Sequence record: PQ850603.1
DNA from: Escherichia phage GertrudWoker_Bas73
Reading direction: 5' to 3' (one strand)
DNA length: 43,856 nucleotides
In this document: in pieces, positions 1-43,856 of the stretch
Layout: every line of letters starts with the position of its first letter
Numbering within the stretch: position 1 is the stretch's first letter
Made by a program: the position numbers and the translations under genes
Notes under the pieces: generated by a model
Told to the model about the DNA's origin: nothing
Databases searched by the model: none
What the model saw: only the letters and a program-made list of their open reading frames with translations

Positions 1-585
1 GTGCGCTCTGATGGTCAGACGCATATGCAAGGGGATTCTATGAAGCTGAAACTCAAGCAGCCATCACCAGAGGTGGTACAAGCTGCACATGAAGAAGCCG
101 TTAGCGCAAACCGTCGCCGTAAACGACCGCGCGGTAAACAGAGCATTTATCAATCATCCCGTAATTCCGCCGCGTTGTGGGACCCGGACTATTGCGATGC
201 ATTGATTCGTTTCTTCGACCGCACGTCATGGGAGCTTGTACCTACGTCTAAGGGTGACGAACGCCCGCTGATTCAGGACAAACCGCCGTCGCTGGCCCGC
301 TTCGCATTACACATCGGCGTCACTATCCCGATTATTAAGCTGTGGCTGCGTGAGATTCCCGCATTTGCCGAAGCCTATGAAACCGCGCAGGCGCTGGAAG
401 ATGCTTATTTCACTGAGACAGGGGCCGCCGGTATCTCGGCTACGTTTGCTGCCGCTAAGCTGGGCCTCGGCAAAGAGAAACCAGTCGAATCCGCCGAAGA
501 AACAGCACCGACTGAGATTATTTTCAGTGTTGCAGAGCCTGTAGGTAAAATCGTAACAACGAATATGGGCGAGGCAGAGGAATGA
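1..585 (+). CDS. putative terminase small subunit (start uncertain at window edge)
   Basis: ORF immediately upstream of and overlapping the large terminase by 4 nt; Arg/Lys-rich N-terminal region; alternative ATG starts at 25 and 43. Confidence 0.4.
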   Translation: MRSDGQTHMQGDSMKLKLKQPSPEVVQAAHEEAVSANRRRKRPRGKQSIYQSSRNSAALWDPDYCDALIRFFDRTSWELVPTSKGDERPLIQDKPPSLARFALHIGVTIPIIKLWLREIPAFAEAYETAQALEDAYFTETGAAGISATFAAAKLGLGKEKPVESAEETAPTEIIFSVAEPVGKIVTTNMGEAEE

Positions 586-1832
586 GTATTCAGCTATCCG
601 CACCACAGGCGCTGTTCCTGAATTGTGATAACAAGTACAAAGCTTATGTCGGTGGGTTCGGCAGCGGAAAGACATTCGTAGGCTGCCTTGACCTGCTTAC
701 GTTTATGCTCAAGCACCCTGGTACGCGCCTGGGCTACTTCGGCCCGACATACCCGGCCATACGTGACATCTTCTACCCGACATTCGAGGAAGCGGCTAAC
801 CTCCTCGGCCTCGATGTGCTGGTTAAATCCGGCGACAAAGAGGTCGTTGTTACGCGAGGCAAGACGGTGCTCGGTACGGTTATCTGCCGTTCAATGGATA
901 ACCCCGGCTCGATAGTTGGTTTCAAAATCGCTGCGGCGGTCGTGGATGAACTGGACGTATTGAGCCGTGAGAAAGCCGAGCTGGCGTGGAACAAAATCGT
1001 AGCCCGCATGCGTCTGGTTATCCCGGGGGTAATTAACCACATCTCCGTCACCACGACTCCGGAAGGGTTCAAGTTCGTTTACGCCAAGTTCAAGGAGAAC
1101 CCGACGCCGAGTTACTCAATGGTGCAGGCGTCCACTCACGAGAACGCCAGATTCCTGCCGCCGGATTACATTAGCTCGCTGACTGAGACTTACCCGGCGC
1201 AACTGATTAACGCGTATCTGAACGGTGAGTTTGTCAACCTGACATCCGGAAGCGTGTATTACGCATACGACCGACGCAAGCACCGCAGCAAAGAGACAAT
1301 TCAACCGGGCGACACGCTGTACATCGGGCAGGACTTCAACGTTACGAAGAACGCCAGCGCCGTGTATGTGCAGCGTAAAGATGGATGGCACGCGGTTGCA
1401 GAACTGAAGGGCCTGTTCGATACGCCGGACACCGTGCGCGTAATTACCGAGAAGTGGAAGTCACAAGGCCACCGCATCGTCGTTTACCCCGACGCTAGCG
1501 GCAAGAACCGTAAGACAAACTCGGCGTCAATCTCTGATATTGCATTACTCCAGCAGGCGGGTTTCGATGTTCGCGCTAAATCAGCCAACCCCCCGGTTAA
1601 AGACCGCGTTTTAGCCGTGAACACCGCGCTGGAAAAAGGTAAGCTGTGGGTTAATGACCACTTATGTCCTGAGATAGCCAAGACGCTGGAACAGCAGGCA
1701 TACGACGATAACGGAGAGCCGGCTAAAGACGGCGTCATTGACCATATGGCTGATGCTCTCGGCTATCCTGTAGTTTATGAGATGCCGGTGGTTAAACCAG
1801 TAATCAACATCCCGGTGACTTTCGCACTTTAA
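582..1832 (+). CDS. terL: terminase large subunit
   Basis: 416 aa; Walker A-like 'GGFGSGKT' near N-terminus; sits directly before the portal gene. Confidence 0.8.
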   Translation: MSIQLSAPQALFLNCDNKYKAYVGGFGSGKTFVGCLDLLTFMLKHPGTRLGYFGPTYPAIRDIFYPTFEEAANLLGLDVLVKSGDKEVVVTRGKTVLGTVICRSMDNPGSIVGFKIAAAVVDELDVLSREKAELAWNKIVARMRLVIPGVINHISVTTTPEGFKFVYAKFKENPTPSYSMVQASTHENARFLPPDYISSLTETYPAQLINAYLNGEFVNLTSGSVYYAYDRRKHRSKETIQPGDTLYIGQDFNVTKNASAVYVQRKDGWHAVAELKGLFDTPDTVRVITEKWKSQGHRIVVYPDASGKNRKTNSASISDIALLQQAGFDVRAKSANPPVKDRVLAVNTALEKGKLWVNDHLCPEIAKTLEQQAYDDNGEPAKDGVIDHMADALGYPVVYEMPVVKPVINIPVTFAL

Positions 1833-1844
1833 GAGGATTATTAA

Positions 1845-3326
1845 ATGTTAACTATGAACGGTCAGAATCAGGGTGTTAAGACAAAACACCGGGAATGGCT
1901 GCATCACTTCGATAAATGGCAGAAGGTACGCCACGCGCTGGAAGGCGACCTTATTCGCTATCTGCGCAACGTCGGGAAGAACGAACCTGACCCGACCTAC
2001 GCAGCCCAGCGCCAGGAAGAATACGAGAACGGTGCTATCTGTTACAACTTCACTAAACGTACCCTGGCGGGGATGACGGGGTCAGTGATGCGCAAAGACC
2101 CTGAGCAGATTATCCCGCCTGAACTTGAGTACCTGTTGCACAACGCTGACGGTTCGGGTGTAGGGCTGTGGCAGCACGCGCAGGATACGTTAATGGAGAT
2201 TGACTCGATAGGCCGTGGCGGGTTGCTGGTGGACGCCCCGGAAACAGCCGCAGCAACGGCGGCAGAGCAGAACGCGGGATTATTAAACCCGGTAATCGCA
2301 TTCTATACCGCGGAGAACATTATCAACTGGAGACTCACCCGCATCGGTTCAGTGAACCGCGTGACGATGGTTGTATTGCGTGAGGCATGGGAATACTCGG
2401 AACCAGGCGCTGAGTTTGAAACAAAATTCGGCGAGCAATACCGCGTCCTTGACCTGATTGACGGTCGCTACCGCCAGCGCATCTACCGCTTCGATGCCGA
2501 AGGTGGCGCACAGGATGAAGTAATCGAAATCTTCCCGGAACTCGGCGAACAGTTGCGCGGTAAAATCCCGTTCACGTTCATTGGCGCAAGCAACAACGAC
2601 GCCACTATAGACGATGCGCCTTTACTGCCGTTAGCTGAGCTAAATATAGGACACTTCAGAAATTCGGCCGATGTGGAAGAGGCCAGCTTTATAGTAGGTC
2701 AACCGACACTGTTCATTGCCCCCGGCGAGAACATGAGCATGGAGCAGTGGAAAGAAGCCAACCCACACGGCATACGCATGGGGTCGCGTTCAGGCCACAA
2801 CATCGGCTCCGGCGGAAATGCGTTTCTGGTTCAGGCGGCGGAAACTAACCTCGCCAAACAGAATATGCTGGATAAAGAGAATCAGGCCATCCAGATTGGC
2901 GCGCAGCTTATCACCCCGACGCAGCAAATCACCGCGGAATCGGCCCGCCTGCAACGCGGCGCCGACACGTCAGTCATGGCAACAATAGCACGTAATGTAA
3001 GCATGGCGTATACCGATGCGTTGCGCTGGGTTGCGGGTATGCTTGGGCTTAGTGAAGATACTGAGATTGAGTTCAAGCTGAATATGGAATTCTTCCTGCA
3101 ACCTATGACAGCTCAGGACCGCGCTCAGTGGATGGCGGATATTAACGCTGGCCTGCTACCCGCCACCGCTTACTATGCTGCGTTGCGCAAGGCAGGTGTG
3201 ACTGACTGGACAGATGAGGACATTCAGAACGCTATTGAAGACGCACCTCTGCCGTTGGGTTCTGTTGCTCAGGTAGCGGGAGAGATTCCGCAGTCGGCGC
3301 AGCAACAGGACACCACTCAGCAGTAA
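1845..3326 (+). CDS. portal protein
   Basis: 493 aa ORF directly after terminase with RBS-like 'aagaggatt'; size, position and acidic C-terminus typical of portal proteins. Confidence 0.7.
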   Translation: MLTMNGQNQGVKTKHREWLHHFDKWQKVRHALEGDLIRYLRNVGKNEPDPTYAAQRQEEYENGAICYNFTKRTLAGMTGSVMRKDPEQIIPPELEYLLHNADGSGVGLWQHAQDTLMEIDSIGRGGLLVDAPETAAATAAEQNAGLLNPVIAFYTAENIINWRLTRIGSVNRVTMVVLREAWEYSEPGAEFETKFGEQYRVLDLIDGRYRQRIYRFDAEGGAQDEVIEIFPELGEQLRGKIPFTFIGASNNDATIDDAPLLPLAELNIGHFRNSADVEEASFIVGQPTLFIAPGENMSMEQWKEANPHGIRMGSRSGHNIGSGGNAFLVQAAETNLAKQNMLDKENQAIQIGAQLITPTQQITAESARLQRGADTSVMATIARNVSMAYTDALRWVAGMLGLSEDTEIEFKLNMEFFLQPMTAQDRAQWMADINAGLLPATAYYAALRKAGVTDWTDEDIQNAIEDAPLPLGSVAQVAGEIPQSAQQQDTTQQ

Positions 3327-3336
3327 GTTCACCTAT

Positions 3337-3358
3337 AGCCCCGAAAGGGGCTTTCTTA
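3337..3358 (+). terminator. rho-independent terminator-like hairpin after portal gene
   Basis: 'agcccc gaaa ggggct' stem-loop followed by 'tttctt'. Confidence 0.5.
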
Positions 3359-3362
3359 TAGT

Positions 3363-4439
3363 ATGCTATTAACTTTAGCGCCACAGGGTTTATCTATGAG
3401 CTTACTTACATCCCTAATCAGCCATCAGATATGGCTGCAACGCACCGCATCCGGTGAGGTGAAAGACCTCACGCCGTTCATTCAGGAGATAAGGGATGAA
3501 ATCAAACGGCAGGTGCTGTTATTCGGTGACGACGGTCGCAGCACTGCGCGACTGAATAAACTGTTACGCGACCTGGAAGAAGCACTAACCGGTATTACGG
3601 GTGACTGGCAAACAAAGCTAACAGACGACCTTAAGGAACTGGCGGCGTACGAGGCTGAGTGGAACGTAAAGACACTGACCGCCAACGTAGACGCGGAATT
3701 TGTTACGCCTACCGCTGAGCAGGTATGGGCCGCTGCCGAGTTTCAACCATTATCATTGAGCGACAAGCCCGTTGATTTCACCAAGCTGATGTCTGGATGG
3801 GGCGAAACGGAAGTAGCACGTCTTGTAACTGGAGTTAAGATGGGCTTTGTGCAAGGCCAGACAACACGGCAGATTGTTAAGAATGTTGTTGGCGCTGGTG
3901 GACTAGCCGACATCTCAGAACGTAACGCGACTACGGTAATCCGCACCGCGCTGTCCCACGTATCCAACGAGGCCCGTAACGAGACGTACCGCCAGAACGA
4001 CGACATCATCGAGAAATATGAGTGGGTGTCAACTTTGGACAGCCGTACCAGCACGATTTGCAGGGCCAGAGACGGAATGACGTGGGAAATCGGTAAAGGT
4101 CCGATGCCGCCAGCCCATCCTAATTGCCGAAGTACCACTGCACCGGTAATCAGTTCAGAGTTCGACTTCCTCGATAAAGGCGCAAAACGGGCGGCTAAGG
4201 GCGCTGACGGCGGCACTCAGGTAAGCGCGGACACAACATATTACGAGTTCCTTAAACAACAACCGGCATGGTTCGTGGATGAAGCACTCGGGCCGACCCG
4301 CGGTAAGATTTTCCGCAACAGCGGTATATCGCCGGAGGAGTTTCGCGTAATATCTGTAGATGGTTTCGGGAATCCGCTTACGCTTAAGCAGATGGCGGAA
4401 CTCGATAAACGTGTTGCTGATTATCTGAAAGGGGATTAA
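3363..4439 (+). CDS. head morphogenesis protein (SPP1 gp7 / Mu F-like minor head protein)
   Basis: 358 aa between portal and capsid genes, as in this family; alternative start ATG at 3396. Confidence 0.55.
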   Translation: MLLTLAPQGLSMSLLTSLISHQIWLQRTASGEVKDLTPFIQEIRDEIKRQVLLFGDDGRSTARLNKLLRDLEEALTGITGDWQTKLTDDLKELAAYEAEWNVKTLTANVDAEFVTPTAEQVWAAAEFQPLSLSDKPVDFTKLMSGWGETEVARLVTGVKMGFVQGQTTRQIVKNVVGAGGLADISERNATTVIRTALSHVSNEARNETYRQNDDIIEKYEWVSTLDSRTSTICRARDGMTWEIGKGPMPPAHPNCRSTTAPVISSEFDFLDKGAKRAAKGADGGTQVSADTTYYEFLKQQPAWFVDEALGPTRGKIFRNSGISPEEFRVISVDGFGNPLTLKQMAELDKRVADYLKGD

Positions 4440-4900
4440 TGATGGGCTTTTTCAAAGTAACTGATGTGCCGTCACGTCGCGTAGTCCAGTACGCTCGGGT
4501 GTCTGGCTCCGGTGAGAACGTAACCTACGTTGAGGATGAAAGTGTACTAGGTACACCTGTAGACGAGATGCCGTACGCAGACAAGACAGGTATCGCACTC
4601 TCTGCCGCTGGTATGCTTTATGAAATTCCGTATCTGGCGGACGCTGGTGACGTGTATTTCTCTGTGCAACCGAAAGACACTGAACTTACAGATGACAGCG
4701 CAACTATCACTGTCGAAGTTAAGGCGGGTAAAGCACCGTATGCCCTGACCTGGTACAAAGACGGTAAGGAAGTGGTAAACGCCCCGGAAGAGGCCTTGTC
4801 TCTGACGGTTAATGCAGTTGGTGAATACTTCGTTAAAGTTACCGATGCCGGTGGCGTAGAGGCCGTCAGTAAAGCGGCGAAGGTCGCTAAACCAGAATGA
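4439..4900 (+). CDS. hypothetical protein with C-terminal Ig-like segment
   Basis: start overlaps upstream stop (ATGATG); C-terminal 'YALTWYKDGKEV...GEYFVKVTD' resembles Ig-like beta-sandwich domains. Confidence 0.4.
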   Translation: MMGFFKVTDVPSRRVVQYARVSGSGENVTYVEDESVLGTPVDEMPYADKTGIALSAAGMLYEIPYLADAGDVYFSVQPKDTELTDDSATITVEVKAGKAPYALTWYKDGKEVVNAPEEALSLTVNAVGEYFVKVTDAGGVEAVSKAAKVAKPE

Positions 4901-4903
4901 TAA

Positions 4904-4930
4904 AAGGCCCCATTAAGGGGCCTTAGTTTT
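4904..4930. terminator. bidirectional hairpin terminator between convergent genes
   Basis: 'aaggcccc attaa ggggcctt' with T-run 'agtttt' downstream and A-run upstream. Confidence 0.6.
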
Positions 4931-5133
4931 CAACGGAATCTTGTGTTTAAATCCTGCTCATGGACAACCCTCAGAACAGTGTCATAATCCCCGTATCTTC
5001 CAGGTTCAAATATATCTAATGCCTTGTAAGCAGACATTGCGTCAAGGAAAACCTGCAGAACCTTTTTAACCCGGCACAAGTCACCGTCGAACTCTTCATC
5101 GAACTCTTGAACTACTTCGCAAATTGCATACAT
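4930..5133 (-). CDS. hypothetical small protein (67 aa)
   Basis: minus-strand ORF with GGAGG RBS (complement of 5140-5144) and its own promoter at 5161-5189. Confidence 0.5.
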   Translation of the reverse strand: MYAICEVVQEFDEEFDGDLCRVKKVLQVFLDAMSAYKALDIFEPGRYGDYDTVLRVVHEQDLNTRFR

Positions 5134-5160
5134 TTTTCACCTCCTGTTTAAGTTAACTGA

Positions 5161-5189
5161 ATAGTACCCTATTATATTGGGGTGTGCAA
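5161..5189 (-). promoter_or_regulatory. sigma70-like promoter TTGCAC-N17-TACTAT with embedded AATAGGGTACTATT palindrome
   Basis: minus strand reads 'TTGCACaccccaatataatagggTACTATtcag' about 25 nt upstream of the 4930..5133 start. Confidence 0.5.
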
Positions 5190-5241
5190 ACTATTTATTT
5201 ACGTATTCCAGTTATTCCACCGAATTGTAAATGTTGGAATA

Positions 5242-5257
5242 AACTATTCGAATAGTT
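5242..5257. repeat. perfect 16-bp palindrome AACTATTCGAATAGTT
   Basis: self-complementary; overlaps the -35 of the promoter at 5256-5284; carries the same CTATTC/GAATAG half-sites as the promoter operators. Confidence 0.6.
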
Positions 5258-5284
5258 GACTTTTCACTGAAAATGTGCTAAGCT
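5256..5284 (+). promoter_or_regulatory. sigma70-like promoter TTGACT-N17-TAAGCT
   Basis: spacing fits consensus; about 225 nt upstream of the Rz start, so it drives a long leader or a short RNA. Confidence 0.35.
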
Positions 5285-5464
5285 CCACCTGAGCTTGTGA
5301 AGTATGAACAAGCGACCGCGGCGCGGGCAGGTAACGGAGCGGGACGTAAGTCCTGAGTGTAGTTACGCTGACGCGTTCGGAAGGGCCATACTCTATTGCT
5401 TGTGTAAAAAGTAACAGGTTTACTTAGATTACGCCGTTTCTATGTTTAAATGATAAGGACTAGC

Positions 5465-5490
5465 GCCCTGCTTTAAGGCAGGGCTTTACT
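5465..5490 (+). terminator. stem-loop / weak terminator in spanin leader
   Basis: 'gccctgc tttaag gcagggc' followed by 'ttt'; located 20 nt upstream of Rz RBS 'gaaagggg'. Confidence 0.35.
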
Positions 5491-5508
5491 TATCGAGAAA
5501 GGGGAAAC

Positions 5509-5895
5509 ATGAATCTTAAAGCAACTGTCGTAGCGGGAGCATGTTTCATCATCCTGGCTTACGCCCACGGCATTTACCAGTATCGCAGCGGCTGGAGCGA
5601 AGGCCGGGCGAATCTCGTTTCGCAGCAACAGCAGAAAGCGCAGGCTGAGTTAGCGAAGAAAACACAACGGCAGCAGCAGGACGAATCGAAGGCAGCCGCC
5701 GCTGACAACGAAGGCAAGACGAAATCAGAGGTGATTACCCGTGAAGTCGTTAAGTACATTAGAACGCCTGGTCGCAGCGTGTGCACTTTTGACCCTGAGC
5801 GCGTGCAGCTCAAGTCCCGCGCCGTCGCAAACGCCAATTCCATCCCCGGATATGACAATGATGCAGCCTCCGTGCAAACTGGCAGCGCCAAGTAG
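5509..5895 (+). CDS. Rz: i-spanin (Rz-like)
   Basis: 128 aa; N-terminal TM helix 'VVAGACFIILAYAHGIY' then Gln/Ala/Lys-rich coiled-coil; contains an embedded out-of-frame lipoprotein ORF. Confidence 0.6.
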   Translation: MNLKATVVAGACFIILAYAHGIYQYRSGWSEGRANLVSQQQQKAQAELAKKTQRQQQDESKAAAADNEGKTKSEVITREVVKYIRTPGRSVCTFDPERVQLKSRAVANANSIPGYDNDAASVQTGSAK

Positions 5896-6004
5896 CGACG
5901 CTGACGAGGATTTAGCTATCGACGTTCAGAACGCTGAATGCGTACGGCAGCTGCGGCTGAAAGTGTTCATGTTGCAGGATTACGTGAGGAATATTCTGGA
6001 ATAG
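5741..6004 (+). CDS. Rz1: o-spanin (Rz1-like outer-membrane lipoprotein), overlapping Rz out of frame
   Basis: GTG start within Rz; signal peptide with lipobox 'LSAC'; Pro-rich mature region 'SSSPAPSQTPIPSP'; extends 109 nt past Rz stop. Confidence 0.5.
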   Translation: MKSLSTLERLVAACALLTLSACSSSPAPSQTPIPSPDMTMMQPPCKLAAPSSDADEDLAIDVQNAECVRQLRLKVFMLQDYVRNILE

Positions 6005-6086
6005 TTGCCTTGTATGTTGGAATAATTTATTCTTGACATGTAAATCCGGGAGGCCCGGATTCCAACGTCCAGGGGACATACTGACT

Positions 6087-6788
6087 ATGAATCGTTTTTT
6101 ACGTTATCCGTTCCAGGAAGAAGCTGGAGCAGAAGATAAAGCTGGTGGCGGTGACGCTCCTAAAATGTTCACCGCTGAAGAAGTTCAGGCGCTGATTGAG
6201 AAAGAAGTTGCCGGGCTTAAGGCTAATCAGGAAGCATTGTTGGCGGAGAAGAAAGAAGCCGCTCGCAAAGCAAAAGAGGCCGAAGAAGAACGGCAGCGCG
6301 CGCACCAGGAGGCGTTAAAAGCCGCTGGTAAGATGGATGAGTTCGAAAAGACGATTCGTAGCCAGTACGACCCTGTGTTAGCCGAGAAAGACGGTCGCAT
6401 CTCCAGAATGGCAGAGCGTATCCTCGGCAGCGAACGTAAAGCGGTGCTAGGCTCTTTCGCGGGTGACTTTATTACCCCAGAAGCAGTGGACATTCTTGCG
6501 CCGTTCGTTAAGACTGAGTTCGAAGGCGATGATGTGGTTACTAAGTTTGTTGGTGCAGACGGTAACGTAATCACGACTGACCCGGAACAGTTCCGCAAAT
6601 ACCTGCGCGAACACAAGGCGTTTTCGCATTTGATCAAAGCAAATGCAGCTTCCGGCGGCGGGGCTTCCGGTAGCAAAGGCGGCGGGGCCGCACCAGCGTT
6701 TAAAGACATGAGTGAAGCAGAGCGTTTAGCCCTGTATAAATCGAACCCTGCCGAATTTGAACGGCAACTTAAAGCCCTGAGGAAATAA
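6087..6788 (+). CDS. scaffolding protein (putative)
   Basis: Ala/Glu/Lys-rich predicted coiled-coil protein immediately upstream of the major capsid gene; track ORF starts 6033, ATG at 6087 preferred. Confidence 0.5.
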   Translation: MNRFLRYPFQEEAGAEDKAGGGDAPKMFTAEEVQALIEKEVAGLKANQEALLAEKKEAARKAKEAEEERQRAHQEALKAAGKMDEFEKTIRSQYDPVLAEKDGRISRMAERILGSERKAVLGSFAGDFITPEAVDILAPFVKTEFEGDDVVTKFVGADGNVITTDPEQFRKYLREHKAFSHLIKANAASGGGASGSKGGGAAPAFKDMSEAERLALYKSNPAEFERQLKALRK

Positions 6789-6790
6789 TA

Positions 6791-7840
6791 ATGGCAATTA
6801 CCACTATCGGCGATATCGTAACTGGCAACATCCCGGTCCTGGCGTCTTATATGACCGAGGACCCGGTAGAAAAAACCGCGTTCTTCCAGTCCGGTATTCT
6901 GACCCCGACTCCGTACGCCGCTGAGATTGCCCGCGGCCCGTCCAACGTCGCTAATATTCCTTTCTGGAAAGCGATTGATACCTCTATCGAGCCGAACTAC
7001 TCGAACGACGTATACCAGGACATCGCCACCCCGCGTAACGTGCAGACCGGCGAGATGATGGCGCGCGTTGCGTACCTGAACGAAGGTTTCGGTCAGGCGG
7101 ATTTGACCGTTGAACTGACCAGCCAGAACCCGCTGCAATCCGTAGCGTCACGTCTGGATAACTTCTGGCAGCGTCAGGCACAACGCCGTCTGATTGCTAC
7201 CGCGCTCGGGCTGTACAATGACAACGTAGCCGCTACCGACGCATACCACGAGCAGAATGACATGGTAATCGACGTGTCTGCTACTCTGGGCTTCGATGCG
7301 GGCGCGTTCATCGACGCTACCCAGACTATGGGCGATGCTCTGATGGGCAACGGCGGTGAAGTGCTGGGGGCTATCGCGATGCATAGCTTCGTTTATGCGC
7401 AGGCACGTAAGCAGCAGCTTATCGACTTCATCCGTGACGCGGACAACAACACCATGTTCGCCACCTACCAGGGCTACCGCGTGATTGTTGACGACAGCAT
7501 GACCGTAGTCGGCACTGGCCCGACCCGTAAGTTCATCTCCATCATCTTCGGCAACGGCGCTATCGGTTACGGTGAAGGTTCTCCGTCCAACCCGCTGGAA
7601 TACGAGCGCGAAGCGTCCCGTGGCAACGGCGGCGGCGTTGAAACCCTGTGGACCCGTAAGACCTGGTTGCTACATCCGTTTGGTTACAGCTTCACCAGTG
7701 CAGTAATCACTGGCAACGGCACCGAGACTACCCCGCGCTCTGCTTCCTGGCAGGACCTGGCGAACGCCTCCAACTGGAACCGTGTGGTTGACCGCAAGCA
7801 CGTACCGATTGCCTTCCTGGTAACTGGTGTCGGTGCTTAA
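6791..7840 (+). CDS. major capsid protein
   Basis: 349 aa directly after the scaffold-like gene, followed by a strong terminator; size and position typical of HK97-fold capsid proteins. Confidence 0.75.
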   Translation: MAITTIGDIVTGNIPVLASYMTEDPVEKTAFFQSGILTPTPYAAEIARGPSNVANIPFWKAIDTSIEPNYSNDVYQDIATPRNVQTGEMMARVAYLNEGFGQADLTVELTSQNPLQSVASRLDNFWQRQAQRRLIATALGLYNDNVAATDAYHEQNDMVIDVSATLGFDAGAFIDATQTMGDALMGNGGEVLGAIAMHSFVYAQARKQQLIDFIRDADNNTMFATYQGYRVIVDDSMTVVGTGPTRKFISIIFGNGAIGYGEGSPSNPLEYEREASRGNGGGVETLWTRKTWLLHPFGYSFTSAVITGNGTETTPRSASWQDLANASNWNRVVDRKHVPIAFLVTGVGA

Positions 7841-7855
7841 GGTTAAGCTATAATC

Positions 7856-7884
7856 GAGAGGGACTTCGGTCCCTCTTTTCATTT
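7856..7884 (+). terminator. rho-independent terminator after capsid gene
   Basis: 'agagggac ttcg gtccctct' followed by 'tttcattt'. Confidence 0.6.
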
Positions 7885-7899
7885 ACTAAGAGGTAAATT

Positions 7900-8199
7900 A
7901 TGGCTAAGACCGGAAAAGGCTTGCCGCGCAGCCTTCAGAATGTCGACTTCGGTGACTTTGATATCCCAGTCACGCCTGCTACTACCAGCGTAGCTGGTGG
8001 GGTTAAAAAGTCAGCTCCTGTGACTGCACCTGGGGCCATTACCGCCGCCGCCAGGGTGCAGTCCGCCGCGGCACCGACTAAGGAAGAGTTCGACGCCCTT
8101 GTAGCGGAGTACAACACACTCCTAACCAATGTTACCGCGCTGCGCGTTACCGTAGTAAAGCTGGTGGCTGCGCTTAAAGACGCAGGAACTGTAAGCTAA
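7900..8199 (+). CDS. hypothetical Ala-rich protein (possible head decoration)
   Basis: 99 aa, RBS 'aagaggtaaatt'; follows capsid gene. Confidence 0.4.
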   Translation: MAKTGKGLPRSLQNVDFGDFDIPVTPATTSVAGGVKKSAPVTAPGAITAAARVQSAAAPTKEEFDALVAEYNTLLTNVTALRVTVVKLVAALKDAGTVS

Positions 8200-8211
8200 A
8201 GGAGCTTAAAA

Positions 8212-8562
8212 ATGGTTGATGTAATCAAACGTCGCATTACCGGTGTTTCTGATGATTCTCCTGCCGATGGTCAGGTTGAAATCGATATGGCGAATATCTC
8301 GCCAGCGTCTTTTTCTGCCGCGCTTGCGGCTACCACCGCAGTTACGGTGGGGCAGACTATGGCTCTTACCGTAGTGGTAACTGGCGGTCTGGAGCCGTAT
8401 TCCTACCAGTGGTACAAAGATAACAACGCCATCGACGGAGCCACCGCAGCTACCTATGCGAAGGCGTCCACTACTACCGCAGATTCAGGCACGTATAAAG
8501 TGGTTGTTCACGATGTGTATGGTAATATTATCTCCAGCAGCACCGTAGCAACTGTGTCTTAA
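8212..8562 (+). CDS. Ig-like domain protein (possible capsid decoration / Hoc-like)
   Basis: 'YSYQWYKDNNAIDGATAATYAKASTTTADSGTYKVVVHD' matches Ig-like beta-sandwich pattern. Confidence 0.45.
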   Translation: MVDVIKRRITGVSDDSPADGQVEIDMANISPASFSAALAATTAVTVGQTMALTVVVTGGLEPYSYQWYKDNNAIDGATAATYAKASTTTADSGTYKVVVHDVYGNIISSSTVATVS

Positions 8563-8598
8563 TACAACGGCCCTTCGGGGCCGTAATAAGGAAAGGTC

Positions 8599-8778
8599 AT
8601 GGCAGATAATTACGTAATCCGCGAAAAGTATACCCACGTTGATATCGTTGACGGACAGGTGATGCCTGTTCGCGGTGTGGTAGAAGCGGATGAACTGGTT
8701 GCAACCCAACCAGACAATGAAGAAGCGCACAACAACGGCGGTGGTACTAAGCGTCGTCGCCGTAAGTCAGAGGAATAA
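8599..8778 (+). CDS. hypothetical small protein (59 aa, below ORF-track cutoff)
   Basis: ATG preceded by 'aaggaaaggtc'; ends with basic tail 'GGGTKRRRRKSEE'; fills the gap between flanking genes. Confidence 0.4.
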   Translation: MADNYVIREKYTHVDIVDGQVMPVRGVVEADELVATQPDNEEAHNNGGGTKRRRRKSEE

Positions 8779-8781
8779 TTT

Positions 8782-9294
8782 ATGCCGCTAATCGTGGAAA
8801 CTGGGGTGATCGTCCCAAATGCCGACAGTTACATTAGTCTGGCTGACGCCCGCGCGTTAGCGGCTAATTATGGCCTTGAGCTGCCGGAAGACGATACCGC
8901 AGCAGAGGTGGCCTTACGCAACGGTGCTACTTATGTAGGGCTTGCAGAACCGCAGATGTGCGGTCGTCGAGTATCCGCCGAACAGTCTCTTGCATACCCC
9001 CGCACCGGCGTTACGTTAAACGGGTTCCCGGTGGTCAACAACGCCATTCCGAAACAGGTGATTCTTGCGCAGGTAATCGCTGCCGCTACATATGGCGAGG
9101 GCACCGAAGTCCGGGCTAACTCAGACGGTCGCGCCGTGCAGACTGAGCGTGTCGAGGGTGCAGTAACAGTGACCTACTTCAACAATGGCAACAGTGGCGC
9201 TACGACCGCGATTACCGCTGCTGACGACGCTTTACGCCCGTTATTGTGTGGCGGTCTTAACAATGGTTTCTCGTTTAACGTGTACCGGGGTTAA
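8782..9294 (+). CDS. putative head-tail connector/adaptor protein
   Basis: 170 aa in the head-to-tail joining region of the operon; tightly packed with neighbours. Confidence 0.35.
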   Translation: MPLIVETGVIVPNADSYISLADARALAANYGLELPEDDTAAEVALRNGATYVGLAEPQMCGRRVSAEQSLAYPRTGVTLNGFPVVNNAIPKQVILAQVIAAATYGEGTEVRANSDGRAVQTERVEGAVTVTYFNNGNSGATTAITAADDALRPLLCGGLNNGFSFNVYRG

Positions 9295-9296
9295 AA

Positions 9297-9911
9297 ATGG
9301 CGAAGACTAAATCAGAGATATTCACGCTAATCGGTTCCGAGCTACCGGACAACACGACCGGACTTATTACGCCTGCGAAGTTGCGCGGGGTATTAACCCA
9401 GATGGCTGACTCACCTATTTACGCCACTCCGGGTGTTAAAGAGGTTGAAGTTCTCCGCGCTGCGTCGACAGTAGCGCAAGCGCCTACCGCAGTAGATACG
9501 GCGTTGCAGGTATCGTTCGGCTCTGCTCAGGGTAGTGCATCCGGCCCGGTAATGATTAATGCCGCTGGCCTGGTTACATTTAACACCGCTGGCAACTACG
9601 CCGTTCGCATCAAGTTACAGGCGGGGCGCACAGGGGTCAGCGGCACGTCCATCCTGTTATCGCGCATTCTTCTTAACGGAGCTCAATACGGCTCACCAGC
9701 TGCCACGAAACTGGTAAGCGCCGATGTAACAATCCCGATTGAATCCCGCGTCGTTATTAACCCGACCGCAGGCCAGACGTTTGCCGTTCAGATTATGCGG
9801 GATAGCGCCGGGAGTAACTTCGGCGGCGTATACCTGCAAGCGGCTACGGTAACTGCATGGGGCACAGCACCATCTGCGCTACTGGTTATTTCGAGACTGG
9901 AGGCTGCGTAA
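9297..9911 (+). CDS. hypothetical structural protein
   Basis: 204 aa; starts 3 nt after upstream stop; Ala/Gly/Thr-rich. Confidence 0.4.
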   Translation: MAKTKSEIFTLIGSELPDNTTGLITPAKLRGVLTQMADSPIYATPGVKEVEVLRAASTVAQAPTAVDTALQVSFGSAQGSASGPVMINAAGLVTFNTAGNYAVRIKLQAGRTGVSGTSILLSRILLNGAQYGSPAATKLVSADVTIPIESRVVINPTAGQTFAVQIMRDSAGSNFGGVYLQAATVTAWGTAPSALLVISRLEAA

Positions 9912-10042
9912 TGCGTAAAATAATTAATATGTGGATTAACTCTGATTTTTTGTGGAAGTACGAATTTTTGGTATCAGTGTTTGCGCTGGTATCAACAACA
10001 GCTCTAATTATATTTTTAGCGGTTTGCGGGGAGTCAACATGA
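9911..10042 (+). CDS. possible small membrane protein (43 aa)
   Basis: ATG overlapping upstream stop (TAATG); hydrophobic segment 'FLVSVFALVSTTALIIFLAV'; lies in an AT-rich gap. Confidence 0.25.
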   Translation: MRKIINMWINSDFLWKYEFLVSVFALVSTTALIIFLAVCGEST

Positions 10043-10398
10043 GCACCGCTTTCAGCAAACGTATGCAGGGCGTGGGTACACGCCTGCTAACCAAATTCGG
10101 TAGCACGGTAGCTCTGGTTCGCGCTGGCTCGAAAGTGTGGGATGAAGTTCTCGGTGAATACGTCTGGTCTGCGGATGAAGCGCTGCCGTTGAAGGCCGTT
10201 CCGGTTCCGGTAAACGCTGGGCTGGTAAACGGTACGACGATTCAGGCTGGCGACATGATTGTTAAAGCGGATTGTAGTGTCGTTCCGAAGATGGAAGACA
10301 AGGTGCAATTCGACGGCGGGCAATGGTCTGTCGTAGCCATCGAGAAGAAGATGGTTAATGGTGATGTCGTGGCATACTTTATTCAGGTGAGAAAATGA
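10039..10398 (+). CDS. putative head closure / tail completion protein
   Basis: track ORF starts 9952; ATG at 10039 with RBS 'gcggggag' preferred. Confidence 0.4.
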   Translation: MSTAFSKRMQGVGTRLLTKFGSTVALVRAGSKVWDEVLGEYVWSADEALPLKAVPVPVNAGLVNGTTIQAGDMIVKADCSVVPKMEDKVQFDGGQWSVVAIEKKMVNGDVVAYFIQVRK

Positions 10399-10895
10399 GT
10401 TTCGCGCTTGATGTCTCTAAGTTCGTGGAAAAGGCGAAGAAGAACCCCGAGAAGGTGATGCGTCAGGTGTCTATCAAGCTGTTTTCCGCTATTATAAAGG
10501 CGAGTCCGGTAGATACAGGCCGGTTCCGAATGAACTGGATGGCCTCTGGCAGTACCCCCGCTTCCGGTACAAGCCGCGGTACTGACCCTAGCGGGGCGAA
10601 CGCAATAAGTGCCATGGTTTCTACCGTGTCTGGTTTACCCGACTGGAGCGAGTTCACCCTGACAAATAATCTGCCGTATGCGGAAGTTATAGAGTTCGGG
10701 GGTTACGCTACCGGCTTCCATGGCCCTAAGCGTCCTTCTAACTTAGGCTCTAAATTTGTTGGCCCATTGAGGCCGAAAGCGCCCAGCAGAACAACCACAG
10801 ACGGATATTCCCTTCAGGCTCCGCAAGGTGTTGTCCGGGTTAACGTTCAGCGATTCAATAAACTGCTCGAAGAAGAAGCGAGGAAGTATAAATAA
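10395..10895 (+). CDS. hypothetical tail-associated protein
   Basis: 166 aa; start overlaps upstream stop (ATGA). Confidence 0.4.
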   Translation: MSFALDVSKFVEKAKKNPEKVMRQVSIKLFSAIIKASPVDTGRFRMNWMASGSTPASGTSRGTDPSGANAISAMVSTVSGLPDWSEFTLTNNLPYAEVIEFGGYATGFHGPKRPSNLGSKFVGPLRPKAPSRTTTDGYSLQAPQGVVRVNVQRFNKLLEEEARKYK

Positions 10896-11308
10896 TGGGC
10901 TACTTTGAGGACTTAACAAAAGCGTTCGATGTTCCGCTGGTAGCCTTCGGAACCGCCAACGGCATCAAGGTTGCGCTTGAAAACATCGACGCGCCGACGT
11001 CAACCGATACGCCGTATCTGGCGAGTTACATGCTACTGGCAGATACCGAGCAGGCGGATTTGTTCTTCACTGAGCAACGCTCTGGTATTTATCAGGTAGA
11101 CATTAACTACGCATCGGTGAAAGGTAGCGCGCCAATCAATAAAATGGCAGACTTACTTAACACGGCGTTTAAAGCAGGTAAGTCATTTTCGCGTAACGAC
11201 ATCTGCGCCGAGGTTCAATCGGTTAGCCTGGGGCCGCTGATTGTAGAAAACGGATGGGCCAAACGGCCATTGTCAATTAACTTTATAGCATTCACCAAGA
11301 GGCTGTGA
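10895..11308 (+). CDS. hypothetical tail-associated protein (possible tail terminator)
   Basis: 137 aa; overlapping start/stop with neighbours. Confidence 0.4.
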   Translation: MGYFEDLTKAFDVPLVAFGTANGIKVALENIDAPTSTDTPYLASYMLLADTEQADLFFTEQRSGIYQVDINYASVKGSAPINKMADLLNTAFKAGKSFSRNDICAEVQSVSLGPLIVENGWAKRPLSINFIAFTKRL

Positions 11309-12477
11309 ATATGGCTACAACTCCTTTTAAGGGCGCGAATACCGCGCAATTCTATGTGGCGGAAGTGACCCCGGGTGTAACACCGACTAACCCGGTCTGG
11401 TCACCATTACGTAACACGGGCGGTGTTCCTGCCATTACCCGTGACACACTGACCTCCAACGAACTCGACGGCAGCCGTGAAACTACATCCATCCGCACCG
11501 GTAACAAACAGGTTAGCGGTGAATACGCAATTGAGCTTAGCTCTAAAAGCCAGGATGACTGGTTGGCAGGTGCTTTAGGCTCTACGTGGCAATCCGGTGT
11601 TTCTCTGCCAGGACTATCGATCACCGTCGCGCCCGCGGGCAAGACGTTCACACGCGCTACCGGCAGTTTTATCACTGACGGAGTTGGGGTAGGCGACCTG
11701 ATTGCGTTTACCGACTTAACAGGCGATAACGCAAAACCATTTATTGTTACCGCAGTAACGGCTACCGTTGTTACTGGTGCAGGCATCCAACACACCCTGA
11801 CCACCGAGACAAAAACTAGTAAGGCTAAAACTGGCGACACGCTGGAAACCGGTAACACATGTAAGACGTTCTCTATTCTCACCTGGTACAAAGGACAGTG
11901 CGGCGGGACTGACGCATACACACTAACCAAAGGTGTGGAAGTTTCCGGTTTCACCGTTGAGCAGGCCGTTAACGCGATGGTTACAGGTAGCTTCCCGTTC
12001 ATCGGGCGCAGCCAGGAGATTCTTACTACGCCGCCGTCTGGTTCCAACTTCTCCTCTGTCACGTTTGGTGATGAGCCATTCTCCTCGGTTGACGTTTCTG
12101 TGTTTGACGGCTATACGCCGTTGCGTTGCGACAGCCTGACCATCACCAACGACAACAGCGCATCCGCGCAGTTCGAACTCGGCAACACTAACGTAGCGTT
12201 TGTAGAACGTAGCCGCGCGGCTAACACCTTCTCCATCTCCGGCAAGCTGTATGACATGGCGATGATTCAGAAGTTTATCAACGAGCAGCAGGTAGAGATT
12301 AACTCTATTCTGGCGGGGGTAAACGGGGCTATGTCTTTCAGTTTGAAACGTGCGGAGCTTACGGCAGTTACCCCAGAGATTGGCGGACCTGAGTCAATCA
12401 CTCAGTCCATTGAAGGCCAGGCTACTGGCAACCAGTACCAGTCGTCTATTGTTATTCAGCGTATCACCTACGCATAA
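11305..12477 (+). CDS. major tail protein (putative)
   Basis: 390 aa Thr/Gly/Ser-rich; last large gene before chaperone/tape measure; followed by strong terminator. Confidence 0.55.
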   Translation: MNMATTPFKGANTAQFYVAEVTPGVTPTNPVWSPLRNTGGVPAITRDTLTSNELDGSRETTSIRTGNKQVSGEYAIELSSKSQDDWLAGALGSTWQSGVSLPGLSITVAPAGKTFTRATGSFITDGVGVGDLIAFTDLTGDNAKPFIVTAVTATVVTGAGIQHTLTTETKTSKAKTGDTLETGNTCKTFSILTWYKGQCGGTDAYTLTKGVEVSGFTVEQAVNAMVTGSFPFIGRSQEILTTPPSGSNFSSVTFGDEPFSSVDVSVFDGYTPLRCDSLTITNDNSASAQFELGNTNVAFVERSRAANTFSISGKLYDMAMIQKFINEQQVEINSILAGVNGAMSFSLKRAELTAVTPEIGGPESITQSIEGQATGNQYQSSIVIQRITYA

Positions 12478-12482
12478 AACTA

Positions 12483-12506
12483 AGGCCCCGAAAGGGGCCT
12501 TTTTTA
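12483..12506. terminator. bidirectional hairpin terminator
   Basis: 'aggcccc gaaa ggggcct' followed by 'tttttt'; between convergent genes. Confidence 0.65.
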
Positions 12507-12737
12507 TTACTCATCAATGTTACTCCTGTACTCCCGTAACTTTTCCAGACTTTCAATTGCTTCCGCTAAGTCGGTTCCGGTGTCCTTGTGTCCACGTAAA
12601 CCCATGCACAATAGCTTCTTCAATGCGTGCTGTAACGCCGGGTCGCGGATGTCGAAAGCGCGGAGCACATCATAAACGTCTACTGTCATAGTGCTGCCGT
12701 GAGTATTTGTCATTGTGCGGTTGTATTTTGAAGTCAT
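12507..12737 (-). CDS. hypothetical protein coupled to the metallophosphoesterase
   Basis: start overlaps stop of 12734..13864 (ATGA on minus strand); no recognisable motif. Confidence 0.5.
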   Translation of the reverse strand: MTSKYNRTMTNTHGSTMTVDVYDVLRAFDIRDPALQHALKKLLCMGLRGHKDTGTDLAEAIESLEKLREYRSNIDE

Positions 12738-13864
12738 CCCAGCATCTCCGGTGAAATAGTTAAACGTGCGACCTCGCCATATTCGGCGCTATAAGTAATT
12801 ACATTTGCACTGCGGCCTGACATCCACCCGCCGCGGGAGGCATAGGCGTCTTTAGCCGCTAAGGTGCGGTGTTGCTCAACAATCATGTTACGGCTTTCTA
12901 CAATCTTCTGGTGGTGCAGGTGGCCTACGTGGGCGTAGCTATAGACACTCTCACCGAACGCTTTGCGGAATTTGGCAATCATAACCGGTTCGATAGCATC
13001 GAATCGCGCCTTATGCCCGTGGTGAAAGAACAACGTCGTTTTTCCGTGTTGCACCATCTTGTAAACATCCGGCGACGTATCGACAATCACTCGGCTGTCG
13101 TTCGAATATAAAACTGTGAACATTTCAGCCAGCCATACAGAGCCTACAGGGTCATGGTTCCCCTGTACGATAAGCAAGCGAACATTTTTATGTTTAACCA
13201 GTGCCATATCTACAACACGGCGTACCATACGAATCATGTAGCGGACGAGTTTCTGGTAGCGAGTGTCTGCGTCCAACACGTGACGCGACTCAGGTGTAAC
13301 GGCATCCAGACTATCGAAGTGCGCGAAATCACCCAGCAGGTTAATAACTCCTGTTCCTGCATCCGGTGCTTTCTGAAACGCCGCGTCGAACCAACGAGAG
13401 AACAGGTCTTCCGCAATCTTTATATCCCAGTCGTCGCCGCTCTCGTCGGCCCAGGCAAGCATACCGAGATGGAAATCAGATACCGTGTAAAGATTGAGTA
13501 GCTTGTCGTCGCGTTTGGCTCGAGTCGCTTTAGCCGGCGCAACTGGCGTAATCTCTGACTTCATGCCTTCAATCACGGCTTTCATCAACTCGACCTGACG
13601 TTCAGCGTCGGTGTCTGTCTTAACCCATTGCAACTTAGTATTGCCGAACTCGTCTACCAGAGACGACGTCCCTTTAATCTTGTAGCCGTCTGGGACAAGG
13701 TGGCTAACGTCACGCCCGTGGCCTACACCTTTCTTAGCCAGCTTCGCTTTACGGATACGAATAACTCGGTCTGAGATGCCGTATTTACGGGCGATGTCTA
13801 CATTCTTCATCCCGGCGTTCAATTCTTCCTGTAACTGTTCGTCGGTTATTTTCTTCTGGGCCAT
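12734..13864 (-). CDS. HTH-fused calcineurin-like metallophosphoesterase (Mre11/SbcD-like)
   Basis: motifs 'SDFHLG', 'GDFAHFD', 'GNHD', 'HHGH', 'GHLHH' in order; N-terminal ~100 aa HTH-like 'VDIARKYGISDRVIRIRKAKL'. Confidence 0.7.
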   Translation of the reverse strand: MAQKKITDEQLQEELNAGMKNVDIARKYGISDRVIRIRKAKLAKKGVGHGRDVSHLVPDGYKIKGTSSLVDEFGNTKLQWVKTDTDAERQVELMKAVIEGMKSEITPVAPAKATRAKRDDKLLNLYTVSDFHLGMLAWADESGDDWDIKIAEDLFSRWFDAAFQKAPDAGTGVINLLGDFAHFDSLDAVTPESRHVLDADTRYQKLVRYMIRMVRRVVDMALVKHKNVRLLIVQGNHDPVGSVWLAEMFTVLYSNDSRVIVDTSPDVYKMVQHGKTTLFFHHGHKARFDAIEPVMIAKFRKAFGESVYSYAHVGHLHHQKIVESRNMIVEQHRTLAAKDAYASRGGWMSGRSANVITYSAEYGEVARLTISPEMLG

Positions 13865-13929
13865 GCTTACTTCCTCGTGTTTAGGATTTGTCCTATTTAA
13901 CCACAGTGGATTCCTTTAAATAAAGGCAA

Positions 13930-14256
13930 CTATTTACTTTCTGCGCCTATCGCCCACCCTGTCATTACCATTTGCAGACGGGTGGCTGTCAGTAGGCTAT
14001 AGAAAGCATCTCCGTTTTTCTCTACCGAACGTATCACTGTGTAGGTTACGGCCTGCGGGGGTAGGCCCGATTTACCAACCTCCACGGCGGCCTCACACTC
14101 GCGAACTGTAGAGTCCTTGAACGCCTTTACAATAGTAGGGTCGGCTTTATCAAGCACACCAGAAGTCATAAGAACAGATTCACTAAATACCTGTTCGCAC
14201 GGGGCCCCAAAAGTAGCAAAAGACATAAACCCCAGAGCTAATACTAATTTACGCAT
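13930..14256 (-). CDS. small secreted/periplasmic protein
   Basis: N-terminal signal peptide 'MRKLVLALGFMSFATFGAP'; two Cys; first gene behind promoter 14285-14313. Confidence 0.5.
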   Translation of the reverse strand: MRKLVLALGFMSFATFGAPCEQVFSESVLMTSGVLDKADPTIVKAFKDSTVRECEAAVEVGKSGLPPQAVTYTVIRSVEKNGDAFYSLLTATRLQMVMTGWAIGAESK

Positions 14257-14284
14257 AATTATACCCTCAGTAAGTTACTGGTGA

Positions 14285-14313
14285 ATAGTACCCTATTATA
14301 TTGGGGCGCGCAA
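14285..14313 (-). promoter_or_regulatory. sigma70-like promoter TTGCGC-N17-TACTAT with AATAGGGTACTATT palindrome
   Basis: near-identical to the promoter at 5161-5189. Confidence 0.5.
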
Positions 14314-14420
14314 GTAGTGTGTTAGAATAAGTTTGCGCCTAGTGTCGCACACGAAAAGCGGGTGGTTCCCGCCTGGCGCATTAACCATAACCAGTAACCT
14401 CTTAACCAAAGGACTAAAGA

Positions 14421-14837
14421 ATGAAACTTTCTGATTTCTATTTTGCCGACCGCCACGCCGCCGGTACTAAAATGCCTATCCTTCTGCCCAGTGGTAAAGA
14501 TTCCGGTGAATGGTTGCAGGTCATCGGCCCCGATTGTGACGCTGGTGTTCGTGCGGGCCGTGCCTACACAACGGCAATTCGACGCCTTACGGAAGAACTT
14601 GCGCCATTAGATAAAGAGTGCGAGGCGCTGAATAACTGGGCGCGCTATAATGATGAGAAGGGCTGGCGGGTGATGGACCTGAACAAGCAGCTTGCCGTGG
14701 AAATCGTCACCGGTTGGTCATTCGACGAACCATTCAGCAAAGAGGCGCTTGCTAACCTGTTCGACCAGTACAGTGGGTTGGCAGAGGCCGTAGTTAAGCA
14801 TCACACCGATAGCCGTGAGAAACTCTCGGAAAAGTAA
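14421..14837 (+). CDS. tail assembly chaperone (gpG-like)
   Basis: 138 aa directly upstream of tape measure gene; downstream -1 frame stays open to 15199. Confidence 0.5.
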   Translation: MKLSDFYFADRHAAGTKMPILLPSGKDSGEWLQVIGPDCDAGVRAGRAYTTAIRRLTEELAPLDKECEALNNWARYNDEKGWRVMDLNKQLAVEIVTGWSFDEPFSKEALANLFDQYSGLAEAVVKHHTDSREKLSEK

Positions 14838-15199
14838 AAGCGCTGTATGAATTTGCGCAATGGTGCTTTGTCGACCGCCACAAACGTAAGCAATTCGACG
14901 ACATCGCGGCGGGCCACCAGGCGGCTTTGATTGCAATGGGCGTGATTAAAGAACCGCAGATGAAAGAAGCGACGGGGCCGGAATGCCCCGTTTCTCTTAT
15001 CGACGTGTTCGAGAAATACCGTGCCATTAAATTCCTACAGCGCGAAACAGATGATACTATCGTTATAATCCCGCGCGATGCGCTCAAATGGCAAGATTTG
15101 GTAGCGTTTCGTGATGTCGCCGGTTACGGCATAAGTTTGTTCGAAGCCGAGGTTATCATGGGCTTAGACGGAATATTTGAGGGCAGAGAAGATGGCTGA
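14828..15199 (+). CDS. putative -1 frameshift extension of tail assembly chaperone (gpGT-like)
   Basis: candidate slippery heptamer 'GGAAAAG' at 14828-14834 just before stop at 14835; -1 frame open from 14822 to 15199. Confidence 0.4.
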   Translation, partial: GKVKALYEFAQWCFVDRHKRKQFDDIAAGHQAALIAMGVIKEPQMKEATGPECPVSLIDVFEKYRAIKFLQRETDDTIVIIPRDALKWQDLVAFRDVAGYGISLFEAEVIMGLDGIFEGREDG

Positions 15200-17504
15200 T
15201 ACGGCTTCCCTAATTGCCAGAGTAAAAACAGAAGGCGCTGATGTAGCCGCTAAACAGCTTGACGCTATGGCGGCATCCGCAGACCGTGCGGACACATCCG
15301 TAAACAAACTAACGCCGGATGTTAATAAAGTAAACTCCGCTACGTCTAAAGCGGCTTCTGACGGTTTCGCTAAATTCCGTAACGCCGCCGGGCAGGTAGG
15401 CTTCCAGGTGCAGGACATGGTCGTCCAGTTGCAGTCCGGCACGTCTGCATTCGTAGCAATCGGGCAACAAGGCTCTCAGCTTGCGGGTGCTTTCGGCCCT
15501 GGTGGCGCGGTGCTTGGGGCCGTAATTGCTCTTGCGTCAGCAATCGGCGGTGTCCTGTATAAATCGTTAACCGAAGCAGAAGGCAGTTCAAAAGACCTCG
15601 AAGCCGCACAGAAACAGCTAAAAGATACTTTCCAGCAAACGGCGTCCGGCTCTCTCGAACTGACAGACGGCCTTATCCAGCTTACCCAAATCAGCAGAGA
15701 AGCGGCGGAGACTCAGCTTGCGCTGGCTAAGGCTAACGCGGACCTTATCGCACAGCAAACAGCTAAAGCTGTTCGTGAGGACGCAGAATCATGGGAGACA
15801 TGGAAGGCATCCACAGCATCAGCTATCAGCCAGTACGATGCACTGACCTCTAAGGGTGCTGATGTAGGTGACACGTTAGAAAAACTCGGTGGTACTTACG
15901 AGGGTAACATCGTAGGCGTCAACATGCTGGCGCAGAATATCGCGGAGCTTAGCAGTAAGTTCGGAGTTAACCGTGACCAGGCGCTGGAGATGATAGCGGC
16001 GCAGAGTGCGTTTAACAAAGAGCCAACCGCCGAGAATGCCCGTCGCATCGCCGATGTGTTTACCGACTGGCTCGGTAACACAAAACAGTTGAACCCGGAA
16101 CTTATCCGCCTGACGGACAACGCCAACAAGAACGCCACGGCACTGGAGAACGCGGAGAAGTCAGCAAACGCGGCGGCAGAGGCCCAAAAGAATCTTGGTC
16201 GCAACGTCAACTCAACCACGCAGAGATTCCAGGAACAGAACGAAGCTATCGTCAAAAACCAGCAAATCGCCATCTTAAGCGACCGTGAGCGTATCCGGGC
16301 GCAAGCTGAACTTGATAAACAGGCGTTCGCTAAACGTGAAGCCGTCACCAAAGAACAGATAGCCGCGTATAATGCGGCCCGCGACGCGGAAGCGCAGCAA
16401 GACATCGCCCGCATTGACAAGACCGAGAAAGAGAAGGCCGACCGCGAGGCTAAATCGAACGAGGAACGTCTGGCGGCACAAGCCAAACGCGAAGAAACAG
16501 CGGCACAACGTCAGAAAAAAGCGGCGGAAGATTTCCTGGCTACTGTCGACCGCACAACCGGAGACGAAATTTCACGTATCACAGCGGCAGAAGAACAGAA
16601 ACTGGCGAAACTTGAAGAGTTCAACCGCGCCGGAACGATAAGCCAGCAGCAGTACGAAAACGCCAAAACTCAAATTATGCTCACCGCCGAGCAGGCCAGA
16701 CAGGAAGAACTGGATAAGAAAAGAAAAGAGCAGCAGGAAAAGCAGCAGAAAGGCGACGACTTCATGGCCCAGATTATGGGTCAGAACGCCGCTGAGCTTG
16801 AGCTTCTCGACATCCAGGAACAGCAGAAACTGTCGGTAGCAGATAAGTACCGCGAGCAGGGTTTGATTAGTGAGAAGCAGTATCAGGCTGCGCTTAATGC
16901 CATCAACGAGCAGTACGCCACGAAGCGTGCCGACGCAACGGCAACGGCCTTCGGTAACATGGCTTCAAACATCGGTTCGGCTTTGGGCGAGGCTTCTGGC
17001 GCGTATAAGGCATTCGCTATCGTACAGGCCACTATCGCCACGTACACCGCGGCTATCGAGGCGTACAAGTCCACAGCGGCTATCCCTGTAGTTGGTCCGT
17101 TCCTGGCTCCTGTAGCTGCCGCCGCTGCCGTTGGGGCGGGTATGGCGCAGATTTCCGCTATCAGGTCCGCACGTGAACAGGGCGGACAGTTATCAGCCGG
17201 GCAGGCTTCCACCATCGCTGAACGTGGTAAACCAGAAGTTATCATGCCCGCTGGTGCGTCACGTGTACGCACCGCACAGCAGATGAAAGAAATTATGGGG
17301 CAAAACGGGTCTTCTTCCGGCCCATCTAATGTTACCATTGTAAATAATACATCGAGTCAGATTGGCAACGTATCCACCGAGCAGGATGATGAAGGCCGTC
17401 TGCGTATCATCATAGAAGAGCAAGTTGCTGCATCTTTGCAGAACAGCAACAGTAAGATTAGCAAGGCCCGCAAGGCCACAAGAAACGCGCCGGGGTTTAA
17501 ATAA
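15177..17504 (+). CDS. tail tape measure protein
   Basis: 775 aa, long Ala/Gln/Glu/Lys-rich coiled-coil regions plus hydrophobic Gly/Ala-rich segment; canonical position. Confidence 0.85.
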   Translation: MRAEKMADTASLIARVKTEGADVAAKQLDAMAASADRADTSVNKLTPDVNKVNSATSKAASDGFAKFRNAAGQVGFQVQDMVVQLQSGTSAFVAIGQQGSQLAGAFGPGGAVLGAVIALASAIGGVLYKSLTEAEGSSKDLEAAQKQLKDTFQQTASGSLELTDGLIQLTQISREAAETQLALAKANADLIAQQTAKAVREDAESWETWKASTASAISQYDALTSKGADVGDTLEKLGGTYEGNIVGVNMLAQNIAELSSKFGVNRDQALEMIAAQSAFNKEPTAENARRIADVFTDWLGNTKQLNPELIRLTDNANKNATALENAEKSANAAAEAQKNLGRNVNSTTQRFQEQNEAIVKNQQIAILSDRERIRAQAELDKQAFAKREAVTKEQIAAYNAARDAEAQQDIARIDKTEKEKADREAKSNEERLAAQAKREETAAQRQKKAAEDFLATVDRTTGDEISRITAAEEQKLAKLEEFNRAGTISQQQYENAKTQIMLTAEQARQEELDKKRKEQQEKQQKGDDFMAQIMGQNAAELELLDIQEQQKLSVADKYREQGLISEKQYQAALNAINEQYATKRADATATAFGNMASNIGSALGEASGAYKAFAIVQATIATYTAAIEAYKSTAAIPVVGPFLAPVAAAAAVGAGMAQISAIRSAREQGGQLSAGQASTIAERGKPEVIMPAGASRVRTAQQMKEIMGQNGSSSGPSNVTIVNNTSSQIGNVSTEQDDEGRLRIIIEEQVAASLQNSNSKISKARKATRNAPGFK

Positions 17505-18904
17505 TGAGCGACTTATATTTCCCACGTAGCCTTAAGCCGGTGGTATCGAAAGGCTACTCAATGACCAGACGCAACAACGTCTGGAGTGTAGATTTAGCCG
17601 GTGGCGGAGTGCGTCAAGGCCGTGACACGTATTATGATGTGTTCCCAATAAGCGTAACCCTGATTACATCTGCACTAGGGCGACAGGCGTTCCTGTCGTT
17701 CCTTGAGAAAGTGGACGGTGGTGCGTCGAGTTTCTGGATGGCGCACGACTTCGGCATGGGTATTGAGGACTACCAGGTGACAATCACGTCCACCATTGCG
17801 GAGTCCACTGAAGACGGGATTAACTGGACGATTACTTTCACGGCAACCGCCGAGAAATCCCCGTTCCAGGACCTCGAGAACCAGTGTCTTGTCAATAATC
17901 TGCCGGATTTGTATGGTTGCTATGGTGACGGGCTGGGGTGTTTCCTGAAAATATACGCGAACTATGAGACAACGTTCCCGCGAATCTGGAGTAATGAAGG
18001 CCCTGCCGGATATCCGCCGATTAACCTTCTGGCGTCGACTCTTGATAGCCGCATTGTGTATGAAGGGCCGCAGGTTTATTACATCAACCGCAACGGCAAT
18101 CTTGTGCAGTCCGCCACTAATGAATGGCCTCTTACGTTTATCGATGGAGTTGCTGTTGGGCGTGTACCACCGGAAAAGGCGGCTACCAATGTGGTAGAAC
18201 ATTCTAACAACTTACTATCTACATCATTTTCGCGCACCATAACAACAACTACGGCGAGTTCTTTGGCGTTATTCCAAGAAACTTATGCTGCTAAATTAAC
18301 CGCAACGTCGGTATCAGGTAACCATTATATAAACAAGGCAGAGGCCCCAGAACAAGAAACAAGATACTCTATTAGTGCTATTATAAAAGCAGATGAGTAC
18401 CAGTCGGCAGCGGTAGCCATCGGCAACCGAGCCGCTTTAGATAATTTCCAGTATGCCTATGTTGACTTAGCCTCCGGCTATTTGATATCAGGCGACACCT
18501 CAAGGTCGTTCGTAAGCAATCTTGGTGGTGGGTGGTATCACGTTTCAATGTCAGCGGACACTAACGACTCCGGCGGATTGATTTATTCGCAGATAAACAT
18601 GTTGTCTCCGTCTAACTCCCTCACCTTCACAGGGGATGATGTCAGTGGGTTCATTATAGCCCTAATCCAGATGGAGCCTTCAGAGTTTGCCTCCTCCCCG
18701 ATAGTGACCGAGGAGTCACCGGTAACTCGTCCAACGGCATCAGCAAAAGTGGCAATGAACGGCGCGACAAGCATCGACATTACCTATTCCGACGGCTCTG
18801 TGGTAAACGTTCTGGCGGCAGATGATTACGCAACCATCCCGCAGGCTGATTCCGCGTGGGGTAGCAAGTACATCACTCGTATTGATTTTAATGTGGACGG
18901 TTAA
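17504..18904 (+). CDS. tail protein (distal tail protein-like)
   Basis: 466 aa; start overlaps tape measure stop. Confidence 0.45.
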   Translation: MSDLYFPRSLKPVVSKGYSMTRRNNVWSVDLAGGGVRQGRDTYYDVFPISVTLITSALGRQAFLSFLEKVDGGASSFWMAHDFGMGIEDYQVTITSTIAESTEDGINWTITFTATAEKSPFQDLENQCLVNNLPDLYGCYGDGLGCFLKIYANYETTFPRIWSNEGPAGYPPINLLASTLDSRIVYEGPQVYYINRNGNLVQSATNEWPLTFIDGVAVGRVPPEKAATNVVEHSNNLLSTSFSRTITTTTASSLALFQETYAAKLTATSVSGNHYINKAEAPEQETRYSISAIIKADEYQSAAVAIGNRAALDNFQYAYVDLASGYLISGDTSRSFVSNLGGGWYHVSMSADTNDSGGLIYSQINMLSPSNSLTFTGDDVSGFIIALIQMEPSEFASSPIVTEESPVTRPTASAKVAMNGATSIDITYSDGSVVNVLAADDYATIPQADSAWGSKYITRIDFNVDG

Positions 18905-18907
18905 TTT

Positions 18908-19423
18908 ATGAGCCAGGAATCTGTAGAAGCCGCCTATCGCCGTAAGCTGGCCTCAAATCCCGACGGCGAGATGGACTACATCACGTTGCAAATCAGCCAC
19001 CCGTTGTTGTCAAAGACGTACTATCTTGTTCGTGGGCTACAGGAACTCACGGCAACACTGGAGACAGGCGAAATTATCACGTTCGAGCCAACCCCGATGG
19101 AGGCGTCGGGGGCGGCTAACAACAGTGATATGGACCAGACGACTACGTTTACTTTACCGGATATTCTCAATCAACTTGACGATGAGATGGATAAAATCCC
19201 TATGAGTAACACCGAGTTGCCGAAGTTCGTCTTCCGTCGTTACGTCAGCACAGACCTGTCTTATCCGGCTGACGGTCCTGTCATGTATGAGTTGCAGGCC
19301 ATCAACCAGGAGAAGGGCGAGTTCTCCGCGGATGTTGGTACACCTATGCTGAACCAGCGAAGCACTGGTATACTGATGACACCTAAAGAGATACCGTTAT
19401 TACGCGGCCTGTTGACCACATGA
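18908..19423 (+). CDS. minor tail protein
   Basis: 171 aa in post-tape-measure tip cluster. Confidence 0.4.
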   Translation: MSQESVEAAYRRKLASNPDGEMDYITLQISHPLLSKTYYLVRGLQELTATLETGEIITFEPTPMEASGAANNSDMDQTTTFTLPDILNQLDDEMDKIPMSNTELPKFVFRRYVSTDLSYPADGPVMYELQAINQEKGEFSADVGTPMLNQRSTGILMTPKEIPLLRGLLTT

Positions 19424-19785
19424 ATATTAACGACTACACGGGCATACCTTACGACTTTCGCAAGCGCAATTGCTGGCATCACGTTCGCATTGTACGGGCC
19501 GATGCCGGGTTAGAAACCCCGGCGTTCGACGTTACAAGCCCAACGGCGATTAACGAAGCGTTCGACGAAGGCCATCGTGACACGAAGGGGCTTACAAAAA
19601 TTGATAAGCCTGAAAACTTCTGTGCGGTTCTTATGGGGTATCGCCGTGGCGGTCGTATCGTGTGGCACGCGGGAGTTTACTTCGACGGGATGGTGAGTCA
19701 TTGCGAGCTTGCGTCCCGTCAGGTACGGCTTGACAGGCTGGCGGATCTCAGAGACACGTACACGGAGATTGAATTTTGGCGATAA
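19420..19785 (+). CDS. tail assembly protein, possible NlpC/P60-like (gpK-like)
   Basis: 121 aa with Cys/His arrangement 'RNCWHH ... WHAGVY ... SHCE'. Confidence 0.35.
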   Translation: MNINDYTGIPYDFRKRNCWHHVRIVRADAGLETPAFDVTSPTAINEAFDEGHRDTKGLTKIDKPENFCAVLMGYRRGGRIVWHAGVYFDGMVSHCELASRQVRLDRLADLRDTYTEIEFWR

Positions 19786-22343
19786 TCCTGCACTACACGC
19801 GAAACGCTGATGGCGCTTTCAACCGTACAAAACACGTCGGGATGCCGATGGAGTTTGTCGTTAACCGTATCCCGGACGGCGTTCCGGTACGCGTCTATCT
19901 TGGCGAGATTGGTGATGATACTGATGTTACAGACGACTTCGACGCGCTCAAAGACGAGGACGCCGTGTACCACATTATTGAGGGCGCTGGCGGCGGCATT
20001 GGCGACGCCATCGGGAGTGTATTCAGTTTCATCCTTAAGCCAATCGCCAAATTGTTCGGGCTAAACACAGCGGCTAACGCTAATTATTCCGCTACCAACA
20101 ATCAGGCTACGTCGCCTAACAACAGTCTCACCGACCGCTCAAACAAGCCACGACCTTATGAGCGTTCCTATGATATCTGCGGGACAGTGCAGACCATCCC
20201 CAATGACCTGATGCAGACATATAAGGTGTTTAATGCCGCGGGTGCGCTTATTGAATATGCGTACTATGACGCCGGTCGAGGGTATCTGCATATTGAGGAA
20301 GACGGTGTAACTGAGGCAGATACCCGAATCAGCGAGATAACTGGCTCGTCGGTGACGGTGTATTCTCCTTACACTTCGCCGAATAACACCAGCACACCAC
20401 AATTGCATATCGGCGACCCTATAGACCAGAAATTGTACGTTACATTTAAAAACGCCGATGTCGATGGCGCTGTTCTTCCCGCCCCTAATGATATCGCTAT
20501 AGACGTGCAGGACTACACTGTCCAGCGGCAGGGAACAACCGGCGTTGTAGTAGGCGATGACGCTGGTTTCGATGAGTTTTTGGCGGTCGGGGACCTGGCA
20601 TACTTCGATAACGTATATGCAGATACAACCCCAGGGTCTTTGGGTAATGAGGTTAACCTGGACGGGAGGTACACGGTTCTTTCGGTTAGTGAAACCACCC
20701 TTATTGTGGACGTCAGTACAAATCAATCAGTATGGAACCAGCTAGGGGCGTCTGTGTGGTTTATAGGTGAAGAGGGTAACCATCTTATAGGCCCGGCGGA
20801 CACTTACGCGGCTTCTCTCTCTGAATGGGCGTACATCACCCGCGGTACTGTCGACCGTGTTGTAGCCAATGTCGCCGCCAGCAACGGCATGTATAAATAC
20901 AACGGCGACTATAACCGCGCTTCAGTGACAGTGGAACTGCAATACCAGATGGTTGATGAGCTGAAACAGCCTGTAGGTGATATATTTACTGTACAAGGAA
21001 CCGTAACAGGCCGGAACACGGATTACACAGGTATTACTCTTTACGGAAGTTTACCAACTGCTTCCAGATTCCGCGCCCGTATGCGTCGTGTTTCCGACAC
21101 CGATAAAGATTTTGAAGGTACTGTTAGTGATGAGGTTACTTTCACTAATCTGTACGGGCAGTCTCTGGACACAACCCCACACTACGGCAACAGAACCACC
21201 GTACACTGCGCTCGTAAACAAACGCCACGTGCCGCGGAGGTGTCAGAACCGGAACTGCGCATGATTGCTACCGAGATGTGCTACAAATACTTAGGTAACG
21301 GCGTATTCGATACGGTAATGACACCGAACACTCAGGCCGTGCAGTCGCTAATCAGGCTGGCGCGTGACCCTGTGGTGGGTAATCTGGAACTGACAACGGC
21401 AAATATGGACAAGTTACTTGCCGTGCAGGAAGAAATTGAGTCGTATTTTGACAGTGAATTAGCCGGGCAGTTCTGCTACACATTCGACGACTACGACACA
21501 ACCATGCAAGACATCGTTCAGACCATCGCGGAAGCCGTGTTTTGTACGGCATACCGTAAAGGTGCGGATATTATGCTGCGATTCGACCGTCCGGTTGCTG
21601 GGCCTGAAATGGTGTTCACCCACCGCAGTAAGACGACCGGTACGGAGAAATGGACGCGCACGTTCAACGATTCGACAACCTACGATAGCCTGTCGTTCTC
21701 GTACATTGACCCAGATACAAACGTACAGGAGACAATTTACATCCCGGAAGAACTCGGTGCAAACACTGAGGAATACGAATCAAAGGGTGTGCGTAACTAT
21801 CAGCAGGCGTACTGGCTGGCGTGGCGTCGCTACCAGCGCAACGCGTTAAGTAAAGTTGTCGTAGAGTTCGAAGCTACAGAAGAAGGTGCGCTCGCTACCC
21901 CCGGCGGGGTAATCAGCGTGGTTAAAGGCTCTCGCATTGCGCCGCAAGATGGTTATGTTGTTGCCGTTAATGGGCTTACGCTGACGCTGTCGCAGCCGGT
22001 TATGTTCACCCCCGGCGACGACCACTCCATCATCCTCAAGAAGCGCGATGGCTCGGTGCAGAGTATCTCCGTTATCAAAGGAAGCCACGACCGCGAAGTG
22101 ATTATGCTCTCCGCACCTGAGGAGGCAATTTACACAGGGAATAGCGCGCTAAAAACTGAGTTTTCATTCGGCAACGAAGCAAGGCATAATGCTCAGAAGA
22201 TAGTTGTTTCTTCAATCGACCCGGGCGACGACCGCACGGTAAAGATTACTGGATACAACTATGACGACGGATTCTATAAATACGACGGCGTCGCGCCATA
22301 CGGCAGCGGTTTCTCCGACGGATTCAGCAATGGTTTTAATTAA
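19776..22343 (+). CDS. tail tip / central fibre protein (gpJ-like)
   Basis: 855 aa, largest ORF after tape measure, immediately before tailspike. Confidence 0.5.
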   Translation: MAIILHYTRNADGAFNRTKHVGMPMEFVVNRIPDGVPVRVYLGEIGDDTDVTDDFDALKDEDAVYHIIEGAGGGIGDAIGSVFSFILKPIAKLFGLNTAANANYSATNNQATSPNNSLTDRSNKPRPYERSYDICGTVQTIPNDLMQTYKVFNAAGALIEYAYYDAGRGYLHIEEDGVTEADTRISEITGSSVTVYSPYTSPNNTSTPQLHIGDPIDQKLYVTFKNADVDGAVLPAPNDIAIDVQDYTVQRQGTTGVVVGDDAGFDEFLAVGDLAYFDNVYADTTPGSLGNEVNLDGRYTVLSVSETTLIVDVSTNQSVWNQLGASVWFIGEEGNHLIGPADTYAASLSEWAYITRGTVDRVVANVAASNGMYKYNGDYNRASVTVELQYQMVDELKQPVGDIFTVQGTVTGRNTDYTGITLYGSLPTASRFRARMRRVSDTDKDFEGTVSDEVTFTNLYGQSLDTTPHYGNRTTVHCARKQTPRAAEVSEPELRMIATEMCYKYLGNGVFDTVMTPNTQAVQSLIRLARDPVVGNLELTTANMDKLLAVQEEIESYFDSELAGQFCYTFDDYDTTMQDIVQTIAEAVFCTAYRKGADIMLRFDRPVAGPEMVFTHRSKTTGTEKWTRTFNDSTTYDSLSFSYIDPDTNVQETIYIPEELGANTEEYESKGVRNYQQAYWLAWRRYQRNALSKVVVEFEATEEGALATPGGVISVVKGSRIAPQDGYVVAVNGLTLTLSQPVMFTPGDDHSIILKKRDGSVQSISVIKGSHDREVIMLSAPEEAIYTGNSALKTEFSFGNEARHNAQKIVVSSIDPGDDRTVKITGYNYDDGFYKYDGVAPYGSGFSDGFSNGFN

Positions 22344-22355
22344 AGAGGACTCTAT

Positions 22356-24287
22356 ATGTCAAGCGGATGCGGTGACGTTTTAAGCCTGGCGGATTTACAG
22401 ACCGCCAAGAAGCACCATATTTTTGAAGCCGAGGTTATCACAGGTAAATCCGGCGGAGTATCTACGGGTGCTGATATCGATTACGCGACAAATCAGGTTA
22501 CAGGGCAGACTCAGAAGACGCTCCCGGCCGTGTTGCGTGACGCCGGGTTCAGACCTGCGCCATTCACATTCGAAACAGGTGGGACTTTGGGCGTTAACGA
22601 CGCTGACCTGGCGGTGTTGTGGCCAGGGCCATCAGGCGACGGCAACTATTATGCATGGAAAGGTGCCCTGCCAAAAACCATCCCGGCATCTTCAACCCCG
22701 GCGTCTACGGGCGGAGTAGGCCAGACCGCATGGGTTGCCGTTAGTGAAGCTGCATTGCGCCGTGATTTGGCCCTAAGCACTGGCGCAGGGCTAGTTGGTA
22801 CGTCTTCGGGTCGCACAGTGCAAGGCGAGGTTGACCATTTCAAAATAGGGTATATGACACCCGATGATTTCGGCGCGGTGGGTGATGGTGCCACCGACGA
22901 CACCACGCCTTTGCAACAGGCTATTGACTATTGTTCAAGCAACGGTATCGCGTTAAGAATCCCCGCAAAATCTTATGTTTGGAATGGCGGTATTATAACT
23001 TCACCCATAACAATAATCGGTGACAGACGTCCAGATTACAATTTTAGCTCCAATTCTATGTCTAACGGGTCTGTCATAATTGGCAATTTAAGATTTTCCG
23101 CAAGCCAGGTGATTATTAAGTCACTTGGTGTGCGTAGGCCTACAGGCTCCCCCGGAGATTGTCTGGTGTTATCGACCGATAACTATGCTGGTGGGTCTTG
23201 TATTGTTCAAGATGTAGTTGCCGCGGGCCTTTCCGGTTCGGACACGTACCACAGCGTTCTTGTTGAAGGCTACGATTCCGCGCATGTATCTCAAATAACT
23301 GGCGGTTATAATCTTTTTGGCCTCGCGATTAAGTCAAGAAACGTTGTTGCCAGAGGCGTAATAACCGTAAGCTGTGATACTGGCGTTATCATTAAATCTG
23401 ATAGTGAGTTCAGCACGGCAAAAAATGTGGTGCTGGACGGGCACATTAATGTCGGTAATGGTGTTTCCAGTCAAGGTGTTTGGATTTACAGCACAACCGC
23501 ACAACTTGAGCGTATTACCTGCGCAAACTTACAAAGCATCGATTCCGCTATACATATGCGGATTAAGTCCGAAAACGTAGCTAATGACGTGCTAATTGTT
23601 GGGGCAAATTATTCAGGATCTACTTATGCGGATGTTTTAGTCGAAGGCACTTCGGCGGGCACATTGTACAATGTTAGTTTAGATAGTATAACAGCAGTAG
23701 ATAGCCAGAAATTTATGGCTGCAGGTTTCTGTGAACAACTGATGGTAACAGGATTCTATGGGTCCCTGAAACCTGGCGCTCCCGCCGATACTGCGTTTGA
23801 GGTTAGCGCCGCCGTAGGGCTTTTTAGCGGGTCAAATATCCAACTAGTCCGTCAATACGGCAGTGACCTAATGACAATGAATCTCGGTAACAGTTATCTT
23901 AATAATAGATTATCATCTGTTAAGGCGAAAGTAATAGGAGACGGCAAACCTAGACCGGGGTATAAAGAACAGAATCTTAGCGGCGCTGCGGCTTCAATGA
24001 TTGTCGGCGACAGTTTGGGTCCCTCTGGGGTTGTGTCTGTCACCGCGTTATCCACCGGCAGTTCATTCAGCAGTATTTCTATTAATGACGACTATGGTCA
24101 GCCGGTTAAGCCAGGTTTTCTTCTAATAATCCGAAACGCATCCACTATCCCGTTCGTTATGAACCATAATCCAGGGTCTGGTGGAATCGCAAATAACGGG
24201 GCGGTGGGTAAGACCATTGCGGGCGGAGACACTATAATGTACGTTTTTGACGGGACTAACTGGCGTCAGACTCCATCAATAACATAA
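22356..24287 (+). CDS. tailspike / receptor-binding protein
   Basis: 643 aa; N-terminal ~120 aa particle-binding-like region then Gly/Ser/Asn/Val-rich repetitive segment suggesting beta-helix; last structural gene. Confidence 0.6.
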   Translation: MSSGCGDVLSLADLQTAKKHHIFEAEVITGKSGGVSTGADIDYATNQVTGQTQKTLPAVLRDAGFRPAPFTFETGGTLGVNDADLAVLWPGPSGDGNYYAWKGALPKTIPASSTPASTGGVGQTAWVAVSEAALRRDLALSTGAGLVGTSSGRTVQGEVDHFKIGYMTPDDFGAVGDGATDDTTPLQQAIDYCSSNGIALRIPAKSYVWNGGIITSPITIIGDRRPDYNFSSNSMSNGSVIIGNLRFSASQVIIKSLGVRRPTGSPGDCLVLSTDNYAGGSCIVQDVVAAGLSGSDTYHSVLVEGYDSAHVSQITGGYNLFGLAIKSRNVVARGVITVSCDTGVIIKSDSEFSTAKNVVLDGHINVGNGVSSQGVWIYSTTAQLERITCANLQSIDSAIHMRIKSENVANDVLIVGANYSGSTYADVLVEGTSAGTLYNVSLDSITAVDSQKFMAAGFCEQLMVTGFYGSLKPGAPADTAFEVSAAVGLFSGSNIQLVRQYGSDLMTMNLGNSYLNNRLSSVKAKVIGDGKPRPGYKEQNLSGAAASMIVGDSLGPSGVVSVTALSTGSSFSSISINDDYGQPVKPGFLLIIRNASTIPFVMNHNPGSGGIANNGAVGKTIAGGDTIMYVFDGTNWRQTPSIT

Positions 24288-24292
24288 AACTA

Positions 24293-24316
24293 AGGCCCCG
24301 TTTGGGGCCTTTTCTC
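24293..24316. terminator. bidirectional hairpin terminator
   Basis: 'aggcccc gttt ggggcct' followed by 'tttct'; near-identical to 12483-12506. Confidence 0.65.
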
Positions 24317-24453
24317 TACTCTTCCGATAACTTCTCCAGCACAAACGCCAGTTGCGCATTAGCGGCATCTCTCTGTTGCCGTAGGCGTAGAACCTCCTCT
24401 TCGAGTTCCTTGATACGTTTTTGCAATGCTGGAATCGGGGCTATGATGTTCAT
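24316..24453 (-). CDS. possible small coiled-coil protein (45 aa)
   Basis: ATG overlaps helicase stop (ATGA); heptad-like 'LQKRIKELEEEVLRLRQQRD'. Confidence 0.3.
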   Translation of the reverse strand: MNIIAPIPALQKRIKELEEEVLRLRQQRDAANAQLAFVLEKLSEE

Positions 24454-25874
24454 TTCTTACCTCGTCTCTTCATGTAGTTAAGCAACTCTTCCTGTACCGA
24501 TTTCTTCTCGTCGGTACGCGCGGCAACAACCTCGTCCAGCGTGTCTTTAGCGACTATGTGATAAAGGAACACCGGGCGCTCGTGCCCAGCTTGTTTCTGG
24601 CGAACAGGGCCGATGCGCTCGACAACCTGCAAATAGTGCTCAAGATTCCAGCCTTGTGAAATAAACGCCAGATGATGGCCGCCGTCCTGTAAATTCAAAC
24701 CATGCCCGGCTGACGCAGGGTGTACGCATAAGATTTCTATTTCGCCGCGGTTCCACGCTTCCATCTGCTTATTACCCTTCGCGCCTTTGGAAAACGCCTG
24801 CGCCTGTGGGAATCGCTTAAGGATGCGCTCAAGTTCGTGCTTGAACTGATAGGCGACCAGCAACGGCGCGCCCTGCAACTCCTCCACAATTGACTCCAGC
24901 GCATCAAGTTTCGTGTCGTGCACTTTCTCCCATTCTTTGGTTGATTCGCCATCTGGCCCCGATACATACACGGCACCGGAGGCAATCTGTAGGCACTTCG
25001 ACGTCTTCGCCGCAGCGTTAGCCGCTTCAACTTCTCCGCTTTCCAGTTCCGCGAATAACTTCTCCTCCATATCGATGTACGCCTGACGTGCTTTCTTCGG
25101 CAGGTCGATTTCAACCGGCACAATAATCGGCGCTTCACACCCGAACCACTCGGCGGCGTCAATCGTGAGACTAATGTCCTTCATCTTCTGGTGAATTTCA
25201 TTATCCGCACCCGGGCGTGCGTGGTATTCACGGGCCATCGCAGATTTCCCTTTCTGTACCGAGTTAAACCAGCGGTCGGTGAATGCTGTGTACGATGACC
25301 CCAGGCGCTCGCCTGCGTCGATAAACCAGTTCTGCCCCCACAAGTCCTTGAGGCCGTTTGGTGACGGCGTGCCAGTCAGGTTAATGAAACGCTTAACTTT
25401 GCCAAATGCCACTTTACTAAGCGCCTTTGCCCTCTTGCTGCCTCCAGAACGGCTACGGAATGACTTGAGCTTCGTGCTTTCATCGGCGACGATAACCGTA
25501 AAAGGCCAGTCGTCTTTGCCGTAGTAGTCAATAAGCCACTCGATAACTTCGTAGTTCGTGCACACCACGTTAGCATCTGACTCCAGCGCCGCGATGCGGC
25601 GCTTCTCCAAACCAGTCGCGTCTACGACACGCAGACATGGGAAATTCCACTTAGTTTGTTCCGCCGGCCATGTGCCTGATGCAACGCGCAACGGGGCGAG
25701 GATTAACACGCGGTCCTCTTCTGTAAGCTGCCCGTTGCGGAACAGTCGGTTTAATGTCCACAGTACGCTGCCAGTCTTCCCGGCGCCCATGCTCGCCCAA
25801 ATATTACAGCGATGGTGCCGCAACATGAACGAAGTCATTAGCTTCTGGTATTCGCGCCTTTGAAACTTACTCAT
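24450..25874 (-). CDS. SF2 DNA helicase (DEAD/SNF2-like)
   Basis: Walker A 'SMGAGKTGS', motif II-like 'VIVADEST', C-terminal helicase motifs 'HPASAGHGLNLQ' and 'QVVERIGPVRQ'. Confidence 0.75.
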   Translation of the reverse strand: MSKFQRREYQKLMTSFMLRHHRCNIWASMGAGKTGSVLWTLNRLFRNGQLTEEDRVLILAPLRVASGTWPAEQTKWNFPCLRVVDATGLEKRRIAALESDANVVCTNYEVIEWLIDYYGKDDWPFTVIVADESTKLKSFRSRSGGSKRAKALSKVAFGKVKRFINLTGTPSPNGLKDLWGQNWFIDAGERLGSSYTAFTDRWFNSVQKGKSAMAREYHARPGADNEIHQKMKDISLTIDAAEWFGCEAPIIVPVEIDLPKKARQAYIDMEEKLFAELESGEVEAANAAAKTSKCLQIASGAVYVSGPDGESTKEWEKVHDTKLDALESIVEELQGAPLLVAYQFKHELERILKRFPQAQAFSKGAKGNKQMEAWNRGEIEILCVHPASAGHGLNLQDGGHHLAFISQGWNLEHYLQVVERIGPVRQKQAGHERPVFLYHIVAKDTLDEVVAARTDEKKSVQEELLNYMKRRGKK

Positions 25875-26661
25875 TTACGGCCCCCATGAACGCCTTTATA
25901 AATTCAGCGGCTACTTGCGGGACGATAGCATTGCCGTAACCGCGCAATCGTCCCACTCTGGCGGGTACCCCATTAGCCAGCGGGAATGTGCTGGGTTCAA
26001 CTGGCCTGAATTTTCCATCCCGGCATCCGAGCCAGTCAGCATCTGACCAGAACCCGTTAGGCGGATTGGCTGTGTCAGAGATGCCTCTGTTTGCAGATTG
26101 TGGCCCCCGTTCCTGCCCTGATGGCCTGCTCCCGCCGAGTTGTTCGCACACGGTGTTGGCCAGTTGCTGCGCTCCGAAGAACAATCGATTCCTTTTGTGC
26201 GGTGCGCCGACGCTACAAGCTGGGAGTACGGCAAACCCGACGGCGTAGTCTTCTCTTTCCAGGTGAGTTTGTAAATCGCACATCCACGATTTTGCAATTG
26301 CTGCCGCAACCTGCTCCCCAAAGATGACTGGAGGGTGGCACTCGCTGATGAGGTCGAGGAGCACAGGTGCGAGGTGTCTCTGGTCGAACTGTCCGAGTTG
26401 CTTTCCTGCCGTGCTAAACGGTTGGCAAGGCGGACTTCCCGTCCATATAGGCGTATCTTCAGAAACTCCCGCAAGTCTGAGCGCGAGAGGCCAGCCGCCG
26501 ATACCCGCGAAAAAATGACACTGGGTGAACCCGTCAAGGTCTTCTGGCTTAACTTCGGTAATGCTTCTTTCATCTACAACTCCAAAAGGTATGTGACCCT
26601 GTTTTATCAACTCACGCAGCCACGCGGCTGCGCCTTTATCCCATTCATTGTAATAGTTCAT
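25867..26661 (-). CDS. DNA (cytosine-5)-methyltransferase, compact
   Basis: motif I 'FAGIGG', motif IV '[13 protein letters not shown]' (catalytic Cys), motif VI-like 'FGEQV', motif VIII-like 'KRNRLFF'; only 264 aa. Confidence 0.7.
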
Positions 26662-26849
26662 TTCGCCACCAGCACCAGCTCTTTACGCCCGAACGCCGTA
26701 ACGTTACCGGTTACGTCTTCAATAACCAGTTTACCGTTCGACTCGACGAACACCGTATCAACGGCAACAGGACGACGGGTCTTAACGTTGAAAATCATGT
26801 CGCCTGGTACGATGTCACGTGCTGGTTTGCGGTCATATTCGTGTTTCAT
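26658..26849 (-). CDS. hypothetical protein
   Basis: 63 aa; stop overlaps methyltransferase start (ATGA); preceded by promoter 26884-26912. Confidence 0.45.
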   Translation of the reverse strand: MKHEYDRKPARDIVPGDMIFNVKTRRPVAVDTVFVESNGKLVIEDVTGNVTAFGRKELVLVAK

Positions 26850-27165
26850 TTCTAAATTCCTTATATTGTTGGGGTATGTGCTTACTATAATAGTCTGCTA
26901 TTAGGGTGTCAATCTGTTTTATCGAACCAACGACAAAAACATTTGCGCCACGTTTACGTATACGCTCGTGTTCCCGTAGCTGGTGCGGGTCTGGCTTAGT
27001 GTTTTCGTCTTTCTTCACCTCGACGAACCAGACGATGCCGCCGGGTAGAATTGCCAGCAGGTCAGGAGCGCCTGAACGTCCTTCGTAGGAAAGTTTACGA
27101 ACGAGGCCACCAATAGCCTCGAATCGCTCTTTTGCGTATTTCTGGATGCGGCCCTCTTTAGTCAT
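26833..27165 (-). CDS. VRR-NUC domain nuclease
   Basis: PD-(D/E)XK-like 'GAPDLLAI ... VWFVEVKKDEN'; ~110 aa. Confidence 0.6.
   Translation of the reverse strand: MTKEGRIQKYAKERFEAIGGLVRKLSYEGRSGAPDLLAILPGGIVWFVEVKKDENTKPDPHQLREHERIRKRGANVFVVGSIKQIDTLIADYYSKHIPQQYKEFRNETRI
26884..26912 (-). promoter_or_regulatory. sigma70-like promoter TTGACA-N17-TATAGT with AATAGtctgCTATT palindrome
   Basis: minus strand reads 'TTGACAccctaatagcagactatTATAGT'; lies inside the 3' end of the VRR-NUC ORF. Confidence 0.45.
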
Positions 27166-27314
27166 GACCGCAGCATCCAGGTAAGGAAAACCCAGCCTAG
27201 AATGGCAACACCGGCAAACTGAAAGAACAGGCCGTAACAGAACATAGCAGCTATTCCCGCACCGAGTAACAGTGCGAGCATGGTTACTATGGTCCTAAAT
27301 ACAAACATTGTCAT
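27162..27314 (-). CDS. possible small membrane protein (50 aa)
   Basis: RBS 'gaggggtg'; hydrophobic 'TMLALLLGAGIAAMFCYGLFFQFAGVAILGWVFL'; stop overlaps VRR-NUC start (ATGA). Confidence 0.35.
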   Translation of the reverse strand: MTMFVFRTIVTMLALLLGAGIAAMFCYGLFFQFAGVAILGWVFLTWMLRS

Positions 27315-27396
27315 AATACGCACCCCTCACGTTTCGTATGCTCAATCCCGCAGCGCGGGCAGATTCGGCAGTCTTCTTCATAAAACCAGTAAATTT

Positions 27397-27528
27397 TCAT
27401 TCCAGCACCCACATATAAATTGCGATGAACATGCCCAATATGGCAACCATCATGCCGTATTGTCCCTCGTGACAGTAGACACCGGCGGCAAATCCCGCCA
27501 GTACCGCGATAATCAGTTTACTTGGCAT
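27397..27528 (-). CDS. possible small membrane protein (43 aa)
   Basis: RBS 'gaaggag'; hydrophobic 'LIIAVLAGFAAGVY ... MMVAILGMFIAIYMWVL'; start overlaps HNH gene end. Confidence 0.35.
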   Translation of the reverse strand: MPSKLIIAVLAGFAAGVYCHEGQYGMMVAILGMFIAIYMWVLE

Positions 27529-28213
27529 CTCTACATTCTCCTTCAGGCCACCTATTAGGAAAAGACGGTATATGTGAAACTTCTCTCGCCGCTTTTATTC
27601 TTTTAATGGTGGGACCTATCTCCGTAACCATTTCAATGAATGTAAACCGGTGTCCTCTGGTAAGATTACATGTCTGACAACAAGAAACGCAGTTAGATAC
27701 TATGTGCCCGCTTGTATTATCTATGCGGTCTACCCCGACTTTTGTAGTGCTTCCGCAATAATGGCATGGCTGTGATATTAGTTTAATAACGCTTTCCAGT
27801 GTTAAATCGCAGATAAGCCCTTTTCCTGAATCTGCTCTTTTGTATCCTAACAAAAGCGCGTACGCCCGCGTCCTTTGGTCCTTATTCACCCGTTCCCTGC
27901 GTTGCTTGTTGAGACACTCCCGGCAATCTTTCCTGATATGAGAGCCATTACTTTTATTTCCTTTCCTGAAGTTTTCCTCTGTTAAAGGTTTTACCTCCCC
28001 ACACTTTCTGCATTTAACAGGCTTCCCAGTGAAAACATACCAAGGGCTTTCTCGTCTGGATTTACCTTGTAATTTAAGTTTTTCGTCATACTTTTCCTTC
28101 CTGTTAGCATTTACACACTCTTTACACCAGCGTTGCAGCCCGAGGCGCGTTGACTTTGAAAAATACTCTGTAGTCGCCGGTTTATCTTCGCCGCATCTTG
28201 AACACTTTTTCAT
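27518..28213 (-). CDS. HNH endonuclease (homing endonuclease-like) with N-terminal zinc-ribbon repeats
   Basis: 'CHYCGSTTKVGVDRIDNTSGHIVSNCVSCCQTCN' HNH motif; two 'CxxCGxxKP...CxECxN' repeats; AT-rich versus flanks; track start TTG 28225, ATG 28213 with GGAG RBS preferred. Confidence 0.7.
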   Translation of the reverse strand: MKKCSRCGEDKPATTEYFSKSTRLGLQRWCKECVNANRKEKYDEKLKLQGKSRRESPWYVFTGKPVKCRKCGEVKPLTEENFRKGNKSNGSHIRKDCRECLNKQRRERVNKDQRTRAYALLLGYKRADSGKGLICDLTLESVIKLISQPCHYCGSTTKVGVDRIDNTSGHIVSNCVSCCQTCNLTRGHRFTFIEMVTEIGPTIKRIKAAREVSHIPSFPNRWPEGECRDAK

Positions 28214-28223
28214 TAATAACTCC

Positions 28224-28259
28224 AAAAAAAAATACCGACATAGCCATTATATCGGTATT
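28224..28259 (-). terminator. terminator-like hairpin between polymerase and HNH genes
   Basis: minus strand: 8-bp stem 'aataccga/tcggtatt' with 13-nt loop followed by 'tttttttt'. Confidence 0.4.
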
Positions 28260-28290
28260 TACATTTTCTACAACGTATTTCCTAAATCTA

Positions 28291-30471
28291 CTACTTGGCG
28301 TATCTGTACATTTCGCTACCTTCTGCTACAAGAGGGAACCCCTCCGCCCACTCCGGTAATTCGCACATCAACCGCTCAAGCTCTGCAACATTGTATTCTG
28401 GCGTATCTGGTGTTTCGCAGATAATTTCGTCGTGTACGTGAAGCACAATAGGATAGCCGTTTGCTTCAACGTTCAGCAGTGCATTGGCCAGCAAATCACG
28501 GCACAGCGCCTGAGTACAGTTTTCCACGAGTTTACCAGAGTAGGTGTACTGGAAGCCCCACTGACGGGTTAACTGGTTCTCCCCCTGGTACTTGATGCGT
28601 ACGTTAGTAGACACTTTTCCATCTTCGTCTGTTTCTTTCGACACGCTTAACCCGACGCCCGGATAAGACATAACGCGACCCGACGGCAACGTCATGCGCA
28701 ACCACCAGCCGGCGACTTTGTTGCCGTTGTTGTCTGTCTCTACGTTGCGCGAAAACTTAACCCCCCTAGGCCCCGCGGTGAACTCTTTACCTGGATTGCG
28801 GATAGCGGCCATAGCTGCGTCTTCAATATCTCGCCAGAAAGCTACTGTTTCAGGGTGTGACTCTCGCCACATACGCTTGATAGCGTCACAGGTACGCCAC
28901 ACTTTCTTATCAAGAATATACGATGGTCGGTCATCCTTCTCCCCGGGTCGCGGCGGTCGCTTGGCTTCCTGAATACGTGCCCATTCATAGCCGCGTGCAG
29001 TAGCCGCCCAGATGTGGTCCGGGAAAGTACCGTCCATTGTTTTTGACATATCAACAAGGTCAAGTCCGAGGTTCTTAGCAAACTGAACGAAAGCGCCAAC
29101 ACCACCAGCGTAGCCGAGGCCAAGCTCGCAGGCTTTACCAATCTGGCGCAAGTCTTTGCGTTCCTTCTTAATGTAATCCGGCTCCATGCCGAACATCTTA
29201 CCCGCGGTTACACAGTAAATGTCCAGCCCGGCGCGGAACGTATCTAGCGCGGTTTCTTCGCCTGCCAGCCACGCAAGCCCCCGACCTTCAACGTTAGAGT
29301 AATCGGCGACGACAAACTTTTTTCCGGCTTCCGGGATAATGCAGCTACGCACCGTCGATGCCGTTAGCTTAGCGACATCGAAACGGCGATGCGCGCGGCC
29401 CTTAAGTAACGCTGAAATACCTTTATCCAGTTCATCATCGTGATAGTACCCACGCGCGAGGTTCTGCGGCTGAAATCCTTTACCGGCAAATCGTAATGTA
29501 CGCTTGGCTCCGCCGTACTGAATGCAACCACGACGGCGGTCGTCCGACGAGCGCCCTAACAGCAGCGGGTTATATTTCGTTGACGCTGTGGACGCGGCCC
29601 CGAGGCGCATTTCGATAATCGTGCGTGCGTCGTCCGGTAAATCATCATCCGCCAACAGGTCGTTAAGCGTAGACTTCTGCGCGTTGTGGATGCGGTGCGC
29701 TGGTGCAAGTTCACGCAGAATCGGCAGGAAGTCTTTACCAGTAAGCGAGCCGCCGTATTTGCGCTGTGCTTCTTCCTGTAGCTGGGCCTTGTGTTTTTCC
29801 ACGGCTTCAATCGCGGCTTCCGCCAGCGTCACATCAACCTTAAACCCACGGTCGTTAATCAACTGGTCCAGTTCCAGTACACGGTCTTCGAACTCGGAGT
29901 TACCCCAACGCGGCAGCTTATGGAAGACTTCACGCATCGCAGTGATGTCGCTCACGGCGTACATGATGAACATCGCCCACTCGTCAGGGTGAGTTTCTGC
30001 GGTGTAGCGGCGGATTTTGTAGTTCTTCGGCGTCGGTTTAGAGAAACGCTTAATCAGAGCCTTGCCGCGTTTATCTTTCGCGTTGTCTGCAGACACGCCC
30101 AGCACTTCGCACAGCGCATCAAGAGAACCCGGCAGCGCGTGACGGAACGCCCAAATCATAGTATCAATGGTGTTACTTACCGGAATATCAAAGTCCCAGC
30201 AGTGTTTCATGATTAGGCGATCGAAAAGTCCACCGTTGTGCCACACCATCTTGATGCGGCTGTTGGGCTTAACAAGGCGGCGCAGTGCGCGGTGTAAATC
30301 CCCCGGCATGTCGCTGCCGTCGGTGCAATCCCATACCCGCACAGGTTCGTCGTCAAAAGCATATGTACAGATAAGCACTTCTGTAGTTGGGTGTTCGGCG
30401 TAAGCGTAAGAGCCGACTTTCTTTAAATCGGCTTCGGAGAATGTCTCAAAGTCTAAGAACAGGTAACTCAT
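28291..30471 (-). CDS. DNA polymerase I (family A) with 3'-5' exonuclease domain
   Basis: Exo I 'FLDFETFS'; motif A 'DYSNVEGRGLAWLAG'; motif B 'RQIGKACELGLGYAGG'; motif C 'VLHVHDEI'. Confidence 0.9.
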   Translation of the reverse strand: MSYLFLDFETFSEADLKKVGSYAYAEHPTTEVLICTYAFDDEPVRVWDCTDGSDMPGDLHRALRRLVKPNSRIKMVWHNGGLFDRLIMKHCWDFDIPVSNTIDTMIWAFRHALPGSLDALCEVLGVSADNAKDKRGKALIKRFSKPTPKNYKIRRYTAETHPDEWAMFIMYAVSDITAMREVFHKLPRWGNSEFEDRVLELDQLINDRGFKVDVTLAEAAIEAVEKHKAQLQEEAQRKYGGSLTGKDFLPILRELAPAHRIHNAQKSTLNDLLADDDLPDDARTIIEMRLGAASTASTKYNPLLLGRSSDDRRRGCIQYGGAKRTLRFAGKGFQPQNLARGYYHDDELDKGISALLKGRAHRRFDVAKLTASTVRSCIIPEAGKKFVVADYSNVEGRGLAWLAGEETALDTFRAGLDIYCVTAGKMFGMEPDYIKKERKDLRQIGKACELGLGYAGGVGAFVQFAKNLGLDLVDMSKTMDGTFPDHIWAATARGYEWARIQEAKRPPRPGEKDDRPSYILDKKVWRTCDAIKRMWRESHPETVAFWRDIEDAAMAAIRNPGKEFTAGPRGVKFSRNVETDNNGNKVAGWWLRMTLPSGRVMSYPGVGLSVSKETDEDGKVSTNVRIKYQGENQLTRQWGFQYTYSGKLVENCTQALCRDLLANALLNVEANGYPIVLHVHDEIICETPDTPEYNVAELERLMCELPEWAEGFPLVAEGSEMYRYAK

Positions 30472-30486
30472 TATTTTCGACCCTTA

Positions 30487-30511
30487 GTAAAAAGGCCCAA
30501 TGAAGGGCCTT
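30487..30511 (-). terminator. hairpin terminator between SSB and polymerase
   Basis: 'aaggccc aatga agggcctt' flanked by A/T runs. Confidence 0.5.
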
Positions 30512-30530
30512 AGTTAAATTGATTCAGATA

Positions 30531-31157
30531 TTAACGGCGGCGACGTTCGCGGCGAGGTGCTTCATCTTCTTCGTCGTCTTCCAGGTCGTTGACGCTGGCG
30601 GCAACTTTAGAACCACCAAACGCTTTACCTTCGCCGACGTATTTAATTGCCAGCAGGTTAACACCGAGAACTTTGTATTTCTGGCTAAACCAGACTTCCA
30701 CGCTTACGTTGGCAACGCAGCCGCTGTAAACCTGTCCACCTTCAATCTGTTCGCCTTCAACGTTGAAGTCAGGCTCTACTTGAGTTTCACCTTTTTTAGA
30801 GGTTACAATCAGAGGCTGTTTCTGTGCCTTCGCTTTGAAGTAGAAGCCTTCCGGGAAGTCTTCGAACGGATTGTCGCGCTCGGCAATGTCTTTAATCGCA
30901 CATTTATCCATGTGCTTACCTTCGCCGTAGTTGGACTTCATCCATTTCTCGGCAGCGGCGGCGCCTAACGCTTCTTCGACTACCGCGTAAACGGTGTCGT
31001 AGAGCGCGTCGATTTGCGCGTGGTCGGACGGCAGGATAATAGTAGCGCTGTACTGACCTTTAGTGATTGAGCCATCGTCGTTTTCACGGTCTTTTTCGCG
31101 TTCGAATACGTTAACCCAGGCAGTGTTTACTTTACGCAGATTTAATTTCAGTCCCAT
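30531..31157 (-). CDS. ssDNA-binding protein (T7 gp2.5-like)
   Basis: OB-fold-like 'FYFKAKAQ', 'QIEGGQVYSGCVANVSVEVWFSQKYKVLGVNLLAIKYVGEG' resembling gp2.5; acidic 'DLEDDEEDE' then basic 'RRERRRR' tail. Confidence 0.55.
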   Translation of the reverse strand: MGLKLNLRKVNTAWVNVFEREKDRENDDGSITKGQYSATIILPSDHAQIDALYDTVYAVVEEALGAAAAEKWMKSNYGEGKHMDKCAIKDIAERDNPFEDFPEGFYFKAKAQKQPLIVTSKKGETQVEPDFNVEGEQIEGGQVYSGCVANVSVEVWFSQKYKVLGVNLLAIKYVGEGKAFGGSKVAASVNDLEDDEEDEAPRRERRRR

Positions 31158-31205
31158 TTGATTTCTCGCTTTTCAGTTTCAGTTTACTCCGGGATCTGCC
31201 CGGCC

Positions 31206-31234
31206 AGTGATTAGAACTATAATAGCTAACTATT
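31206..31234 (-). promoter_or_regulatory. sigma70-like promoter TTGACA-N17-TATAGT with AATAGctaaCTATT palindrome
   Basis: minus strand 'TTGACAcatgaatagttagctatTATAGT' ~45 nt upstream of SSB start. Confidence 0.5.
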
Positions 31235-31433
31235 CATGTGTCAAATAAAATTTTGCAATAGGGATTATGTTCTCGAAATTAAGCATATTGGCCGGTTCGA
31301 ACTCATCCTCTACAGGGTCGTATCGCATCATGGTACCGTTCAAGAACGTGAACGATTCCGAGTGTAGATACCCATCCCAGCGCCATACCATCAAAAAATC
31401 TTTATCAGTCGGCATTTCATTTACTTGAATCAT
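31230..31433 (-). CDS. hypothetical protein (67 aa from ATG at 31433)
   Basis: ATG overlaps exonuclease stop (ATGA) and is preceded by 'GAGGAGGA' SD formed by the exonuclease C-terminal codons; track start 31463. Confidence 0.45.
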   Translation of the reverse strand: MIQVNEMPTDKDFLMVWRWDGYLHSESFTFLNGTMMRYDPVEDEFEPANMLNFENIIPIAKFYLTHE

Positions 31434-32725
31434 TCTAAATCCTCCTCTGTAACTTGATTCCACTCAGGACGTGTGTCATCCGCCGTTGCGACGCATGGCG
31501 CACCGGGCTTACGGGTAATGAAGTCTTTCAGTTCTTCTTCCGGTACAATTTTAACCGCTTCGGTCGGTGTCATAAGAACTACCTTTTGCAGCATAGTACC
31601 GTACTTCTCGAATACTGCGTCGGTATCTTTCCACGCACGATTACCGGGGCGACCTTCAACCAGTTTGTATCCTGGCACTTTCTTACCTGAATGCAAAGCA
31701 GCAGCCATCGCTTTCTCAACCTTGTCGATGTGCTGGCGCAACAACGGCAGCTTCTCATACTCAGCGACGAGTTGCTCTGGCGTAAGTTCCAGCGCACAGT
31801 CGTCCTCAAGTTCTTCCGCCAGTACCGCGTTAACGGTTTTTGTACGAGCTGCGCACTGTTCCGAGAAACGACACCACTGACAACCATCTACCGACGGCTT
31901 GAAGTCCGACGCTTTAAGGTTCTTCTTGCCACGGGAATAAGCATCAAGGGCTAACAGCGCTCGTTTCCGCGCGAACTTAGCGAACAGCTCCAGACCTTCA
32001 ACCGAGATGTCCCATTCCGACGCGCCTCCAGCATACGGCTGGAAGATGACCAGACGAACCACGGTGATGTTATAACGTCTCTTGAGTCGGCGATAAACAC
32101 CGAGAGCGTAAAGCATAAGCTGCTTGTTTTCTTTCGCCTCGACACGATGCCGCCCTGTTTTCAGGTCGCCAATAATGAGCATGTGCTCGTCGGTGTTAGC
32201 CAGTTCCTGAACGGCAACAAGGTCAGCGGTTCCGAACGTCTCTAAATCATCTTCATCGCCGTCTTCGCTATCAATAGGTACTTTGTACCCTGGGTGCAAT
32301 ACCTGAGTAAGATTTACCCGCATTTCCAGCTTGGCGTAAGTCGCTACATCGATAATCGCCTTACAATAGTCAGTGTACTTGCGCACCTGCTCAATCATAT
32401 CCGCCGTAATCAGTACCGCGCCTTTCATTGGGCTGATTAGTGCCTTAATCTGGCCTTTACCCTCATCCAGCACGTAAGCACCGACTTCACGCTCTAACGG
32501 CAACGCAGTGCCTTTGATGTACTGGTTTAGGTGCATCTCCGCTATTGTGTGCATGGCCGTACCTAATACAGCAGCTTTACCCGACGTGTTAGGAATATCT
32601 TTTTCACAGGCCAGTGATGCGGCGCAGCTTAGCCACTTTTTAGCACCGGATGGCGACAATAAGGCGTGTACATCGTTATTACCGCCGCGTTCTTTAAGAA
32701 TCATTCTTCTACCCTCTCCACCCAA
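31430..32725 (-). CDS. PD-(D/E)XK exonuclease (Cas4/RecB-like, Cys cluster)
   Basis: 'IIGDLKTG' and 'NKQLMLYALG' nuclease motifs; C-terminal 'CQWCRFSEQC'; C-terminal tail 'TEEDLE'; start possibly at internal Met 7 codons in. Confidence 0.65.
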   Translation of the reverse strand: MGGEGRRMILKERGGNNDVHALLSPSGAKKWLSCAASLACEKDIPNTSGKAAVLGTAMHTIAEMHLNQYIKGTALPLEREVGAYVLDEGKGQIKALISPMKGAVLITADMIEQVRKYTDYCKAIIDVATYAKLEMRVNLTQVLHPGYKVPIDSEDGDEDDLETFGTADLVAVQELANTDEHMLIIGDLKTGRHRVEAKENKQLMLYALGVYRRLKRRYNITVVRLVIFQPYAGGASEWDISVEGLELFAKFARKRALLALDAYSRGKKNLKASDFKPSVDGCQWCRFSEQCAARTKTVNAVLAEELEDDCALELTPEQLVAEYEKLPLLRQHIDKVEKAMAAALHSGKKVPGYKLVEGRPGNRAWKDTDAVFEKYGTMLQKVVLMTPTEAVKIVPEEELKDFITRKPGAPCVATADDTRPEWNQVTEEDLE

Positions 32726-32809
32726 GCATCGTCAAAAGTATCAAAATCAGGATTATCGTATGCTGCGTACGCGTCATCTACATCCGAGTATCGACTGTGC
32801 TCGTAATCT

Positions 32810-33109
32810 TTACCGCCAATTGAGTACATAACTGCAAACATTCCGTACCTCCCACTGGTCAATTAAATGCCGTGTCTTATGGTCGCAGTGTAGGGCCCAG
32901 CCGTACATCGACTCGAAGACATAAAAGTCAGGCTTGGCGAAAGTCGTGCGCTTAATATGCGACACGTGACAGCCTATATCTTTGGGCCGCGGTACTTTGC
33001 CTAAGTACGCCATCTCTTCCATCTGGTGCGCACCTGACGGCGCACGTAACAGCCATAGCGCCTCTGTGTTATCCCGCCTGTCGACGGCGCGGTAGAGTTG
33101 GTAAATCAT
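32810..33109 (-). CDS. hypothetical protein
   Basis: 99 aa minus-strand ORF in replication operon. Confidence 0.4.
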   Translation of the reverse strand: MIYQLYRAVDRRDNTEALWLLRAPSGAHQMEEMAYLGKVPRPKDIGCHVSHIKRTTFAKPDFYVFESMYGWALHCDHKTRHLIDQWEVRNVCSYVLNWR

Positions 33110-33152
33110 AATTCAGACCCTCAGTTAAAGCGGCCCGAAGGCCGCGGGATAG

Positions 33153-33653
33153 TTATTCTTCTTCGAAATACTTGTTCTTGATTGCCGTCAGGCGTTCCAG
33201 GTATTCGGCCAGGTCTTCGTCTTTAATCGCGGCAATCTTCATCTTCTTACCGGTGAACTCTTCCAGCAGTTCATCAGAATCATCGCACGCGGCATCGCTC
33301 GGACCTTCGTTAATTGCATCGTCGATAGCCTGAATCTGGTCGCGCAGAGACTTATAGTCTACTTCTTCTTTCTCTTCTTCCGGCTCTGGCGTCGTTTCCT
33401 CTACTTTAGCTTTACGCGGCTTGCGTTTTGGCTTCTCTTCCTCCGCCGGTTTAGTGTCAACTACGTCTTCACCTTCAACCGGGATTTCTTTTGTTGCTTC
33501 TTCAGCGCACTCAGCTACCGCTTCTTTGGTGTACGATACCGTCTCTACTTCCAGCGGCGTGGCAACCTGAACAACTTGTTTCGCACTGTTCGCGGCAATC
33601 AGTTCGTGCGCAACTACGAAACGTTCCAGTAATACTAAGAATTTCTCTAACAT
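33153..33653 (-). CDS. hypothetical acidic protein
   Basis: 166 aa with Glu/Asp-rich stretches 'PEPEEEKEEVDY', 'DDSDELLEEF'. Confidence 0.45.
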   Translation of the reverse strand: MLEKFLVLLERFVVAHELIAANSAKQVVQVATPLEVETVSYTKEAVAECAEEATKEIPVEGEDVVDTKPAEEEKPKRKPRKAKVEETTPEPEEEKEEVDYKSLRDQIQAIDDAINEGPSDAACDDSDELLEEFTGKKMKIAAIKDEDLAEYLERLTAIKNKYFEEE

Positions 33654-33677
33654 TATTTATTCTCCTGTTTATTTGGG

Positions 33678-33905
33678 CTACTCGCCGTCGCCTTCTGTAA
33701 GGCTATCGTCTATTAATTCAAATTTACCGTTTGGGTGTTGAATAGCTTCTTGCCCGCAATGGTCGCAGACAACAAGTTTATCGAACCCATCAAACTCATC
33801 CCCTACTACGCAAGAAAGTACAAATTTATGTTTTGTGCACACTTCTTGCGGAGCGCCGAAAATTGCTCGAAAACCTTTAGCTATGGCCCCAGTGATTGTG
33901 TTCAT
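33678..33905 (-). CDS. small zinc-ribbon-like protein
   Basis: 75 aa with Cys pairs 'CTKH...C' and 'CDHC'; preceded by promoter 33934-33962. Confidence 0.45.
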   Translation of the reverse strand: MNTITGAIAKGFRAIFGAPQEVCTKHKFVLSCVVGDEFDGFDKLVVCDHCGQEAIQHPNGKFELIDDSLTEGDGE

Positions 33906-33933
33906 ATCTGCCCCTCTCGTTTGGTATGGGCTA

Positions 33934-33962
33934 ACTATAATAGCGAACTATTCACATGTCAA
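33934..33962 (-). promoter_or_regulatory. sigma70-like promoter TTGACA-N17-TATAGT with AATAGcgaaCTATT palindrome
   Basis: minus strand 'TTGACAtgtgaatagttcgctatTATAGT'; the same region on + strand carries 'TATAAT' facing the Cro-like gene. Confidence 0.5.
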
Positions 33963-34026
33963 TGGGCTTTTCTAAAATAATTAATATGGTACTATTCACA
34001 TATCAACTGACTAAGGAGTAATTGAC

Positions 34027-34242
34027 ATGCAACCATCTGAACTAGGCATCCGTGTAGAACAACGCCGCAAAGAACTCGGCATCTCCCAGCGCCGTTTGGC
34101 GGCCCTGACCGGCGTTTCCCAGGGCGCGATTAACCAACTGGCACTTGGAGTAACTCAGGACGTCCGCCCGGCAACGCTGTTCAAACTGGCGGAAGTTCTG
34201 GAAGTAGACGCCAAGTGGCTGGCGTTAGGTGAAGGGGCTTAA
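34027..34242 (+). CDS. HTH XRE-family (Cro/CI-like) transcriptional regulator
   Basis: 71 aa; 'ISQRRLAALTGVSQGAINQLALG' classic HTH; RBS 'aaggag'; only + strand gene in the leftward block. Confidence 0.75.
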   Translation: MQPSELGIRVEQRRKELGISQRRLAALTGVSQGAINQLALGVTQDVRPATLFKLAEVLEVDAKWLALGEGA

Positions 34243-34257
34243 AGCCCCTTTCTTTTT
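34233..34257 (+). terminator. rho-independent terminator after Cro-like gene
   Basis: 'aggggc ttaaa gcccct' followed by 'ttctttttt'. Confidence 0.6.
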
Positions 34258-34259
34258 AC

Positions 34260-36500
34260 CTATTCCAAATCCTCCTCTGTCACCACCAGCATCTCATTTG
34301 GTTCGTATAGTGTCTTCGGCCTTAATCTATCCCCTATTCTTTCGGGTATACGATATGTTCTCGGTACTACTTCGCCGTTAGCATCGCAACCAAGCATTAG
34401 TTCTCCATCTTTCAACATTTTATCAAGATGGGTGTTAGTCACAGAGAAGTCACCGGAACGAGCCACTATCTGCTGCTGAGTAAAACCGCGACCTGTGTCA
34501 TCTGACTGTTGCAGGTCTTCCAGTGCCGAAAGTATTGACTCCTTCCTTACTTCATCCCTGCCGCGTTTAACTTCTTCCTTTACTTTTTGCTTACCTTCTT
34601 TCGTCAACCCTTCTTCCCGCTCTTTCTCCTCGTCAGTTTTGAACGGCTCGAAACCCCACGGCATCAACACAAGCGCCTTGTGTGGTTCAGGAAGGTCCAG
34701 GTTTACGATTGTGCCGTATTCTTCTGTGCCCCCCAGGAACTCAACCGCACGGTACTCTTTCGGCGGCGGAGCTTCGCGGAACTGCACAGACTCCAGCACC
34801 ATGCCAACCGTTTTCTGTTGAGGACCGTGCTTAAATTTCGAGTGGTATACGTTTATTTGACGGTCGGTTGCACGTTCGATTGTCAGTTCCACGTCAACAC
34901 CCGCATACAGCGCCCCACTGCCGCGTGCTTTCTTTCCACCCTTCGGCGTATGGTGGACAACGCCTACTGCGGCTTTAGTTGCATCGCGTACTTCTTTCAG
35001 AATGGCGATAACTTTACCCATGCCGATTGCTGTTGATGAACTGTTCTCGTCGAACTTATCAATCGTCAGTGCCAGGGTCTGGTTAAGGGTGTCGAACGCA
35101 ACCATGCCAATTGGCTCGTCGCCAGCAGTTTCGCGCATTAACTTAATCAGGCTTTTAAGTTTGCCGACTTCGCCCATATCGATGACGTGTACATAATCTT
35201 TACCTTCCCCGCCATATTTAGCCGCTAGTGCATCAATACGGGTGCGTGTAGCTGCGCCACCCTCACCATCAATATAGAAATGGTGGCAACGCTGGGTATC
35301 CGCCCCCGCAAACCTGTACCCGGCGGCGCTGAGGTACATCATCCCCAGCGTATAGAACGATTTGTACGTGCCAGATTCCCCGACGATATCCCAGATACAA
35401 TCCGACGGCATGTACCCCTCAACGACGAAATCAGCCTTTACCGGCTCCGGTAACTCGTCCTCCTCTGGGTCCTCGTCGCCTTCCAGGTCGTCGAGGCTGC
35501 ATGAAACGGATTCACGTACACCCCAACCGATGGCCTCGGCGACTTCACTGAACGGCAGCCCGGTCGCATCGCACGCATACTTCCACACCTCTTTAGGTGA
35601 CATGCCTTCGGTTGCCGTAATGTCGGTGTCGTGAATCATGGTTACGTTCGGCGCTTCGTACCCCTCGCGCGGGAAGCACAGCAGGAAGTCATCCGGGCGC
35701 GGGGTCGGGTCGCTGTAGTTCTCGGCATGTTCCGGCGTAGCTGGCATTTTCAGGCCGCGTGGCGTCATGATGCCGCCGTACTCGAACGCCAGTGCTTCAA
35801 ACGCATCGGTAAACGCGGTGCGCAGTTCTTCTGGTATCTGGTAGTCAGATGCGCTGCTAACGTCAACGGCGGGGATACCTTCCAGTAGCTCATCCGGGTC
35901 AATCAGGTCGTTGCGGCGCGACCAGATAACGGTAGAGCCGACCGGAGGCAGGTACATCGGCTGGGACAGCGTAAACCCGCTGCGGTCGGCGCCCATGCCT
36001 TTGAAGAAGTGCTCCAGCAATCCATGACGAACACGGATGATGTCGCCGCCTTCGACCGGGCGGGCCAGCGGCATGACGACGCGAAAGCGCGGGGACTCGT
36101 CGGTATGTGACGCCGTGGTATATAGGCACATCGCCTGGCGGCTGCGCTTAACCAGGCGCACAGCTTCCTGATACTCTTCCGGCGTTGCACTGTCGAAGTC
36201 CAGATACGCCAGCGACGATTTGCTTACAGACGCGTCACAGCGATAGAAGAAGCCTTTACGCGCCTGCTTAAAGTCTCCAGTTTCCAGGTCTTTTACGGTG
36301 CTGTGCGTAGAGTCGCACGCGGCTGTGATATAGCCGGGGGCGGTCTTAGGGTTAACACCGTCACGAACAGCATCAAGCGGCTGGATTAACTCTTTCAGGT
36401 CGTCCAGTGTTGCCGTGTGTGTGGTTCTGACGTTTATATCCTTTTTCTCTGCCCGCGCGTTGCGACGTGACCACGAGTAGGATAAAATTACATCGGACAT
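34260..36500 (-). CDS. DNA primase/helicase (RecA-like ATPase with N-terminal primase-like region)
   Basis: 746 aa; Walker A-like 'VGESGTYKS'; 'VAFDTLNQT ... VVHHTPKGG' RecA-like core; C-terminal tail 'TEEDLE'. Confidence 0.6.
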   Translation of the reverse strand: MSDVILSYSWSRRNARAEKKDINVRTTHTATLDDLKELIQPLDAVRDGVNPKTAPGYITAACDSTHSTVKDLETGDFKQARKGFFYRCDASVSKSSLAYLDFDSATPEEYQEAVRLVKRSRQAMCLYTTASHTDESPRFRVVMPLARPVEGGDIIRVRHGLLEHFFKGMGADRSGFTLSQPMYLPPVGSTVIWSRRNDLIDPDELLEGIPAVDVSSASDYQIPEELRTAFTDAFEALAFEYGGIMTPRGLKMPATPEHAENYSDPTPRPDDFLLCFPREGYEAPNVTMIHDTDITATEGMSPKEVWKYACDATGLPFSEVAEAIGWGVRESVSCSLDDLEGDEDPEEDELPEPVKADFVVEGYMPSDCIWDIVGESGTYKSFYTLGMMYLSAAGYRFAGADTQRCHHFYIDGEGGAATRTRIDALAAKYGGEGKDYVHVIDMGEVGKLKSLIKLMRETAGDEPIGMVAFDTLNQTLALTIDKFDENSSSTAIGMGKVIAILKEVRDATKAAVGVVHHTPKGGKKARGSGALYAGVDVELTIERATDRQINVYHSKFKHGPQQKTVGMVLESVQFREAPPPKEYRAVEFLGGTEEYGTIVNLDLPEPHKALVLMPWGFEPFKTDEEKEREEGLTKEGKQKVKEEVKRGRDEVRKESILSALEDLQQSDDTGRGFTQQQIVARSGDFSVTNTHLDKMLKDGELMLGCDANGEVVPRTYRIPERIGDRLRPKTLYEPNEMLVVTEEDLE

Positions 36501-36558
36501 GTTGTATTTCCTTCAGCAAGTAATTTGGCCTCGGCGTTCACCGCGTCGGGGCTTTCTT

Positions 36559-36792
36559 TTATTCCAGGTCTTCTAAAGTAGCGGTCATTCCGCGAACTTC
36601 AGCAACAGCACTATATTTCCCGCCAACATTTTTCACGACACCGGATTTAACCAGTACCTTCAACGACCCTTCAATAATGGCTGAACTATAGTACTTAAAA
36701 TAACTACGGCGCAAGTCGATAACGCTGCACGACCCTTTTTTACGTGTTAACGAAACGACCGCCGTAAATACGCGTGACTGGAACTCGGTCAT
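36559..36792 (-). CDS. hypothetical protein with C-terminal 'TLEDLE' tail
   Basis: 77 aa; stop-start overlap with upstream HTH gene. Confidence 0.45.
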   Translation of the reverse strand: MTEFQSRVFTAVVSLTRKKGSCSVIDLRRSYFKYYSSAIIEGSLKVLVKSGVVKNVGGKYSAVAEVRGMTATLEDLE

Positions 36793-37019
36793 TTCACGTT
36801 CTCCTTAATCCACGCTTCCACTTTCTCCGGGTCAAACGTACCTGGCTGACGGCGGCCCATAATGCGAATACAACAATCCGGGAACTTCCCACTCTTTAAC
36901 CAGTTATTCAGCGTTCGACGAGTAACCCCGATACGCTCAGCTACCTCATTCTGCGTCATTCTCAAACCCTCATTATCAGTTAACGAAACAAGTATACATT
37001 GCGAATAATGGGAAATCAA
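36789..37019 (-). CDS. small HTH DNA-binding protein (AlpA/excisionase-like)
   Basis: 'MTQNEVAERIGVTRRTLNNWLKSGKFP' HTH; likely start at internal ATG (36959) with RBS 'gaggg'. Confidence 0.5.
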   Translation of the reverse strand: MISHYSQCILVSLTDNEGLRMTQNEVAERIGVTRRTLNNWLKSGKFPDCCIRIMGRRQPGTFDPEKVEAWIKENVK

Positions 37020-37306
37020 ACATAATCACACCTATTGACATTATGAAAATCTTCGTTTAAGGTGCTTCTATATCTTAGTTACTTTGATTCTTGTTCACCT
37101 TGTAAAACCGCTTAAAACGCAGCTGCGCGCAGCGCAAGCAAAGTGTTAAGCGCAAGTTTACTGAACACGAGAATTAGCGTAACTTTCCTTCCTAAGTATC
37201 TTCGGTTGCCCTGGGCAAGCTCTATTCTCATCGGCAGCATATCTCTTAAGTATCTGATTTTCTTAATGTGCCGCAGATTCGCAACCGTAAAAATGTAACG
37301 ATTATT

Positions 37307-37332
37307 GGGCAGGCTTAAGGCCTGCCCTTTAG
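37307..37332 (+). terminator. GC-rich hairpin, possible weak terminator in control region
   Basis: 'gggcaggc ttaag gcctgccc' followed by 'tttagtt'. Confidence 0.35.
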
Positions 37333-37399
37333 TTACCAAGTAATAAGAATAATGGCACAACCATACCTGAAGAATCACAACGGCAACGTAACTATTCTC

Positions 37400-37428
37400 T
37401 TGCACACCCCAACATAATAGGATACTAT
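37400..37428 (+). promoter_or_regulatory. sigma70-like promoter TTGCAC-N17-TACTAT with AATAGgataCTATT palindrome
   Basis: 'TTGCACaccccaacataataggaTACTATtcac' 25 nt upstream of the 37454 start. Confidence 0.5.
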
Positions 37429-37453
37429 TCACTTATCGAAACGAGACAGAGGG

Positions 37454-37654
37454 GTGAGGGTTATGTTTAAGAAGGGTCAGTTGGTGAAAACGATGTACGG
37501 TAGCTTCGGTATTATTGAAAAGAAATCGACAGTGTACCGAAGTTCTTATGTCGTTAGCTTACTCAGGGAGCACGGGTTAAGTTCCGCAGCGTATTACCGA
37601 GAGTATGAAATTAAACTCATCGGCAACAATTTTAAATTCAAAGGGGCGAAGTGA
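37454..37654 (+). CDS. hypothetical early protein
   Basis: 66 aa; RBS 'gaggggtgagggtt'; first gene of rightward early block. Confidence 0.45.
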   Translation: MRVMFKKGQLVKTMYGSFGIIEKKSTVYRSSYVVSLLREHGLSSAAYYREYEIKLIGNNFKFKGAK

Positions 37655-37842
37655 TGGAAGAATTAATTTACGACGTATACGTCGACGGGGTTATCTCAGA
37701 GACGACAAGTAATAAAGATTACGCAATAAAGCTGTATGTGTATTACGCCGCAGAGGTAGGAAGGATGGTCGAAGTGCGGGAGCAAACGGCATCGAATCAT
37801 GATGCTCGTGCCGACGACTCTGATGGAGGTTGCCGTGAATAA
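37651..37842 (+). CDS. hypothetical early protein
   Basis: 63 aa; ATGA overlap with upstream gene. Confidence 0.45.
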   Translation: MMEELIYDVYVDGVISETTSNKDYAIKLYVYYAAEVGRMVEVREQTASNHDARADDSDGGCRE

Positions 37843-38059
37843 TATTTTAATTGTGGGGGCTGATATGAGTCCGTATAACGAATTCCGCTTACGCCGTCTG
37901 ATTGGCGGTCTGCGCGCCGCCGAGTTTGGTGTTGAATGCTGGGAAAAGGCGAAGTACACCCCGTGGAAGTCGTGGCATTTGGCTCACGCTAAGGCGGTAG
38001 CGCAGTACCGGGGGTACAAGTTAAACAGTTTCCTTAAACACCATGGGGTTGAGTTATGA
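37835..38059 (+). CDS. hypothetical early protein
   Basis: GTG start preceded by 'ggagg'; track ORF starts 37799. Confidence 0.4.
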   Translation: MNNILIVGADMSPYNEFRLRRLIGGLRAAEFGVECWEKAKYTPWKSWHLAHAKAVAQYRGYKLNSFLKHHGVEL

Positions 38060-38199
38060 GAGAAGCATTTGAACGTTGGGCCGTCGTCGAGGGGCTGCCA
38101 GTTAACAAGGGTTCGAAGAAAGAGTACCTGAACGTTAAGACGCGTCTCGCGTGGCGGGCGTGGAAAGCGGGTGTGCAGTATGCGATGAATACGAGGTGA
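38056..38199 (+). CDS. hypothetical small protein (47 aa)
   Basis: ATGA overlap with upstream stop; below track cutoff. Confidence 0.3.
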   Translation: MREAFERWAVVEGLPVNKGSKKEYLNVKTRLAWRAWKAGVQYAMNTR

Positions 38200-38202
38200 G
38201 AT

Positions 38203-38403
38203 ATGGGTAAGTGGATTAAGTGTAGTGAGATGCTACCAGGTAACGGTAGCACTGATAAAGAGTTCCTGGTGTATGAAACGTTGAATAACGCAGTGCAGCA
38301 CGATTATTACATCGTTCCTGATGACGGGAGAAAGCCGTTCTGGAATCACTATGATAAGTACGTGACGCACTGGATGCCGTTACCTGAGCCGCCGGAAGTG
38401 TGA
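38203..38403 (+). CDS. hypothetical early protein
   Basis: 66 aa; RBS 'acgagg'; Trp-rich 'WNHYDKYVTHWMPLPEPP'. Confidence 0.45.
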   Translation: MGKWIKCSEMLPGNGSTDKEFLVYETLNNAVQHDYYIVPDDGRKPFWNHYDKYVTHWMPLPEPPEV

Positions 38404-38527
38404 TGTTCAATAGTTTGGGATTTTACCGAGTGACTTACGCTGCTACACAGCAGCGTATCATTTTTCTCATTTTTGTTCTATTTCACCAAACGCAACAATC
38501 GAAGCGACTATTGCAGGAGATGCAACA

Positions 38528-38698
38528 ATGAAACTGAATGACATCGTGACCTGGACTGGTAGAAACGGAGAAAAACGATTCGGGCTTATTGTTGCGTCAA
38601 ACGGCAACAAGTACCGTGTTATGCGATGGCGTCAGTGGGCACGCTGCCCGAGGTACTACTGGATTCGCAGTGAACGATTATCTTTAAAACGCCAATAA
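38528..38698 (+). CDS. hypothetical small protein (56 aa)
   Basis: RBS 'gcaggaga'; below track cutoff. Confidence 0.35.
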   Translation: MKLNDIVTWTGRNGEKRFGLIVASNGNKYRVMRWRQWARCPRYYWIRSERLSLKRQ

Positions 38699-38705
38699 AG
38701 TTTAC

Positions 38706-38734
38706 TTGCACGCTAGGATAGAATAGGCTACTAT
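38706..38734 (+). promoter_or_regulatory. sigma70-like promoter TTGCAC-N17-TACTAT with AATAGgctaCTATT palindrome
   Basis: 'TTGCACgctaggatagaataggcTACTATtcat' upstream of the 38766 ORF. Confidence 0.45.
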
Positions 38735-38765
38735 TCATTTACACGAACGAGAGGAGCGACAGAGG

Positions 38766-38879
38766 ATGTACAGCGAATTTGATTTGTGGGACGTGGTTCT
38801 TATATGGGCCTCCGGGGAAGATGTTGTTTGCGACGGTGACACATTAAGTATCGTATGCGAGGAGCCAGAAGATGAGTAA
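38766..38879 (+). CDS. hypothetical small acidic protein (37 aa)
   Basis: RBS 'agaggag'; stop overlaps next start. Confidence 0.3.
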   Translation: MYSEFDLWDVVLIWASGEDVVCDGDTLSIVCEEPEDE

Positions 38880-39417
38880 CAAAAACGAAGTATTCGAGTA
38901 CCTGATTGACCAACTACGGCAGCAGCTACAAGTCGTAGATGTAATGGGTGAGATTGAACGGTGGAGTATCGACCGTAGTATCGCGGGTCGCGGTAACTAT
39001 ACCGACGAGGAAAACGCCGTAATCGACGCTTACATCGGACTGGAGCACAACCCGTACAAGCAACAGTGCGAAGACCTGGCGCACGAGGTGCAGTCACTTA
39101 AGAATCAGCTACGTGATATGTCGGCGCAGATTAAGGAGTTGCATCTGGCGTTGGTCAAAGCTACGGGCGACGTAGAGGCGTACAAACTTATCCGCAAAGG
39201 TGGGTACGTTTCCGCAGGCCAGCGCTACGTGGTTGGCGAACATGCGCCTGGGCCAACGGTAAATTGTCGGTGCACCCAGACGCCTGTACCGCCGGAGCAA
39301 TCTGGTTGCCGTAAAGAGGATACCCAGGAATGGCCCTACCGTTTCTATTATGTAGTGACAGATGGCTCCGCGCCGTTCGGTACGAAAGTATGTAAAACGT
39401 GCGGGGGATACTTCTGA
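38872..39417 (+). CDS. hypothetical protein with C-terminal Cys cluster
   Basis: 181 aa; 'CRCTQ...C...CKTCGG' possible zinc site. Confidence 0.45.
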   Translation: MSNKNEVFEYLIDQLRQQLQVVDVMGEIERWSIDRSIAGRGNYTDEENAVIDAYIGLEHNPYKQQCEDLAHEVQSLKNQLRDMSAQIKELHLALVKATGDVEAYKLIRKGGYVSAGQRYVVGEHAPGPTVNCRCTQTPVPPEQSGCRKEDTQEWPYRFYYVVTDGSAPFGTKVCKTCGGYF

Positions 39418-39620
39418 TGACCAGCATCTTATTTATCTGGGTACTGTCCGCAGGCCAGATGCACCTGGCGGCATCAGAAACGTTTTACTCGATGGAGGCG
39501 TGCCAGTCAGCGGCACGCGCCGCTGAGAACGCGCACTTTCTGTTTCAGGGTGACAAGCCCAACGATTCAGAGGTACGCGCTATCTGCTCACCTAAGCGAC
39601 TTGGAAAACAGGAGAAATAA
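39417..39620 (+). CDS. small secreted/membrane protein
   Basis: ATGA overlap; N-terminal hydrophobic 'MTSILFIWVLSAGQMHLAA'. Confidence 0.4.
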   Translation: MTSILFIWVLSAGQMHLAASETFYSMEACQSAARAAENAHFLFQGDKPNDSEVRAICSPKRLGKQEK

Positions 39621-39621
39621 C

Positions 39622-39825
39622 ATGGTACAGAGATATTCTAAGTATGGGTCCGACAACCATTTCATTGACCGCCACGGGAAGTGGGTTAAGTTTGAGGACT
39701 ACCAGAATCTTGACCTAAAGCTGTTGGAAGTTGAAGCCGAGTTACAGAAATACAAGGACCAGTTCCCGGATTACGTCGAGTGCGCGAACTGTGGGTCAGT
39801 TACACATGTGGAGGGGGTGGAGTGA
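39622..39825 (+). CDS. hypothetical protein
   Basis: ATG with RBS 'caggaga'; C-terminal 'CANCGSVTH'. Confidence 0.4.
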   Translation: MVQRYSKYGSDNHFIDRHGKWVKFEDYQNLDLKLLEVEAELQKYKDQFPDYVECANCGSVTHVEGVE

Positions 39826-40118
39826 TGTCGTTAGCAACTGACATCCTGAAACGAAGCGGCCTTGCGCCGCTGTCACCGAGAGCGAAGACACGTATACACA
39901 AGCGTCGCCGTAACGTGCTGTACCCAGAGATACAAGAACGGCGTAAAGCTATCCGCGCCTGTGGATTCCAGAACGGAAAGGCCGTGAATCTCGGTGAGTT
40001 TAAAACAAAGGAACGCGCAGCTATCGCGAACCGGCTATTTAATTACTGGAAATCGCTGGGGTACGATGATATTCCGACGAAACCACAGAGACGACAATAC
40101 ATCTGGAGACATAAATGA
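39825..40118 (+). CDS. possible AP2-like DNA-binding protein
   Basis: ATGA overlap; basic; 'GKAVNLGEFKTKERAAIANRLFNYWKSLGY' loosely resembles AP2-type domains. Confidence 0.3.
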   Translation: MSLATDILKRSGLAPLSPRAKTRIHKRRRNVLYPEIQERRKAIRACGFQNGKAVNLGEFKTKERAAIANRLFNYWKSLGYDDIPTKPQRRQYIWRHK

Positions 40119-40555
40119 CTACTATCGCGTTTGACGGAAAGACAATGGCCTGTGATACCCGTGTTGTGTGCGGGAGTAACTGTTACAACACAGACACAAA
40201 GATATACGAGAACGAATTTGTTGTTATTGGGGCGGCTGGCGATGCAGGGGTTGGTATCCTTTTAGTGGAGGACGATAGTATTTTAGTGCCTAAGCACTAC
40301 GATTTTGATTTCTCTGCCTTGGTGTGGGTTAAAGACATCGAAACGTTGTGTAGGGTGGAGTTCTATAAATCTTGGGATTGTGCTCTTAGTTTGGTTATTC
40401 AGATTGCGGACAGCTTTTCCGCCGTTGGTTCAGGCGCCCCTTATGCCCTAGCGGCTATGGAATGTGGGTATTCGGCGCAAGGTGGTGTAGCAGTTGCATC
40501 GAAGTTCGACCCTGACACCGGCGGCAAGATTATTACCAAACAACTATTAGGATAA
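40115..40555 (+). CDS. HslV-like N-terminal-nucleophile hydrolase (proteasome beta-like), compact
   Basis: 'MTTIAFDG' with Thr right after Met; 'VVIGAAGDAG' and 'AVGSGAPYALAAME' match recalled HslV signatures. Confidence 0.5.
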   Translation: MTTIAFDGKTMACDTRVVCGSNCYNTDTKIYENEFVVIGAAGDAGVGILLVEDDSILVPKHYDFDFSALVWVKDIETLCRVEFYKSWDCALSLVIQIADSFSAVGSGAPYALAAMECGYSAQGGVAVASKFDPDTGGKIITKQLLG

Positions 40556-40614
40556 TTCCTACCCGTGGTATCCTCCAGTTACTGCATACTTAATACGCAC
40601 CTGGAGGATTCATC

Positions 40615-40923
40615 TTGGATAAATTTACTGAAACAGTGACAGGCTGGCTTCTGGCTGCCGCACTAGCCGGTGGGGTAATCGGACTGCGACAACATAAGTC
40701 CGCTATTTCTGGACCTATCGACGGCTTCTGCTTTATCGCAACTGGCTTCACCTGCGCCGTATTTGGTGCACCTCTCGCCGCTCAATGGTTTGGTATTACC
40801 GGCGAACGCGAGATAGCTGGCCTGGGCTTCATTATCGCTATTCTCTGGATGCCTATCTATTCCCGTCTCTCCGGTATCGTCGCAGGAGAATACATCTCAC
40901 GTCGAGGAGGCCCGGATGAATGA
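40615..40923 (+). CDS. holin
   Basis: 102 aa with three hydrophobic helices and charged C-terminus; TTG start after 'ggagg'; upstream of endolysin. Confidence 0.55.
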   Translation: MDKFTETVTGWLLAAALAGGVIGLRQHKSAISGPIDGFCFIATGFTCAVFGAPLAAQWFGITGEREIAGLGFIIAILWMPIYSRLSGIVAGEYISRRGGPDE

Positions 40924-41188
40924 GCTATTCTGGTTCGGCGGTATGCTGGCAATCGGGGGCACATCGCTGTTTAATGTATATCATCCCAGCGTGGACGACG
41001 GATTATTTGGCCGGGTGCTCTATATCCTGACTGCTATAGTCTGCGCCGCCGGATGTATCCACCTGTTACAGGGCAGCATGTCACCGACGCTGCCTGAGAC
41101 ATTAATCACAGTAGTCGCGCTGCGCCAGATTCGTCAGGCGTGGCTGTCATACGGAGGACATAAGCGTGTCTCGAAATATTTCAGATAA
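40916..41188 (+). CDS. second holin/antiholin-like membrane protein
   Basis: 90 aa, two hydrophobic helices; overlaps previous gene stop. Confidence 0.45.
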   Translation: MNELFWFGGMLAIGGTSLFNVYHPSVDDGLFGRVLYILTAIVCAAGCIHLLQGSMSPTLPETLITVVALRQIRQAWLSYGGHKRVSKYFR

Positions 41189-41278
41189 TGGACTTACCGC
41201 AGATAAGCTGCGCGAGGTTTTACACTACGACCCCGATACCGGAGTTTTCGCGAACCATAAATTACGGGAAGGTGCTTT

Positions 41279-41764
41279 ATGAGAAACATTAGCAACAATG
41301 GCATCAAATTCACCGCCGCGTTCGAGGGATTCCGCGGAACTGCGTATCGTGCTACGCCAAATGAGAAGTACCTGACTATTGGGTACGGTCATTATGGGCC
41401 AGACGTAACGCCAGGCAAGACCATCACCCCGGGACAAGGCCTCCTGTTACTGAATCGTGATATGGCTAAGGCCGTAGCTGCGGTTGACGCAGCAGCACAC
41501 CATTCATTGACACAGGCACAGTTCGATGCAGTGTGCGACCTGGTATACAACGCAGGTGCTGGTGTGATTGCTGCTACTACCGGCACGGGTAAGGCACTGC
41601 GTTCTGGTGATATTGCAACGCTGCGGGCTAAGCTGGCGATGTTCATCAACCAGAACGGCAAACCGCTACTTGGCCTGCGTCGCCGTACTGCGGGCCGTCT
41701 GGCGCTGTTCGACGGTAAACCGTGGCAAGAGGCTGAGGCTATCGGGCGCGCGGTGAAAGGTTGA
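41279..41764 (+). CDS. endolysin (lysozyme-like muramidase)
   Basis: 'FTAAFEGFRGTAYRATPNEKYLTIGYGHYG' with catalytic Glu context typical of phage lysozymes; RBS 'gggaaggtg'. Confidence 0.8.
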   Translation: MRNISNNGIKFTAAFEGFRGTAYRATPNEKYLTIGYGHYGPDVTPGKTITPGQGLLLLNRDMAKAVAAVDAAAHHSLTQAQFDAVCDLVYNAGAGVIAATTGTGKALRSGDIATLRAKLAMFINQNGKPLLGLRRRTAGRLALFDGKPWQEAEAIGRAVKG

Positions 41765-41828
41765 CACCTGAGACTAATCCGACGATACTTAAATCACCTC
41801 CTGTTCCATACCTCTGCTCTCCAGTTTT

Positions 41829-41861
41829 ATCCCGGCCCTGACCCAGCCGGGATTTTTTTTT
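41829..41861 (+). terminator. strong rho-independent terminator after endolysin
   Basis: 'atcccggc cctgaccca gccgggat' followed by nine T. Confidence 0.75.
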
Positions 41862-41883
41862 ATCTATTTTCTGCAATGACTAG

Positions 41884-41912
41884 TTGACTATTACCTACGA
41901 CCCTATTATATT
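41884..41912 (+). promoter_or_regulatory. sigma70-like promoter TTGACT-N17-TATATT
   Basis: consensus-like spacing; ~35 nt upstream of the 41946 start. Confidence 0.5.
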
Positions 41913-41945
41913 TACTCCATCGACAACGAGAACGGAGTAGAGAAG

Positions 41946-42194
41946 ATGAGTAACGTACAGACAATCGCAATAACCGAGGAACTTGAAGCCAAATGTATCG
42001 CATGGACTATGGGTAATGACCCGGTTGCTATGCGTAAATTTCCAATGAAAATCACAGATACCGAAGCATTCAAAGACGCACAACTGATGGCGCGTATCGC
42101 CGTTAGTAACCTGAGCCGCAATATCCCTGCGGATGCGTTCTGGTTCGCTGCTATGCAGACACTGAAAGCAGCTTATGCAGGAGAGAAGAAATGA
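41946..42194 (+). CDS. hypothetical protein
   Basis: 82 aa; RBS 'acggagtagagaag'. Confidence 0.45.
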   Translation: MSNVQTIAITEELEAKCIAWTMGNDPVAMRKFPMKITDTEAFKDAQLMARIAVSNLSRNIPADAFWFAAMQTLKAAYAGEKK

Positions 42195-42388
42195 AAGTTA
42201 AAGCCGCTAAAATTCTCTGGTTAGCCGCCCTTGACTATGTCACAGAGGGTAAAGTGTATGGTGTATACAACCCGACAGCTACTGGTTTCGGTTATATAGA
42301 CTCCGACGACGACTGCCATATTTTCATAGACTTTGGTAACGATGACGGTGATGGTTTCCACGGCGTTAAATGGGAGGTTGTAGAATGA
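42191..42388 (+). CDS. hypothetical protein
   Basis: 65 aa; ATGA overlap. Confidence 0.45.
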   Translation: MKVKAAKILWLAALDYVTEGKVYGVYNPTATGFGYIDSDDDCHIFIDFGNDDGDGFHGVKWEVVE

Positions 42389-42546
42389 GCGAACAAGGTC
42401 AAGTAAGCCAACCATTACGAGTAGGCCGTAAGGTGAGTCACACCCCGTTCCCGACACGCGAGGAACTGATGAAACGTAACAGTTTCCCTGGGCCGGACAA
42501 GAACAAGTATCTCAACCGCATGTGGGGAGAGCGTAAAAATGACTGA
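42385..42546 (+). CDS. hypothetical small protein (53 aa)
   Basis: ATGA overlap with upstream stop; below track cutoff. Confidence 0.3.
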   Translation: MSEQGQVSQPLRVGRKVSHTPFPTREELMKRNSFPGPDKNKYLNRMWGERKND

Positions 42547-42724
42547 CCGTGAATATGAAAAGATGATGGTAGAGGCCGTTAACGGCGGCGTAGACATTAG
42601 CCACGTGATGTGCGTCCTGAATAATAAAATCGCGGTAGCCGAGCAAATGGTGGAGTCGCTTTATGAGACGCGCCGCGAACTGATTAACCGCTTCAACCTG
42701 AACAAAGGTGACACCAATGCCTAA
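42539..42724 (+). CDS. hypothetical protein
   Basis: 61 aa; overlaps neighbours in operon fashion. Confidence 0.4.
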   Translation: MTDREYEKMMVEAVNGGVDISHVMCVLNNKIAVAEQMVESLYETRRELINRFNLNKGDTNA

Positions 42725-43016
42725 AATCACAATTGCATCGCTCGAGCGCCGTATTATGGTGCTTGAGTCGGAGAAACAGACGTTAGGCGGGCAACTGTCA
42801 ATTAACGGTGAGTTTCAACTGGAGGCGTATAAAGAACTTCTAGAGGCGTTTAAAGAGCTACAAGCCATCGCGTCTGACATAGAAAATATGATTGGATTGT
42901 TGCAATCCGGGGAGTGGGCCGAACACTGCACTAAATCGGCGTTAGGAAAACGGCTTGAGACGGAGATTACTGACATGCTGAGTTGTCTTGTTGAGGCGCC
43001 AGATGAGCACGCCTGA
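42708..43016 (+). CDS. hypothetical coiled-coil protein
   Basis: 102 aa; ATG at 42717 is the likely start. Confidence 0.4.
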   Translation: MTPMPKITIASLERRIMVLESEKQTLGGQLSINGEFQLEAYKELLEAFKELQAIASDIENMIGLLQSGEWAEHCTKSALGKRLETEITDMLSCLVEAPDEHA

Positions 43017-43185
43017 GCCGGTAGTTATCGATGGCGTCCTGTGGAAACCTTACTCGGTTAACCACATCGACGCCGATGGGAAGAAGTTCAGCTTCTACAT
43101 TTTTGCAATTAGCCGTGAGCATGCTGCCTGTGTGGTCGATGATATACGAGAAACGGCGTGGCTCGGTGATGAGATAGTGGGGTAA
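42988..43185 (+). CDS. hypothetical protein
   Basis: 65 aa; ATG at 43003 overlapping upstream stop region is the likely start. Confidence 0.4.
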   Translation: MLRRQMSTPEPVVIDGVLWKPYSVNHIDADGKKFSFYIFAISREHAACVVDDIRETAWLGDEIVG

Positions 43186-43272
43186 GAGTATGAGTCTTGA
43201 GGTTGTTATTGGCCTGGTTGGTCTTAGTTACTTCATTGGGCTATTGGTCGGTTTTCTGTGGGGTAGATACTA

Positions 43273-43443
43273 ATGTTCAGCGACATCAACGCAGCAATCG
43301 AAGAAGCAATCTGGCGCCGTTACAACGGCGAGCAACAGCGTCACTTCTGCCTGGTGCAACGTGGTAACATGGTCGCCGTGGTGCAGGACCGCGATAACAA
43401 ATATCCGAATGCGATGTGGACAACGAGGAATTTCTTAGGATGA
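43273..43443 (+). CDS. hypothetical small protein (56 aa)
   Basis: ATG overlapping stop of a 27-codon hydrophobic ORF (43189-43273); below track cutoff. Confidence 0.3.
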   Translation: MFSDINAAIEEAIWRRYNGEQQRHFCLVQRGNMVAVVQDRDNKYPNAMWTTRNFLG

Positions 43444-43676
43444 TTACCAGCATTCCTAACCTGATTAAAGAATATGGCACGATGGCCGAGACATGCCGAC
43501 AAACCGGCATCAACGAAATGACTATTGCTAAGTACAGCAAAGATGTTAACTGCGATCGCCACGTAATTTTTAACAACCGTCTGATGACGCACGTTAAGAC
43601 AAGCCCGGTGTTATTCACGCGCCGTGGTATCACTAAAACAGAGCAACGCATTGCGCGAGAGGAGAGTGGGGAATGA
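43416..43676 (+). CDS. hypothetical protein, possible HTH
   Basis: 'ETCRQTGINEMTIAKY' HTH-like; ATG at 43440 (ATGA overlap) is the likely start. Confidence 0.4.
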   Translation: MDNEEFLRMITSIPNLIKEYGTMAETCRQTGINEMTIAKYSKDVNCDRHVIFNNRLMTHVKTSPVLFTRRGITKTEQRIAREESGE

Positions 43677-43778
43677 GACTACTAGTCTTTCCGAATTCCT
43701 GGGCTATCGCCGTAGCTAACGACCATTACGGCGGCGACGGTAAACGAGCGCCACGCCACGGCCTATATAACTGATACA

Positions 43779-43802
43779 AGCCCTCTACGGAGGGCTTTTC
43801 TG
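43779..43802 (+). terminator. rho-independent terminator at end of early block
   Basis: 'agccctc tacg gagggct' followed by 'tttctgt'. Confidence 0.6.
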
Positions 43803-43856
43803 TACATCCCGCCCAATCCCCTTATATAATCCCTTTAGACGCGTAGGGCGCGTCTG

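Follow-up and report, generated by a model that had tools for sequence, protein, structure and literature searches.

Upstream of the spanin genes of Escherichia phage GertrudWoker_Bas73 (PQ850603.1; the whole stretch of 43,856 nucleotides analysed here is referred to as the window), a perfect 16-bp palindrome, AACTATTCGAATAGTT, is formed by the arms AACTATTC and GAATAGTT directly beside a promoter, designated P1. This arrangement raises the question of whether the 16-mer is itself the binding site of a regulator, as was proposed in an earlier interpretation made from the letters of the DNA (the sequence-only reading). The window covers all or nearly all of the genome of a siphophage of the Kagunavirus type (Guernseyvirinae); the BASEL phages Bas70-76 share 97% identity with it over this region, and Bas75 is collinear. 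Guernseyvirinae (Kagunavirus, Jerseyvirus) are among the most often isolated phages of E. coli and Salmonella, and they find use in cocktails for therapy and biocontrol. The coordinates of the features discussed are compiled in Table 1.

Table 1. Regulatory elements, RNA structures and candidate regulator genes of the window.
Feature	Position	Strand	Basis or score
Direct repeat TATTCC-AGT-TATTCC, left edge of conserved block	5204-5218		conservation
Dyad GGAATA-AAC-TATTCG, sharing its right arm with the palindrome (left arm there)	5236-5250		exact motif, conservation
Perfect 16-bp palindrome	5242-5257		sequence read
Operator-type site CGAATAG-TTGA-CTTTTCA (CGAATAGTTGACTTTTCA)	5249-5266		15.6 bits, rank 10
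P1: -35 TTGACT 5256-5261, 17-nt spacer, TG 5276-5277, -10 TAAGCT 5279-5284	5256-5284	+	conservation
Divergent promoter TTGCAC (5189-5184)-N17-TACTAT (5166-5161), exact AATAG-N4-CTATT over -10	5158-5189	-	24.8 bits
Structured leader from P1, about 200 nt, ahead of the spanin genes	5291-5495	+	fold, covariation
Leader, 5' hairpin	5293-5313	+	
Leader, GC-rich multi-helix domain	5316-5380	+	
Leader, terminal hairpin	5465-5484	+	
Second pentamer cluster and probable P2, upstream of scaffold and capsid genes	5989-6060	+	
Probable P2, TATTC-TG-GAATAG	5992-6004	+	
Probable P2, -35 TTGCCT, followed by N17	6005-6010	+	
Probable P2, -10 TATTCT	6028-6033	+	
Dyad GGAATA-ATT-TATTC, encloses P2 -10	6019-6032		
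Hairpin at predicted 5' end of the P2 transcript	6044-6060	+	
AATAG-N4-CTATT in spacer of TTGACA-N17-TATAGT promoters	26889, 31221, 33939		
AATAG-N4-CTATT over -10 of TTGCAC-N17-TACTAT promoters	5160, 14284, 37416, 38722		
AATAG-N4-CTATT-type sites over -35 TTGACT of plus-strand promoters	5251, 41879		
Top 11 18-mers	3355, 5158, 5249, 14282, 26887, 31219, 33937, 33981, 37414, 38720, 41877		weight matrix
Operator-type site TGACTAG-TTGA-CTATTAC, embeds -35 TTGACT of a plus-strand promoter	41877-41894		13.4 bits
71-aa Cro/CI-type HTH protein, candidate regulator	34027-34242	+	Pfam HTH_3, E = 3.9e-13
About 60-aa HTH_17 (Xis/MerR-like) protein, second candidate	36792-36974	-	Pfam HTH_17, E = 2.4e-7

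The plus-strand packaging and head genes are followed by a bidirectional terminator (4904-4924), a minus-strand gene encoding 67 aa (4930-5133), a gap of 375 bp, the spanin genes (5509-6004), the scaffold gene, and then the major capsid protein gene. The gap (5134-5508) had been described as non-coding and as containing a divergent promoter at 5161-5189; both are present in the sequence, and the only open reading frame in the gap is a non-conserved one of 36 aa. The divergent promoter drives the 67-aa gene. As a separate observation, the 32-bp operator-promoter block at this promoter (TGAATAGTACCCTATTATATTGGGG.G.GCAA) is duplicated at 14282-14313 with 30/32 identities, and both copies drive small minus-strand genes inserted in the plus-strand run of structural genes. 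Most of the gap belongs to a conserved block (5204-5508), with 93-99% identity across 178 phage records, Salmonella phages included. The blast alignments of many relatives break at query position 71, corresponding to window position 5204, and this left edge of conservation coincides with a TATTCC repeat. The block, comprising P1 and its leader, also occurs in Jerseyvirus FSL SP-101; within the block, variation is found only in the promoter spacer and at 5219-5222. The spanin protein is only 65-97% identical and is thus less conserved than the block preceding it, which suggests either horizontal exchange of a module or very strong constraint. A search for an E. coli host origin of the region gave no match among 5,426 E. 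coli genomes, and the corresponding region of Serratia phage Eta proved not to be homologous. Scanning of the window for tRNA and tmRNA genes (ARAGORN) gave no match. In phage horsemountain, a tRNA-Ser is annotated on the minus strand at 575-652, over the 3' end of a Hoc-like gene and a terminator; this annotation, on the opposite strand over the upstream terminator, is unrelated and probably a false prediction.

The 16-mer is self-complementary over its whole length, as the sequence-only reading had stated. Its symmetry ends at 16 bp, with a5241 and g5258 unpaired. It occurs as a single copy in the window, where the next-best match has three mismatches, and no other perfect 16-bp palindrome is found there. 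In first-order Markov simulations, 0.84 perfect 16-bp palindromes are expected per window and at least one appears in 58% of the simulated sequences; palindromy alone is therefore not beyond chance, and the 16-mer is notable only through its context. What does exceed chance in that context is a cluster of five pentamers, the conserved non-coding block, and the overlap with an operator-type site above background. As single-stranded DNA, the 16-mer forms an AT-rich 6-bp stem of only -1.8 kcal/mol, and a terminator scan gave no call at this position; a hairpin, cruciform or terminator reading was rejected on these grounds.

The TTGACT-N17-TAAGCT promoter that had been reported to abut the palindrome is present, and its footprint is conserved across three genera. 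The earlier description lacked the extended -10 TG dinucleotide. With a -35-like hexamer, a spacer of 17±1, TGn, and the A2 and T6 of the -10, P1 has the features of a sigma-70 extended -10 promoter; a generic consensus scan gave no call here because the -10 matches at only 3/6 positions. The aligned sequences fall into three groups: group A holds Kagunavirus-type loci, group B Jerseyvirus, SETP7 and Jersey among them, and group C Cornellvirus FSL SP-031. In Kagunavirus, Jerseyvirus and Cornellvirus alike, T-N-GACT, TG-n (where n is any of a, c, g and t) and TA-nn-CT are found at fixed spacing, and the variable positions of P1 are 5268, 5269, 5275 and 5278. Such fixed core elements with a variable spacer are the footprint expected from a working extended -10 promoter. 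The P1 start site is predicted at approximately 5291-5292, placing the palindrome centre (between 5249 and 5250) at -41.5 or -42.5 if transcription starts at 5291 or 5292, respectively. Using host RNA polymerase, P1 would restart plus-strand transcription past the terminator at 4904-4924. Literature searches for transcription studies on the subfamily returned genome announcements only, with no transcription map or transcriptome paper among them.

The sequence-only reading had taken CTATTC and GAATAG as the half-sites of promoter operators. Both hexamers indeed match the dyad AATAG-N4-CTATT, which occurs in the window 7 times exactly and 11 times at up to one mismatch, compared with about 1 expected. 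All seven exact copies lie at promoters in differing registers, a variability that speaks for an operator rather than a promoter element and that repressor operators typically show. When the seven exact sites were used to construct a weight matrix, it yielded 11 top sites of at least 13.4 bits, followed by a gap down to 10.5 bits. One of these, at 3355-3372 (17.0 bits), lies over the start codon of the head morphogenesis gene with no promoter evident, directly following a terminator-like hairpin located after the portal gene.

By the same matrix, all windows centred on the palindrome score below -10 bits, because its half-sites face the wrong way for an AATAG-N4-CTATT operator. The head-to-head arrangement that had been noticed is correct: the half-sites are everted in the 16-mer (CTATTC.GAATAG), with no spacer and 6 bp from centre to centre, compared with 10 bp in the operator GAATAG-N4-CTATTC; using both arms would be impossible for a rigid dimer of the Cro type. 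The 16-mer thus falls outside the AATAG-N4-CTATT set, whereas the overlapping window 5249-5266 falls within it. The earlier suggestion of a high-affinity site for the same regulator can be retained in one respect, in that the factor binding the AATAG-N4-CTATT dyad very probably acts at P1 too, but the 16-mer itself is not its site, and certainly not one of high affinity.

Only 0.03 sites as good as 5249-5266 are expected by chance in random sequence. This site (GAATAG-TTGA-CTTTTC) has one mismatch to AATAG-N4-CTATT, located in a core position, uses the right arm of the palindrome, and covers the P1 -35 hexamer, a location at which an operator probably represses. Judged from these sequence matches, the P1 operator likely uses the right arm only and is weaker than the consensus sites. 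Within the operator-type site at 41877-41894, TTGACT is in the same register as at P1, and the SETP7 homologue of that site is AATAGTTGACTAGT. At P1 itself, the palindrome is missing from SETP7, but this phage carries a one-mismatch site of its own, AGTAGACTTCTATT, displaced to the right by 3 bp; it looks as if SETP7 has independently kept an operator over the -35 of P1.

A motif of this kind has been published for Kagunavirus fBC-Eco01, where PHIRE reported the 'phage promoter' motif tgAATAGTa-ccTATTat-T (PMC9825357), which was interpreted as the promoter of a phage RNA polymerase. The AATAG-N4-CTATT element recurring in the window is this same motif, and the GenBank record of fBC-Eco01 carries a PHIRE-predicted phage promoter at the divergent site beside the gap; the palindrome and the shifted P1 -35 site are not described in that paper. 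The annotation of Bas75, a close relative, lists no gene for an RNA polymerase. Given the variable registers within sigma-70-type promoters and this annotation, an operator is the better reading of the PHIRE motif. The published "phage promoter" motif can thereby be reinterpreted as about 11 operators, probably of the Cro type, a weak one of which lies over the P1 -35.

Among the proteins that could act at these sites, the 71-aa Cro-like protein is, judging from sequence, most likely the best candidate repressor at P1. Among solved structures, it is most closely related to phage 434 Cro and the 434 repressor, both of which recognise 14-bp operators as dimers. Two operator copies (33937-33954 and 33981-33998) lie upstream of its gene, and homologues occur in 4/4 lineages examined. 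The recognition helices of the Cro-like proteins differ between the window and SETP7, though the operator is shared. The HTH_17 protein, 88% identical in SETP7 and absent from FSL SP-031 and PSDA-2, in which AATAG-N4-CTATT is also absent, tracks the operator type equally well. FSL SP-031 and PSDA-2, which encode an identical Cro-like protein, carry promoters with ATATTA-N6-TAATAT instead (at 14065, 14680, 17747, 26543 and 33279 in the former; at 36, 3088, 3789 and 25399 in the latter). A single half-site position accounts for most of the difference between this operator and AATAG-N4-CTATT, and the Cornellvirus/PSDA-2 pair of operator and repressor looks, by comparison of the sequences, like a natural switch of specificity.

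Conservation of the palindrome was examined in 36 related IMG/VR loci (group A). It is perfect in 31 of them, and the remaining five have 1-2 changes that break the symmetry and are uncompensated; the flanks (5204-5241 and 5258-5267) are as conserved as the palindrome within this group. TATTC-GAATAG-TTGACT in group A corresponds to TATTC-(A/C)AAAAG-T(A/G)GACT in groups B and C, the same position reading CTTTATTCAAAAAGT(A/T) in Jerseyvirus and TATTC(A/C)AAAAGT in Cornellvirus. These relatives retain P1 without the palindrome, which is thus a lineage-specific derived state, and none of the six differences between groups A and B inside the 16-mer is mirrored on the opposite arm. FSL SP-101 combines a perfect palindrome with a Cro-like allele that is 97% identical to that of SETP7 and 49% identical to that of the window, indicating that the palindrome is not tied to one regulator allele; a linkage between palindrome and regulator allele was rejected accordingly.

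These data bear on the possibility that the 16-mer itself is a symmetric dimer site specific to the Kagunavirus-type module, bound either by a dedicated repressor or by a class II-type activator at about -41.5 that would touch sigma region 4 or the alpha subunit. The perfect 8+8 symmetry would speak for such a site, as would the distance of its centre from the predicted start (41.5-42.5 bp upstream), which is where class II sites classically lie, and its strong conservation within the lineage; the 31/36 perfect copies would also fit direct selection on the palindrome. Known class II sites (CRP/FNR at -41.5; lambda CI at OR2/PRM; Mu Mor/C at about -43.5) would, if the predicted start holds, share a dyad in this position that touches the -35. 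However, class II promoters have a poor -35 and depend on the activator, whereas P1 has TTGACT, with a 5/6 match to the -35, and an extended -10, leaving no obvious need for activation. A dyad would also be expected wherever an activator-dependent promoter is kept, but the P1 core persists in Jerseyvirus and Cornellvirus without it, and no activator gene was identified. Moreover, the variants are uncompensated and the flanks equally conserved, FSL SP-101 shows no coupling to a lineage-specific regulator, and 0.84 perfect 16-mers per genome arise by chance. We therefore consider a dimer site of this kind quite improbable.

The left arm of the palindrome belongs to a different element. GGAATA-N3-TATTC has two exact occurrences in the window (5236 and 6019), and GAATA/TATTC pentamers are grouped in fives at two places (5204-5254 and 5989-6032), compared with 0.003 clusters of at least five expected. 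Both clusters hold TATTC, followed after 0 or 2 nt by GAATAG, directly before a TTGNCT hexamer. At P1, TATTCC-N3-TATTCC and GGAATA-N3-TATTC(C) are kept in groups A, B and C, the direct repeat at 5204-5218 being invariant in group B, nearly so in group A, and present in Cornellvirus. At P2, the core GGAATAG-TTGCCT-N17-TATTCT is nearly invariant, also in Jerseyvirus, Cornellvirus and PSDA-2. The arrays are thus retained in FSL SP-031 and PSDA-2 despite their other operator, ATATTA-N6-TAATAT, and such persistence in spite of a changed Cro-type operator makes a different reader probable. In the Pfam and PHROGs scans, which took in 20 selected proteins, the small proteins of the all-lineage core matched only PHROGs of unknown function, the Cro-like HTH protein excepted, and yielded no DNA-binding reader of the arrays. 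To our knowledge, the pentamer dyad does not fit in spacing the motifs of the E. coli factors ArgR, Fis, Lrp, RcsAB, CpxR, H-NS or sigma-54. In PSDA-2 (33645-33681), the array TATTCC-N3-TATTCC / GGAATA-N3-TATTC is inverted relative to the structural genes, with a gap of 8 bp between its parts compared with 16-17 bp elsewhere; some 150 bp separate it from P1, which lies downstream and is quite different there.

Such arrays could also be explained by one multimeric late-gene regulator that reads all five P1 pentamers, both palindrome arms included, as well as the P2 array. The operator resemblance of 5249-5266 would then be secondary, and the palindrome a lineage-specific reinforcement making P1 resemble P2. 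The statistical excess of the two clusters, the parallel between TATTC-N0-GAATAG-TTGACT at P1 and TATTC-N2-GAATAG-TTGCCT at P2 with GGAATA-N3-TATTC common to both, and the persistence of the arrays in Cornellvirus and PSDA-2 are in line with this possibility, and the inverted PSDA-2 array suggests a binding module that works in either orientation. However, the core small proteins scanned yielded no candidate, and the three relative arrangements of the pentamers would be hard to accommodate for one rigid oligomer. Also against it, the fifth pentamer is absent at P1 of Jerseyvirus and Cornellvirus, and the left arm at P2 (TATTC-TG), which falls within the last codons of the o-spanin gene, is missing from Cornellvirus and PSDA-2. 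A single regulator for all pentamers is accordingly unlikely in our judgement. Independently of a single regulator, the right arm is perhaps the counterpart of the GGAATAG at the P2 -35; since GGAATAG is kept there even in lineages with a different operator, the right arm may belong to the factor reading the pentamer arrays and not to the Cro-like protein.

Downstream of P1, the conserved block is predicted to be transcribed as a structured leader, the terminal hairpin of which lies just 5' of the spanin ribosome-binding site. The fold has a z-score of -2.35, and RNAalifold (group A and B sequences) yielded 25 pairs, of which 9 show compensatory changes. In the leader alignment, 98% of the cells are paired, and the covariation score of 0.387 compares with at most 0.087 when the partners are slid by 1-3 columns; independent covariation events are few, since the sequences form only two clades. 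Rfam searches gave no credible match (whole window at gathering threshold; 5270-5520 at E-value threshold). The terminal hairpin is conserved and covarying, and is followed by the T-run TTTACTTAT in the window and by TTAGCGTAT or TGTTACGAT in relatives. Jerseyvirus has a deletion of the start region of the 36-aa ORF (5304-5414); all that recurs of this ORF is a short AFGR stretch, which coincides with a conserved RNA motif. Because of this start deletion and the RNA covariation in the region, a coding reading of the gap was rejected; several GenBank records annotate a 'hypothetical protein' of 36 aa there, which on sequence comparison is probably not a gene.

The conservation of the block could also have another cause. 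If the symmetry had no specific function and neither arm were bound, the AT-rich stretch could serve as a UP-like or curved-DNA element, and the conservation would reflect recent recombinational spread of the whole P1-leader module. The A-tract AAAAAG at the same position in relatives does resemble a proximal UP subsite, much of the conservation may be recent transfer given 93-99% identity in the block against 65-97% in the spanins, and the chance expectation of 0.84 leaves the palindrome itself unremarkable. However, the weight-matrix match at 5249-5266 together with the shifted SETP7 site is unlikely to arise by chance, the pentamers cluster far beyond chance, and the variation of the block is limited to the promoter spacer and 5219-5222, which makes the absence of any function about as improbable as a dimer site. 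In a further, tentative reading, which we hold to be unlikely, the GAATA arrays would be the landing pad of a late-gene regulator and would form, with the leader RNA, an undescribed control module for lysis and capsid genes of Guernseyvirinae; the Kagunavirus palindrome would then be a strengthened variant of the array.

Collectively, the palindrome is most likely the accidental seam of two neighbouring regulatory elements and not a binding site of its own; for this explanation as a whole, with a Cro-type repressor on the right-arm operator, we put the chances at about even. The right arm, GAATAG, would be the left half-site of a 14-bp AATAG-N4-CTATT-type operator of moderate affinity, the second half of which, CTTTT, would lie inside and just past the -35 hexamer. 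By binding to this operator, a dimeric repressor of the phage, most likely the 71-aa 434-Cro-like HTH protein, would bar sigma-70 from the -35 and lower P1 activity. The left arm, CTATTC, would be the right arm of the separate and more deeply conserved dyad GGAATA-N3-TATTC, which as part of the P1/P2 pentamer arrays probably has another reader. An ancestral TATTC-AAAAAG became TATTC-GAATAG in the Kagunavirus-type lineage by two or three substitutions, which set both elements back to back and thereby created a perfect palindrome; the symmetric 16-mer would therefore not be the recognised unit. As a speculation, repression could be reconciled with late expression if the weak -35 operators were freed once replication had raised the copy number of the stronger early operators, drawing the repressor away by titration. 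The adaptive value of an early repressor acting on the promoter of lysis and structural genes is not obvious. What the analysis shows directly are the sequence features with their statistics and conservation; we infer protein binding, the identity of the binders, the start site and the direction of regulation from sequence. In summary, the palindrome is real and regulatory but composite, and belongs to a fairly ordinary phage promoter architecture; it adds little itself, and the pentamer arrays and leader RNA are more interesting. If confirmed, these elements would provide a first outline of how lysis and capsid genes are timed in Guernseyvirinae, as well as parts (operator, repressor, promoter) for engineering Guernseyvirinae phages.

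Compared with known systems, the gap resembles the lambda PR'-qut-6S RNA-tR' module in that a promoter gives rise to a non-coding transcript of about 200 nt ending in a GC-rich hairpin, placed directly before the lysis genes and then the head genes. However, the hairpin has a weak T-run in the window and none in Jerseyvirus and Cornellvirus, and the P1 leader has a conserved internal structure, which lambda 6S RNA does not need. No Q-like gene was noticed, and no Q-family antiterminator is named in the annotation of Bas75, in which many genes are unannotated hypotheticals. The resemblance is thus positional only, and the PR'/tR' (Q/qut) analogy was rejected because the T-run is not conserved as it would be in an efficient terminator. 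The closest known system is the Cro operator arrangement of phages 434 and lambda. There are differences, in that the phage of the window is virulent, with no CI partner or immunity region seen, its operators are spread over about 11 promoters whereas theirs are gathered in one tripartite region, its half-site is AATAG rather than ACAA, with binding predicted from sequence, and the everted half-sites of the palindrome have no counterpart in 434 or lambda. As with the Cro-CI operators OR1-OR3, however, a small Cro-type HTH protein is paired with 14-bp dyad operators, several copies graded towards the consensus lie over the -35, spacer or -10 of promoters for the host polymerase, and two operator copies adjoin the regulator's own gene.

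Follow-up and report, generated by a model that had tools for sequence, protein, structure and literature searches.

A conserved structured leader RNA upstream of the Rz–scaffold–capsid operon in Guernseyvirinae phages, and its possible action on transcription

We analysed a DNA sequence of 43,856 nucleotides from Escherichia phage GertrudWoker_Bas73 (PQ850603.1), called the window below, which is a complete or nearly complete Kagunavirus-like genome (Guernseyvirinae). ORF orientation and GC skew indicate a rightward gene array that runs from about 37 kb, across the end of the window, to about 24 kb. On the same grounds, the non-coding gap studied here sits inside this very long array, just past a terminator. 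The gene 3′ of the gap is annotated as an Rz-like spanin. A search for tRNAs and tmRNA found none. The locus is organized as follows:

1845–3326: portal gene
3363–4439: gene for a head morphogenesis protein
4439–4900: gene for a Hoc-like protein
4904–4924: GC hairpin, terminator-like on both strands
4930–5133, minus strand: small ORF
5134–5508: gap before Rz, 375 nt
5212–5242, no strand assigned: inverted repeat TTATTCCA-N15-TGGAATAA with perfect 8-nt arms, just 5′ of the −35 box
5256–5284, plus strand: putative sigma-70 extended −10 promoter, read from the sequence (TTGACT at 5256–5261, a 17-nt spacer, then TGc-TAAGCT, with TG at 5276–5277 and TAAGCT at 5279–5284)
5498–5511, plus strand: Rz ribosome-binding site (AAAGGGG, 5498–5504) and start codon (5509–5511)
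5509–5895, plus strand: ORF of Rz with embedded Rz1, followed by the scaffold and major capsid protein genes

The region 4900–5520 is 98.9% identical to Escherichia phage Bas72 and has matches in 183 phage records; the BASEL phages Bas70–76 are 98–99% identical to the window here. About 180 phages of E. coli and Salmonella carry the block 5204–5508 at 94–98% identity, with varying genes on its left side (for a methyltransferase, for a DNA polymerase III beta subunit or for small hypothetical proteins). We distinguish the following types of leader:

Type A: Rz leaders of Kagunavirus and of many Jerseyvirus
Type B: leaders of fmb-p1-like Jerseyvirus
Type C: leaders of pink, GRNsp27 and Hafnia TS33
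Type D: leaders of SE1, Shemara and Pantoea AH01
Type A2: second copies

The sigma-70-like promoter proposed in the preliminary description is present at 5256–5284, and the extended −10 element can be added to it. About 218 nt of non-coding sequence separate it from the Rz ATG at 5509. A strict consensus scan did not list the site, whose −10 matches the consensus at three of six positions, and the full promoter pattern occurs once in the window against 0.24 occurrences expected (up to 2 mismatches). Neither this promoter nor the GC hairpin at 5465–5484 is significant by itself, each being at chance level; we accept both as real because they are conserved among relatives. Across the 40 distinct leaders compared (types A, B and C), the −35 and its spacing are preserved, as are the TG and the −10 positions T1, A2 and T6, whereas the −10 is variable in its middle (TAAGCT, TACGCT, TAACCT). 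Given that the positions read by sigma-70 are the fixed ones, this pattern is what a working sigma-70 promoter would be expected to leave. The record of phage fBC-Eco01 also carries a computational prediction of a host promoter at the equivalent site. With its −35, 17-bp spacer, TGn and T1/A2/T6, the site is, as judged from sequence, a putative sigma-70 extended −10 promoter.

Leaders of types A, B and C all retain the inverted repeat next to this promoter. Its left arm, TTATTCCA, occurs five times in the window against 1.2 expected. The repeat is a candidate operator or activator site. The right arm, TGGAATAA, is found again at 6018–6025, ahead of the next promoter-like site.

The interval had been described as free of ORFs of 60 aa or more apart from a weak 36-codon frame, and this holds: there is no such ORF on the plus strand of 5134–5508, and only the 36-codon frame is left.

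5304–5414, plus strand: 36-codon ORF, not conserved and judged to be no gene

The annotations of Bas72 and fBC-Eco01 treat this frame as a hypothetical protein, and a gene for a 36-aa protein would be one explanation of the conserved element. The frame has no convincing ribosome-binding site, in agreement with the first reading of the sequence. Its start codon is missing in some variants, shifts or stops break the frame in the variants L002, L006, L021, L030, L071 and L098, and the ORF is absent from types B and C and from most A2 copies. Many of the variants in which the start is lost or the frame is shifted or stopped are otherwise well conserved. Moreover, the substitutions that do occur follow compensatory base pairing rather than codons. 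A protein-coding explanation is hardly tenable in view of these observations, and the 36–38-aa “hypothetical protein” of several records is very probably no gene.

The conserved structured part of the interval is its 5′ half rather than the GC hairpin. If transcription starts at about 5291, a position that we infer from the −10, the first 109 nt or so of the RNA form a core with the following elements:

5291–5399, plus strand: conserved structured core of about 109 nt, matched in full by covariance model R1 (131.8 bits, E about 1e-30)
5293–5313, plus strand: P1, a hairpin at the 5′ end (GCUUGU 5293–5298 with ACAAGC 5308–5313, 9-nt loop), supported by covariation
5316–5380, plus strand: P2, a long irregular hairpin in three parts, supported by covariation
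5316–5318/5378–5380, 5320–5325/5372–5377, 5328–5335/5362–5370 and 5340–5345/5350–5355: helices of P2, the last one apical with a GUAA loop
5336–5339 opposite 5356–5361, plus strand: conserved internal loop of P2 (GGAG opposite AGUGUA)
5376–5398, plus strand: tail motif UUCGGAAGGGCC-N6-UAUUG (GGAAGGGCC...CUAUUG), predicted to be single-stranded from 5381

P1 begins 2–3 nt past the inferred start. Four of its six pairs show changes on both sides between types A and B, and the helix is paired in 98.5% of cases. In P2, compensatory changes are seen in 13 of the 23 pairs, which are paired in 90–97% of cases; the pair 38/125 (alignment columns), for example, appears as C-G, U-A and A-U. The apical loop of P2 is variable (GUAA, GUUAA, GUCA, UUUA, CACA). 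The CGGAAGG of the tail is invariant in types A, A2, B and C, and the exact tail pattern retrieved 50 phage stretches with no false positives.

Over the whole core, 95.9% of alignment cells are paired and both-sided changes occur in 17 of 29 pairs, in an alignment of 35 distinct A, A2 and B sequences that was fitted to the model and is hence biased toward the structure. The contrast with the controls is large even so. None of 500 shuffles matched the observed pairing and covariation, and sliding the 3′ partners by 1–3 columns left 30–38% of cells paired and 0–4 pairs with both-sided changes. The fold of the single sequence is only mildly better than that of shuffled sequences (z −2.0), so the case for the structure rests on covariation and not on energy. 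Several core pairs are mostly G-U, which would be A-C mismatches on the opposite strand; the folded molecule is therefore the plus-strand transcript. We also considered a replication origin or another element acting at the DNA level. This was rejected, since the GC-skew minimum lies near 37 kb and not at 5.3 kb, and since the G-U pairs point to RNA.

The preliminary description had proposed an Rfam scan. We ran it, and no family of Rfam 15 matches anywhere in the window at gathering thresholds. When 5100–5560 was searched at E up to 10, five chance-level matches appeared, with 12–17 bits against cut-offs of 35–75 bits. The literature yielded neither a description of an RNA element in these phages nor a map of their transcription. 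The core thus represents a new, well-supported family of structured non-coding leader RNA in phages.

Model R1 was built from 12 type A variants and a hand-drawn structure. It scores the window at 131.8 bits and the A2 copies at 76–121 bits, and it finds type B at E about 1e-7 and type C only at E 0.2–0.4. Neither R1 nor a second model, R2, matches types C and D significantly; type C is borderline (E 0.1–0.4) and type D is not found. Given that these two types escape the models, the core is not universal in recognizable form across the subfamily. On visual inspection, an equivalent of P2 can be drawn for type C, and a GGCC-GUAA-GGCC apex and AUAGUCUAUU are shared by type D. A further model match in the window, at 22843–22976 (E 0.1–0.25), lies inside a tail-fibre ORF and was taken as chance.

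Within type A, conservation is highest in the core. The mean identities to the window over 36 type A loci are:

Core, 5291–5399: 98.3%
Promoter and operator: 94.7%
5400–5508: 94.7%
Rz: 91.6%
Rz third codon positions: 85.9%

At four loci, Rz is only 75–82% identical (third codon positions 63–71%), yet the core is 97–99% identical. The identity of the core across genera could come in part from recent recombination of the cassette, and not from selection alone.

The 3′ half of the leader contains the following elements:

5409–5425, plus strand: P3, a small hairpin read from the sequence (AAGUAA-CAGGU-UUACUU), the first element of the shared 3′ module
5409–5505, plus strand: 3′ module, made up of P3, an AU-rich linker, the GC hairpin and a tail reading CUUUACUUA; a homologue of the 3′ portion of the leader of the early operon
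5465–5492, plus strand: GC hairpin GCCCTGCT-TTAA-GGCAGGGC (5465–5484) with its tail UUUACUUA (5485–5492), found by a terminator scan

P3 aligns with a profile of the early leader and is absent from type B and from variant L031, so it is not universal. The GC hairpin followed by TTT that had been noticed at 5465–5487 is there, its 3′ arm being followed by TTTACTTATC (TTTAC). It has eight pairs, six of them G-C, and a 4-nt loop. The terminator scan found three such sites in 2 kb against 1.5 expected. Pairing of the stem is preserved through the combinations GCCCUGC/GCAGGGC, GCCCCGC/GCGGGGC and GCCCGGC/GCCGGGC, and the pair 214/225 appears as C-G, G-C and U-A.

This hairpin has the conserved GC-rich stem of an intrinsic terminator; what follows the stem is not a U run in any of the types compared (A, B, A2 and C/D). 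Behind the hairpin, type A reads UUUACUUAUC, type B UUAGCGUAU, A2 ACUGCGUU and C/D UACUGUUAC. In the window, the tail has three U only (UUUAC), type B has UUAGC (UUAGCGUA), and types C, D and A2 have no U-tract after the hairpin. Only type A satisfies a looser scan rule (5 T in 8 bases), and ARNold called the hairpin of fBC-Eco01 a terminator. As predicted from these sequences, the hairpin would be at most a weak, leaky terminator in type A and no terminator elsewhere. Because the U-tract is weak or absent, it is not expected to act as an efficient terminator that defines a discrete small RNA, and transcripts must then continue into the downstream genes.

Two other interactions within the leader were rejected. 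RNAalifold predicts that the 5′ end closes on the stretch just ahead of the ribosome-binding site, in a helix that is 95% paired in types A and B. Its duplex energies are no better than those of shuffles in any of nine leaders (p 0.18–0.86). An antiterminator helix formed by AGGGC of the tail and GCCCU in the 5′ arm of the hairpin reaches 4–5 bp at most and shows no covariation.

The core is not confined to Rz leaders. In several phage contigs of about 44 kb, the exact tail pattern is present twice. These second copies, found in some Kagunaviruses, have a near-identical promoter and the same P1–P2–tail core, and they are located where the early rightward operon has its leader, beside a divergent AlpA-like HTH gene. 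The equivalent position in the window is 36950–37370, and the window has no second copy of the core. Its early leader is instead a different one of about 290 nt, whose promoter (TTGACA) lies at 37036 and whose hairpin spans 37307–37327. Leaders of this kind are conserved in about 396 Guernseyvirinae records, and their consensus fold (six sequences) has some compensatory pairs.

Even so, the early leader of the window type is related to the Rz leader. The early-leader profile matches 5409–5505 of the window with E 7.7e-5; it also matches type A leaders of Rz in other phages, where E is 1e-4 to 8e-4. In addition, the early leader carries TTCGG...GGGCAAGCTCTATTC at 37201–37227 (GGGCAAGCTCTATTC at 37213–37227), which resembles the tail of the Rz leader. 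A loose composite tail pattern finds only these two sites in the window, about one extra match being expected by chance. Given the second copies, the shared 3′ module and the tail-like motif, we regard the two rightward operon leaders as built from related, exchangeable modules. We also looked for co-variation of the tail variants CTCTATT and CTATATT between the two leaders of one genome. It was not seen, and hence the variants give no support for a shared specific binding partner.

About 250 instances of the element were collected, and all lie directly upstream of an operon on its own strand. The copies tied to Rz and 12 of 12 second copies lie upstream of the first gene of their operon, in the same orientation, and there were no free-standing copies among the instances collected. 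The distribution scans were seeded by sequence patterns from types A and B and may miss distant relatives elsewhere; with these patterns the 5,426 complete E. coli genomes yielded no match, so we rejected an origin in the host or in prophages. The only plasmid match is a 44-kb Kagunavirus misfiled as a plasmid. One confirmed copy came from a scan of a genome collection; it lies on a 738-bp contig of a bacterial assembly and is probably phage contamination. Metagenomes yielded 17 confirmed copies, most of them on Kagunavirus-like contigs of about 44 kb.

The preliminary description had left open whether the interval encodes a short non-coding RNA or an attenuator-like leader. The non-coding nature of the RNA is borne out by the covariation and by the lack of conservation of the ORF. 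A leader is favored over a separate small RNA because some 250 copies all lie directly 5′ of an operon on the same strand. The idea of a discrete end at the hairpin fares less well, given the poor U-tract.

Our preferred interpretation, to which we assign a probability of roughly 0.4, is that the interval comprises a late-operon promoter and a cis-acting leader that would act on the transcribing polymerase, affecting elongation or termination. The interval would be the promoter and 5′ leader of the Rz/Rz1–scaffold–capsid transcription unit, which the leader heads as a whole. Host sigma-70 RNA polymerase would start at about 5291 from the extended −10 promoter, placed just 3′ of the putative operator and of a terminator that would end the upstream head-gene unit. 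The first 109 nt or so would then fold co-transcriptionally into P1 and the three-part P2, followed by the single-stranded tail GGAAGGGCC...CUAUUG. After the AU-rich stretch and the GC hairpin with its poor U-tract, transcription would proceed into Rz. By themselves or together with a protein of the phage or the host, the core and tail are proposed to affect the polymerase in cis, so that it could pass the leader hairpin and later terminator-like hairpins of the long late operon. Lambda nut sites and the put RNAs of HK022 operate in such a manner, and our RNA has no sequence relationship to either.

Several observations argue for a cis role in elongation or termination. A sigma-70 promoter travels with the element, which stands at the start of very long units. 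Paralogous copies or modules occur in both rightward leaders, as is the case for putL/putR and nutL/nutR. Terminator-like hairpins are present in the leader and, as strong ones, within the late unit, e.g., at 7856–7877 after the capsid gene. Finally, a PHROGs scan of ten window proteins, eight of them from the early control region or the rightward early operon, recognized nothing N- or Q-like, most of the matched families having no known function. With regard to antitermination, the leader hairpin is a poor terminator, so that antitermination may be unneeded at that site.

The main rival is a post-transcriptional role, which we consider rather unlikely though the strongest of the alternatives. 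The RNA could stabilize the late mRNA against RNase E or RppH, or could be a site of translational regulation for Rz/Rz1 and the genes downstream. Stabilizers of mRNA classically lie at the 5′ end, as in the 5′ stem-loop of ompA, and P1 occupies this position at the inferred end of the transcript. The leader also ends 24 nt 5′ of the Rz start, and the closing helix that RNAalifold draws from the 5′ end to the stretch ahead of the ribosome-binding site remains 95% paired in types A and B. However, a stabilizer needs neither a covarying P2 of 65 nt nor an invariant single-stranded tail, and this closing helix is not above shuffled controls in the nine leaders (p 0.18–0.86). Control specific to Rz translation is further disfavored by the fact that the same core also heads another operon, whose first gene is not Rz.

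An independent small RNA of about 195 nt, spanning 5291 to about 5487 and acting in trans on host or phage targets or as a decoy against a host defence, appears improbable. The unit from promoter to hairpin does behave as a cassette with a second locus in some relatives, and this second copy is variably present, as accessory genes are; the hairpin stem covaries, and the core is far more conserved than its neighbors. Yet the terminators of Hfq-dependent small RNAs require a long U run, and the hairpin tail has three U here and few or none in types B, C, D and A2. There is no other obvious route to a defined 3′ end, and every copy found sits 5′ of an operon and in its orientation. The locus thus shows neither the long-U terminator nor the location apart from regulated genes that are typical of Hfq-type small RNAs, and the missing U-tract together with the fixed position makes this explanation less likely. 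Lower still do we rate a riboswitch-like or protein-dependent attenuator, in which the internal loop of P2 and the tail would bind a ligand or protein and thereby decide termination at 5465–5484. The order of promoter, structured domain, hairpin with U's and gene is the usual layout of such elements, and the nucleotides of the internal loop and tail are conserved. On the other hand, no Rfam family is matched when the threshold is relaxed to E 10, the core and the hairpin stand some 65 nt apart, with AU-rich and poorly conserved sequence between them, and sister variants have lost the U-tract. Nor did we see the arms of the hairpin take part in a conserved alternative pairing that would join it to the core, which makes a riboswitch less likely.

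The preferred reading, action on the polymerase in cis, can be compared with known systems. The putL and putR elements of phage HK022 are cis-acting, RNA-only processive antiterminators. A put RNA needs no protein factor: bound to the zinc-binding domain of the polymerase beta-prime subunit, it suppresses termination and pausing in cis. Its copies lie in the leaders of two phage operons (PMC9378689). The layout found here is similar, with sigma-70 transcripts, stem-loop domains at or near a start inferred from the −10, paralogous copies in the leaders of two operons, and no dedicated antiterminator protein recognized among the ten proteins scanned. The structures differ: put has about 72 nt with two stems and a triplex, and the element described here has about 109 nt with a short hairpin, a very long hairpin and a tail. 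Moreover, the hosts of put are lambdoid phages, in contrast to the virulent Guernseyvirinae. We located putL in HK022 from residues given in PMC9378689, and model R2 with filters off had no match in the immunity region and one chance-level hit elsewhere (16 bits, E 0.1). Homology to put was rejected, there being no similarity in sequence or covariance model, and the analogy rests on layout.

The lambda late leader (PR′–6S RNA–tR′) also resembles the locus, with a promoter before lysis and structural genes, an untranslated leader, a hairpin some 194 nt into the predicted transcript (5291 to 5484), and transcription that must run into a very long late operon. To our knowledge, no conserved folded domain has been described for the lambda leader. 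The −10-like pause element that lambda has in its initial transcribed region is not conserved in our leaders; the sequence AAGTAT (+10 to +15) is confined to type A and is lost in L031, the A2 variants and types B and C. In addition, the hairpin is a much weaker terminator than tR′, and no Q-like protein was recognized among the ten scanned. The nut sites of lambda and P22 (boxA/boxB) share with our element the presence of an RNA motif in two operon leaders of one genome, and P2 has an apical hairpin with a GNRA-type loop. Unlike boxB, however, the apical loop is variable, the boxA-like CGCUUUAAGG lacks one consensus residue and is inside a hairpin, and none of the ten scanned proteins is N-like. 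Intrinsic terminators and attenuators share the 8-bp GC-rich stem, the 4-nt loop and the U's that follow, but here the U-tract reads UUUACUUA, and sister variants lack one.

A more specific version of the preferred reading is that a put-like strategy arose independently in Guernseyvirinae, such that a self-sufficient leader RNA would make the host polymerase resistant to termination. Swappable promoter–RNA cassettes, carrying either the P1–P2 core or the alternative 5′ domain of the early leader, would then be joined to a common 3′ module. We think this a doubtful proposition.

Guernseyvirinae (Kagunavirus, Jerseyvirus, Cornellvirus) are among the most-isolated phages of E. coli and Salmonella in therapy and biocontrol. 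They have, as far as we know, no RNA polymerase of their own, and we are aware of essentially no studies on how their transcription is regulated. The present analysis adds a new family of structured RNA, for which helices are defined and a covariance model is available, what is likely the main promoter of the late structural operon along with a candidate operator, and the observation that the leaders of the two long rightward operons share exchangeable RNA modules. It also corrects the annotation of a 36–38-aa “hypothetical protein”. If the RNA acts on the polymerase, it would be a second, independent case of RNA-mediated antitermination; under the put-like version, it would represent only the second known class of RNA-only processive antiterminator. 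The RNA itself is present in hundreds of related E. coli and Salmonella phages, where its most likely role is in controlling how the late structural operon is transcribed.

The early rightward operon, the other long rightward operon in the window, is headed by a second long non-coding leader (37036-37345). This early leader is 70-96% conserved among approximately 396 Guernseyvirinae records, and compensatory changes occur in 11 of the 62 pairs of a consensus fold built from six sequences. The 3′ module of the Rz leader (5409-5505) is homologous to the 3′ part of the early leader. Further features of the window, among them strong GC hairpins with T runs at four sites, are listed below.

4904-4924: GC hairpin with T run, terminator-like on both strands, at the end of the upstream head-gene unit
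5212-5242: inverted repeat, TTATTCCA-N15-TGGAATAA, upstream of the Rz-leader promoter
6044-6060: hairpin ATCCGGG-AGG-CCCGGAT, following a TTGACA
7856-7877: GC hairpin with T run, 3′ of the major capsid gene
12482-12501 and 14971-14992: GC hairpins with T runs, one on either side of a minus-strand insert
12734-13864, minus strand: gene for an exonuclease-like protein, within that insert
37036-37064: early-leader promoter, TTGACA-17-TAAGGT
37307-37327: early-leader GC hairpin, GGGCAGGC-TTAA-GCCTGCCC, then TTTAGTTA
38528-38698: 56-aa ORF in the early operon, with a C-terminus rich in arginine and tryptophan (RVMRWRQWARCPRYYWIRSERLSLKRQ)

The sequence TGGAATAA is found again between Rz1 and the scaffold gene (within 6018-6038), 7 nt upstream of the TTGACA at 6033-6038. 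The TTGACA site is a possible second late promoter, and the sequence of the inverted repeat is a candidate operator common to both sites, for some regulator. The sole match of the 56-aa ORF is a PHROG of unknown function; we speculate that its product might be an RNA-binding peptide.

Two short direct repeats lie inside the Rz leader: GCTTGTG (5293-5299 and 5398-5404) and TTTACTTA (5419-5426 and 5485-5492). Type B leaders, those of fmb-p1-like Jerseyviruses, have their own repeated octamer, GCTTTCAG, at places matching the first pair. These repeats suggest either that pairings compete or that a binding site is repeated.

In some relatives, the early-operon leader has its 5′ part replaced by a second copy of the promoter and the P1-P2-tail core. 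The carriers are Kagunaviruses from IMG/VR and GenBank (L055, L069, L071, L073, L094, L098, L099, L103 and L003), and their second copies fall into two sub-variants distinguished by the P2 apex and the 3′ hairpin. The window lacks a second copy of this promoter-core unit. In Salmonella phage fmb-p1 (L238), the early-leader 3′ module occurs twice in tandem (8230-8672, minus strand; profile-search E-values 3.9e-105 and 1.7e-14).

Copies also occur in records not filed as phages. CP088689.1 (44,086 bp), listed among E. coli plasmids, is the genome of a Kagunavirus and carries the RNA twice. In NZ_JACVEL010000048.1, a 738-bp contig of a Taishania pollutisoli (Bacteroidota) assembly, the copy belongs to type B (36.4 bits) and is probably phage contamination.

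Type D leaders lie approximately 290 nt upstream of the spanin genes in phages SE1, Shemara and Pantoea AH01 (L106-L108). Their promoter (TATAAT) and 5′ half differ, they retain the GGCC-GUAA-GGCC apex and AUAGUCUAUU, and their 3′ half is that of type C, the type of pink, GRNsp27 and Hafnia TS33. The leaders are mosaics of modules.

Follow-up and report, generated by a model that had tools for sequence, protein, structure and literature searches.

A putative overlapped spanin pair of the Jersey family in the head module of a Kagunavirus, and the candidate leader RNA that precedes it

In phage lambda, the spanin genes Rz and Rz1 are the last of the S-R-Rz lysis cassette, and the LysB/LysC genes of P2 also lie inside the lysis cassette. 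The P2 pair is listed under 'Overlapped', and the T4 spanin genes PseT.3/PseT.2 are unlinked from those of the holin (t) and the endolysin (e) (Kongari 2018, PMC6139136). The closest described system to the locus discussed here is the 'Jersey' overlapped spanin family, which has 27 members, including Jersey, SETP3, SE2, K1G, K1H and K1ind1-3. The Jersey genes overlap by 155 bp, Cys45 and Cys67 of the o-spanin are invariant, and two helices joined by a beta-containing linker are reported for the i-spanin of this family (Kongari 2018, PMC6139136).

The window, that is, the whole stretch of DNA analysed here (43,856 nt of Escherichia phage GertrudWoker_Bas73, PQ850603.1), is of the Kagunavirus lineage (Guernseyvirinae), and the region of interest is 96-97% identical to vB_Eco_K-02, Golestan and Bas70-76. 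It holds two genes that, with a probability of roughly 90% judged from their sequences, encode the i- and o-subunits of a two-component spanin of the published Jersey family. A preliminary description had proposed an overlapped two-component spanin pair, in which the gene of a type II membrane protein (5509-5895) contains, in another frame, a lipoprotein ORF that runs past its stop. The gene structure is as it was described, and the assignment is supported by PHROG families, by the annotation of phage Sciku and by the family of Kongari 2018. The features of the pair are the following.

5509..5895, + strand: i-spanin gene (Rz equivalent); ATG start, 128 aa, N-terminal transmembrane domain (TMD) at about residues 5-23, predicted helical periplasmic domain, Cys92
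5727..5734, + strand: Shine-Dalgarno sequence AGAGGTGA of the o-spanin gene, spaced 6 nt from its GTG and lying within the i-spanin coding sequence
5741..6004, + strand: o-spanin gene (Rz1 equivalent); GTG start, 87-aa lipoprotein precursor, +1 frame relative to the i-spanin gene
5795..5806, + strand: lipobox L-S-A-C, with lipidation and cleavage predicted at Cys22 and with Ser at +2 (outer-membrane sorting)

The o-spanin gene overlaps the i-spanin gene by 155 nt and extends 109 nt beyond its stop. The length of this overlap, the +1 frame, the sizes of the two products (128 and 87 aa) and the o-spanin residues Cys45 and Cys67 are all shared with the Jersey family. Both subunits are homologous in sequence to members of that family, as found with PHROGs and with tblastn (62-97% identity over Kagunavirus and Jerseyvirus loci); protein identity is 91-97% to the Kagunavirus members and 62-67% to the Jerseyvirus members. 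The i-spanin matches phrog_2536, 'Rz-like spanin', over its full length (E=2e-56), and the o-spanin matches phrog_1267 (E=4e-20, residues 10-86) and phrog_5672 (E=3e-30, residues 41-87). Further, the annotation of Sciku by the Center for Phage Technology (CPT) gives 'i-spanin' and 'o-spanin' at exactly equivalent coordinates, marks a ribosome-binding site at the equivalent of 5727-5734, and refers to the K1G entries named 'overlapping inner/outer membrane spanin'. The pair is one more Kagunavirus allele, with the signal peptide LVAACALLTLSAC where other Kagunavirus alleles have ...STMLASC, and shows no difference of substance from the Jersey family.

The two proteins were compared with the criteria that Summer 2007 and Kongari 2018 give for two-component spanins. 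The i-spanin is small and has one N-terminal TMD and a predicted N-in/C-out topology, according to hydropathy and to an AlphaFold2 helix that begins at residue 3. Its only hydrophobic stretch covers residues 5-23 (19-aa window, mean Kyte-Doolittle 1.72) and is preceded by Lys4; the remainder is hydrophilic, rich in Gln, Ala and Lys, and contains no other hydrophobic segment. The single-sequence AlphaFold2 model (overall pLDDT 59.7) shows a long helix at residues 3-63 (pLDDT 66-85) and a second, low-confidence helix at 69-84, and leaves residues 85-128 unmodelled; being of low confidence beyond residue ~65, the model was used for the N-terminal helix only. The predicted periplasmic part has one cysteine, Cys92.

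The o-spanin precursor, which would be translated from its GTG behind a strong predicted ribosome-binding site, opens with MKSLSTLERLVAACALLTLSAC followed by SSSPAPSQTPIPSP (mature start SSSP). It has a predicted signal peptidase II signal, composed of a basic n-region, a 10-residue hydrophobic core and the lipobox L-S-A-C (LTLSAC) with its cysteine at residue 22, and no Asp at +2. The mature part is short (66 aa) and Pro-rich, with all 8 prolines in its first 30 residues. Cysteines for intermolecular disulfides are present in both partners, namely Rz Cys92 and Rz1 Cys45 and Cys67. When all six frames of the 43.9-kb window were searched with a lipoprotein rule (ORF of at least 40 aa, lipobox Cys at 15-30, uncharged hydrophobic h-region, net positive n-region), 5741-6004 was the only ORF to pass; 30 shuffled genomes gave a mean of 0.07 such ORFs. 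As it is the sole ORF with a lipoprotein signal in the genome, no other o- or u-spanin candidate competes with it near the endolysin. A second spanin beside the endolysin was considered and rejected, no ORF with a lipoprotein signal being found there.

Most GenBank records do not present the o-spanin in this form: they call just a signal-less protein of 47-48 aa that begins at an internal ATG, or give the i-spanin the wrong name, 'o-spanin'. These records correspond to a different reading of the locus, according to which the second ORF is translated only from internal ATGs (~5852-5860) as a cytoplasmic peptide of 47-48 aa, and the lipoprotein signal is a by-product of the Rz frame. RefSeq and Pharokka-style annotations of Golestan and Bas71 agree with it in giving genes of 144-147 nt, and phrog_5672 is a 47-residue profile that was built from short calls of this kind. 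The long form is used both by the CPT annotation and by Kongari 2018 (PMC6139136). Conservation was examined in 48 IMG/VR loci together with GenBank relatives (~50, with 62-97% i-spanin identity). None of them interrupts the +1 ORF, and in all the overlapped relatives the start codon is a GTG or ATG at one fixed site, behind GAGG in nearly all of them and GGAGT in one. The lipobox cysteine stays at residue 22/23 while the h-region and the signal peptide as a whole change (LVAACALLTLSAC, LAAACALSTMLASC, ALAALSVSFLLNGC); its contexts are LSAC, LASC, LSGC and LNGC, the last being the Jerseyvirus lipobox, with an atypical -2 residue. Moreover, one relative in which the genes are separated (L038) provides the same mature domain with its own, unrelated signal peptide, LFLSAVIIGITGC, with ITGC and the cysteine at 16-18.

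Nucleotide diversity bears on the same question. In the part that encodes Rz only, diversity at positions 1/2/3 of the Rz frame is 0.112/0.088/0.241, an excess at the third position of its own frame; past the Rz stop, the corresponding values in the Rz1 frame are 0.085/0.032/0.245, again with a third-position excess. In the overlap that encodes mature Rz1, diversity is flattened to 0.125/0.099/0.153 in Rz-frame positions, as expected where both frames are constrained, although it is still highest at the Rz third positions, which would suit translation from the internal ATGs. There is purifying selection in both frames. A +1 ORF arisen by chance is ruled out by the conservation in relatives, by the frame-specific diversity and by the uniqueness of the ORF among lipoprotein-signal candidates. 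Taken with the fixed start site, the retained lipobox and the separate signal peptide of L038, the flattened overlap makes the internal-ATG reading very improbable. Automated gene callers give no support to the long form, yet a signal-less o-spanin would be biologically senseless.

If the GTG-initiated protein is indeed the o-spanin, a mechanism can be proposed from what is established for spanins in general. The N-terminal TMD of the i-spanin would anchor it in the inner membrane, with its helical domain reaching into the periplasm, while the o-spanin would be exported, cut by signal peptidase II, lipidated at Cys22 and, owing to the Ser at +2, directed to the outer membrane. The C-terminal regions of the two would then bind to each other, forming a complex that spans the periplasm and is threaded through the peptidoglycan. 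This complex would remain inactive as long as the wall is intact. Once the holins (40615, 40916) have let the endolysin (41279) through and the wall has been broken down, it would disrupt the outer membrane, probably through fusion of the two membranes. Topology, lipidation, complex formation and lytic function are all inferred here, the last from architecture and family curation. Spanins are held inactive by the peptidoglycan until the endolysin acts. Being inactive until the wall is degraded, they do not set the timing of lysis and need only precede it, so they have no need to adjoin the holin gene or to share its timing. In this lineage, the pair is fixed at the start of the scaffold-capsid-tail block, 7.6 kb downstream of the endolysin.

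The pair resembles lambda Rz/Rz1 in outline, with an inner-membrane type II protein and an outer-membrane lipoprotein predicted from the +1 frame of the same DNA. It differs in that lambda Rz1 is fully embedded whereas the o-spanin gene here is overlapped, and there is no detectable sequence homology between the two systems. The Pfam profiles of lambda Rz and Rz1 gave no match to the pair at E<=0.1, the only hit being DUF2514 (E=0.004; 17.7 bits against a cutoff of 26); as nothing was above threshold, the pair is not assigned to those sequence families. It is thus predicted to work like Rz/Rz1 without being its sequence relative. P2 LysB/LysC has the same overlapped two-component architecture and is of a different family.

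The lack of a Pfam Rz/Rz1 match, together with a location that is unlinked from the holin and endolysin and lies between decoration and scaffold genes, might also suggest a membrane protein and a lipoprotein without a role in lysis, such as a superinfection exclusion system (T5 Llp, Cor-type) or an accessory to head assembly. Such a function would have to account for the full spanin signature of the locus: a type II TMD protein, a Pro-rich outer-membrane lipoprotein in the +1 frame, conserved periplasmic cysteines and a conserved o-spanin C-terminus. The host, moreover, is Gram-negative, and the genome has no other lipoprotein ORF of the o- or u-spanin type. Nor is the location an argument in itself, since unlinked spanins are known from T4 (Kongari 2018, PMC6139136). 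A non-lysis function is accordingly considered quite unlikely. T4 PseT.3/PseT.2 is a precedent for lysis functions that are split between regions, but it differs from the pair in the window in that its genes are separated and not overlapped, belong to another family and lie outside the head module.

How far the pair is split from the remaining lysis genes depends on the map that is used. The lysis genes in question are listed below.

40615-40923, + strand: holin (holin matches for the two holin genes are phrog_2359/phrog_2508)
40916-41188, + strand: second holin (same PHROG matches)
41279-41764, + strand: endolysin (Pfam Phage_lysozyme, E=2e-27; PHROGs endolysin)

PHROGs and Pfam Phage_lysozyme confirm the holin/holin/endolysin genes that had been noted at 40615-41764. 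The gap of ~35 kb that had been reported between them and the spanin genes exists only in linearised coordinates. The window is a complete, circularly permuted genome opened at the gene of the small terminase (terS). In five relatives whose records open elsewhere (OQ696342, PQ571290, MH051334, MG852086 and PQ579973), the counterpart of the last base of the window runs directly into that of its first base, which makes the window the whole permuted genome. The 35-kb separation is an artefact of linearisation and reflects where the circular map was cut. From the endolysin stop (41764) to the Rz start (5509) the distance is 7.6 kb (7,600 nt), with the endolysin upstream and on the same strand. Between them lie small + strand ORFs and the terS, terL, portal, head-morphogenesis and Hoc-like genes, and from ~38.4 kb to the Hoc-like stop at 4900 genes are called on the + strand only. 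At 7.6 kb on the circular map, the spanin genes do not adjoin the holin and endolysin genes as they would in a canonical lysis cassette.

The placement of the pair inside the head module, as first described, is correct: PHROGs identifies the neighbours as a Hoc-like decoration gene and a scaffold gene, one on either side. The order Hoc-like gene, variable spacer, Rz/Rz1, scaffold and major capsid protein (MCP) was found in 50/50 loci, and is kept even in six phages in which the scaffold and MCP have been replaced. Beyond Guernseyvirinae, Dhillonvirus (HK578-like; PaulFeyerabend Bas15) has a distant member of the i-spanin family, with 40-57% identity over the matched 29-41% of the protein. In PaulFeyerabend Bas15, an overlapped pair follows an SPP1-gp7-like minor capsid gene and precedes the scaffold and MCP genes, and Hafnia phage TS33 has the same layout. 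Among the genomes compared, a place in the head module is therefore the invariant layout of Guernseyvirinae and Dhillonvirus and is not unusual there.

The region 5' of Rz contains a number of candidate regulatory elements, and we hypothesize that it is a late-operon regulatory region. They are given here with a related element downstream of Rz1.

4904..4924, no strand: GC-rich palindromic hairpin that separates the Hoc-like gene (+) from the convergent ORF 4930-5133 (-)
4930-5133, - strand: convergent ORF of 67 aa, between the Hoc-like gene and Rz
5231..5249, + strand: direct repeat ATGTTGGAATAAnnTATTC, copy 1; holds the palindrome GAATA-N3-TATTC and lies just 5' of TTGACT
5256..5284, + strand: promoter-like site; TTGACT, 17-nt spacer ending in TGc (extended -10), TAAGCT at 5279-5284
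5291..5492, + strand: candidate structured leader RNA; H1 at 5293-5313, nested three-helix stem at 5316-5380, terminator-like hairpin at 5465-5484
5465..5484, + strand: GC-rich hairpin GCCCTGC/GCAGGGC, then TTTACTT; lies 24 nt 5' of the Rz ATG; from the terminator scan
6014..6032, + strand: direct repeat, copy 2; followed by TTGACA and a hairpin at 6043-6061, in the Rz1-scaffold spacer

A scan of 5134-5509 for the sigma-70 consensus flagged no promoter. The site at 5256-5284 matches sigma-70 at 5/6 positions of the -35 and was missed, below the scan threshold, because its -10 matches at only 3/6. It was recognised by reading the sequence and from its conservation, as it is kept in both Kagunavirus and Jerseyvirus, the latter having TAGACT or TTGACT and then TGy-TACGCT. 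The hairpin at 4904-4924 is probably a bidirectional terminator, and Sciku has an annotated terminator at the equivalent position, after its Ig-like gene. Another terminator-like hairpin is found at 3337-3352. The two copies of the 19-nt repeat bracket the leader-spanin cassette, each just 5' of TTGAC(T/A), and the palindrome GAATA-N3-TATTC has only these two occurrences in the window, where shuffles give an expectation of 0.28 matches to the 18-mer. Both genera conserve the Rz1-scaffold spacer, with compensatory changes in its hairpin (AATCCGGG/CCCGGATT versus ACACCGGG/CCCGGTGT). The palindrome was also considered as an operator common to the lysis cassette, which was rejected as the motif is absent from that cassette.

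These elements bear on the proposal, made in the preliminary description, that the spanin genes and the holin/endolysin genes belong to different transcription units and probably to different temporal classes. Separate transcription units are plausible in view of what lies between the two groups, that is, the hairpins at 3337-3352 and 4904-4924, the convergent ORF 4930-5133 and, directly upstream of Rz, the promoter-like site and leader. The same elements could be read as a distinct regulatory design, in which the split location places the spanins in another temporal class than the holin and endolysin, and it fits with such a design that the operator-like GAATA-N3-TATTC motif occurs only at the promoter-like sites of the spanin and scaffold genes and not upstream of the holin. 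However, the two groups are really 7.6 kb apart, in a single run of genes on the + strand. In the one RNA-seq study of a Kagunavirus (vB_Eco_K1B4), which is of coarse resolution, lysozyme, head-morphogenesis, capsid and tail genes share a class, a broad one that holds 42/57 genes; the head-morphogenesis and capsid genes in it flank the spanin slot, and the spanin genes are not individually named in the transcriptome paper or its supplements. Spanin biology, for its part, needs no co-timing with the holin. A difference in temporal class is thus unsupported and, as an explanation of the layout, doubtful. Ten small ORFs around the lysis cassette were compared with PHROGs, and none was recognised as an antiterminator or late regulator; nothing on late-gene control in this phage group was found in the literature searched.

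A separate observation concerns the ~200 nt from the promoter-like site to Rz, which are conserved and look like a structured leader RNA. The stretch 5291-5492 folds with a minimum free energy (MFE) of -70.9 kcal/mol (z = -2.8). Relatives annotate part of it (5304-5414) as a 36-aa protein, 'orf36', and this frame is broken or absent in 21/51 relatives: six are frameshifted to 9 or 17 aa, one is rewritten, two are extended and twelve are without it. Of these twelve, eleven are Jerseyvirus-type loci in which the start region is deleted, and in the other (L028) the start context is changed. The leader helices are kept by compensatory changes at the nucleotide level despite the broken frame, and orf36 is unlikely to be a gene. 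When the core stem (5316-5380) was searched for with a covariance model, each Kagunavirus or Jerseyvirus locus gave exactly one copy, scoring 88-106 bits in the Kagunavirus type and 34-37 bits (E about 1e-4) in the Jerseyvirus type. The window has no further copy, and the loci of Dhillonvirus, Hafnia TS33 and Klebsiella klb_E gave none, so that the leader can neither be tied to the holin region nor followed outside Kagunavirus and Jerseyvirus. In Dhillonvirus, the i-spanin gene directly adjoins the head gene before it, and no leader lies between them.

Pairing in the core was counted on an alignment fitted to the model, as a MAFFT alignment of the leader misaligns P2, P3 and H1 between the two genera. 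On this alignment, which leans towards structure, 94.4% of cells are paired as against 25-40% with slid partners. Both sides have changed in 10/22 core pairs, with most of the changes coming from the single Kagunavirus-Jerseyvirus split. The stem of the predicted hairpin at 5465-5484 is proven by four-state covariation, one of its pairs occurring as C-G, G-C, A-U and U-A. As a terminator, this hairpin has a U-tract in the window and in the other Kagunavirus copies, and only UU after the stem in the Jerseyvirus copies. RNAalifold also predicts a pairing of 5289-5303 with 5488-5502 that touches the Rz Shine-Dalgarno sequence (98.5% paired versus 35-65% when slid, all of the variation coming from one clade split). 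A search of 4800-6200 against Rfam gave no match at E<=1, and the whole window likewise gave none that reached gathering score.

Late leaders with which the stretch may be compared are the PR'-6S RNA-tR' region of lambda and the put RNA of HK022. The late genes of lambda, too, begin with lysis genes. By analogy with PR'-6S RNA-tR', the locus appears to have a promoter-like site, a non-coding transcript of ~200 nt and a terminator-like hairpin before the late genes. It differs from the lambda and HK022 leaders in several respects: none of ten ORFs in its neighbourhood was recognised as a Q-like or other antiterminator gene; its Jerseyvirus hairpin has no U-tract; and there is no sequence or Rfam relationship to them. 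It is conceivable, at odds well short of even, that the spanin genes are the first cistrons of a late structural operon controlled by an undescribed, structured ~200-nt leader RNA (5291-5492), running from the conserved extended -10 promoter-like site to the covarying terminator-like hairpin that adjoins the Rz ribosome-binding site. The leader could be of the lambda-PR'/tR' type or a put-like antitermination leader, or could act as a switch in which pairing between its 5' and 3' ends masks the Rz Shine-Dalgarno sequence.

Collectively, the spanin pair itself changes little, as the family is known and so is its position, both being already catalogued in hundreds of related phage genomes. For annotation, the 87-aa GTG-initiated o-spanin is the biologically coherent call, in place of the 47-48-aa version found in most Kagunavirus and Jerseyvirus records. 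The locus also illustrates that linearised maps of headful-packaging phages mislead on distances: in the Kagunavirus window, the lysis cassette sits just upstream of the packaging and head genes. While the pair itself is of low priority, the probable leader RNA is the one thing worth follow-up. If the proposed role is true, the leader would set the timing and amount of the spanin and capsid mRNA, and, if real, it would offer a handle on late-gene control in a phage group that is much used in therapy work.

A conserved leader RNA of about 200 nt (window 5291-5492) lies upstream of the i-spanin gene Rz and is probably structured. It is present once per genome, whether Kagunavirus or Jerseyvirus, and had no match in Rfam at E ≤ 1 within 4800-6200 or at the gathering score across the whole window. 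The leader and the features around the spanin pair are as follows.

Features of the leader and spanin region in the window
4930-5133, minus strand: ORF of 67 aa, phrog_27256
5231-5249 and 6014-6032: direct-repeat copies (ATGTTGGAATAAnnTATTC), each containing the palindrome GAATA-N3-TATTC
5256-5284: promoter-like site accompanying the leader
5293-5313: leader hairpin H1
5316-5380: nested three-helix stem of the leader
5465-5484: covarying terminator-like hairpin of the leader
6043-6061: perfect 8-bp hairpin AATCCGGG-AGG-CCCGGATT, between the stop of the o-spanin gene Rz1 and the scaffold start

The hairpin at 6043-6061 carries compensatory changes in Jerseyvirus (ACACCGGG/CCCGGTGT). The leader is overlain by orf36 (5304-5414, 36 aa), which many relatives in GenBank list as a "hypothetical protein". 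In 21 of 51 relatives this ORF has a broken frame, is rewritten or is missing, yet the RNA helices persist; orf36 is therefore probably not a protein-coding gene.

The annotation of the spanins themselves suffers from a systematic error across GenBank relatives, in which the o-spanin is cut to 40-48 aa and left without its signal peptide, and the "o-spanin" label is in some records given to the i-spanin (for example, NC_042084 5586-5729, PQ850615 5836-5982 and NC_073191 gp46/gp47). At the lysis cassette, a 146-aa ORF directly upstream of the holins (40115-40555) matches, at 1e-33, a PHROG family named "peptidase HslV family" and is an unusual neighbour for such genes. Further, positions 43856 and 1 are contiguous in at least five relatives opened elsewhere; the window is therefore a complete, circularly permuted genome cut at the start of the small-terminase gene terS.

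Among the relatives' loci L001-L049, the spacer from the Hoc-like gene to the spanin promoter-like site (window 4901-5300) is a hypervariable slot, the distance from the Hoc-like gene to orf36 ranging from ~140 to 950 bp. It holds small minus-strand ORFs that differ from phage to phage; Golestan, for instance, has two ORFs other than that of the window. In six Kagunavirus-like contigs (L006, L008, L020, L027, L029 and L032) the scaffold gene is a different one, at 36-44% identity, and no MCP homologue is detectable, yet all six retain the spanins. In the four included in the spacer alignment (L006, L008, L027 and L032), the spacer downstream of the spanins is conserved up to the scaffold start codon, marking a sharp mosaic junction.

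The genome has no copies of the ATGTTGGAATAAnnTATTC repeat beyond these two. Both sit just 5' of TTGAC(T/A) and therefore flank the leader and spanin cassette. Of the 26 GGAATA/TATTCC copies in the genome, 6 fall within two clusters, at 5204-5241 and 5988-6024. The repeat may be the operator of a regulator, or a remnant of promoter duplication.

Follow-up and report, generated by a model that had tools for sequence, protein, structure and literature searches.

The 376-residue product encoded on the opposite strand within the tail module of Escherichia phage GertrudWoker_Bas73 is a calcineurin-like binuclear metallophosphoesterase (MPE) fused to an N-terminal HTH domain. On sequence grounds, its gene is a conserved core phage gene rather than a moron. 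We put the probability at roughly 0.55 that the enzyme is a DNA nuclease with a binuclear metal centre, tethered by its HTH, that serves a core role in the lytic cycle, most probably in the breakdown of host DNA. Positions are those of the 43,856 nucleotides of record PQ850603.1, referred to here as the window. The analysis directly supports the gene structure, motifs, fold, distribution and synteny laid out below (Table 1).

Architecture of the enzyme

The five metal-binding motifs of calcineurin-like phosphoesterases, as originally read from the sequence, are all present and in order: DFHLG (residues 130-134), GDFAHFD (178-184), GNHD (235-238), HHGH (281-284) and GHLHH (314-318). The set is not a product of chance, because the metal-ligand positions do not vary across 117 homologues, most of them 31-51% identical to the window protein; D130, H132, D179, H182, N236, H237, H282 and H317 are the same in all. 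In the structure model, the catalytic core adopts the alpha/beta sandwich of the MPE fold, and a fold search places PolD-DP1, Mre11 and SbcD nearest to the enzyme. The Pfam models Metallophos and Metallophos_2 score below their gathering cut-offs (22.1 bits vs 27 and 17 bits vs 21.5), as the family is too divergent for them; one close homologue bears a precomputed PF12850 match. Sequence searches of the PDB, with the enzyme and with a profile of the 117 members, yielded no match to the catalytic domain and weak matches to the HTH only.

The N-terminal HTH fusion, too, is borne out. The model has three helices (8-16, 21-28 and 32-44), the matches to GerE/LuxR-type domains are weak (E 0.026 in Pfam, and E 0.08 for the family profile against GerE 1fse), and an N-terminal HTH recurs throughout the family, with homologues recorded under different HTH families, of the GerE, Sigma70_r4_2, HTH_30, LysR and Fis types. 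The HTH is the least conserved portion of the enzyme. The family-specific segment that follows it, with strands 61-70 and 76-85 and a helix 87-104 in the model, is retained even in homologues lacking the HTH, such as that of a Campylobacter phage, which aligns from residue 65. In the homologue alignment of this segment, W80 is invariant and G65, S67, V81 and K82 are nearly so.

Table 1. Features of the opposite-strand locus and its flanks, in window coordinates
Feature	Position	Strand	Basis or context
Tail-tube gene, 390 aa	11305-12477	+	identity per annotation of close relatives
Bidirectional intrinsic terminator hairpin (8 bp, 6 GC)	12482..12501	both	terminator scan and folding
76-aa protein gene	12507..12737	-	ORF; start overlaps enzyme stop
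ATGA overlap, 376-aa gene stop / 76-aa gene start	12737-12734	-	...CTG GGA TGA over ATG ACT
HTH-metallophosphoesterase gene, 376 aa, phrog_704 / T1 gp16 family	12734..13864	-	ORF and profile match
Metallophosphoesterase catalytic core, residues 119-376, five motifs	12737..13510	-	motifs and model
Family-specific beta-hairpin and helix, residues about 55-105, motif KG.S...QWVK	13550..13702	-	model and conservation
N-terminal three-helix HTH, residues 8-44, LuxR/GerE / sigma-70 region 4 type	13733..13843	-	model and weak matches
108-aa predicted signal-peptide protein gene, phrog_14165	13930..14256	-	ORF and profile match
Candidate sigma-70 promoter, TTGCGC (14313-14308), 17-nt spacer, TACTAT (14290-14285)	14285..14313	-	read from sequence
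GC hairpin GGCGGG-AACCA-CCCGC (14374-14358) with TTTT	14354..14374	-	divergent region shared with tail-chaperone gene
Tail-assembly chaperone gene	14421-14837	+	identity per annotation of close relatives

A conserved family at a conserved locus

The enzyme belongs to a large phage family. It matches phrog_704 over its full length (E 1.5e-162; residues 3-375 against positions 1-389 of 390), as does gp16 of phage T1 (E 7.2e-155), which has the same architecture and all motifs and differs in genomic position only; an annotated gene of Bas75 is 100% identical. The family comprises 2042 phage records, of which 1960 reach a coverage of 80% or more, and 4567 clusters at 50% identity, and PMC13164509 reports the gene to be persistent in 508 of the 522 Drexlerviridae. 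Databases usually call it "DNA repair exonuclease", a name that stems from computational annotation; a literature search for functional, biochemical or genetic studies of any phrog_704 member found none. The genomic surroundings differ between lineages: the gene lies inside the tail module on the opposite strand in Guernseyvirinae, precedes the lysis cassette in Drexlerviridae and follows the lysin in Dhillonvirus, and elsewhere it is found between tail fibre and endolysin or directly upstream of the tape-measure gene. In T1 it comes after the helicase and Dam methylase genes as a unit of its own bounded by terminators, and the HTH-less Campylobacter phage homologue is found between DNA ligase and a Holliday-junction resolvase gene cluster. 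It is often part of late (tail or lysis) operons, and temperate phages and prophages carry it as well. The small ORFs 3' of it vary by lineage, with DUF7244/SH3 in T1-like phages and DUF7768 in a Vibrio phage. Some versions are truncated or split (phrog_20703, phrog_20762 and short BFVD entries), so that certain phages may do without the gene or carry it in pieces.

Within the window, the three minus-strand ORFs of 76, 376 and 108 residues occupy 12507-14256 between the tail gene and the tail chaperone gene exactly as first described, and the ATGA coupling of the 76-residue ORF to the enzyme gene is seen in the sequence. The original prediction took this cassette for an accessory payload at a typical moron site, a reading that finds no support for the enzyme. 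Its gene is near-universal both at the locus and across several phage families, and the base composition is normal (GC 0.47-0.53 in the cassette vs 0.49-0.55 in the flanks). Five Guernseyvirinae were checked for the cassette (the window, Bas72, fFiEco02, Jersey and Kenya-K56), and each of them has both the enzyme gene and the 76-residue gene at this site, which argues against a moron. In Kenya-K56 an unrelated 59-residue ORF replaces the 108-residue gene; the patchiness between otherwise adjacent genes that marks a moron is thus confined to the 108-residue gene. The locus is also an insertion hotspot, in which HNH genes, antirepressor genes and small ORFs have been inserted, and in some Jerseyviruses a divergent enzyme allele (54% identity) adjoins a 76-residue gene that is 91% identical. 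These observations are best explained by an ancestral, conserved feature of Guernseyvirinae rather than a recent payload, and by 76- and 108-residue genes that are separate modules within one predicted transcription unit with the enzyme gene.

The proposed transcription signals held up in part. Of the hairpin terminators expected at both ends, the downstream one, between the 3' ends of the tail-tube and 76-residue genes, is strong in either direction (-17.7 and -17.8 kcal/mol; z -4.8 on the plus and -3.6 on the minus strand), with a perfect T-run on the plus strand and a weaker one on the minus strand (AGTTTTAT). The hairpin at the other end is nearly invariant between Kagunavirus and Jerseyvirus, yet its stability (-15.2 kcal/mol, z -1.6) is no better than that of shuffled sequences, and from its place upstream of the promoter it cannot terminate the cassette transcript. 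The candidate promoter itself is weak by consensus, with 7 of 12 matches, and drew no call from a consensus scan, but its position is kept in Jerseyvirus as TTGCAT...TATTAT. A TATAAT that the scan did call, at 14263-14258, was rejected as the cassette promoter; the 108-residue gene has its Shine-Dalgarno sequence on one side of it and its ATG on the other. The 164-bp region (14257-14420) separating the cassette from the tail-chaperone operon is highly conserved.

The 76-residue protein had been suggested as a possible inhibitor or specificity factor of the enzyme, an idea that finds no support in the independent distribution of its family. Its relatives occur at sites with no enzyme gene close by, or as parts of replication-module proteins to which they are fused, T1 has the enzyme and no 76-residue homologue, and in some Guernseyvirinae inserted genes separate the two. 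By its sequence relationships, the protein, modelled as a beta-hairpin with three helices and marked by the family motif DVY...F...HA[ILV]KK[LM]LC.G.RG.KD...D...A..S, is a small domain of wide and independent distribution, with links to replication modules, and not an obligate partner. A suspected resemblance of this family to DUF3310 was dropped, as it was not confirmed and Pfam on 54 members gave noise only. A 76-residue ORF is also coupled to the enzyme in the metagenomic locus L017; considered as a conserved partner, it proved unrelated, with no BLASTP alignment and no HMM match.

The first gene of the cassette does encode a protein with a predicted signal peptide: MRK is followed by a 13-residue hydrophobic core and a small-residue cleavage site before PCE. 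The protein has two conserved cysteines and no lipobox, and all 98 records of its family come from Guernseyvirinae. Best explained as an optional periplasmic protein, it is the only member of the cassette with an accessory-like distribution. PADLOC and NCBIfam scans of all three proteins gave no matches.

Possible activities and roles

What could such an enzyme contribute to infection? Among the activities initially considered, those of a nuclease, a cNMP phosphodiesterase or a phosphatase, the nuclease fits best, since the nearest folds are those of PolD-DP1, Mre11 and SbcD. We infer DNA as the substrate, nuclease activity and the biological role. In the mechanism we favour, the HTH and the beta-hairpin would hold the enzyme on DNA, and a two-metal centre formed by D130/H132, D179, N236, H282 and H315/H317 would cleave phosphodiester bonds, with H237 and H182 as putative catalytic helpers. 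The enzyme would be an Mn2+/Mg2+-dependent DNA nuclease that acts without a Rad50/SbcC partner. Its core lytic role would most probably be host DNA breakdown, which would supply nucleotides and shut off the host, as is known from T5 A1, a protein of similar architecture; alternatively, it may process replication or packaging intermediates. In favour of the nuclease stand the DNA-metabolism genes beside the homologues of T1, of the Campylobacter phage and of some Drexlerviridae, the analogy with T5 A1, and the defence system PUA-Cal-HAD, which senses m6-dAMP from host DNA breakdown and protects against a Tunavirinae phage. As the gene often resides in late operons, temperate phages and prophages, destruction of host DNA early in infection fits poorly, and Kagunavirus also encodes a T7-like endonuclease and exonuclease, which could degrade host DNA.

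The alternative that survives best, though we consider it unlikely, is an end-healing or repair phosphoesterase, removing 3'-phosphate or 2',3'-cyclic-phosphate ends, or trimming damaged termini, on DNA or RNA in concert with a phage kinase and ligase, for example to undo damage by host nucleases. The end-healing phosphatase of bacterial Pnkp is an MPE, a ligase adjoins the Campylobacter phage homologue, L017 has a ligase-domain gene nearby, and some depositors have labelled the enzyme "kinase-phosphatase". In some Drexlerviridae the enzyme gene is immediately followed by a polynucleotide kinase (PNK) or dNMP kinase gene, which in SH3-less members is mostly the next gene downstream (PMC13164509). 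Yet no PNK or ligase is annotated beside the Kagunavirus enzyme gene or anywhere in Bas72, the PNK of T1 lies 35 kb from gp16, and the closest folds, those of Mre11, SbcD and DP1, are not of the lambda-phosphatase type.

It is rather improbable that the protein is a DNA-binding regulator, be it of late genes or of its own divergent promoter region, with the MPE domain as sensor or auxiliary enzyme. Its HTH is of a type typical of transcription activators and weakly matches the late activator phrog_836, the gene lies in or beside late operons across many lineages, and it faces the tail-chaperone operon across the highly conserved 164 bp. But the invariance of the catalytic residues points to a working enzyme and not a sensor domain, the HTH is less conserved than any other part of the protein and missing from some homologues, and no repeated operator motif was identified.

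The payload reading of the original prediction, in which the enzyme degrades cyclic (oligo)nucleotide immune signals or serves as a counter-defence nuclease and the 76-residue protein acts as its inhibitor or specificity factor, draws on the opposite-strand unit with its candidate promoter and strong terminator, on the insertion hotspot and on the divergent enzyme allele of some Jerseyviruses. We consider it very improbable: besides the near-universal distribution, normal base composition and independent spread of the 76-residue family described above, a small-molecule phosphodiesterase would have no use for a DNA-binding HTH, nucleases are the closer folds, and neither a PADLOC match nor any similarity to a characterised anti-defence phosphodiesterase was seen. 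A protein Ser/Thr/Tyr phosphatase of the lambda PPase/PPP type, reprogramming host proteins, would share the general MPE fold and motifs, but can practically be discarded, as the signatures GDxHG, GDxVDRG and GNHE are absent, with DFHLG, GDFAHFD and GNHD in their place, and a DNA-binding HTH is present.

For the HTH-tethered nuclease, a more far-reaching scenario can be drawn, which we regard as possible but doubtful. The T1 gp16 family might be the long-unidentified nuclease with which T1-like phages, Dhillonvirus and Guernseyvirinae destroy the host chromosome. In this role it would be a compact counterpart to A1 of T5 and hence the source of mononucleotide danger signals such as m6-dAMP for Metis and PUA-Cal-HAD; the variable HTH, the 76-residue protein or both could spare the phage DNA. 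The papers on Metis and retron Eco2 treat T4 denA/denB and T5 A1, not the phrog_704 family. Should the enzyme be an A1-like host-DNA nuclease, the gene behind the known host DNA breakdown by T1 would be identified, the triggering of DNA-breakdown-sensing defence systems by T1-like phages would be explained, and a simple knockout target would be at hand for phages that spare host DNA, for instance in transduction. Few uncharacterised enzymes of enterobacterial siphophages are as widespread as this family, which has members in thousands of genomes, and the Drexlerviridae, in which the gene persists, include many therapeutic candidates. For the window itself, the result is mostly corrective: the cassette represents conserved core equipment and one optional periplasmic protein, not a novel anti-defence payload.

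Comparison with known systems

T5 A1 is a predicted metallophosphatase that is necessary and sufficient for host DNA degradation and has been likened to double-strand-break (DSB) repair and polymerase-proofreading nucleases (bioRxiv 10.64898/2026.04.02.716235), with a DNA-binding domain at its N-terminus (PMC12916289). A member of phrog_1745, it resembles the window enzyme in the order of an N-terminal DNA-binding region and a C-terminal MPE domain with DxH, NHD, HGH and GHxH, and in the local motif [EQ][GS]NHD...S.WL; its relatives at 40-49% identity have LuxR-like N-terminal HTHs as well, and both proteins have been described as, or proved to be, nearest to DSB-repair and polymerase-proofreading nucleases. 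In contrast, A1 has 556 residues with an extra region of about 170, and is a pre-early gene needed for second-step transfer. Compared by hmmsearch and hhalign, with viral contigs as the source of a 10-member A1 alignment, the two give HMM scores of 2-10 bits, confined to the HTH and the NHD..S.WL motif, and hhalign probabilities of 19% and 22%; the similarity is co-linear but not significant, and past motif III no sequence or profile match reaches significance. PHROG scans gave no cross-matches between phrog_704 and phrog_1745, which are distinct families. A1 may be taken as the closest functional analogue only.

The Mre11-type nucleases and PolD-DP1 differ from the window enzyme in their build. 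Mre11, SbcD and T4 gp47 have a capping domain after the core, whereas the window enzyme ends at residue 376 with its MPE core, carries the N-terminal HTH instead and has no sequence-level match to them; a Rad50/SbcC-type ATPase is annotated neither in the 98%-identical Bas72 genome nor beside homologues in 10 other loci. The small subunit DP1 of archaeal PolD, a 3'-5' proofreading exonuclease, shares 12% sequence identity with the enzyme, but its partner DP2 has no counterpart here, and the phage polymerase is of family A, T7-like. The Pseudomonas putida MPE, the best template according to one metagenomic annotation, is an Mn2+-dependent ssDNA endonuclease from a helicase-ligase repair cluster, and a ligase neighbours the Campylobacter phage homologue as well; it works as a stand-alone MPE nuclease without an SMC partner, as the window enzyme may do.

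The minus-strand cassette and its locus

Do the three minus-strand genes between the tail-tube and tail-chaperone genes form an accessory payload with a possible anti-defence role in a moron position, as the original prediction proposed? The reading frames themselves are borne out at the coordinates described, and the ATGA stop/start overlap between the 76-aa and enzyme genes is genuine. Of the hairpin terminators placed at both ends, the downstream one is strong, but the other, which is nearly invariant across genera, is no more stable than shuffled sequence and, as it lies upstream of the promoter, is unable to terminate the cassette transcript. The proposed promoter, TTGCGC-17-TACTAT, is a weak consensus match and was not called by the scan, but its position is conserved in Jerseyvirus. 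The GC content of the cassette does not differ from that of its flanks.

Coordinates of features in the window and in the comparison loci
Feature	Position	Strand	Remark
76-aa ORF	12507-12737	-	ORF check
376-aa ORF (enzyme)	12734-13864	-	ORF check
108-aa ORF	13930-14256	-	ORF check
Downstream hairpin	12482-12501	both	strong bidirectional terminator
Second hairpin	14374-14358		followed by TTTT
Divergent intergenic region	14257-14420		between cassette and tail-chaperone gene
ORF matching Bas72_0024	14296-14388	-	30 aa
Tail-assembly chaperone gene and overlapping second ORF	14421-15199		
Hotspot example regions	L009 1821-3731; L011 1086-2167; L010 5451-6062		
Compared enzyme alleles	L009 1821-2975 vs window 12734-13864		Jerseyvirus vs window
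76-aa domain in Pseudoalteromonas phage BS5	L006 2066-2728		C-terminus of 220-aa 'ATPase'
76-aa domain in Vibrio phage LMAVpH	L008 1790-3085		inside 431-aa protein
dGTP_diPhyd_N protein	L017 8406-8900		temperate metagenomic phage

Across 12300-14500, identity is 99.4% with Escherichia phage vB-Eco-KMB35 and 97-98% with the BASEL phages Bas70-76, the related records being classified as Kagunavirus or Jerseyvirus (Guernseyvirinae). In the Bas72 annotation, the plus strand first carries terminase, head, connector and tail-tube genes; three or four minus-strand genes come next, then tail-chaperone, tape-measure and tail-tip genes on the plus strand, a minus-strand replication block of T7-like type, and at the end small ORFs plus the lysis cassette. 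A second ORF overlaps and trails the tail-assembly chaperone gene; in the relative fFiEco02 both are annotated together as the product of a programmed frameshift, which is how G/GT genes are usually arranged.

The divergent intergenic region, with 81% identity between Kagunavirus and Jerseyvirus, exceeds much coding sequence in conservation and, by this measure, looks regulatory. Within it lies a nearly invariant block, GCGCCAGGCGGGAACCACCCGCTTTTC, whose minus strand folds as a hairpin plus T-run. Bas72_0024, annotated here in Bas72, is probably not a gene, given its overlap with both the conserved hairpin and the candidate promoter.

In Guernseyvirinae, the gap between the tail-tube and chaperone genes is an insertion hotspot around conserved genes, at which HNH homing endonucleases (Kenya-K56, fFiEco02, 590B, NTEC3), Rha/KilAC antirepressor-like genes (Jersey gp22, K56_020) and small ORFs, among them one of 66 aa, are gained and lost. 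In some Jerseyviruses (Kenya-K56, K27, K53, LDW16) the enzyme allele shares only about 54% identity with the window protein, beside a 76-aa gene that is 91% identical. This disparity in sequence suggests that recombination within the cassette has replaced the allele.

The HTH-metallophosphoesterase as a core phage gene

The biochemical class originally assigned to the 376-aa product, a calcineurin-like metallophosphoesterase (MPE) with an N-terminal HTH, proved right. Within its motifs DFHLG, GDFAHFD, GNHD, HHGH and GHLHH, residues D130, H132, D179, H182, N236, H237, H282 and H317 do not vary among 117 aligned homologues, most of which share 31-51% identity with the window protein. The family is nevertheless divergent, since Pfam metallophosphoesterase models score under their cut-offs and a PDB sequence search gave no match for the catalytic domain. 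PPP phosphatase signatures are absent. An AlphaFold2 model built from the alignment is confident (pLDDT 89): its HTH, of three helices, spans residues 8-44, a beta-hairpin and a helix cover about 55-105, and the MPE core occupies 119-376. By type, the HTH belongs with LuxR/GerE or sigma-4; conservation is lowest at the N-terminus, and the HTH Pfam families vary between homologues. In PHROGs, phrog_20703 covers the N-terminal half and phrog_20762 the C-terminal third as separate families, and fragments of 100-260 aa with up to 97% identity are present in BFVD and the protein database; in some phages the gene is thus split or truncated.

The distribution of the enzyme refutes its reading as a moron, and an accessory or anti-defence payload is supported neither for it nor for its supposed partner. 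It matches the phrog_704 profile ('DNA repair exonuclease') along its full length (E 1.5e-162), as does T1 gp16 the same profile, and occurs in 2042 phage records (tblastn) spanning Drexlerviridae, Dhillonvirus, Guernseyvirinae and Vibrio, Rhodobacter, Ralstonia and Campylobacter phages; an exhaustive search yielded 4567 clusters at 50% identity, 1129 of them at E <= 1e-30. Five Guernseyvirinae keep it at the identical locus (Jersey, Kenya-K56, fFiEco02, Bas72 and the window). The enzyme is therefore a well-conserved core phage gene, already annotated but experimentally uncharacterised, and reported in PMC13164509 as persistent in 508 of 522 Drexlerviridae, a result on distribution and not on function.

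Its surroundings elsewhere vary. In T1, gp16 ends a small unit, gp18-17-16, that has terminators on both flanks and lies between the helicase and Dam methylase on its upstream side and the lysis genes on its downstream side. Dhillonvirus has the gene after the lysin, and an integrase-bearing metagenomic phage has it after a lysis cassette; in a Vibrio phage, head genes follow it. It also lies between tail fibre and endolysin in a metagenomic prophage, and in other metagenomic phages it stands immediately before the tape-measure gene in the same orientation. In a Campylobacter phage, an HTH-less homologue adjoins DNA ligase and a Holliday-junction resolvase. A Rad50/SbcC-like partner was found in none of the contexts examined. 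In a temperate metagenomic phage, a protein with the dATP/dGTP diphosphohydrolase N-terminal domain (dGTP_diPhyd_N) comes after the enzyme and the small ORF coupled to it, which hints at a nucleotide-pool context.

The 76-aa and 108-aa genes

The 76-aa product had been taken for the coupled partner of the enzyme, a view that its occurrence does not support. Its family (773 phage records; 3902 proteins) stands alone in Acinetobacter phages and in a Braunvirinae phage, where 8 kb lie between it and the enzyme; in BS5 and LMAVpH it forms part of a larger protein, beside replication genes near DnaB and Erf in the former and between primase and polymerase in the latter; it is separated from the enzyme by other genes in Kenya-K56 and fFiEco02; and T1 has the enzyme without any family member. 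The 76-aa protein is therefore an independent module and no obligate partner, probably with a link to replication or DNA. Several PHROG families, each about 235 aa long, match it in their C-terminal part; its model (pLDDT 87.7) shows a beta-hairpin plus three helices, with which a structural-neighbour search returned nothing informative.

The 108-aa protein indeed carries a typical SPase I-type signal peptide, together with two conserved cysteines and no lipobox. It belongs to phrog_14165, with only 98 records, all Guernseyvirinae, and an unrelated ORF takes its position in Kenya-K56. It is the sole cassette member behaving as an accessory gene, and it could plausibly act in the periplasm, for example in superinfection exclusion.

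Possible function and proposed analogy to T5 A1

The invariant catalytic residues, the nuclease-like fold and the DNA-binding head suggest that the enzyme would act alone, as an HTH-tethered two-metal DNA phosphodiesterase. As a functional analogy, with no membership claimed, its closest characterised counterpart would be T5 A1, a predicted metallophosphatase said to resemble nucleases of double-strand-break repair and proofreading, and both required and sufficient for the degradation of host DNA (bioRxiv 10.64898/2026.04.02.716235). The PUA-Cal-HAD defence system, which senses m6-dAMP and protects against a Tunavirinae phage, lends indirect support to host-DNA breakdown by T1-like phages. However, a strictly A1-like role is at odds with the frequent placement of the gene in late operons, with its presence in temperate phages, and with Kagunavirus having its own T7-like endonuclease and exonuclease. 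The processing of replication or packaging intermediates, and end-healing together with PNK and ligase, are live alternatives.

The likeness to T5 A1 lies in the MPE motifs and in a local motif, NHD...S.WL, common to T5 A1 and the enzyme family, whereas profile-profile comparison of the two is weak (19-22% probability). T5 A1 has a DNA-binding domain at its N-terminus (PMC12916289), and relatives 40-49% identical to it (viral contigs L058-L063) begin with a LuxR-like HTH, e.g. VTDKQVAVAFKAANGNVSEAARSLGTARSTVRRHISKLG. As such a head is also found in the T1 gp16 family, both may belong, judging from sequence, to a broader class of HTH-MPE phage nucleases.

Follow-up and report, generated by a model that had tools for sequence, protein, structure and literature searches.

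A probable −1 frameshift on A_AAG beside the stop codon that ends the tail assembly chaperone gene in Escherichia phage GertrudWoker_Bas73 and its relatives

Just upstream of the tape measure protein gene of Escherichia phage GertrudWoker_Bas73 (PQ850603.1), a short open reading frame for a tail assembly chaperone is followed, in the −1 frame, by a second one, and the question that this locus raises is whether the second frame is read by ribosomes that slip at the end of the first, is a gene with its own start codon, or yields no product at all. The making of a short chaperone (G) and of a longer, frameshifted version of it (GT) is a textbook trait of long-tailed phages, and the answer brings little new biology because the arrangement is an ordinary one for a phage. 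Its practical value lies in annotation, since the records of this phage group are inconsistent on G and T. Two points are of modest further interest, namely the minimal slip signal, which abuts the stop codon, and a conserved hairpin in the T frame. From the comparison of sequences described below, we consider it highly probable that a programmed −1 frameshift makes both G (138 aa) and GT (259 aa). A −1 frameshift in the chaperone had been proposed in an earlier, sequence-only reading of this DNA, and the proposal is supported by the protein families of the two frames, by a switch of coding frame among relatives and by a fusion protein deposited for phage K1H.

The window is the whole stretch of DNA that was analysed, 43,856 nt in length, and all coordinates refer to it. 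The genes concerned, and the stop codon that bounds the −1 frame on its 5' side, are the following.

11305–12477, plus strand: tail tube (major tail) protein gene (Pfam PF18906, Phage_tube_2, E = 7.5e-36).
14421–14837, plus strand: G, the short tail assembly chaperone gene, giving 138 aa and 15.6 kDa by standard decoding and ending with the stop codon TAA at 14835–14837.
14816–14818, plus strand: TGA in the −1 frame, the nearest −1 frame stop 5' of the slip region.
14834–15199, plus strand: T extension, 121 codons in the −1 frame, from GTA at 14834–14836 to the stop codon TGA at 15197–15199.
15192–17504, plus strand: tape measure protein gene (phrog_1538, E = 1e-198).

The overlapping pair of G and T comes after the tube gene and lies directly 5' of the tape measure gene; unlike in phage lambda, a block of reverse-strand genes (12507–14256) separates the tube gene (11305–12477) from G. 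Reading of the sequence, checked by script, gives the zero-frame 3' end of G as CTC TCG GAA AAG TAA, with the stop codon at the place assigned to it in the sequence-only reading. The −1 frame is open from 14819 to 15199 (126 codons, ending with the TGA at 15197–15199). The earlier reading had the end of this open frame right and its start, given as 14822, 3 nt too far downstream, the preceding TGA being at 14816–14818; because of this TGA, a shift into T is confined in GertrudWoker_Bas73 to 14819–14834. At its 3' end the −1 frame overlaps the start of the tape measure gene, a feature also noted earlier: the ATG at 15192 and the stop codon of T share 8 nt, ATGGCTGA. The earliest ATG, GTG or TTG in the −1 frame is the TTG at 14927, 90 nt past the G stop, and the next ATG is at 14936. 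From the window's own frequency of stop triplets, a stop-free run of 121 codons would arise by chance with a probability of about 0.006. The predicted fusion GT joins 14421–14834 to 14834–15199, in the notation of a joined CDS join(14421..14834,14834..15199), and has 259 aa and a mass of 29.3 kDa.

Both frames have matches in Pfam. Residues 78–130 of G match PF08748 (Phage_TAC_4) with 35.9 bits, above the curated gathering threshold of 21.1 bits, and residues 37–121 of the −1 frame translation match PF23812 (Phage_TAC_18) over positions 1–78 of its 79 with 64.6 bits, above a curated gathering threshold of 27 bits. In addition, a single 259-position PHROG profile, phrog_15027, spans both halves, with G mapping to positions 1–138 and residues 5–126 of the −1 frame translation to positions 138–259. 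Since G and T map contiguously on it, this profile must have been built from fused proteins with the junction at Lys138. A search of the 259-aa fusion against the sequences of the PDB gave no significant match.

It should be noted that the frameshifted chaperone of this phage group is already known as a database annotation, although one that is unevenly applied. Between 14300 and 15300 the DNA is 100% identical to that of Escherichia phage NicoleGrasset_Bas72 (PQ850621.1) and 94–99.7% identical to that of many other Kagunavirus phages (subfamily Guernseyvirinae), K1H included, and the product of G is named tail assembly chaperone in PQ850621.1 and NC_027994.1. Phage K1H, of the same genus, carries the same gene pair as ORF19A/19B (GU196278 / NC_027994; ADA82315.1, ADA82316.1), and its deposited protein ADA82316.1 / YP_009168853.1, 'tail assembly chaperone [Escherichia phage K1H]', is letter for letter the predicted 259-aa fusion (100% identity over 259 aa), with the same junction ...LSEK-VKALY.... 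A two-piece joined CDS of 779 nt is present at this locus in the RefSeq record of K1H (NC_027994) and in the record of fFiEco02 (MT711523), a phage of the same genus with the same gene pair (FE2_025/026), where the joined CDS is labelled 'putative tail assembly chaperone frameshift product'. The fFiEco02 entry is annotation only, as is that of K1H, and no experimental support was found for either fusion entry. The searchable literature on Kagunavirus and Guernseyvirinae yielded no experimental detection of GT; only the genome announcement of phage Shashou turned up, which reports no canonical slippery sequence at this place (PMC6776780).

Two overlapping elements at the end of G have to be distinguished as candidates for the slip site.

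14828–14834, plus strand: heptamer GGAAAAG, phased G_GAA_AAG, its first three bases not conserved as a slippery P-site triplet.
14831–14834, plus strand: A_AAG, the proposed slip site, invariant in 44 non-redundant loci and in the named phages.

The sequence-only reading had pointed to GGAAAAG, lying over the last two sense codons of G, and had remarked that it is not a canonical XXXYYYZ. Position and remark are both correct, as the heptamer is phased G_GAA_AAG, its first G being the last base of TCG, and does not fit X_XXY_YYZ. Its role as the slip site held up only for the last four bases, A_AAG, which are conserved, whereas the preceding codon is variable. With A at 14831 and AAG at 14832–14834 in the frame of G, A_AAG is the only Z_ZZN tetramer in 14819–14834, and reading of these positions revealed no other Z_ZZN and no X_XXY_YYZ motif.

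Relatives were collected by an IMG/VR scan with the G protein, which gave 50 loci, 44 of them non-redundant and with the same module (G 44–100% identical to the query), and K1H, fFiEco02, Shashou, FSL SP-031 (Cornellvirus), SETP13 (Jerseyvirus) and Serratia phage Eta were added as named phages. Roughly 400 phage records contain this module. In all 44 loci and all six named phages, G ends with NNA_AAG followed by TAA or TAG; this covers about 15 diverged Guernseyvirinae-like lineages, a count that overstates their independence because the lineages share ancestry. The −1 frame is open past the G stop for 120–122 codons in every relative examined, and the overlap with the start of the tape measure gene is kept across lineages. 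The distance from the G stop back to the preceding −1 frame stop ranges from 16 to 205 nt, and in several lineages, GertrudWoker_Bas73 included, it is so short that only the last five codons of G are left for the shift.

The conservation of the motif is found at the level of nucleotides. Among 13 representatives with a G of 138 codons, the third base is invariant only in Met1, Met18, Trp31, Trp99 and codons 137 and 138, so that the last two are the only degenerate codons in which it is fixed. Codon 137, moreover, has the sole fixed third base among the 81 columns with at least three different amino acids, as it encodes A, E, G or V and is always NNA. Lys138 is AAG in 13 of the 13 representatives; Lys codons overall are divided into 121 AAA and 86 AAG (41% AAG), and the other conserved Lys column in G makes use of both. 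Such fixed bases in codons 137 and 138 would be expected if A_AAG is required, and would not be if T is a separate gene. In-frame A_AAG tetramers number 43 in the 66 putative genes of the window, and the one at the slip site alone directly precedes a stop codon.

The same data bear on the closest competitor of a slip on A_AAG, i.e. a tandem slip of two tRNAs on G_GAA_AAG, in which tRNA-Glu would move from GAA to GGA in the P site and tRNA-Lys from AAG to AAA in the A site, with the same protein product. Judging from the sequence, tRNA-Glu on GGA would pair at positions 1 and 3 and form G:U at position 2. Most lineages have G just before the P-site codon, and a single lineage (L042) has the full canonical G_GGA_AAG, which is the site of lambda and is highly shift-prone in E. 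coli (PMC5009743). The ability to re-pair in the P site is, however, not conserved, since the codon preceding AAG varies by lineage (GAA, GTA, GCA, GGA or TCA), as does the base before that codon (G, A or C), whereas A_AAG and the stop codon are invariant. The tandem slip is in our opinion a real but minor possibility, and the comparison of lineages indicates that the operative signal is A_AAG next to the stop codon rather than the full heptamer.

Further evidence comes from the pattern of variation on the two sides of the stop codon. In 41 aligned sequences, the mean column entropy at zero-frame positions 1, 2 and 3 is 0.64, 0.64 and 1.34 in G, and 0.59, 1.30 and 0.60 in 14838–14927, that is, from 14838 on it is the third position of −1 frame codons that varies most. 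As the entropy peak moves at the stop codon, the −1 frame codons are under selection from there on, 5' of any ATG, GTG or TTG. The 30 triplets from the G stop to the TTG at 14927 vary like −1 frame codons and encode conserved ALY, W, FD and GH residues, the conserved motif right after the junction being V-x-A-L-Y-x-[FY]-A-x-W ... FD ... H-[EQK]-A, with a conserved I between FD and H.

A second alternative is that no fusion is made and T stands as a gene of its own, with translation starting independently or by termination-reinitiation at CTG 14843, TTG 14927 or ATG 14936. This is how T appears in most GenBank records, with deposited versions of 118 aa, 90 aa (from TTG 14927) and 87 aa (from ATG 14936). 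The separate CDS of Bas72 occupies 14843–15199 and starts with the CTG at 14843 (PQ850621.1); Serratia phage Eta has a separate T at the homologous position, FSL SP-031 has it as a 64-aa ORF with a start farther downstream, and in Shashou and SETP13 it begins with a TTG at the site homologous to 14843, preceded in Shashou by an annotated ribosome-binding site. In the latter two phages this TTG, a Leu codon, has the sequence AGGA 12 nt to its 5' side. On the other hand, coding constraint in the −1 frame begins at 14838, before TTG 14927 and ATG 14936, and the Met encoded at 14936 is replaced by Ile in several lineages; therefore neither of these two codons can start the functional T region. A separate gene from TTG 14927, which the sequence-only reading had set against its own proposal, is contradicted for this reason, as conserved residues are encoded already 5' of 14927. 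As for the site at 14843, it is CTG in nearly all lineages, and CTG initiates very poorly in E. coli; anti-SD pairing 5' of CTG 14843 lies within the background (percentiles 0.13–0.82). Because a separate gene would also leave the fixed synonymous bases of A_AAG unexplained, we regard it as improbable. In our judgement, the invariant NNA_AAG_TAR, together with a switch of coding frame exactly at the stop codon, settles the annotation in favour of one joined CDS.

The two remaining alternatives were both rejected. In the first, RNA polymerase would slip at the A-run 14830–14833 and add or drop an A, yielding a subset of mRNA with G and T in frame; there is indeed an AAAA run at the site, and such slippage occurs in some phage and IS genes (PMC5009743). 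This is nevertheless very improbable, considering that the run counts no more than 4 A here, and 3 A in lineages with GTAAAG, GCAAAG or TCAAAG, that a base would have to be added to reach the −1 frame, and that neither the adjacent stop codon nor the conserved G that follows the run would have a role. The homopolymer runs that cause productive polymerase slippage are far longer than 3–4 A. Finally, that the −1 frame is open by chance or as a vestige, without a product, is hardly conceivable and is effectively refuted by the Pfam match of 64.6 bits and by the −1 frame coding constraint, with codon-like variation and conserved residues at 44–67% identity of G and with both its length and its overlap with the tape measure gene kept, even if the probability of a 121-codon run is not vanishing across a whole genome.

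For the preferred reading, a programmed −1 frameshift, the following course of events may be proposed. Most ribosomes would translate 14421–14834 and terminate at the TAA, producing the 138-aa G. A minority would slip by −1 on A_AAG at 14831–14834, where tRNA-Lys would leave AAG (14832–14834) and re-pair with AAA (14831–14833); these ribosomes would then read GTA (Val, 14834–14836) and continue in the −1 frame to the TGA at 15197–15199, producing GT with the junction ...LSEK-VKALYEF.... A single tRNA would slip, as at Z_ZZN or NNA_AAG sites, and not two in tandem, as at X_XXY_YYZ. The adjacent stop codon probably helps, in that tRNA-Lys would be held in the P site next to a slowly decoded stop in the A site, and RNA structure apparently plays no part.

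14835–14837, plus strand: TAA, the stop codon of G, immediately following the slip codon and a candidate stimulator of the 'shifty stop' kind.

The stop codon adjoins A_AAG in every lineage, and of 15 representatives 11 have TAG and 4 have TAA. TGA never occurs, although with it the T frame would still encode Val (GTG). For comparison, the genes in the window end with TAA in 37 cases, TGA in 24 and TAG in 5. The invariant stop would fit a pause at a slowly decoded, RF1-read stop codon with tRNA-Lys in the P site, even though such a fit is not proof, and the bias towards TAG and TAA is only suggestive because the G of TAG also opens the next T codon and because the lineages are related.

Other stimulators were sought on both sides of the slip site. 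On the 3' side, RNAalifold on 13 lineages found a trivial 3-pair stem of −0.1 kcal/mol with no covariation, the 100 nt that follow the slip site in GertrudWoker_Bas73 fold no better than shuffled sequences (z = +0.98), and folds computed lineage by lineage over 45 and 70 nt disagree with one another, most z values falling between −1 and +1. A stem that begins 2 nt past the stop codon, AAAGCGCUGU/GGUGCUUU, is not conserved, and was rejected as a conserved element. On the 5' side, anti-SD duplex energies lie within the background of the G gene, and an SD-like stimulator was likewise rejected. In E. coli, A_AAG is the most shift-prone of the Z_ZZN tetramers (A_AAG >> U_UUC > ...); in reporters, tetramers without a stimulator gave 0.147% frameshifting against a background of 0.112%, and 5.6% with a pseudoknot (PMC4066793). 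Reporter A_AAG thus needs a 3' pseudoknot for substantial levels, whereas here no such structure is conserved and the stop codon is the only conserved neighbour. Given that no conserved 3' structure and no 5' SD-like element was found, ribosomes might slip only very rarely if they receive no help from the adjacent stop; we would expect the efficiency to be low, with considerable uncertainty.

A comparison with phage lambda gives an indication of what the two proteins might do. In lambda, the G:GT ratio of about 30:1 is crucial; the partner of the G parts is the tape measure protein and that of the T domain the tail tube protein, and virions contain neither chaperone (Levin, Hendrix & Casjens 1993; Xu, Hendrix & Duda 2004, 2013, 2014; as summarised in PMC5009743). 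Like gpG/gpGT of lambda, the present pair consists of overlapping ORFs directly 5' of the tape measure gene, the second in the −1 frame and lacking a good start codon; the shift would likewise take place near the end of G, on an AAG read by tRNA-Lys and with no evident stimulatory RNA structure, and a short and a fusion product are expected in both cases. By analogy, the tape measure protein would be coated by the G parts, and recruitment of the tail tube protein would fall to the T domain. However, lambda has the canonical G_GGA_AAG some codons before the G stop, whereas only A_AAG is conserved here and it abuts the stop; G and T belong here to Phage_TAC_4 and Phage_TAC_18, which are Pfam families other than those of lambda G and T; and the lambda pair is experimentally proven, whereas the present one is predicted from sequence.

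For the slip signal, closer parallels exist outside lambda. Sites of the NNA_AAG type are used by IS1222 (G_CGA_AAG) and are present in Bacillus subtilis cdd (A_CGA_AAG); how efficient they are depends on which tRNA decodes the 5' codon (PMC5009743). With these and with synthetic NNA_AAG sites, the site described here would share the slip of a single tRNA-Lys from AAG to AAA after a non-slippery codon ending in A. The 'shifty stop' type of frameshifting (Weiss et al. 1987; prfB and antizyme +1 sites, as cited in PMC5009743) offers a parallel for the stop codon, which in both cases lies directly 3' of the shift codon, where slow termination could let the P-site tRNA realign. Its classic natural cases are +1 shifts, whereas the shift here would be −1, and a role of the stop is suggested by its invariant adjacency and by the bias towards TAG and TAA. 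A natural, conserved and unassisted A_AAG beside a stop codon could be used to test termination kinetics against −1 slippage in E. coli.

More distant Phage_TAC_4 loci (L049, L051, L052 and L053; G 30–35% identical) have the same layout of two ORFs, the second in the −1 frame, 5' of the tape measure gene, and carry a canonical T_TTT_TTC or A_AAT_TTT 18–48 nt before the G stop. The presence of canonical sites in these relatives suggests that frameshifting is a trait of the family, and that the type of site changed in the Guernseyvirinae-like clade.

Inside T, a structured element is found that may be of interest in its own right.

14971–14992, plus strand: GC-rich, terminator-like hairpin within T, with a T-run (TTTTTAT) behind it in most relatives.

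Located 137 nt 3' of the slip site, this hairpin is not a classical frameshift stimulator. It is present in most lineages with an 8-pair consensus, of which 4 pairs are changed on both sides, the compensatory changes being in the outer pairs; paired cells amount to 86%, against 75% in shuffles and 36–65% in slid controls. Part of this conservation may be protein-driven, as the inner pairs coincide with a conserved G-P-E-C-P peptide motif.

A broader, speculative scheme, which we think rather doubtful, would combine the two elements. The Guernseyvirinae-type minimal signal, A_AAG flush with an RF1 stop codon (UAA or UAG, never UGA), would act as a −1 'shifty stop' without RNA structure and set the ratio of G to GT, and the T-frame hairpin with its U-run (14971–14992) would serve as a partial terminator, lying where most ribosomes do not translate. 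If this were true, transcription of the tape measure gene would be tuned by, or at least coupled to, frameshifting into T.

A last conserved element lies close to the stop codon.

14840–14846, plus strand: GCGCTGT block, 3–9 nt past the stop codon, with zero entropy in 44 loci.

This block covers two synonymous positions of the T frame (GCG and CTG), T codons 3 and 4 having an invariant third base. Consensus and per-lineage folds revealed no conserved pairing partner for it. In Shashou and SETP13 the block is broken and reads GCGTTG.

The chaperone genes of four more distant Phage_TAC_4 relatives (loci L049, L051, L052 and L053 of IMG/VR) bear canonical slippery heptamers at about 1833-1860 of each locus, T_TTT_TTC in three of them and A_AAT_TTT in the fourth. 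These heptamers lie 18-48 nt upstream of the stop codon of the short chaperone gene G, at a homologous R-x-F-F position, which argues that members of the family kept the frameshift but switched the type of slip site.

The following features surround the proposed A_AAG slip site (14831-14834) of the phage studied here.

12482-12501, bidirectional terminator-like hairpin flanking the reverse-strand block
12507-14256, - strand, gene block with the tail tube gene (11305-12477) on one side and gene G (14421) on the other
14257-14420, gap of 164 nt separating a divergent 108-aa ORF from gene G
14840-14846, + strand, GCGCTGT, 3-9 nt 3' of the G stop
14971-14992, + strand, GC-rich terminator-like hairpin with a tail to about 15002, inside the reading frame of the -1 extension T (GACGGGGCC GGAATG CCCCGTT)

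The GCGCTGT block did not vary in 44 non-redundant loci, even at the last base of GCG and of CTG, both codons of the T frame; Shashou and SETP13 have GCGTTG in its place. A conserved pairing partner for the block was looked for and not found, and codon preference, the sequence context 3' of the slip site or another cause may account for its invariance.

Further downstream, most related lineages have a hairpin followed by TTTTTAT at the position equivalent to 14971-14992, and its outer stem pairs show compensatory changes among lineages (AC/GT, GA/TC, AAA/TTT, GC/GC). The inner pairs are overlapped by the conserved peptide G-P-E-C-P, and in locus L015 the equivalent spot is occupied by a T-run and a hairpin of different sequence. 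Partial termination or attenuation between G and the tape measure gene is a possible role for the hairpin, which lies where the majority of ribosomes would not be translating.

The transcript encompassing G, the fusion GT and the tape measure gene probably starts within the 164-nt gap. A promoter-like site with 10/12 matches is found there on the - strand (14285-14258), a reverse ORF of 30 aa is annotated in the gap in Bas72 and Shashou, and putative divergent promoters are annotated at the equivalent place in Serratia phage Eta. The reverse-strand genes that interrupt the tail module encode a 76-aa ORF, a 376-aa metallophosphoesterase / 'DNA repair exonuclease' and the 108-aa ORF, whose N-terminus is signal-peptide-like (MRKLVLALGFMSFATFGAPC...). 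K1H, fFiEco02 and Shashou share this layout, with a 'superinfection immunity protein' at this position.

In public records, the T ORF is annotated as a separate gene of 64 to 119 aa, starting inconsistently at CTG, TTG or ATG, in PQ850621.1, MK931440.1, KC460990.1, NC_021775.1 and NC_022752.1, all of which would be improved by joining the reading frames in the same way, at the AAG codon. A joined frameshift CDS is annotated in the K1H RefSeq record and in MT711523.

Follow-up and report, generated by a model that had tools for sequence, protein, structure and literature searches.

The minus strand of Escherichia phage GertrudWoker_Bas73 (PQ850603.1) carries, at one place, two overlapping reading frames whose products are probably the two subunits of a single orphan C5-cytosine DNA methyltransferase. 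Within the window, which is the whole stretch of 43,856 nucleotides that was analysed, the outer ORF (frame A) runs from ATG to TAA at 25867..26661 and encodes 264 residues, and it is assigned as the catalytic, or alpha-like, subunit on the basis of the ORF, PF00145, phrog_363 and hhalign. Wholly inside it, in the +1 frame (25911..26573, minus strand), lies a 220-codon ORF (frame B) encoding a putative specificity, or beta-like, subunit. A prior reading of the letters alone (the sequence-only reading) had described the 264-residue ORF, which the ORF scan confirmed, and had overlooked the nested one. Approximately 100 codons (frame A 104–156 and 205–240) encode two conserved proteins simultaneously, and both are under selection.

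The phage is virulent and Kagunavirus-like. The outer gene forms part of its replication operon and has as neighbours an SNF2 helicase gene (24450–25874), a 63-residue ORF (26658–26849), a VRR-NUC nuclease and an HNH/EndoVII-like protein. The start of frame A overlaps the stop of the upstream 63-residue ORF in the sequence ATGA (26658..26661, minus strand), and its stop overlaps the longest-ORF start of the helicase gene in ATGAGTAA (25867..25874, minus strand). The overlap with the helicase gene proposed earlier depends on where the helicase begins; it amounts to 8 nt if the ATG at 25874 is used, as in the K1G RefSeq record, and disappears with the start annotated in phage Bas74, which is 36 nt further downstream. 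No restriction endonuclease was found among the neighbouring genes, as had been noted before, and none is annotated in the Bas74 genome (97.9% identical); the cognate endonuclease gene that marks a Type II restriction-modification system is absent from beside the methyltransferase gene.

Frame A matches PF00145 in Pfam with 59.4 bits (cut-off 22, E = 5e-16), the match being confined to residues 72–164 (profile positions 64–160), and it also matches phrog_363 (1.5e-82) and M.HhaI (hhalign probability 98.4%). Its score against NCBIfam TIGR00675 'dcm' (40.4 bits) lies below the curated cut-off of 100.65. Motifs I and IV–VIII can be aligned to those of the canonical monomeric M.HhaI (PDB 10mh), and all catalytic residues are kept. 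These motifs, all on the minus strand, include the AdoMet-binding loop FAGIGG of motif I (residues 51–56, 26494..26511); motif IV, PPCQPFS, with the catalytic Cys79 (residues 77–83, 26413..26433); motif VI, FGEQV, the ENV equivalent with Glu116, which is aligned to HhaI FMENV (residues 114–118, 26308..26322); and motif VIII, PHKRNR, the QxRxR equivalent with Arg157 and Arg159, which is aligned to HhaI PQKRER (residues 154–159, 26185..26202). Motif X, GNAIVPQ (residues 243–249, 25915..25935, minus strand), was assigned by inspection against HhaI GNSVVINV. Across 61 diverse relatives, F50, F51, G53, G55 and W57 around motif I, C79 and S83 of motif IV, G115, E116, Q117 and V118 of motif VI, R157 and R159 of motif VIII and G243 of motif X are invariant, while P78, Q80, P81 and F82 of motif IV and N244, A245 and I246 of motif X are at least 90% conserved. 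The motifs that had been recognised by eye (I, IV and sequences resembling VI and VIII) are thus present in the HhaI alignment, in which no catalytic residue is lost, and the view of the gene as an orphan C5-methyltransferase is supported by catalytic motifs that are intact and conserved, by the missing endonuclease partner and by the position in the replication operon.

The canonical order that had been ascribed to these motifs did not hold up. Motifs II–III are absent between I and IV and lie instead at the N-terminus, ahead of motif I, in residues 1–41 (26539..26661, minus strand), as indicated by phmmer, hhalign and reordering in silico. Residues 3–13 pair with HhaI 37–47 in phmmer, which places YYNEWDK opposite HhaI YSNEWDK, and hhalign shows a gap of 35 residues where II–III would canonically lie (HhaI 34–70). 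Moving the II–III segment behind motif I in silico raised the PF00145 score from 59.4 to 79.5 bits (+20), and the reordered frame A gave a contiguous match to profile positions 5–160. The AF2 model of frame A, for which the alignment consisted of close relatives only, had a mean pLDDT of 40; it was unusable and was left out of the fold search, so that support for the presumed permuted fold comes from sequence. Compared with M.HhaI, frame A differs both in having II–III N-terminal to I and in lacking an in-frame target-recognition domain (TRD) or motif IX. In the circularly permuted C5-methyltransferases M.BssHII and plant DRM2, the break falls between large blocks (IX–X before I, or VI–X before I–V). 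Frame A resembles these enzymes in departing from the order I–X while presumably keeping the fold, but in the phage protein only the II–III segment has moved before I.

Between motif VIII and the conserved C-terminus, where the TRD is expected, frame A contains a low-complexity linker (residues 163–203, 26053..26175, minus strand) that varies in length and is unconserved in the alignment of relatives, whose linkers are rich in R, E, G, Q and S and cannot be aligned. The earlier remark that little room is left for a TRD is borne out by this stretch of about 40 residues. Neither a TRD nor motif IX is encoded in frame between VIII and X; a motif IX-like sequence is found in the +1 frame only. The linker is followed by a conserved segment (residues 204–242, 25936..26052, minus strand) that is dual-coded with the C-terminus of frame B. 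Its invariant residues W205, D215 and R219, and C213 and P227, which are at least 90% conserved, stand at positions on which frame B places no constraint.

Frame B starts 88 nt inside frame A and overlaps it by approximately 660 nt, which is 83% of the outer gene. A Shine-Dalgarno-like element, GGAG (26580..26583, minus strand), is positioned 6 nt upstream of the frame B ATG (26571–26573) within frame A codons G27–V28. The frame B start chosen is an ATG in 65 of the 66 loci listed, at frame A codons 21–46 in 58 of them, and (A/C)GGAG or GGGG commonly stands just ahead of it in these loci. The initiation signals of frame B are conserved, and its cassettes, described below, are shuffled among relatives. 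The frame B protein matches phrog_1008 (8e-53), and 5129 homologues were found in a 90%-identity cluster database.

Four parts can be distinguished in the frame B protein. The leader of about 70 residues is disordered and unconserved. It is followed by a predicted helix and beta-hairpin domain (residues 72–126, 26196..26360, minus strand), delimited by AF2 and by conserved columns, which overlaps frame A motifs VI–VIII and has the consensus SSxSAxLQSSLxSRL...GSxLYKLTWKxxxTPxG...ASxxRT. AF2 predicts a helix at residues 76–95 and strands at 101–109 and 115–123 with pLDDT 81–89, the model being confident at residues 76–123 only. A single 'WPTP' cassette of type 'A' comes next (residues 138–168, 26070..26162, minus strand) and is a putative target-recognition module. 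With its start at frame A codon 163, the first WPTP cassette follows immediately on motif VIII, and among 72 close relatives 22 cassette types occur in 45 arrangements of one to three cassettes. This position and variability, together with a resemblance by eye to the cores of TL-type TRDs, suggest that the cassettes are putative TRDs. Lastly, a motif IX-like segment (residues 191–208, 25950..26003, minus strand) is nearly invariant in 132 relatives; the sole match of the B family to M.HhaI in hhalign pairs residues 189–209 with HhaI 271–291 (motif IX), and at E = 0.11 this match is weak and not significant. No match to frame B was found among solved structures with either the single sequence or a 132-sequence profile, none in Pfam or NCBIfam, and nothing below E = 0.2 in the PDB when the predicted fold was searched with Foldseek. 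None of the 10 B homologues scanned, and none of the approximately 240 listed with a Pfam column, carries an in-frame catalytic domain. Two of the 10 scanned homologues are fused to Dam or DUF2800 instead.

A naturally heterodimeric C5-methyltransferase, M.EcoHK31I of E. coli HK31, was reportedly described by Lee, Kam and Shaw in 1995. [quoted passage not shown] The same account describes the first ~42 residues of beta as dispensable, notes that beta has its own internal starts and ascribes the TRD to alpha (PMC2836561). Judged by this description, the phage locus shares with M.EcoHK31I a second polypeptide encoded wholly within the first gene in another frame and an outer ORF with I–VIII and X. 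The end of the nested +1 ORF weakly resembles motif IX, and the disordered leader of frame B may correspond to the dispensable start of beta. It differs from what is described for M.EcoHK31I in four respects: the phage gene is an orphan in a virulent phage rather than a member of a restriction-modification system; the TRD place of its alpha-like chain is an unconstrained linker, with variable cassettes in the nested protein; the nested ORF takes up most of the outer gene; and motifs II–III are displaced.

By analogy with M.EcoHK31I and from the motif resemblances, the two phage proteins can be fitted into one enzyme. Frame A would be the catalytic subunit, with an AdoMet-binding and catalytic Rossmann core in which II–III come first, followed by I, IV, VI, VIII, the linker, the C-terminal segment and X. 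Frame B, translated from its own GGAG-ATG start, would consist of the disordered leader, the helix-hairpin domain, the one WPTP cassette and the motif IX-like end, and it is predicted to bind A and to supply the small domain, that is, target recognition and motif IX. The complex would then methylate the DNA of the replicating phage, the cassette determining at which sites, and this could protect the phage narrowly from host restriction. In the BASEL study, isolates of Kagunavirus, the near-identical Bas74 among them, were reported to be highly sensitive to the restriction-modification systems tested (PMC11990801), so any such protection would be narrow; an anti-restriction role of the candidate methyltransferase is plausible.

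The alternative that fares best, although we regard it as improbable, is that frame B encodes a real protein unconnected with methylation, for example an anti-defence or DNA-binding factor that shares the DNA by overprinting. It would account for the lack of significant similarity to known domains and is in keeping with the apparent fusion of some B relatives to Dam or DUF2800/PD-(D/E)XK modules. However, B occurs solely within this methyltransferase family at every locus examined, its variable cassettes are placed exactly at the TRD position of C5-methyltransferases, its C-terminus resembles the motif IX that is absent from A, and the same layout has a precedent in M.EcoHK31I.

Less room is left for the view taken in the sequence-only reading, in which the product of frame A is by itself a minimal but complete orphan methyltransferase, relaxed in specificity and with only a very short TRD; the +1 ORF would then be a non-functional by-product of composition. 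All catalytic motifs and motif X are indeed in frame A, and it is the only frame annotated in Bas74 and many other records. Against this view, the +1 frame is open over about 90% of the gene in 86 of 86 phage and viral loci (74 + 12; 190–482 codons), which range over Guernseyvirinae, epsilon15, eiAU, Xanthomonas, Rhodobacter and Vequintavirus phages, and in 70 of 73 loci in bacterial genomes (156/159 in all). The +2 frame is stop-rich; in the 73 bacterial-genome loci the median open share of the gene is 90% for the +1 frame and 23% for the +2 frame. When the codons of frame A were shuffled synonymously, P lay between <0.0005 and 0.011 at the individual loci. Together with the +2 frame control, these shuffle tests reject the idea that the +1 frame is open by chance or through composition. 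Synonymous sites of A are moreover frozen exactly where B is conserved: the major-base fraction at frame A third positions is 0.40–0.47 in codons 1–100, 0.75 in codons 104–156 (with many codons 0.9–1.0 fixed) and 0.83 in codons 205–240. Frame A residues in turn remain conserved at sites where frame B is indifferent, and with synonymous A sites nearly fixed where B is conserved, this indicates purifying selection on both frames. The conserved start signal of B and its partly confident predicted fold also speak against a by-product, and a putative TRD region that is wholly unconserved in A would be odd for a recognition element. The short or relaxed recognition sequence deduced from compactness is not supported either. 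At the TRD place frame A has an unconstrained linker, and TRD-like cassettes together with a segment resembling motif IX are found in the conserved protein of the +1 frame; given these features, the small size of the frame A protein most likely marks a split enzyme and not a minimal one.

Marginally less probable again is a single chain made by two programmed frameshifts, in which ribosomes would leave A after motif VIII by a +1 shift, translate the WPTP cassette and IX from B and return to A by a −1 shift for X, giving the canonical arrangement I–VIII/TRD/IX/X; its geometry fits, in that the first WPTP cassette directly follows motif VIII and about 5 codons separate the end of the motif IX-like EWD from the frame A GN of motif X further on, but B is already conserved and selected at residues 72–126, far ahead of the point where ribosomes would shift, B possesses a conserved SD-ATG of its own, frame A 204–242 is independently conserved and would be skipped, selection keeps frame A open across the linker (51/51 loci, compared with 31% of frame-B-synonymous shuffles), third positions near codons 157–162 are variable, so that no conserved slippery site is evident, and two shifts in one gene would, to our knowledge, be unprecedented. 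A chimera of A1–163, the B cassette and IX, and A motif X scored 57.4 bits against PF00145 (59.4 for the native protein) and 77.5 bits when de-permuted (79.5), and in the absence of any gain the frameshift model was not adopted as the main one.

The two-subunit reading can also be placed beside other C5-methyltransferases. M.AquI has two subunits, split in or near the variable region, and its ORFs are consecutive with a short overlap. The phage locus would likewise specify two polypeptides, with ORFs that are nested rather than consecutive. The orphan enzymes of Bacillus phages SPR, phi3T and rho11s are multispecific single polypeptides with tandem interchangeable modules between VIII and IX. 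The one to three shuffled WPTP cassettes in relatives of the phage locus recall these modules. Unlike them, the cassettes belong to a second, nested protein, which has only one in this phage, and the catalytic chain carries no tandem TRDs.

A wider proposition is held tentatively, with somewhat less than even confidence: the C5-methyltransferases of a very large phage and prophage family may be split enzymes in which a specificity subunit with exchangeable cassettes is nested in the +1 frame of the catalytic gene, perhaps as the general form of the M.EcoHK31I design. The nested protein is matched by 9650 representatives of 50%-identity clusters. No description of the nested arrangement in phages was found in the literature searched, and "Mte8-like" was found as an annotation label only. 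A nested +1 specificity subunit combined with displaced II–III motifs would be new for phages, the nested two-protein design being known from one bacterial enzyme.

If the two-subunit model is correct, it would account for thousands of phage "Dcm-like" genes that seem too short for DNA recognition, and the overlap would rank with the same-strand gene overlaps of dsDNA phages that are longest and most widely conserved. The specificity of phage methylation could be changed through cassette exchange with the catalytic protein untouched. The cassettes lie in dual-coded DNA, so every swapped-in cassette would have to read in two frames, and the locus would offer a natural system for the evolution of dual-coding sequence. 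It would also provide a set of small exchangeable recognition cassettes on a naturally split methyltransferase scaffold; tools for targeted methylation have already been built on the split scaffold of M.EcoHK31I. Standard annotation would be missing the probable specificity subunit or mislabelling it as a second methyltransferase. In the K1G RefSeq record, frame B is annotated as a separate nested CDS.

The window derives from a Kagunavirus-like E. coli siphovirus and, over 24400–27200, is 97.9% identical to SonjaBuckley_Bas74 and ~91% identical to the K1G-type phages. The 264-residue C5-cytosine methyltransferase ORF (frame A; 25867–26661, minus strand, ATG to TAA) belongs to a compact replication operon on the minus strand, in the order VRR-NUC nuclease, 63-aa ORF, methyltransferase, and SNF2 helicase. 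The frame A ATG shares ATGA with the stop of the upstream 63-aa ORF, and its own stop overlaps the helicase start at ATGAGTAA if the longest helicase ORF is taken. The start of the helicase (24450–25874, minus strand) is ambiguous: the longest ORF, from 25874, is the K1G annotation and overlaps the methyltransferase stop by 8 nt, whereas the Bas74 annotation begins 36 nt downstream, so the overlap with the helicase gene proposed in the sequence-only reading holds for the former start and is lost with the latter. The absence of an endonuclease partner, also proposed there, agrees with these operon neighbors and with the Bas74 genome, across the whole of which no restriction endonuclease is annotated. 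A 189-codon plus-strand ORF (26335–26904) is antisense to the 5′ half of the methyltransferase gene and to the 63-aa ORF.

Frame A matches PF00145 with 59.4 bits (Pfam cut-off 22), the match being limited to residues 72–164 (profile 64–160), and matches phrog_363 "DNA methyltransferase" (PHROG) along its full length. Alignment with M.HhaI by phmmer and hhalign, using a query checked to be identical to PDB 10mh_A, covers motif I and motifs IV–VIII with 98.4% probability. The motifs FAGIGG, PPCQPFS, FGEQV, PHKRNR, and GNAIVPQ are found, and the catalytic residues C79, E116, R157, and R159 are kept on alignment, being invariant, as is G243, in 61 relatives of 51–83% identity. Motifs I and IV are only ~22 residues apart, and a 35-residue gap in hhalign falls exactly at HhaI motifs II–III. 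Because this gap lies at the canonical place, the N-terminal YYNEWDK aligns with HhaI YSNEWDK, and in silico placement of residues 42–66 before residues 1–41 raises the PF00145 score from 59.4 to 79.5 bits with a contiguous match to profile 5–160, motifs II–III precede motif I throughout the frame A family. The compact 264-residue methyltransferase described earlier thus stands as to its ORF and catalytic motifs, but not as to motif order. Motif VIII is linked to the conserved C-terminal block by residues 163–203, a low-complexity, unconserved stretch whose length varies among relatives; it is unlike a recognition domain in appearance, in line with the earlier remark that the protein leaves little room for one. 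One 429-aa frame A relative (P0240) is longer by an insertion of ~150 aa that separates RPVE from FPL, within the part dual-coded in the window.

A second ORF of 220 codons (frame B; 25911–26573, minus strand) is located wholly within frame A in the +1 frame, with a GGAG element (26580–26583, minus strand) 6 nt before its ATG. Some GenBank records and PHROGs already include this nested ORF: the K1G RefSeq entry carries both coding sequences, gp34 and gp35, with the GenBank label "Mte8-like", and frame B is present as phrog_1008. Frame A alone is annotated in Bas74 and most other records. The frame B family is very large (5129 matches among 90%-identity clusters and 9650 50%-identity cluster representatives, E ≤ 0.001), and in none of the homologues examined is a PF00145 domain encoded in frame. 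Two homologues, P0243 and P0244, run on into a Dam N6-adenine methyltransferase (PF05869) and a DUF2800/PD-(D/E)XK nuclease, and these may be genuine fusions or result from read-through in gene calling.

Among frame A homologues from viral contigs (44–73% identical), the +1 frame is open for 220–482 codons in 74/74 loci with the TQCHF landmark, in most starting 16–43 codons after the frame A start, while the +2 frame contains 6–29 stops; the remaining 12 viral loci and one Rhodobacter phage show the same pattern. For 73 loci from bacterial genomes (Proteobacteria, Acidobacteriota, Verrucomicrobiota, and others), the median share of the gene left open is 90% in the +1 frame and 23% in +2. By tblastn, epsilon15, eiAU, Xanthomonas, Rhodobacter, and Vequintavirus phages have a frame B match in the +1 frame under the annotated methyltransferase coding sequence. 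Synonymous codon shuffles within frame A give P values of <0.0005 to 0.011 per locus for open stretches this long. The nested-gene methyltransferase also occurs in bacterial genomes of many phyla (L089–L168), with at least five copies in Symbiopectobacterium sp. RP (L133, L151, L153, L155, and L157); these copies are presumably prophages.

Third positions of frame A are second positions of frame B, and their major-base fraction was scored at conserved four- and six-fold-degenerate frame A residues across 69 codon-aligned genes. It is 0.40 for codons 1–29 and 0.47 for 30–100, rising to 0.75 for 104–156 and 0.83 for 205–240, with many single codons in the latter two segments reaching 0.9–1.0; these segments coincide exactly with amino-acid-conserved blocks of frame B. 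W205, C213, D215, R219, and P227 of frame A are conserved where frame B is unconstraining, so frame A is selected there too. Its variable middle is unconserved yet open in 51/51 loci, compared with a mean of only 31% in frame-B-synonymous shuffles, from which it follows that translation of frame A continues as far as motif X. Of the 66 loci listed, 65 have ATG as the chosen frame B start; it falls at frame A codons 21–46 in 58 of them and often follows AGGAG, CGGAG, or GGGG. The Arg-Ser of frame A "DERSI" (codons 32–33 in L003–L085, equivalent to window 26563–26568) is in many lineages encoded AGG AGY or CGG AGY, forming a Shine-Dalgarno element, and the following GAT G forms the ATG, so that codon choice in frame A creates the nested gene's ribosome-binding site. 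Taken together, the open-frame, selection, and start-signal results argue for a second functional protein that initiates independently.

Alignments divide frame B into four parts: an S/T/P/R-rich leader, which looks conserved on account of frame A motifs I–IV; the block SSxSAxLQSSLxSRL...GSxLYKLTWKxxxTPxG...ASxxRT; at least one module, or cassette, starting WPTP; and a nearly invariant C-terminus. AF2 (132 sequences) predicts disorder for residues 1–70 and a helix (76–95) and β-hairpin (101–123) with pLDDT 81–89, the rest being poorly defined, a predicted pattern that would fit a subunit folding on its partner. The 72 close relatives compared carry one to three cassettes each, of 22 types and in 45 different arrangements, with frame A length tracking the insertions; the window has a single cassette. 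Judged by eye, WPTPTARDHKDG-type cassette starts seem to resemble the TL-type target-recognition domain (TRD) core, e.g. HhaI ITLSAYGGG. The single hhalign match of the family to M.HhaI, frame B 189–209 to HhaI 271–291 (motif IX, LxPxxxxxxMGYPxx[YW]), has E = 0.11 and is not significant alone. The first WPTP starts at frame A codon 163, directly after motif VIII, and the motif IX-like EWD ends ~5 codons before the GN of motif X, so that the layout reads like a canonical VIII/TRD/IX/X gene with its TRD–IX part in the other frame.

We therefore consider it probable that the nested genes encode a two-subunit methyltransferase, in which frame A would supply the large domain and frame B the small domain carrying specificity; this replaces the earlier compact, relaxed-specificity reading. 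That the nested protein is functional but unrelated to methylation is unlikely, given that frame B is confined to this gene family, that its cassettes occupy the site of a TRD, and that its C-terminal end is motif IX-like. The selection tests contradict a self-sufficient minimal enzyme whose second frame carries no meaning, and this reading is very improbable. Least credible is a double programmed frameshift, since frame B has its own start and shows conservation ahead of every point at which a shift could occur, frame A 204–242 is conserved independently, no conserved slippery site is evident around frame A codons 157–162 in the codon alignment, and an in silico frameshift chimera gains nothing against Pfam; the same observations favor two subunits.

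[quoted passage not shown] Unlike M.EcoHK31I, the window gene is an orphan in a virulent phage, its overlap comprises 83% of the outer gene, motifs II–III are displaced in frame A, and it is the nested chain that carries the variable recognition-like cassettes, the TRD position of the outer chain being unconstrained. No description of a nested two-gene methyltransferase in phages was found in the literature searched. According to a transcriptome study of a related phage, late-peaking genes include the C5-methylase and a neighboring "N-methyltransferase" gene, possibly the nested ORF. Kagunavirus isolates including Bas74 were highly sensitive to the RM systems tested in the BASEL study (PMC11990801), and the enzyme therefore gives no broad protection; this sensitivity has no bearing on sequence-specific 5mC protection.

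Elsewhere in the window, a 235-aa ORF (27518–28225, minus strand) with repeated CxxC zinc-ribbon-like motifs has no Pfam match; it matches several HNH families and phrog_1035 "endonuclease VII" (4e-30), with a further match of its first 119 residues to phrog_5558 "Lar-like restriction alleviation protein" (6e-12). The tailspike ORF (22356–24287, plus strand) encodes 643 aa versus 726 aa at the same place in Bas74, which suggests a receptor-binding module swap.
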